Shown here in pieces: positions 1 to 13,705 of a stretch of 13,705 bases of DNA (the first letter of the stretch is position 1; every line of letters begins with the position of its first letter). A model generated the notes under the pieces. It had not been told where the DNA came from. It saw only the letters and a program-made list of their open reading frames with translations, and searched no databases. Position numbers and translations under genes: made by a program. The stretch lies in IMG/VR virus record IMGVR_UViG_3300033155_000407, one strand, 5' to 3'. The stretch is from a virus. Its lineage: Duplodnaviria; Heunggongvirae; Uroviricota; Caudoviricetes.

Positions 1-268
1 ACGCTTCAGCGATTTGAGCATAAGTAAACTCACCAGGATTATCTGCTAGAAATGTTACTAGTGCTTCTTCTTGAACTTCAGAGAATTTGCGTGCACGAGG
101 GCCAGCCTTCTCTACTTCTTCACCCATCTTACGTAGCTTTGCGCTAACTGAACGGGTAGATACTTCTAATACTTCTGCCGCTGCCGCTGCCGCTTCTTGA
201 CTTACTGGGCGATCTCCGCCTACAGCTTCAAGCAATTGTGCTACTCTGTCTTCTGTCCATAAACTCAT
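1..268 (-). CDS. D5: T5 D5-like DNA-binding protein (N-terminal part; runs off the left edge; not in the ORF track)
   Basis: ATG at 268 with AAGGA 8 nt upstream. Reads MSLWTEDRVAQLLEAVGGDRPVSQEAAAAAAEVLEVSTRSVSAKLRKMG...FLADNPGEFTYAQIAEA, open to the edge. RSVxAKLR and FTYAxIAE resemble T5 D5 as recalled, and the position directly after ligB matches T5 gene order. Confidence 0.75.
   Translation of the reverse strand, partial: MSLWTEDRVAQLLEAVGGDRPVSQEAAAAAAEVLEVSTRSVSAKLRKMGEEVEKAGPRARKFSEVQEEALVTFLADNPGEFTYAQIAEA
175..194. repeat. Short tandem repeat (CTGCCG)x3.3 encoding the poly-Ala run in the D5-like gene
   Basis: ctgccg ctgccg ctgccg ct at 175-194; in-frame GCG/GCA codons on the minus strand. 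Confidence 0.8.
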
Positions 269-269
269 G

Positions 270-1025
270 TTATGTTTCCTTAATTAAACTTGCTATTGTT
301 ACTATTGGAATCTCTAAGGATTCCGCCTTTTTACTTTTACTTGAGTTACTACCGTCTTCGCAAACTAGATAATCCGTCTTTCCAGATACTCCAGTAGTAA
401 TTGTATAACCATAATCTTCTAGAAATTCTTTGGCTTTTGCCCTATTTGAAAAATCATTGAGTTTACCTGTTATACATACATTACCTTGGTGTTCCATGTT
501 TTTAACTTCAACAGTTAAAAACGTAAAATACTCTTCTAATTGTTCTACGTCATCTATATTATCACTTAAATAATCAAATAGATTATCCAAGGCCTTAGGT
601 CCTACACTTATATAACCTAAGAATTTTTCTTTACATAGATCCTCAATACTATTAATTTTAGCACCGATTTTCTTACTTGCAGTATCCCCAATTAAAGGAA
701 TACTTAACGCACTTAAGAACGTAGCAAAGGTAGTAGTTTTACTATTTTCAATTTCATTGAAAATCTTTTGTCCAATTTTCTCACCTAGAGCTTCCACATA
801 AGCCTGTAAATGAGTTTCATATATCTCCAAGGGATGGACAAAACCAAGTTTGGAAATACTTGCAGGGCCTAAGCCCTTAATACGCATTTTCTTTACGAAG
901 GCTTCCACCTTCTTTGTAGATTGAGCAGGACAATCTTTACTCCTGCAAAATAATTGAGAGTTAACTGTTTCCAAGTCTGATGAGCAGCTTGGGCATTGTG
1001 TTGGAATCTCTATTTCTATTGTCAT
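270..1025 (-). CDS. ligB: NAD+-dependent DNA ligase subunit B (Zn finger, HhH, BRCT), 251 aa
   Basis: CPSC...CRSKDCPAQ zinc finger, HhH motifs (IKGLGPASI, IPLIGDTAS, SVGPKAL) and C-terminal BRCT (VCITGKL...VSGKTDYLVC...KSKKAE). Start reassigned from 1061 to ATG 1025 because 1026-1061 is a consensus promoter. Confidence 0.92.
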   Translation of the reverse strand: MTIEIEIPTQCPSCSSDLETVNSQLFCRSKDCPAQSTKKVEAFVKKMRIKGLGPASISKLGFVHPLEIYETHLQAYVEALGEKIGQKIFNEIENSKTTTFATFLSALSIPLIGDTASKKIGAKINSIEDLCKEKFLGYISVGPKALDNLFDYLSDNIDDVEQLEEYFTFLTVEVKNMEHQGNVCITGKLNDFSNRAKAKEFLEDYGYTITTGVSGKTDYLVCEDGSNSSKSKKAESLEIPIVTIASLIKET

Positions 1026-1032
1026 TATATAT

Positions 1033-1061
1033 ATTATATCAAAGGTTGAGCAACCTGTCAA
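1033..1061 (-). promoter_or_regulatory. Sigma70-type promoter P1 (perfect consensus, extended -10) driving ligB and D5
   Basis: Minus strand: AAAAAATAGTTC-TTGACA(1061-1056)-17 nt-TATAAT(1038-1033), with TG at the extended -10 position and an A-rich UP-like tract. Confidence 0.9.
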
Positions 1062-1094
1062 GAACTATTTTTTGGTTGCATGAGTGTTTATTAT

Positions 1095-2039
1095 CTATTC
1101 CGCTTTCTTAATTATCCGTGGGATAATCCCGCCAGCTCTCTCTACCATTACGGCGTCACCTATATGTAAATCCAAGGCTTTAATAAAGCCAGGATTATTT
1201 AAGGTGGCCCTAGAAACTTTAGCCCCATCAATATCTACAGTATCTAAGATAGCTACCGGGGTTACCTTACCAGATTTACCCGTTTCCCAGTCTACTCTTA
1301 GAAGAATAGTCTTTACACCTTCTGAACGCTCTTTCATAGCATAAGCACCTCGCGGGTGTTTACTAGTATAACCTGCTGCGTAGAAATCTTTTAATGAGTA
1401 GTATCTAAAAACTACCCCATCTTGTGGATAATCATCTGTACTATGTGTCATTACTGTTTTAAAGCCTATATCTCTTAAATATCCTATAGTAGCTTGATAA
1501 GTTTCAAACATTGATTCCTGCATATCATATGCAAAAAAGGTAACTGCCTTTTCTTCAAAGGCTTCCGGACCTTTAAGATTAAGCGCTCCAGCAGCATAAT
1601 TTCTAGAATTGAGAATATCTTTATGTGCAACTATTTCTCCTGTAACTTGAAAAATATCTTTACGTTTTACTGTAGTGGGTATACCCATTTTATATGCTTT
1701 ACTCATAGTGAATAAGTGATCTACTCTTTCACCATATATACCATCGCCCCTAGTTACTATACTGTGTAATGTACCATTTAAATAGGTTATAGCTACGGCC
1801 GCACCGTCTAACTTAGGAGTTTCTTCGTACAACCAAGGTTCAGACTCTGTATATTCACCCACATATTCTTTACGTAAAGAATACATACGATATAAATGTT
1901 TACTACGTCCCTTATTTGTTCCCACACTTAAATCTTCAGAACAAACGTCTTCCAACGCATCATACTGAGAATCAGATATGATAGGCTCTCCGGCATAATA
2001 AGCAGCCTTACAAGTTTCTAAATATTCTTTTAAACTCAT
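1095..2039 (-). CDS. ligA: NAD+-dependent DNA ligase subunit A (adenylation and OB domains)
   Basis: Motif I PKLDG, TRGDG, VTGEI, SRNYAAG, DGVV, HPRGAYAMK, WETGKSGKVTPVA, SRATLNN and ERAGGIIP, all typical of LigA-family ligases; ends before the zinc finger, as in the T5 split ligase. Confidence 0.95.
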   Translation of the reverse strand: MSLKEYLETCKAAYYAGEPIISDSQYDALEDVCSEDLSVGTNKGRSKHLYRMYSLRKEYVGEYTESEPWLYEETPKLDGAAVAITYLNGTLHSIVTRGDGIYGERVDHLFTMSKAYKMGIPTTVKRKDIFQVTGEIVAHKDILNSRNYAAGALNLKGPEAFEEKAVTFFAYDMQESMFETYQATIGYLRDIGFKTVMTHSTDDYPQDGVVFRYYSLKDFYAAGYTSKHPRGAYAMKERSEGVKTILLRVDWETGKSGKVTPVAILDTVDIDGAKVSRATLNNPGFIKALDLHIGDAVMVERAGGIIPRIIKKAE

Positions 2040-2404
2040 TTACGTCTCGGTTTATGTGTAATCTTAGGCTTGAATTTTCTACGGGGTTTGGGCACAGGAA
2101 TACCTAGCAGCTCGCTAAGTTGTTCGCCCGGAGTTTTGATGTGTGTAGGGTAATGCAAGTATCCTGGTACAGGATTATAAAATTTAGGCTTGGGTATGGT
2201 TGGGTTAGATCCCGGCACTAATGGCTTAGATCTAGCAACGTACCCCTTTTCTTTTATTTCTTCTAACCTTTTTGCACATAATAGATCATTGGGGAATTTC
2301 TTGCAGTGTCGAGTTAATTTCTTAATCTTATTTTTCTCAGCACGATTGTCTGCCTTATATACAGCATACAAGCCCTTCCCTTTCTTACTCTTCTGTCTAG
2401 CCAT
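2036..2404 (-). CDS. Basic hypothetical protein, similar to the conserved T5-like ORF upstream of the ligase
   Basis: Very Lys/Arg-rich; NKIKKLTRHCKKFPND resembles the RxxRHxxxHPND motif recalled from T5-like phages; ATGA overlap with ligA. Confidence 0.65.
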   Translation of the reverse strand: MARQKSKKGKGLYAVYKADNRAEKNKIKKLTRHCKKFPNDLLCAKRLEEIKEKGYVARSKPLVPGSNPTIPKPKFYNPVPGYLHYPTHIKTPGEQLSELLGIPVPKPRRKFKPKITHKPRRK

Positions 2405-2606
2405 TATCTTGAGCCTCGTTCCAAGGATTAATCCCCGGTTCTGTTACAGCACCATTGTTCGCAATTATAGCAAAACACCACTCTTCCGCACCTCTTATAT
2501 GAATTTCAAATTGAATTTCATTTTCAGGTAGTTCGGGATGGCCAGTTTCTCTAATTACATTCTGTATTTTTTCTGATATTTCTCGTTTCTGTCTTACTGA
2601 AAACAT
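2397..2606 (-). CDS. Hypothetical phage protein (69 aa)
   Basis: TAATG overlap with the D2-like stop and 8-nt overlap with the next gene; THPELP-like GHPELPxxEIxF and NNGAV...NPWNE motifs. Confidence 0.7.
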   Translation of the reverse strand: MFSVRQKREISEKIQNVIRETGHPELPENEIQFEIHIRGAEEWCFAIIANNGAVTEPGINPWNEAQDNG

Positions 2607-3244
2607 TATTCTATCCTGTAATCTAATGTCTGTTGTGTTGTGACGAATTCATCGTCCCGTAATTTAAACTGTTTTAGTACTTTTAACTTACCTAATTCCC
2701 ACCAAGGTTGATAAGCAAATTGATTATGTTTACCGTATACCCATATACAATACACACTATCTTTTCCATCTTGAATTTCAGCAACCGAATTATATCTACT
2801 AGACCATACAAGTTCTTTAGGTTCGAAATTCTCTGATACCATTTCGTCTGGCATTAAATCTGGATTAAAATATGTACTATTCTTACTACGTTCTGGTAAG
2901 TGTAACTCTGTAATTTTATTCTTTATAACATTGATACTTCTAAAAGAACTCTTAGCTATACTAGAGATACTATCCCCAGATAAGTAATTGATTACAATTT
3001 CTTTAAGTTCTAAGTCCCCAAATGCTCTTCCCCTGTTCTCTTTCATACGCCTTTTTGTATAGGCTATTTTATCTTCGTATTCCTGTATAATACTACTTAA
3101 ACGTTTTGTATTATAAGAAATGTTTAGGATTTCACAAGCAACTTTCTTAGTTACTGGCTTGTCCTGCTTCAAAAGCTGGACGACGCGAGCTATTGTCGCG
3201 TCGTCCAAACGTTCGTAGTCTTTTTTTCTAATTCCACGCGCCAC
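2606..3244 (-). CDS. D2: T5 D2-like protein (putative HTH DNA-binding protein)
   Basis: GTG start. MARGIRK, TKKVACEILNIS, YLSGDSISSIA, ELVWS..Y and WELG..K.L match T5 D2 as recalled. Confidence 0.8.
   Translation of the reverse strand: MARGIRKKDYERLDDATIARVVQLLKQDKPVTKKVACEILNISYNTKRLSSIIQEYEDKIAYTKRRMKENRGRAFGDLELKEIVINYLSGDSISSIAKSSFRSINVIKNKITELHLPERSKNSTYFNPDLMPDEMVSENFEPKELVWSSRYNSVAEIQDGKDSVYCIWVYGKHNQFAYQPWWELGKLKVLKQFKLRDDEFVTTQQTLDYRIE
3177..3207 (-). terminator. Perfect 12-bp GC-rich hairpin inside the D2-like gene; candidate weak intrinsic terminator or attenuator
   Basis: mRNA UGGACGACGCGA-CAAUAGC-UCGCGUCGUCCA followed by GCUUUUG; arms at 3177-3188 and 3196-3207. The hairpin is seen directly; the terminator function is inferred. 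Confidence 0.5.
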
Positions 3245-3246
3245 TA

Positions 3247-3603
3247 TTAGGCCAGTAATTCTGTAATATATACTGCTGCCTTACCTGTAAGACGGTCACA
3301 AATATCACTATCTACTTCTTTTCCACCAGCTTCAATAGCTTTCTTTAACGCATCAATAGCTTCAGCTTTATTAACGCGAGTACTTTTCTTTCCGTCTCCC
3401 GTAGCAGTGCTTGCCTTAGCCACTTCTTGCTTAACGTATACGCCACCACGACTTAGGATCATGCGAACACCATTAGGTGTTTTTTCAATATCCTTAGCTA
3501 TAGTTTTAACTATTTCCATGCTAGTTTCTGGTGTGGGATTTTGAGCCTCATAAGTCTCAATAACCTCTGCTTTAAGCTCATCTGTCCACTCTTTTTCTGC
3601 CAT
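3247..3603 (-). CDS. D3: T5 D3-like (A2/D3 family) small DNA-binding protein
   Basis: WTDEL, SMEIVxxIA, TPNGVRMIL, SxRVNKAEA and LTGKAA match T5 D3 as recalled; strong AAGGA SD; own promoter directly upstream. Confidence 0.8.
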   Translation of the reverse strand: MAEKEWTDELKAEVIETYEAQNPTPETSMEIVKTIAKDIEKTPNGVRMILSRGGVYVKQEVAKASTATGDGKKSTRVNKAEAIDALKKAIEAGGKEVDSDICDRLTGKAAVYITELLA

Positions 3604-3633
3604 TTTTCTTCTTCCTTTTTCAAGTATTTATAT

Positions 3634-3662
3634 ATTATATCAAGCTTAACCTAAAAGATCAA
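3634..3662 (-). promoter_or_regulatory. Sigma70-type promoter P2 (extended -10) driving D3/D2
   Basis: AAAAAATCTTAAC-TTGATC(3662-3657)-17 nt-TATAAT(3639-3634); shares TTGATATAATATATA with P1 and P3. Confidence 0.85.
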
Positions 3663-3663
3663 G

Positions 3664-3939
3664 TTAAGATTTTTTGACTATATTTAAATTATAGTATCTA
3701 ATTTTTGGTTCGGTTTTTAATTGACCTATTTCTACCATAGCTTTTATAAACTTTGGAAAATCATAACCAGGAGTACCGAGTTCTGGTATAGCTAAGTCAG
3801 TTATATTACCATTCCATATTTCTAGTAAAGCTTCCCTCATATTCCATATTATCTTGTAAGACCTAAAAACTTTGGGGAACTGTGTATTTCTGGAGTTATG
3901 AATCTTAAAACAATAGGTATCAGCTATGATTGCTTTCAA
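3664..3939 (-). CDS. Hypothetical protein (91 aa)
   Basis: TTG start overlapping the def stop (TTGA); fills the gap up to promoter P2; no recognisable motif. Confidence 0.6.
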   Translation of the reverse strand: MKAIIADTYCFKIHNSRNTQFPKVFRSYKIIWNMREALLEIWNGNITDLAIPELGTPGYDFPKFIKAMVEIGQLKTEPKIRYYNLNIVKKS

Positions 3940-4451
3940 CTCATTCTCCCATTTCTTTTGTACTTGTGCATACTCTTTAAGAATTTACTTTTCGCGTACT
4001 CTGTCATCCTGTTAATCATTAAAATACCATTTAAATGATCTATCTCATGTTGCAAGCAGCAACTAAGTAACGCAGTAGCTTCTTCAATTTTTGTTTCTCC
4101 TGTTACATCTTCATACTCTACCGTAACACTTTTATGTCTGTTAATGACTGCTGTGGCGCCGGGCAGGGATAGACACCCTTCTTGACTCTTCACCATCTTA
4201 TCAGACATTTTTATAACTCGTGGGTTTATAAGAATTAAAGGATTATTACCATCTAATTCTACAACACACATCCTGAAGGGCAATCCTACTTGATTAGCAC
4301 TAAGACCTACGCCACCCCTATCGCGAAGTATCTCTAGCATACTGGAACCTATTTGTGTGAAAGTATCACTCTTTATATCTTTCTTAGGTATATCTAACAA
4401 TTTAGTAAACAACTCTTGGTTAGGGTGTCTCGTTATTGTTTTTACTGTCAT
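3936..4451 (-). CDS. def: Peptide deformylase
   Basis: All three PDF motifs: GVGLSANQVG, EGCLS and QHEIDHLNG. Confidence 0.96.
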   Translation of the reverse strand: MTVKTITRHPNQELFTKLLDIPKKDIKSDTFTQIGSSMLEILRDRGGVGLSANQVGLPFRMCVVELDGNNPLILINPRVIKMSDKMVKSQEGCLSLPGATAVINRHKSVTVEYEDVTGETKIEEATALLSCCLQHEIDHLNGILMINRMTEYAKSKFLKSMHKYKRNGRMS

Positions 4452-4648
4452 TTTATTTTCACACCTTTAAAAATTAAAAGCTCTACTTTAGCCTCTAAAA
4501 TTTCTAACCTTTCCTCTAGGGATAGTTCTTTTACTATTATTTTTTTGGCTTCTGGGGCTTTTTCTATTATTTCTTGAAAAGCTTCTAACAGTGAGGCTGC
4601 CTGTACTTCGGCAATCAAGTTATCATCTTTATCATACGCGTATGCCAT
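4448..4648 (-). CDS. Hypothetical protein (66 aa) with a C-terminal heptad (LSLEERLEILEAKVELL)
   Basis: Start reassigned from 4663 to ATG 4648 (AGGA SD, 1 nt after the upstream stop); ATGA overlap with def. Confidence 0.6.
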   Translation of the reverse strand: MAYAYDKDDNLIAEVQAASLLEAFQEIIEKAPEAKKIIVKELSLEERLEILEAKVELLIFKGVKIK

Positions 4649-4649
4649 T

Positions 4650-4814
4650 TTACTTCCTATCATTGAATTTAAACGTTGTGGCCGGACCAGGCATTAACCT
4701 TTTTGTAAGTCCGAAACACTCGTAGCACTTTTGTTGATCTTTTTCTTTCTTTAGTACAAAGCGCTCAAATACTATTGTGCAGTTATCACATTTATAATCA
4801 TATGTCGCAAACAT
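4650..4814 (-). CDS. FmdB-like zinc ribbon protein (54 aa; not in the ORF track)
   Basis: MFATYDYKCDNCTIVFERFVLKKEKDQQKCYECFGLTKRLMPGPATTFKFNDRK; YxYxCxxC...FE...CxxC...R pattern; TAAGGA SD 6 nt upstream. Confidence 0.8.
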   Translation of the reverse strand: MFATYDYKCDNCTIVFERFVLKKEKDQQKCYECFGLTKRLMPGPATTFKFNDRK

Positions 4815-5178
4815 CACTATTCCTTAGCATTATTTCCTTTTGTATAAATACTTTAGTTTCTCCTAAACTTTTAGGAAATTTATGATTAGGAAATGTTATA
4901 TGTTCTGTAAGCAAATGAATTCTTTTATCATACTTTAATCCAAGTAAGGATTTGAACCACTGCCAATTATCACTGGGGTAGCTTGCTATGACTTCTTCTT
5001 GTTGTAAAACTTGGGCAAAGGGTCTGTGTACTACTTGCATTTGAAACTTAGTCTCCGCTAGTATATAGTCTAGAAATACGTCGTCAAACATGGCTTCAAG
5101 TTCTATAAGTTTTCCCACGGTATAAGTTTGTCTTTCTAACTTTATTTCCTCTATACCCTTTAATTCGTGTTGATCCAT
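4798..5178 (-). CDS. Hypothetical protein (126 aa)
   Basis: ATG with AGGTGA SD; overlaps both neighbours; no function recognised. Confidence 0.65.
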   Translation of the reverse strand: MDQHELKGIEEIKLERQTYTVGKLIELEAMFDDVFLDYILAETKFQMQVVHRPFAQVLQQEEVIASYPSDNWQWFKSLLGLKYDKRIHLLTEHITFPNHKFPKSLGETKVFIQKEIMLRNSDVCDI

Positions 5179-5798
5179 TCTATCACCTGTTCTGTTAAAT
5201 ACTTACTATATACTGGAGGGATTGCTTGGGCTAGTTCGGATTTGGACATCCAATTAATGCCCATGGCATCAGACCATTCAGCAGTAGTTCCTACCCAGTG
5301 TCCTGCAACAGTATAAAAGTCGCCAGAATCCGCTCTACGTTTTTTTGCTTCATGTCCTTCATGCTTACACCCCATCTCTACTACTAGTGGTACATTTGAT
5401 TCAAAAAGTCGATGCCTAAAGACCTTTAAGTCTCCGGGGAACATAGTCCCGCACAACTTAACTGGGTTAAGTAATGGAGCACCGACTACATTTTCCATGA
5501 TGTAAGGCTTGCCAGACTTCTTGAGATAATGTCTTGTAATTTCAACCAAGTCTTGATAGTCAGTTCCCTCATTGCGTCTACAGGCCGATGACCAGCTATA
5601 GGCTTGACAAGGTGGTGAAGCCCATATAAAATCAAAATCATCGAGACCCATATCCATAAAATCAACAGCATCTTCACAAAAATAATCGTAAGGGTAGTTA
5701 AGCCCATCAGCACTATCAACCCCAATAACCTCAAAACCAGCATCTGCAATTCCTTTGCTAGCACCTCCTGCCCCGCAGAACAGATCTAATGCTATCAT
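5160..5798 (-). CDS. DNA (cytosine-5) methyltransferase, short phage type (212 aa)
   Basis: Motif I LDLFCGAGG, catalytic motif IV ASPPCQ, motif VI ENV, motif VIII-like RHRLFE, motif X-like AQAIPP; little room for a target-recognition domain. Confidence 0.9.
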   Translation of the reverse strand: MIALDLFCGAGGASKGIADAGFEVIGVDSADGLNYPYDYFCEDAVDFMDMGLDDFDFIWASPPCQAYSWSSACRRNEGTDYQDLVEITRHYLKKSGKPYIMENVVGAPLLNPVKLCGTMFPGDLKVFRHRLFESNVPLVVEMGCKHEGHEAKKRRADSGDFYTVAGHWVGTTAEWSDAMGINWMSKSELAQAIPPVYSKYLTEQVIEWINTN

Positions 5799-6088
5799 AT
5801 TGTTTCCTTTAGTATTCTATCTAATATCACAGAGTAGAAGTTAGATTTTAATATATCTTCATTCCCATTCTTCTCATGTGCTCTAATATGGTATTTAAGT
5901 ATGTTGCCCCTTAAATACCCTATATACTCTTCTCTAGTTAATACTGTTTCTATTAACTCAGTTACTTCTATTTTCTTACCTTTTACATTAATTTGGTAAT
6001 GTTTAGGGTGGTTGACCATATCTTTTGGCTGACCATTTGATATTATCTGCTCTATCCCATCTATCCAATGTCTGACTTCATCACTCAT
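5795..6088 (-). CDS. DUF3310 family protein (T7 gp1.7-like putative nucleotide kinase)
   Basis: DMVNHPKHY...GYLRGNILKY..RA..KNG.ED..K signature; ATG 6088 preferred over TTG 6094. Confidence 0.85.
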   Translation of the reverse strand: MSDEVRHWIDGIEQIISNGQPKDMVNHPKHYQINVKGKKIEVTELIETVLTREEYIGYLRGNILKYHIRAHEKNGNEDILKSNFYSVILDRILKETI

Positions 6089-6431
6089 ATTCAACCACTT
6101 TTACTATTAAACCCCTATCTGTTGCATAATCAATCATGTGCATAGTACCCTTACTCTTACCATTCCAAAAAGCTAACAGATGGTCCGCGTTTTTTGCCAT
6201 TAATTTATTTCTGCGTATCCCCGCAGATCTACCATACTTATTCCATTCAGCATGAAAACCTTCGAGAGGTAATTCATGCTGTGCGGCGAAGTCGCACGCT
6301 AGACTATCCGCACCTCTGGCCAATCCAGAGATTATAGTTACGGGGGTAGCTCCCCCTATAAACTCCAAGGCTTCCGCTTCTAACAGTTCATAATCGAAGA
6401 AATTGCGCCCACCTGCTATTATTAATCTCAT
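6081..6431 (-). CDS. DUF2493 / SLOG-superfamily protein
   Basis: IIAGGRNF, ISGLARGAD, AEWNKYGRSAGIRRN..M and AFWNGKSKGT..MI. Confidence 0.85.
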   Translation of the reverse strand: MRLIIAGGRNFFDYELLEAEALEFIGGATPVTIISGLARGADSLACDFAAQHELPLEGFHAEWNKYGRSAGIRRNKLMAKNADHLLAFWNGKSKGTMHMIDYATDRGLIVKVVEYE

Positions 6432-6484
6432 AAGTAAATAATCTCAAAATCACCGTTGGGTAAATGTTTAACTTCCCAATTCAT
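6428..6484 (-). CDS. 18-aa micro-ORF MNWEVKHLPNGDFEIIYL (not in the ORF track)
   Basis: AGGAG SD 7 nt upstream; ATGA overlap with the upstream stop (6481-6484) and with the DUF2493 start (6428-6431). Confidence 0.6.
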   Translation of the reverse strand: MNWEVKHLPNGDFEIIYL

Positions 6485-6672
6485 CCTAAATCTCCTAGAT
6501 CAGTTTCATCGGTTATGTATTGATAACCGCCTTTATCATAGGCAATAGCAACTCTTCCCCGCTTACGTTGGGATTCCAATTTAGCTTCTGCCTCTCCACA
6601 AGTTAGACACACAGTATAACCTAATGCTAGTCTTCTTGGGTCCACTTCCTCCATTCTACATTTACACAACAT
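6481..6672 (-). CDS. Small C4 zinc-finger protein, TraR/DksA-finger-like
   Basis: CKC-x16-CLTC with EEVDPRRLALG, resembling the ExIxxxRLxAxP spacer of TraR/DksA fingers; TAATG overlap upstream. Confidence 0.6.
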   Translation of the reverse strand: MLCKCRMEEVDPRRLALGYTVCLTCGEAEAKLESQRKRGRVAIAYDKGGYQYITDETDLGDLG

Positions 6673-6893
6673 TAGTGTAGCACCCTATCAGTATTAATTT
6701 CACCAGTTTTTATTTTCCTAATATACATAGCAACTACTAAACACATTGCTTCATGTACCATAGGACCGTCTAAAACTGTAAATTGTTTAGTTTGAACTAT
6801 ACGCATAGCATCCCCTATAAATCTATCCCCAAATGTTTCTAACATATGGTTCTCTAATTCAGGTGAGACTATTTCTAGGTCTTCTAATTCCAA
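6672..6893 (-). CDS. Hypothetical protein (73 aa), first gene after promoter P3
   Basis: TTG start with GGGAG SD; acidic N-terminus; no function recognised. Confidence 0.65.
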   Translation of the reverse strand: MELEDLEIVSPELENHMLETFGDRFIGDAMRIVQTKQFTVLDGPMVHEAMCLVVAMYIRKIKTGEINTDRVLH

Positions 6894-6916
6894 TGTTATT
6901 CTCCCATATATTATAT

Positions 6917-6945
6917 ATTATATCAAAATATTAAACCTTTTTCAA
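6917..6945 (-). promoter_or_regulatory. Sigma70-type promoter P3 (extended -10) driving the accessory block
   Basis: CAAAATATTATC-TTGAAA(6945-6940)-17 nt-TATAAT(6922-6917); shares TTGATATAATATATA; the -35 overlaps the TGA stop of the GT25 gene. Confidence 0.8.
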
Positions 6946-7589
6946 GATAATATTTTGAAGTCCTCGCTATAATTGTGTTTAGCTTTACACCCTGCAGCTT
7001 TTTGTATTGTTGTAAAACTATCGTCGGCCCTAACTACTCCAGGTGATAATTCTTCCAATTCAGGAAAATCTTTATTATTAAGAAATATATCTACAGGTAA
7101 TATTCCTTTTTCTTTCGCTACTTTAATTAATTTAGTTGCACCCTTAGGTTTGATGATATAAGCGTGAGCTCCGGGTAAATAACCCCCTGCTTTAGAAAAG
7201 GTCTTATGTACTCCAGGTTTCTTCTTAATATTAGAACCATAACTGGGTATCCCAATAGTTATTATACTATCAAATTCAAATTCAGGAATAGTTTTGGTAA
7301 ATACTGCATCATGTTCTAATATTAACATATTTTCTTCTAGTAATGCGCATAAACACCATAATTTATACTGAGATATAAAGTTACCAACTACTGGTTCTAT
7401 TTCAGACCATTGAGTGTCCCACTGTCTAAATTTTAAATTTCGTTCTTTCGCCGCAGCTAAAGAAGTATCTTTAGTTGTAGCCATTACCTTGAGCACTGTT
7501 ATACCATATTTCCGTGCACTAGCTATACACCTATCAGCTACTTCTACTGATTCTGGCATATCCATTAAAGTTACTACAAAAGCTTTCAT
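6942..7589 (-). CDS. Glycosyltransferase, GT25-like
   Basis: N-terminal AFVVTL..., ISQYKLW (SHxxLW-like), ILEHDA (LEDD-like), GAHAYIIKPKGAxKL and PVD. Confidence 0.75.
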   Translation of the reverse strand: MKAFVVTLMDMPESVEVADRCIASARKYGITVLKVMATTKDTSLAAAKERNLKFRQWDTQWSEIEPVVGNFISQYKLWCLCALLEENMLILEHDAVFTKTIPEFEFDSIITIGIPSYGSNIKKKPGVHKTFSKAGGYLPGAHAYIIKPKGATKLIKVAKEKGILPVDIFLNNKDFPELEELSPGVVRADDSFTTIQKAAGCKAKHNYSEDFKILS

Positions 7590-8860
7590 TTTGTTCCCTC
7601 TACATATACAGATTCATACTGTCTTATACCGTCGTTTATATCTATAGCGTTTAAAGCGGAGTGTTCGCTAATGCCATACTTACAGGCTTTAACATCTCTA
7701 AATCCTGCCTTTTCAAATTGAGCTATCAGCTGTGCGGTAGTTGGTACCCATACATGTCCTTGCTCATTCAAAGTTCTGTAGGCTATTTTCTCTAGGTCGC
7801 CAGGTTGTGGTGCTCTTTTCCATACAAACTTACAGTAGTTTTTTATATATGCAGGATAGTTCTTGCCCCTTAATTCTTCGGAGAAAAGCCTATCTGGACA
7901 ACTTACGCGCATAACTCCACCGGGTTTTAGTGTTCGTAACGCTTCCTTCAGCATTATTAAACCCTTTTCTTCTGGTACGTGTTCTATCATATGTTCACTT
8001 AAGGCATACTCAAAAGTATTATCTTCGTAAGGCCACTTAACTGTAGCATCCATAAATGTCATGGGATAGTTAACTCTTTGCCATTTTTCGGTGTTATCAA
8101 CGTTTAACCAACCCTGCTTACATTCCCAGCCACAACCTATATTAATTTTAGTTTCCATTTTCTCTCCGTATGCGTCTTCCAGCAGAACCTTCTTACCACC
8201 CGTATAGTGTATAAAGTTTCCTCCGGGAAAATTCTCTTTTTTATCGAACCGCACTCTAGGAGTAGCGTTCCATTTATAATTTAACTCGGTATAATCTAAG
8301 TGCTGTGTTATCTGACTAGTAATGTATGCTTGATCTAGCTTCATGTGTGCGTCCCTTACTTTATTGTTCCACACTTGCCAGTTTAATAATTTTTTCTTGG
8401 CTTTAGCTCTACCCTCTTTACTCCACAGTATTACCCCACTGTTAAACATCAAGTATGGAGCTTCCACTGTTTTAGGTTTAGCTAGGGGTATATTAAATAA
8501 AGCTATAGCATTTTTATAGTCTTGTTGCCTAAAGGGTTTCATATATCCTGGTGGTTTAACCATACCAGGTAGTTCATGTTCCGGACAGGCTCCTACATCT
8601 ACTATATCCTCTAGAAATATGTTATCTTCAAAGTTTTCAATTACTATATCTATATCAACGTATAGTATCTTATCGTATTCCTCAAACCGAGGATCATACA
8701 CTAAATGTAAGTGTCCGAAGAAAGGGCTGGCATATCTCTGCTCAGTTTCAAATAGATAATCACTATTGTGCATCTTAGCATATTTCTTGAATCTCTTGAT
8801 ACTTACATTTACCCAACTAGGTATTGGACCGTTGTAATACTGATAAATTAGCGTTTTCAT
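7586..8860 (-). CDS. Fusion: GT-A glycosyltransferase (GT8/GT34-like, about aa 1-234) plus class I SAM methyltransferase (Methyltransf_11-like)
   Basis: N-terminal YDKILYVDID (DxD), FNSGV, DQAY, WN and IHY; C-terminal INIGCG...GWLNVD, FEYALSEHMIEHV and LRTLKPGG.MR.SCPD. Confidence 0.8.
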   Translation of the reverse strand: MKTLIYQYYNGPIPSWVNVSIKRFKKYAKMHNSDYLFETEQRYASPFFGHLHLVYDPRFEEYDKILYVDIDIVIENFEDNIFLEDIVDVGACPEHELPGMVKPPGYMKPFRQQDYKNAIALFNIPLAKPKTVEAPYLMFNSGVILWSKEGRAKAKKKLLNWQVWNNKVRDAHMKLDQAYITSQITQHLDYTELNYKWNATPRVRFDKKENFPGGNFIHYTGGKKVLLEDAYGEKMETKINIGCGWECKQGWLNVDNTEKWQRVNYPMTFMDATVKWPYEDNTFEYALSEHMIEHVPEEKGLIMLKEALRTLKPGGVMRVSCPDRLFSEELRGKNYPAYIKNYCKFVWKRAPQPGDLEKIAYRTLNEQGHVWVPTTAQLIAQFEKAGFRDVKACKYGISEHSALNAIDINDGIRQYESVYVEGTK

Positions 8861-9543
8861 ATTTTTTGATATGAAGCCTTACCATCATAAGGCTCAGTAT
8901 GTTTTTCTAATAATTTCCAACCCCTAACTAAGATTTCCGCTTCTAATACTTCATGATCGTAACTAGCTATGTCATCAAATACTATGGTAGCACCTGAACT
9001 CATTCTATCGTCAAACCAGTGAAACTCATTTCTTACAGGAAAGTATTGATGTGGACCATCTATGTGTGCAAATATATATTCGTTCAATATGTGCTTATTT
9101 TCGCTGTATACAGGTACGCCGTCACTGTATCTATCAAAAAACTCAGTATCTTCTAGATTCAGGAAGATGAAGTTGATTTCCCTTTCCATGGCGTATAGGT
9201 ATATTGGACCTATATACTTATCCCTCATTTGATTAGTATAATTTAATTTTCTATCCAGACCCTCTCTTTCGGCATATACAATGTTACCAAAAGGATCTAC
9301 TGCCACGTGAACCTTATAAGGAAAAATGCCTTTAGCTAAAGCATCCATAATGTAACCACTGGTGCCCCCTTTCCTCAATCCTATTTCACAAGTCATACCT
9401 ATCTTACCTGCTGGTATGGCTTCTATAGCTCTTGTTATAATATCATAGTCTGGATCACTGTCGTGGTCTCCAGGTAGACTTCCGTCTAAGTTTACTTTCA
9501 TTGGAATTACTACATCTTTCCAAGCGGACTCTTTTGGTTCCAT
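8857..9543 (-). CDS. Class I SAM-dependent methyltransferase (Methyltransf_24/TylF-like)
   Basis: CEIGLRKGG, VAVDPFG, FAHIDGPH and GATIVFDD motifs. Confidence 0.75.
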   Translation of the reverse strand: MEPKESAWKDVVIPMKVNLDGSLPGDHDSDPDYDIITRAIEAIPAGKIGMTCEIGLRKGGTSGYIMDALAKGIFPYKVHVAVDPFGNIVYAEREGLDRKLNYTNQMRDKYIGPIYLYAMEREINFIFLNLEDTEFFDRYSDGVPVYSENKHILNEYIFAHIDGPHQYFPVRNEFHWFDDRMSSGATIVFDDIASYDHEVLEAEILVRGWKLLEKHTEPYDGKASYQKI

Positions 9544-10316
9544 TATTCTTCCTTTAAAAATTGAGGTAGTATGCAGCGGTTAGCATTAGCCCAACCTGAT
9601 ACACACATATGGTTATTATTATATGGTTGACTCAATACTTGATACCAGCCAAATTCTGCTGGGCATAACTTTTTATCTTTATGCAGTTTAAATACTCTAG
9701 CAGTATCAATAGACTTTGCATTATGAATTATAATCGTATCAAATAAGTATTCTCTAGGGATAACTGTATCCGTTTTATCTATTTCATGTGCTATATTAAA
9801 GGTTTCCCAGTGGGGTTTCATAACCCCAAAACCTATAGCAGTTTTATCTTTATAAGCTTTTTCTGTATATATGCTAAAATCCCCTTTAGCATATGTAAAT
9901 ACATCGAATCTGGCACGTACTATTACATCGTACTCTTTTGGTAACTTATCTACCATAAGGGCATGACATAAAATTTGGTGCGCCTGATACTTAGTACGTT
10001 CGTGCAAGTTAGGTCTTTTTTGATATATTCCTGAAAACTCCCGCATTTTATCACATATCATATCTGCTTTATTCATAGTCAGATAAGGGTGATAGTGAGC
10101 GGTTGGTTCGTCAAATAACCAATAATCTACAACAGGATACTCATTAATTAATATTTTTTCATACTGTTTCCAAGTACCAAAATAGAAATCTGCTGTAGGA
10201 AAACTATGCTTTAAATGTCTTAAATCTCTATGGAAGTCCTGATTATAGTCCTGTCTTTTATTACCATTCATCATCCCAGATCTTGGAACTCCCGACACAC
10301 ATACAGCTATTTTCAT
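9543..10316 (-). CDS. Uncharacterised putative glycosyltransferase-like protein (paralog 1)
   Basis: MKIAVCVSGVPR and YDVIVRARFD motifs, of a type recalled from phage and large-virus glycan loci; exact family not assigned. Confidence 0.55.
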   Translation of the reverse strand: MKIAVCVSGVPRSGMMNGNKRQDYNQDFHRDLRHLKHSFPTADFYFGTWKQYEKILINEYPVVDYWLFDEPTAHYHPYLTMNKADMICDKMREFSGIYQKRPNLHERTKYQAHQILCHALMVDKLPKEYDVIVRARFDVFTYAKGDFSIYTEKAYKDKTAIGFGVMKPHWETFNIAHEIDKTDTVIPREYLFDTIIIHNAKSIDTARVFKLHKDKKLCPAEFGWYQVLSQPYNNNHMCVSGWANANRCILPQFLKEE

Positions 10317-10325
10317 TTCATATCC

Positions 10326-11030
10326 TTATTTTACAACGACTGGACTAATTTTGTGTTCATAGTGTTTCTCGTGTATATCAGTCCACCGACTTAGTTGAAT
10401 CCCCCCACAATACGTCCTTACAGAAGCATTACCGTAGGGTTTAACTAAAACCTGATACCACCCCATCTCTGCTCCAAAAAGCTTTTCTTCTTTATGTAAC
10501 TTGTGTGCATTTCGCATCCTATGTGGTGTATGCATAATCATAAAATCTGTCGTTACTTCATACATAGTAACAAGCATAGGCTTAGATACGTATAATTGTA
10601 GGCTGTCCTCTTTCCATGATTTTAACCCAAAAGTATATGTATATTGAGTTTCATATGCTTCGCGAATAAAGTCTTGCCAATTATGATCACCTAACCATGT
10701 ATCATATCGCATACGAATAATTAAATCATAGTCATCTATGTGATCTACGATATATTGATGAGCCAGTATTTGCTTCGTACTATGTGGCCGTTGTTCGTAC
10801 TTAGCTACCTCCGGATACTCTGGATAGAGTTGTAAGTAATATTCGCACCCCCATGGATCATATTCAACAACAGGCTCCGGAAAAGTAATAACATTATCAA
10901 CAGGTGGTTGTGGTAGTCCTTCCCATGTTGAATAATAAACGGAATCAGCATGATCTGTAATCAGTTTATGGTTTTCCTTCCAGCCAGAAAACTCTCTATA
11001 AATACCTGAATAGCATACGGCTATTCTCAT
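10326..11030 (-). CDS. Uncharacterised putative glycosyltransferase-like protein (paralog 2)
   Basis: MRIAVCYSGIYR, YDLIIRMRYD and KLHKEEKLFGAEMGWYQVLVKPY, clearly homologous to 9543..10316. Confidence 0.55.
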   Translation of the reverse strand: MRIAVCYSGIYREFSGWKENHKLITDHADSVYYSTWEGLPQPPVDNVITFPEPVVEYDPWGCEYYLQLYPEYPEVAKYEQRPHSTKQILAHQYIVDHIDDYDLIIRMRYDTWLGDHNWQDFIREAYETQYTYTFGLKSWKEDSLQLYVSKPMLVTMYEVTTDFMIMHTPHRMRNAHKLHKEEKLFGAEMGWYQVLVKPYGNASVRTYCGGIQLSRWTDIHEKHYEHKISPVVVK

Positions 11031-11794
11031 TATATATCCTTAAATATAGTGGGTATATCAAACCTGTAATCGCCCACGTAGTGGGCGAAGTTGCACTCCC
11101 TATCTTCAAGTTTCGTAGGTAGTCTATTCCACTCTATGGGTAACTCTAGTACATCAAATTCATATTTGTTTAACATAGCATTGAGATATACTTGATCTAA
11201 ACAGTGTGAGCTGTGTCCTACTCCCTTTAATCCTGGAGTTAATGCTGCATTCTTGTGGTGAAACCATTTTTCGTGGTCATCAAATTTCTCTCTAGCTTTT
11301 AGTCTGGCCTCTTTTGACCAGAGTAGTACGCCAGTATTAATCATACGCACGTCGGAACGTGCAGTAGTAGGAGCTATCATAGGTGCCCCAAAATCTTTAT
11401 ACCTCTGCAACATCGGTCCTGTAGCAGAATAATTTATGTTCACTTTTAAATCTGGGTGTCTCCACTCTGGCCACCCTGCTATATCTATCACATCTATATC
11501 GAATATATTATTATCCATTCTTTTGGGCATTACATCCACATCTACATATAACACGTTATCGTATTGATCAAAGAAGGGGTCTAGCCAAGTTCTAGCTTTC
11601 TCAAAGTAATTAGAACTAGAGTTTACAAACCTATCCCTAAAGAAATGATAGTCTACTCCATGTTTTATGGCATAATATTTAAAGTATCTATAACTATACA
11701 CTACCCAGTCTGGTATACCACTTTCAGGATAGTGAGGGTTAGGTTTCCCTACGCCATTAGCATTAAAGAACACTTGGTATATAGCGTTTTTCAT
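11030..11794 (-). CDS. GT-A glycosyltransferase (GT8/GT34-like), paralog of the N-terminal domain of 7586..8860
   Basis: YDNVLYVDVD (DxD), INTGV, LDQVYLN, WN and FAHY. Confidence 0.75.
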   Translation of the reverse strand: MKNAIYQVFFNANGVGKPNPHYPESGIPDWVVYSYRYFKYYAIKHGVDYHFFRDRFVNSSSNYFEKARTWLDPFFDQYDNVLYVDVDVMPKRMDNNIFDIDVIDIAGWPEWRHPDLKVNINYSATGPMLQRYKDFGAPMIAPTTARSDVRMINTGVLLWSKEARLKAREKFDDHEKWFHHKNAALTPGLKGVGHSSHCLDQVYLNAMLNKYEFDVLELPIEWNRLPTKLEDRECNFAHYVGDYRFDIPTIFKDI

Positions 11795-12501
11795 TTCTGT
11801 ATATACGCAGTAGGTGCATTGAAGTTCAATAGTTTTACTTGTAAGTTATTTTCTTCTACGAACTTATCAACACCCAAAGACTCAGACCATTGATGGTAGG
11901 CATATTCGTCAAATACCACAATGCCTCCCTTAGCTACTCTAGGCCATAGCGCACTTAGTGCTTCATATGTCGGTTTTTCTAAATCTAAATCTAGATACAG
12001 CAATGAGATTTTAAAGCCTGGACGTTTGTTAACCATGTCTTGAGCAGTTTTAGATATATCTCCGCATATCAATTCATAATCTGACTCTAAGAAACCTGCA
12101 TCCTTTATCATCATATTTAATATATCATAATAATCGTAGTCTAATTTAAACTTACGGTTTCTAAATAATTCCCCCATTGTTTCTTTATCTATACCCGACA
12201 GACTATCAACTAATTCCTCAGAATCAAAAATATCAAAACCTATAATCTTTTTAAAAGAGTTAGGTGCTAAGGCTCTCTTTAACTTTAACCAGGTAAACAT
12301 TCCCGAACCCTTAAACACTCCGCACTCTACTATGTCTCCGGGTATATCTATAACCTTATTAAATAGTACTGTTCTAGCTATTAGTTTATTAAATACCCTT
12401 GAGTCTTCACTAAAGATAAAACCGTTGAAGTCATCAAATATCTTTTGTCTTGTATTAGATATTTCTCTTTCTGCGTTACAAAATTCTGGCTCTTTATTCA
12501 T
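11791..12501 (-). CDS. TylF/MycF/NovP-family sugar O-methyltransferase-like protein (236 aa)
   Basis: PGDIVECGVFKG, IIGFDIF, ISLLYLDLD and LWPR..KGGIVVFDEY. Start reassigned from 12570 to ATG 12501 (8-nt overlap with the upstream stop). Confidence 0.85.
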   Translation of the reverse strand: MNKEPEFCNAEREISNTRQKIFDDFNGFIFSEDSRVFNKLIARTVLFNKVIDIPGDIVECGVFKGSGMFTWLKLKRALAPNSFKKIIGFDIFDSEELVDSLSGIDKETMGELFRNRKFKLDYDYYDILNMMIKDAGFLESDYELICGDISKTAQDMVNKRPGFKISLLYLDLDLEKPTYEALSALWPRVAKGGIVVFDEYAYHQWSESLGVDKFVEENNLQVKLLNFNAPTAYIQK

Positions 12502-13171
12502 GGTTCCATATATTCCTAGTTGCGGTACTAAAAATGTCGTTAAACCCGAAAAACGTGACGTCTTTCTCATACCAATCTCCTATTATATTTTTTGTTATGC
12601 TATTGTAATATTCCGGATATGGCTTAACAATAGTAGCCGTTACGTTTCTACGTTTTAAGGGTTCACTTAAGTTAAAGTACTTAGTTATATCTTCGTCTAA
12701 GTGTTCTGTTCTCATTATAAAACATTTGAGATCCCCTTGTTCATCTGTAACATGGTCTACCTGAGGATACCAACACCTTATAGCTCTGTGCCAGAAAAAC
12801 TCCTTATCCCCCCAAATGTGTCTCTCTTCTAAAAATGCTTCAAAAGATGATACATCTGCATAGGTAGGAGGAATCTTTTTCTCAATCTCTATCAATTTCT
12901 TAGCAAAACAGTATCTAGATACTACTCTAGCCCAGGGATTACGTACCACTGCAAAGAACTGTCTTGTATTTCTTAAATTTATATTTATATCTCTCCACCT
13001 AGCGTGCTCGTAACCATGGTGGTCTTTATGTTTATTCATGGTAGCCAGTAACCTGCTTGAATATTCAGGACTTATATGGGTATTTTTTCCCGCTTCCATA
13101 ATTTGTCCACGTAGGCCATGACGTACAGTCATGCCCCCAGTCTTGGGGATATGTATAAAAAACTTAGTCAA
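12494..13171 (-). CDS. Sulfotransferase (Sulfotransfer_2 / carbohydrate sulfotransferase-like)
   Basis: 5'-PSB-like FIHIPKTGG and 3'-PB-like FAVVRNPWARVVSRY; TTG start with GGAG SD. Confidence 0.85.
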   Translation of the reverse strand: MTKFFIHIPKTGGMTVRHGLRGQIMEAGKNTHISPEYSSRLLATMNKHKDHHGYEHARWRDININLRNTRQFFAVVRNPWARVVSRYCFAKKLIEIEKKIPPTYADVSSFEAFLEERHIWGDKEFFWHRAIRCWYPQVDHVTDEQGDLKCFIMRTEHLDEDITKYFNLSEPLKRRNVTATIVKPYPEYYNSITKNIIGDWYEKDVTFFGFNDIFSTATRNIWNHE

Positions 13172-13705
13172 TCTTATTCTCCACGAAGTACTGTAGATCT
13201 TCTGGTGTGCCCAACCCCCACATCTTATCTACTGTGAAGGTACGAATTTCTTTACCGTCTTCTATAGCTTCATTGTATACAGGACAAACATAGAACTCAT
13301 TATTAACACGTATATCTCTACCAATCATTTGATTAGCATATCGTACAAAATCTGATCCCTTCTTCCAATAGTAATATCCTACTGTAGCTTGATCAGAAAT
13401 AGGTTTCTTTTCTGCCACTTCTACCACATACCCATTTCTATCTGATCTTGCATAAGACCACTTAGGGTGGGTAGCTTTAAATGTAACTATACCACCATCT
13501 GCCTGTGACTCCTGCATACGGTACATAAATTCTGCTGTAGTCCACTCTACAAATTGGTCTGAGTTTGCAAAGAATAAAGGATTATCGTTATCTATATACT
13601 CACTTGCTAATAGTGCAGTACAAGCAGCCCCTTCCGTAATCCCATCAACCTCTACAATTCTGCAGTCGGGCGCGATTAAGGATAGCGTCATGTCTAAGTT
13701 ATATT
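13164..13705 (-). CDS. Sugar-nucleotidyltransferase-like (NTP_transferase, GT-A fold) protein, 5' end outside the window
   Basis: TEGAACT, ANSDQ, HPKWSY, EVAEKKPIS..AT.G.YY, EFYV.PVYN and GLGTPEDL. The frame stays open past ATG 13691 to the edge (...YNLDM), and the N-terminal GxGxRF motif is absent from the window. Confidence 0.8.
   Translation of the reverse strand, partial: YNLDMTLSLIAPDCRIVEVDGITEGAACTALLASEYIDNDNPLFFANSDQFVEWTTAEFMYRMQESQADGGIVTFKATHPKWSYARSDRNGYVVEVAEKKPISDQATVGYYYWKKGSDFVRYANQMIGRDIRVNNEFYVCPVYNEAIEDGKEIRTFTVDKMWGLGTPEDLQYFVENKID

Follow-up and report, generated by a model that had tools for sequence, protein, structure and literature searches.

A cassette of soluble glycan-building enzymes in an uncultured T5-like phage

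What does a T5-like phage build with a long run of glycosyltransferase, methyltransferase and sulfotransferase genes, and which molecule receives the product? To address these questions, we analysed a 13,705-nucleotide stretch of viral DNA (the window) together with the 56-kb contig that carries it.

Organization and enzymes of the locus

The initial annotation had placed at least nine genes at positions 6942-13705. All nine open reading frames were confirmed there, on the minus strand. However, the locus is not bounded at 13705. It extends 5.5 kb upstream of this position (L004:2938-9000) and comprises 16 genes over 12.3 kb (contig 16716-29000), the nine genes of the window being the downstream 55% of the block:

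13164..13705, minus strand: g08, 3′ part only (cut by the window edge), fusion of HAD (beta-phosphoglucomutase-type) and sugar-1-phosphate nucleotidyltransferase
12494..13171, minus strand: g09, PAPS-dependent carbohydrate-type sulfotransferase, 225 aa, TTG start
11791..12570, minus strand: g10, TylF/CalS11-type sugar O-methyltransferase, likely start 12501, 236 aa
11030..11794, minus strand: g11, GT8-type (retaining, GT-A) glycosyltransferase, DVD motif at residue 85
10326..11030, minus strand: g12, GT-A-fold protein, paralogue of g13 (phrog_13607)
9543..10316, minus strand: g13, GT-A / nucleotide-diphospho-sugar transferase fold (WavE/HtrL-like viral family), from a structure model
8857..9543, minus strand: g14, Methyltransf_24 SAM methyltransferase (PF13578)
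7586..8860, minus strand: g15, fusion of a GT8 domain (residues 1-235) and a class I SAM methyltransferase (residues 238-424)
6942..7589, minus strand: g16, GT25-type (inverting) glycosyltransferase (PF01755), last gene of the locus

The junction coordinates bear out the earlier description of genes joined by overlaps save for one gap. Overlaps measure 8 nt for g08/g09 and g09/g10, 4 nt for g10/g11, g14/g15 and g15/g16, and 1 nt for g11/g12 and g13/g14; the sole gap among the nine genes (9 nt, 10317-10325) separates g12 from g13. The g09/g10 value takes codon 24 (ATG) of the TylF gene g10 as the start, in line with independent gene calls, the 236-aa form being called in independent assemblies.

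Enzyme identities were drawn from Pfam, NCBIfam, PHROGs, PDB sequence matches, the Atlas and two high-confidence models with fold searches. Full-length g08 (L004:2938-4290/4347, 450-469 aa) matched HAD_2 (3e-32) and NTP_transferase (2.2e-10) in Pfam, phrog_3980 (2.7e-75) and, in the PDB, a pyrophosphorylase (4evw, 1.2e-20) and beta-PGM (1e-16); its identity to cyanophages S-CAM9 and S-PRM1 is 56-57%. With g09, matches were obtained to Sulfotransfer_2 (PF03567, 26.2 bits vs a cut-off of 22) and phrog_3347 (1.2e-9). Its 5′-PSB (HIPKxxG) and 3′-PB (RNPWxRxxS) motifs are invariant across 20 homologues, and 50 of the 50 PDB matches listed for its model (pLDDT 89.6) are sulfotransferases. g10 matched PF05711 (TylF/Methyltransf_24, 4.6e-12) and the TDP-rhamnose 3′-O-methyltransferase CalS11 (4.1e-16), while g14 scored 31.4 bits against PF13578 (cut-off 26.3) and carries the SAM motif EIGLRKGG.

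The GT25 enzyme g16 scored 35.3 bits against PF01755 (cut-off 24); it is 29.5% identical to its paralogue g05 and 37-48% identical to its orthologues. The GT8 match of g11 is weak (PF01501, E 0.005, under the Pfam cut-off). Its DxD is placed after a hydrophobic strand, it shares 32% identity with the GT8 half of g15, and its orthologues in T4-like cassettes show 56-60% identity. In g15, the PF01501 score is 24.2 bits, just under the cut-off of 24.3, and the Methyltransf_23/11 half scored 33.5 bits against PF13489. These halves are two separate genes in T4-like cassettes, and only one other fused form (P0009) was found among 5.8 billion proteins. Two genes initially left as glycosyltransferase-like unknowns correspond to g12 and g13, which are paralogous (28% identical, E 6e-20). 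The AF2 model of g13 (pLDDT 91.9) shows a GT-A fold, with Foldseek matches to GnT-I (6e-6), TarP (8e-6) and SpsA (2e-5); its structural neighbours in the Atlas are WavE, HtrL, GT8 and GT2, and the fold resembles nucleotidyltransferases too. The other first domain calls (nucleotidyltransferase, sulfotransferase, three methyltransferases, GT8, GT25) hold.

The 16-gene block encodes up to eight GT-A-type glycosyltransferase domains (at this upper count, three GT8-like, two GT25, two WavE-like and one GT8/Nucleotid_trans-like), five SAM methyltransferase domains, one PAPS sulfotransferase, an SDR sugar-nucleotide enzyme, and the HAD-nucleotidyltransferase fusion paired with a mini-phosphodiesterase. 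DxD, SAM, PAPS, YxxxK and HRG/ExD/HD motifs are intact across the cassette enzymes. The absence of transmembrane segments and of a flippase or exporter, at first noticed in the window, holds more widely: no 19-residue stretch of transmembrane-grade hydrophobicity was found in any of the 16 locus proteins, and the whole 56-kb contig encodes no multi-pass membrane protein or exporter. A hydrophobicity value of 1.92 in g08 falls in the N-terminal extension upstream of its likely true start. Overall, the 16 co-oriented, overlapping genes encode soluble enzymes only, with catalytic motifs intact.

A stepwise route may be proposed from these families. The mini GDPD-type phosphodiesterase g07, the fusion g08 and g04 (SDR epimerase/reductase type) would make or convert an activated NDP-sugar, the HAD part of g08 serving as phosphatase/mutase or pyrophosphatase next to the sugar-1-phosphate nucleotidyltransferase. 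Working in the cytoplasm or at the inner membrane face, up to eight GT-A enzymes would add sugars singly and so produce a hetero-oligosaccharide. The five methyltransferase domains, of which one resembles CalS11/TylF and another is fused to GT8, may O-methylate the sugars, and the sulfotransferase may add sulfate, drawing on host PAPS. The sequences thus predict a glycan that is methylated and probably sulfated. Gene structure and enzyme families support the original picture of a translationally coupled, soluble assembly line for an O-methyl- and sulfate-tailored glycan.

Carrier phage and distribution of the cassette

The carrier is an uncultured T5-like phage from sediment, represented by a 56-kb contig in which no structural genes were found. 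Its T5-like nature, recognized from the outset, is backed by a DNA polymerase 42-43% identical to Demerecviridae, a split NAD ligase, a D5 regulator and about 28 tRNAs. The glycan locus is placed among early/replication genes, not late genes, and SLOG, DUF3310 and C5-MT genes lie downstream of g16.

The window could in principle be cellular DNA, or an assembly fusing a T5-like phage with a T4-like phage or a bacterial glycan locus. The contig is only about 50% complete, and a 2.9-kb locus fragment was binned in a Gammaproteobacteria MAG (L036), two points in keeping with such an artefact. However, the junction from g16 to SLOG, DUF3310 and C5-MT was assembled identically in four JGI samples and composition matches (GC 0.362 in the locus vs 0.356 in the backbone, tetranucleotide r 0.95), which argues against a chimera. 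In addition, identical proteins occur on 6-9 contigs, the longest of 77.7 kb, and T5-type genes and tRNAs border the locus on both sides, on one strand. We consider an artefact of either type to be extremely improbable.

Three T5-like relatives (83-92% completeness) have the replication module in common, in the same order. The HAD-NTP fusion, GT8 and GT25 are absent from all three, the nearest T5-like relatives, which thus lack the locus. Among 50,697 deposited phage genomes, no match was found for three cassette genes; for a fourth there were two partial matches only, both non-T5. Syntenic cassettes with non-homologous flanks are present in aquatic T4-like contigs, in agreement with the proposed kinship to glycan loci of marine T4-like myoviruses; the closest (contig L026) shares 12 of the 16 genes at 30-71% identity. 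The g07-g08 module was found in a marine alphaproteobacterial genome too. In our view, the cassette, with the identity and enzymology described above and leaving its acceptor aside, was quite likely acquired by horizontal transfer, as a copy of a modular kind circulating among aquatic T4-like myoviruses. Because it appears to be a transferred copy of a kind abundant in metagenomes, the earlier term "undescribed glycosylation system" was an overstatement.

Acceptor of the glycan

The missing flippase or exporter had been taken to indicate a cytoplasmic acceptor. This reasoning fails. GT8, GT25 and WavE/HtrL-type enzymes are the very families that extend lipid A-core, on the cytoplasmic side of the inner membrane, and they depend on host MsbA for export. 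The absence of an exporter is thus no pointer to a cytoplasmic acceptor.

We tentatively favour the phage's own virion proteins over lipid A-core, other acceptors and DNA, because the cassette enzyme families are overwhelmingly viral in Atlas clusters and because the glycosyltransferases, for the most part acidic to neutral, have no basic amphipathic C-terminal tail such as would be expected of peripheral LPS-core enzymes. Furthermore, capsid and tail tube are the targets of the only comparable phage operons documented in the account of PMC11600133 (citing Freeman 2023), those of mycobacteriophages with an O-methyltransferase and tandem glycosyltransferases. The position of the locus among early and replication genes counts against the virion reading.

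Alternatively, the cassette would act during infection, at the inner membrane face, on a glycolipid, either host lipid A-core (LOS-type) or a different one, extending and tailoring it; host MsbA and Lpt would carry the product out. The altered surface might block superinfection or spare progeny from debris trapping; T5 Llp, a case of receptor masking, is the analogue invoked here. GT8, GT25 and WavE/HtrL-like enzymes are signature LPS-core families, this route requires no phage exporter, and the alphaproteobacterial g07-g08 module is in line with it. A cell-surface role is presumed for cyanomyovirus glycosyltransferase clusters (PMC12801897). The cassette moves between unrelated phage backbones, as a shared host target permits; since T4-like and T5-like carriers have unrelated virion proteins, a host target fits at least equally well. 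On the other hand, the families are almost wholly viral in the Atlas clusters and not recent host copies, the mostly acidic glycosyltransferases lack the expected tails, and five methyltransferases with a sulfotransferase would be unusual for a core oligosaccharide. We hold the LPS-precursor option of the initial annotation to be somewhat less probable than virion proteins.

DNA had also been named as an acceptor: a hydroxymethylated base in the phage genome would carry the glycan built by the glycosyltransferases, the arrangement of C5-MT/5mYOX/GT clusters. At a distance of 1.1 kb downstream of the locus is an intact compact C5 cytosine methyltransferase (window 5160-5798), replication genes surround the locus, TarP-like folds are among the best g13 matches, and in some phage clusters the secondary sugars of 5hmC glycans are attached by GT8-like enzymes (10.1101/2023.12.21.572611). 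However, small C5-MT-like genes also occur in T5-like relatives without the glycan locus, and C5-MT was missing from both of the cassette-carrying records, out of five, that were searched for it. For the mono- to trisaccharides reported on DNA, a set of eight glycosyltransferases, five methyltransferases and one sulfotransferase is far too large. This option is also weakened because no Tet_JBP or ThyA-type family was found in the 56-kb contig, nor Tet_JBP in the five cassette-carrying viral records. We hold DNA to be a very unlikely acceptor, and one other than virion proteins, lipid A-core or DNA to be unlikely.

Comparison with known systems

The virion operons of mycobacteriophages (Cluster O/Corndog, Che8, Myrna; PMC11600133, PMC12619734), likened here by description, also combine an O-methyltransferase with tandem soluble glycosyltransferases in a siphovirus, with no exporter. 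As these reports describe it, such an operon has 4 genes vs 16 here, no sulfotransferase and no sugar-nucleotide genes, and serves phages of Actinobacteria. Its acceptor, the C-termini of capsid and tail tube proteins, is the only experimentally shown role that they give for such an operon in tailed phages.

In chlorovirus PBCV-1, A064R reportedly joins two glycosyltransferase domains to a methyltransferase domain within the capsid glycan machinery. By description it is like g15, a cytoplasmic soluble GT-A enzyme fused to a sugar O-methyltransferase. The product, in a eukaryotic giant virus, is a virion-protein glycan that is heavily O-methylated and not known to be sulfated. GT8-like phage enzymes structurally match A064R (Pyle et al., 10.1101/2023.12.21.572611).

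Clusters for DNA sugar hypermodification (C5-MT with 5mYOX/TET or ThyS and GT; 10.1101/2023.12.21.572611) likewise contain GT-A enzymes, GT8-like ones included, an epimerase and a nearby C5-MT in a replication neighbourhood. However, the defining 5mYOX or ThyS is absent from our contig, and known DNA glycans call for far fewer enzymes and far less tailoring than are encoded here. Bacterial LPS core/LOS enzymes (GT8 WaaJ/WaaO/LgtC, GT25 LgtB/Lic2A, WavE, HtrL) belong to the same CAZy/Pfam families and use the same stepwise transfer from NDP-sugars, without lipid-linked repeat unit or dedicated flippase. In contrast, the phage proteins fall in virus-dominated subfamilies, near or below the GT8 cut-off, with no evident membrane-association tails.

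The closest likeness is to uncultured aquatic T4-like myoviruses (L026, L023, L006-L008, L027). They possess the same core of mini-GDPD and HAD-nucleotidyltransferase (57-71% identity), the same order GT8, g13-like, GT8, methyltransferase, MT24, GT25, GT25, and swappable tailoring genes, including the sulfotransferase family of g09. The glycosyltransferase clusters of the cultured Synechococcus phages S-CAM9 (gp059-gp071) and S-PRM1 (gp092-gp103) have the same sugar-activation core, g07 and g08 alone being shared at E < 1e-5. Unlike in T4-like carriers, GT8 and methyltransferase are here fused (g15), the sulfotransferase and TylF genes adjoin, and the backbone is T5-like. The cassette thus belongs to a kind that is already known.

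Extent, integrity and phage context of the locus

The nine translationally coupled ORFs that the initial annotation had placed at window 6942-13705 are present at these positions, with junction overlaps of 1-8 nt and a single 9-nt gap (10317-10325). Two seeming overlaps of 80 nt vanished with the shorter starts of independent gene calls, which give 236 aa for g10 and 450 aa for g08. All long ORFs of the window lie on the minus strand. The nine-gene stretch is real, but the window edge is not its end. Indeed, the gene truncated at 13164-13705 represents the C-terminal portion of a HAD-nucleotidyltransferase fusion of 450-469 aa (g08), and seven further coupled genes lie upstream of it at L004:4268-9000, in a further stretch of the same viral contig.

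Coupled genes upstream of g08
g07, within L004:4268-9000, minus strand: 150-aa protein
g06, within L004:4268-9000, minus strand: Methyltransf_24
g05, within L004:4268-9000, minus strand: GT25
g04, within L004:4268-9000, minus strand: SDR, NAD-dependent epimerase/dehydratase family
g03, within L004:4268-9000, minus strand: class I methyltransferase
g02 and g01, within L004:4268-9000, minus strand: no match in Pfam

The whole block comprises 16 genes over 12,285 bases (contig 16716-29000), 55% of it inside the window, which itself corresponds to positions 9775-23479 of a 55,984-base IMG/VR viral contig, about 50% complete according to CheckV. Scans over the locus showed no excess of promoters (38 versus 43 expected from shuffles) or of terminators (6 versus 5.9 in shuffles), so that operon boundaries could not be drawn.

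An assembly chimera, which the initial annotation had named among the findings that would overturn its reading, is unlikely, and three observations speak against it. The junction leading from g16 through the SLOG and DUF3310 genes to the C5 cytosine methyltransferase (C5-MT) gene is identical in four JGI sample assemblies, as many as nine contigs, of up to 77.7 kb, carry identical proteins, and the GC content and tetranucleotide use of the locus resemble those of the backbone. A search of sequencing runs located the DNA in two sediment metagenomes, with small shares in two further runs; no RNA run was listed. The stretch separating the glycan locus from the C5-MT gene encodes a YAcAr/SLOG-family protein with a DprA-like fold (window 6081-6431, minus strand), then a DUF3310 protein (5795-6094, minus strand).

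The flanking genes are of T5 type and follow the T5 order: SbcD, SSB, helicase, Pol A, primase, DnaB, D5-like regulator, split NAD ligase and D2/D3 (PHROG). The DNA polymerase is 42-43% identical to those of Demerecviridae over its full length, the ligase is 45% identical to ligases of 113-kb Vibrio phages, and the replication module is syntenic with that of 87-97-kb T5-like relatives. Upstream of the glycan locus, tRNA genes (28 by ARAGORN, 26 by Rfam) are clustered on the same strand at L004:9731-19844 and L005:425-7064 (minus; L005 is another stretch of the contig). This large cluster in the early region recalls the tRNA region of T5. Such features support the label T5-like in the sense of a distant relative, as read from a 56-kb fragment that contains neither structural genes nor terminal repeats.

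A permuted two-piece tmRNA was found at L004:16330-16719 (minus; contig 36330-36719), with 119 bits for the Rfam model tmRNA_permuted, 80 bits for alpha_tmRNA and the ARAGORN tag ANDNIIAFPIVGNDFGIEAELAMAA. This tag, with its ANDN start, and the match to the alpha-type model hint at an alphaproteobacterial host. A 2889-base fragment, QNFK01000405.1, is 99-100% identical to g04-g08 and is binned in a Gammaproteobacteria MAG (names B5_G11 / B5_Guay11). It is either a phage contig placed in the wrong bin or a weak indication of the host, at odds with the alpha-type tmRNA.

A NAD-salvage pair is encoded just upstream of the locus (nicotinamide phosphoribosyltransferase, L004:10268-11803, and ribose-phosphate pyrophosphokinase, L004:11833-12666, both minus strand), and a peptide deformylase is encoded at window 3936-4451. 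The pair, the glycan locus and the deformylase all lie inside an accessory stretch of about 21 kb, the conserved flanks of which are about 3.5 kb apart in L012, a T5-like relative.

Enzymes of the cassette

The 16-gene block encodes at most eight GT-A-type domains, five methyltransferase domains, one sulfotransferase and three sugar-nucleotide proteins, with motifs intact in all of them. At the level of enzymology, the mechanism is well supported. Pfam matches in the locus were Sulfotransfer_2, TylF/Methyltransf_24, Methyltransf_24 (three genes), Methyltransf_23/11/25 (two), GT25 (two), GT8, Epimerase, and HAD_2 with NTP_transferase. Most locus proteins received no assignment in NCBIfam. None carries a transmembrane segment, in agreement with what had first been judged by eye, and the reported lack of an exporter holds beyond the window, since a multi-pass membrane protein is absent from the whole contig.

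Among the glycosyltransferases, g05 and g16 matched GT25 with 35 bits against a cut-off of 24; a PDB sequence search with g16 gave no match. For GT8 (PF01501, cut-off 24.3), the scores of g15 (24.2 bits) and g11 (16.9 bits) were both below the cut-off, and homologues 44-53% identical carry PF01501. A distant likeness to GT8 was seen in g02, while g01 is a member of a viral 'putative glycosyltransferase' family close to GT8/Nucleotid_trans. The g12 and g13 proteins are paralogues. The g13 model (pLDDT 91.9) adopts a GT-A fold, its best matches being GnT-I, TarP and SpsA, intermixed with nucleotidyltransferases of the same superfold.

The nearest solved relative of g10 is CalS11, a TDP-rhamnose 3'-O-methyltransferase (4e-16). 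The g08 protein resembles sugar-nucleotide pyrophosphorylases and HAD enzymes of the beta-phosphoglucomutase type; because related HAD enzymes include inorganic pyrophosphatases, its HAD half may be a mutase, a phosphatase or a pyrophosphatase. The g04 protein, with GxxGxxG and YxxxK motifs, is placed between 4-keto-reductases, 4-epimerases and 4,6-dehydratases. It has TDK at the position where dehydratases have TDE. As g04 and the HAD domain fall under every NCBIfam equivalog cut-off, the sugar cannot be named. Finally, g07 has a truncated GDPD-like fold in which the active-site motifs HRG, ENS, ExD and HD are preserved.

The g09 protein (window 12494-13171, minus strand) matched the Sulfotransfer_2 HMM with 26.2 bits (cut-off 22). 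Two motifs of its family, HIPKxxG (H7, I8, K10, G13) and RNPWxRxxS (R77-S85), do not vary among 20 sequences and correspond to the 5'-PSB and 3'-PB motifs. A PDB sequence search with g09 returned no match. With the structural model (pLDDT 89.6), all 50 PDB matches listed were sulfotransferases, at marginal scores (E about 1e-3, TM 0.45-0.5), and Swiss-Prot matches, also at marginal E-values, included carbohydrate sulfotransferases. These marginal but unanimous fold scores, together with the HMM score and the motifs, make a well-supported case for a predicted PAPS-dependent sulfotransferase with a sugar as putative acceptor.

The g09 frame opens with a TTG codon 8 nt inside g08, in agreement with the family alignment. 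Public gene calls use an ATG at codon 14, giving 212 aa and losing the HIPKTGG PAPS-binding motif. Because the alignment with homologues begins at residue 3-4 and a start at this ATG removes the conserved motif, we consider the longer TTG start correct. The family forms 840 metagenomic clusters (E up to 1e-3), many adjoining g02 homologues, but has zero members in deposited phage genomes (50,697 records), so that cultured models lack a sizeable piece of what phages do biochemically. A well-supported PAPS sulfotransferase hereby joins a phage glycan pathway.

Candidate acceptors of the glycan

Assembly of the glycan on a base of the phage DNA is very improbable. Phage GT-A enzymes, GT8-like ones included, do build mono- to trisaccharides on 5hmC, in clusters whose hallmark is a 5mYOX/TET or ThyS enzyme (Pyle et al., 10.1101/2023.12.21.572611). 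Neither PF12851 nor PF00303 was matched at E up to 1 in a six-frame search of the roughly half-complete contig, and PF12851 had no match in five cassette-carrying viral records; thus the defining type of enzyme was not detected here. The enzyme load is also far above that of mono- to trisaccharide DNA glycans. In favor of DNA is an intact C5-MT gene 1.1 kb downstream of the locus (window 5160-5798, minus strand). Its compact product of 212 aa shows motifs I (FCGAGG), IV (PPCQ) and VI (ENV), with a target-recognition half that is not recognisable, and has no counterpart in either of the two T4-like cassette carriers searched for one. Locus-free T5-like relatives have other small C5-MT-like ORFs (198-202 aa, PPC and ENP motifs). 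By tblastn, these show no homology to the window C5-MT and hence give no support for the latter as a backbone gene.

The host LPS core is a second candidate, which we regard as somewhat less probable than virion proteins. The GT8 and GT25 families are classic families of LPS core and LOS synthesis, and the core route requires no phage exporter. Therefore, the argument of the initial annotation from a missing flippase to a cytoplasmic acceptor fails. Movement of the cassette between unrelated phage families would also fit a host target.

Virion proteins are the acceptor that we tentatively favor. Among tailed phages, the only operons with an O-methyltransferase and tandem glycosyltransferases that are reported to have a proven role act on the capsid and the tail tube (PMC11600133). 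The enzyme families of the cassette are dominated by viruses. Of the eight glycosyltransferases, the only proteins included in this computation, five have a pI of 5.8-6.7 and three of 8.0-8.6, and none has a basic amphipathic C-terminal segment. The enzymes may be soluble rather than membrane-peripheral. It is because of the mycobacteriophage-type precedent, the virus-dominated families and the soluble-looking enzymes that a virion acceptor may be proposed by analogy; other acceptors share the remaining probability.

With somewhat more reserve, we suggest that the phage might coat the proteins of its capsid or tail with an oligosaccharide that is sulfated and O-methylated at several positions, and that soluble enzymes encoded by the phage would suffice to make it. 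If true, no virion glycosylation would have preceded it in a T5-like phage, nor any sulfated glycan on a bacterial virus, and a portable 'glycan coat' module could pass between T4-like and T5-like phages.

Distribution of the cassette and comparison with known systems

Three T5-like IMG/VR relatives (87-97 kb, 83-92% complete) have the replication module in common, in the same order; the HAD-nucleotidyltransferase fusion, GT8 and GT25 were found nowhere in them. Among 50,697 deposited phage genomes, g09, g13 and g16 had no match and g15 had two partial matches, both non-T5. Neither the window nor L006, an uncultured T4-like carrier, had a megablast match in these records.

Syntenic cassettes were found in uncultured contigs with unrelated flanks, marked by T4 RNase H, gp32, gp23 or the gene 30.3 family, or by CheckV-implied genomes of about 170 kb. 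The closest, in the T4-like carrier L026, has 12 of the 16 genes in common (30-71% identity). The adjacent, overlapping g07 and g08 are 47% and 71% identical to their counterparts in L026 and 40-42% and 57% to those of the cultured cyanomyoviruses S-CAM9 and S-PRM1, in which they lie within the phages' own glycosyltransferase clusters. Paralogues within the GT8 pair and the GT25 pair are 28-32% identical, and both members of each are already present in T4-like cassettes, showing that the duplications predate arrival in the T5-like phage. Unlike these pairs, g12/g13 is matched by just one gene in some carriers. The fusion of GT8 with a methyltransferase in g15 is nearly unique. In the T4-like carrier L027, about 1.7 kb separates the end of the cassette (7139-16714) from prohead genes and the gene for the major capsid protein gp23 (18367-19707).

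A mini-GDPD and HAD-nucleotidyltransferase pair, 36% and 52% identical, also occurs at L035:6812-9377 (plus strand) on a 338-kb contig of the alphaproteobacterial single-cell genome AG-414-N23. It lies among housekeeping genes, between a TPR-methyltransferase gene and lepA, with a GT9 heptosyltransferase gene about 7 kb away; this cellular context does not reveal the sugar.

Overall, the locus is real, larger than first reported and of a known but uncharacterised kind. Its novelty lies in the T5-like carrier and in the evidence that such a cassette was transferred across families. In aquatic phages, few unexplained accessory blocks are as common as large glycan cassettes. As a single case, the T5-like copy adds to their number and does not decide what they do. 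It shows that the cassette can move between phage families whose virions are unrelated. Such portability implies either a host or generic target as acceptor, or an initiating enzyme that reads a simple transferable tag.

With the mycobacteriophage virion glycosylation operon, the cassette shares the combination of an O-methyltransferase and tandem soluble glycosyltransferases in one operon. With the T4-like myovirus cassette, it shares the mini-GDPD gene coupled to the HAD-nucleotidyltransferase fusion (g07-g08), as well as GT8, g13-like, GT8, methyltransferase, MT24 and two GT25 genes, the orthologues being 30-68% identical. The gene order is the same except that g05 and g06 stand upstream of g07 here, and the backbone is T4-like in the typable carriers whereas it is T5-like in this phage.
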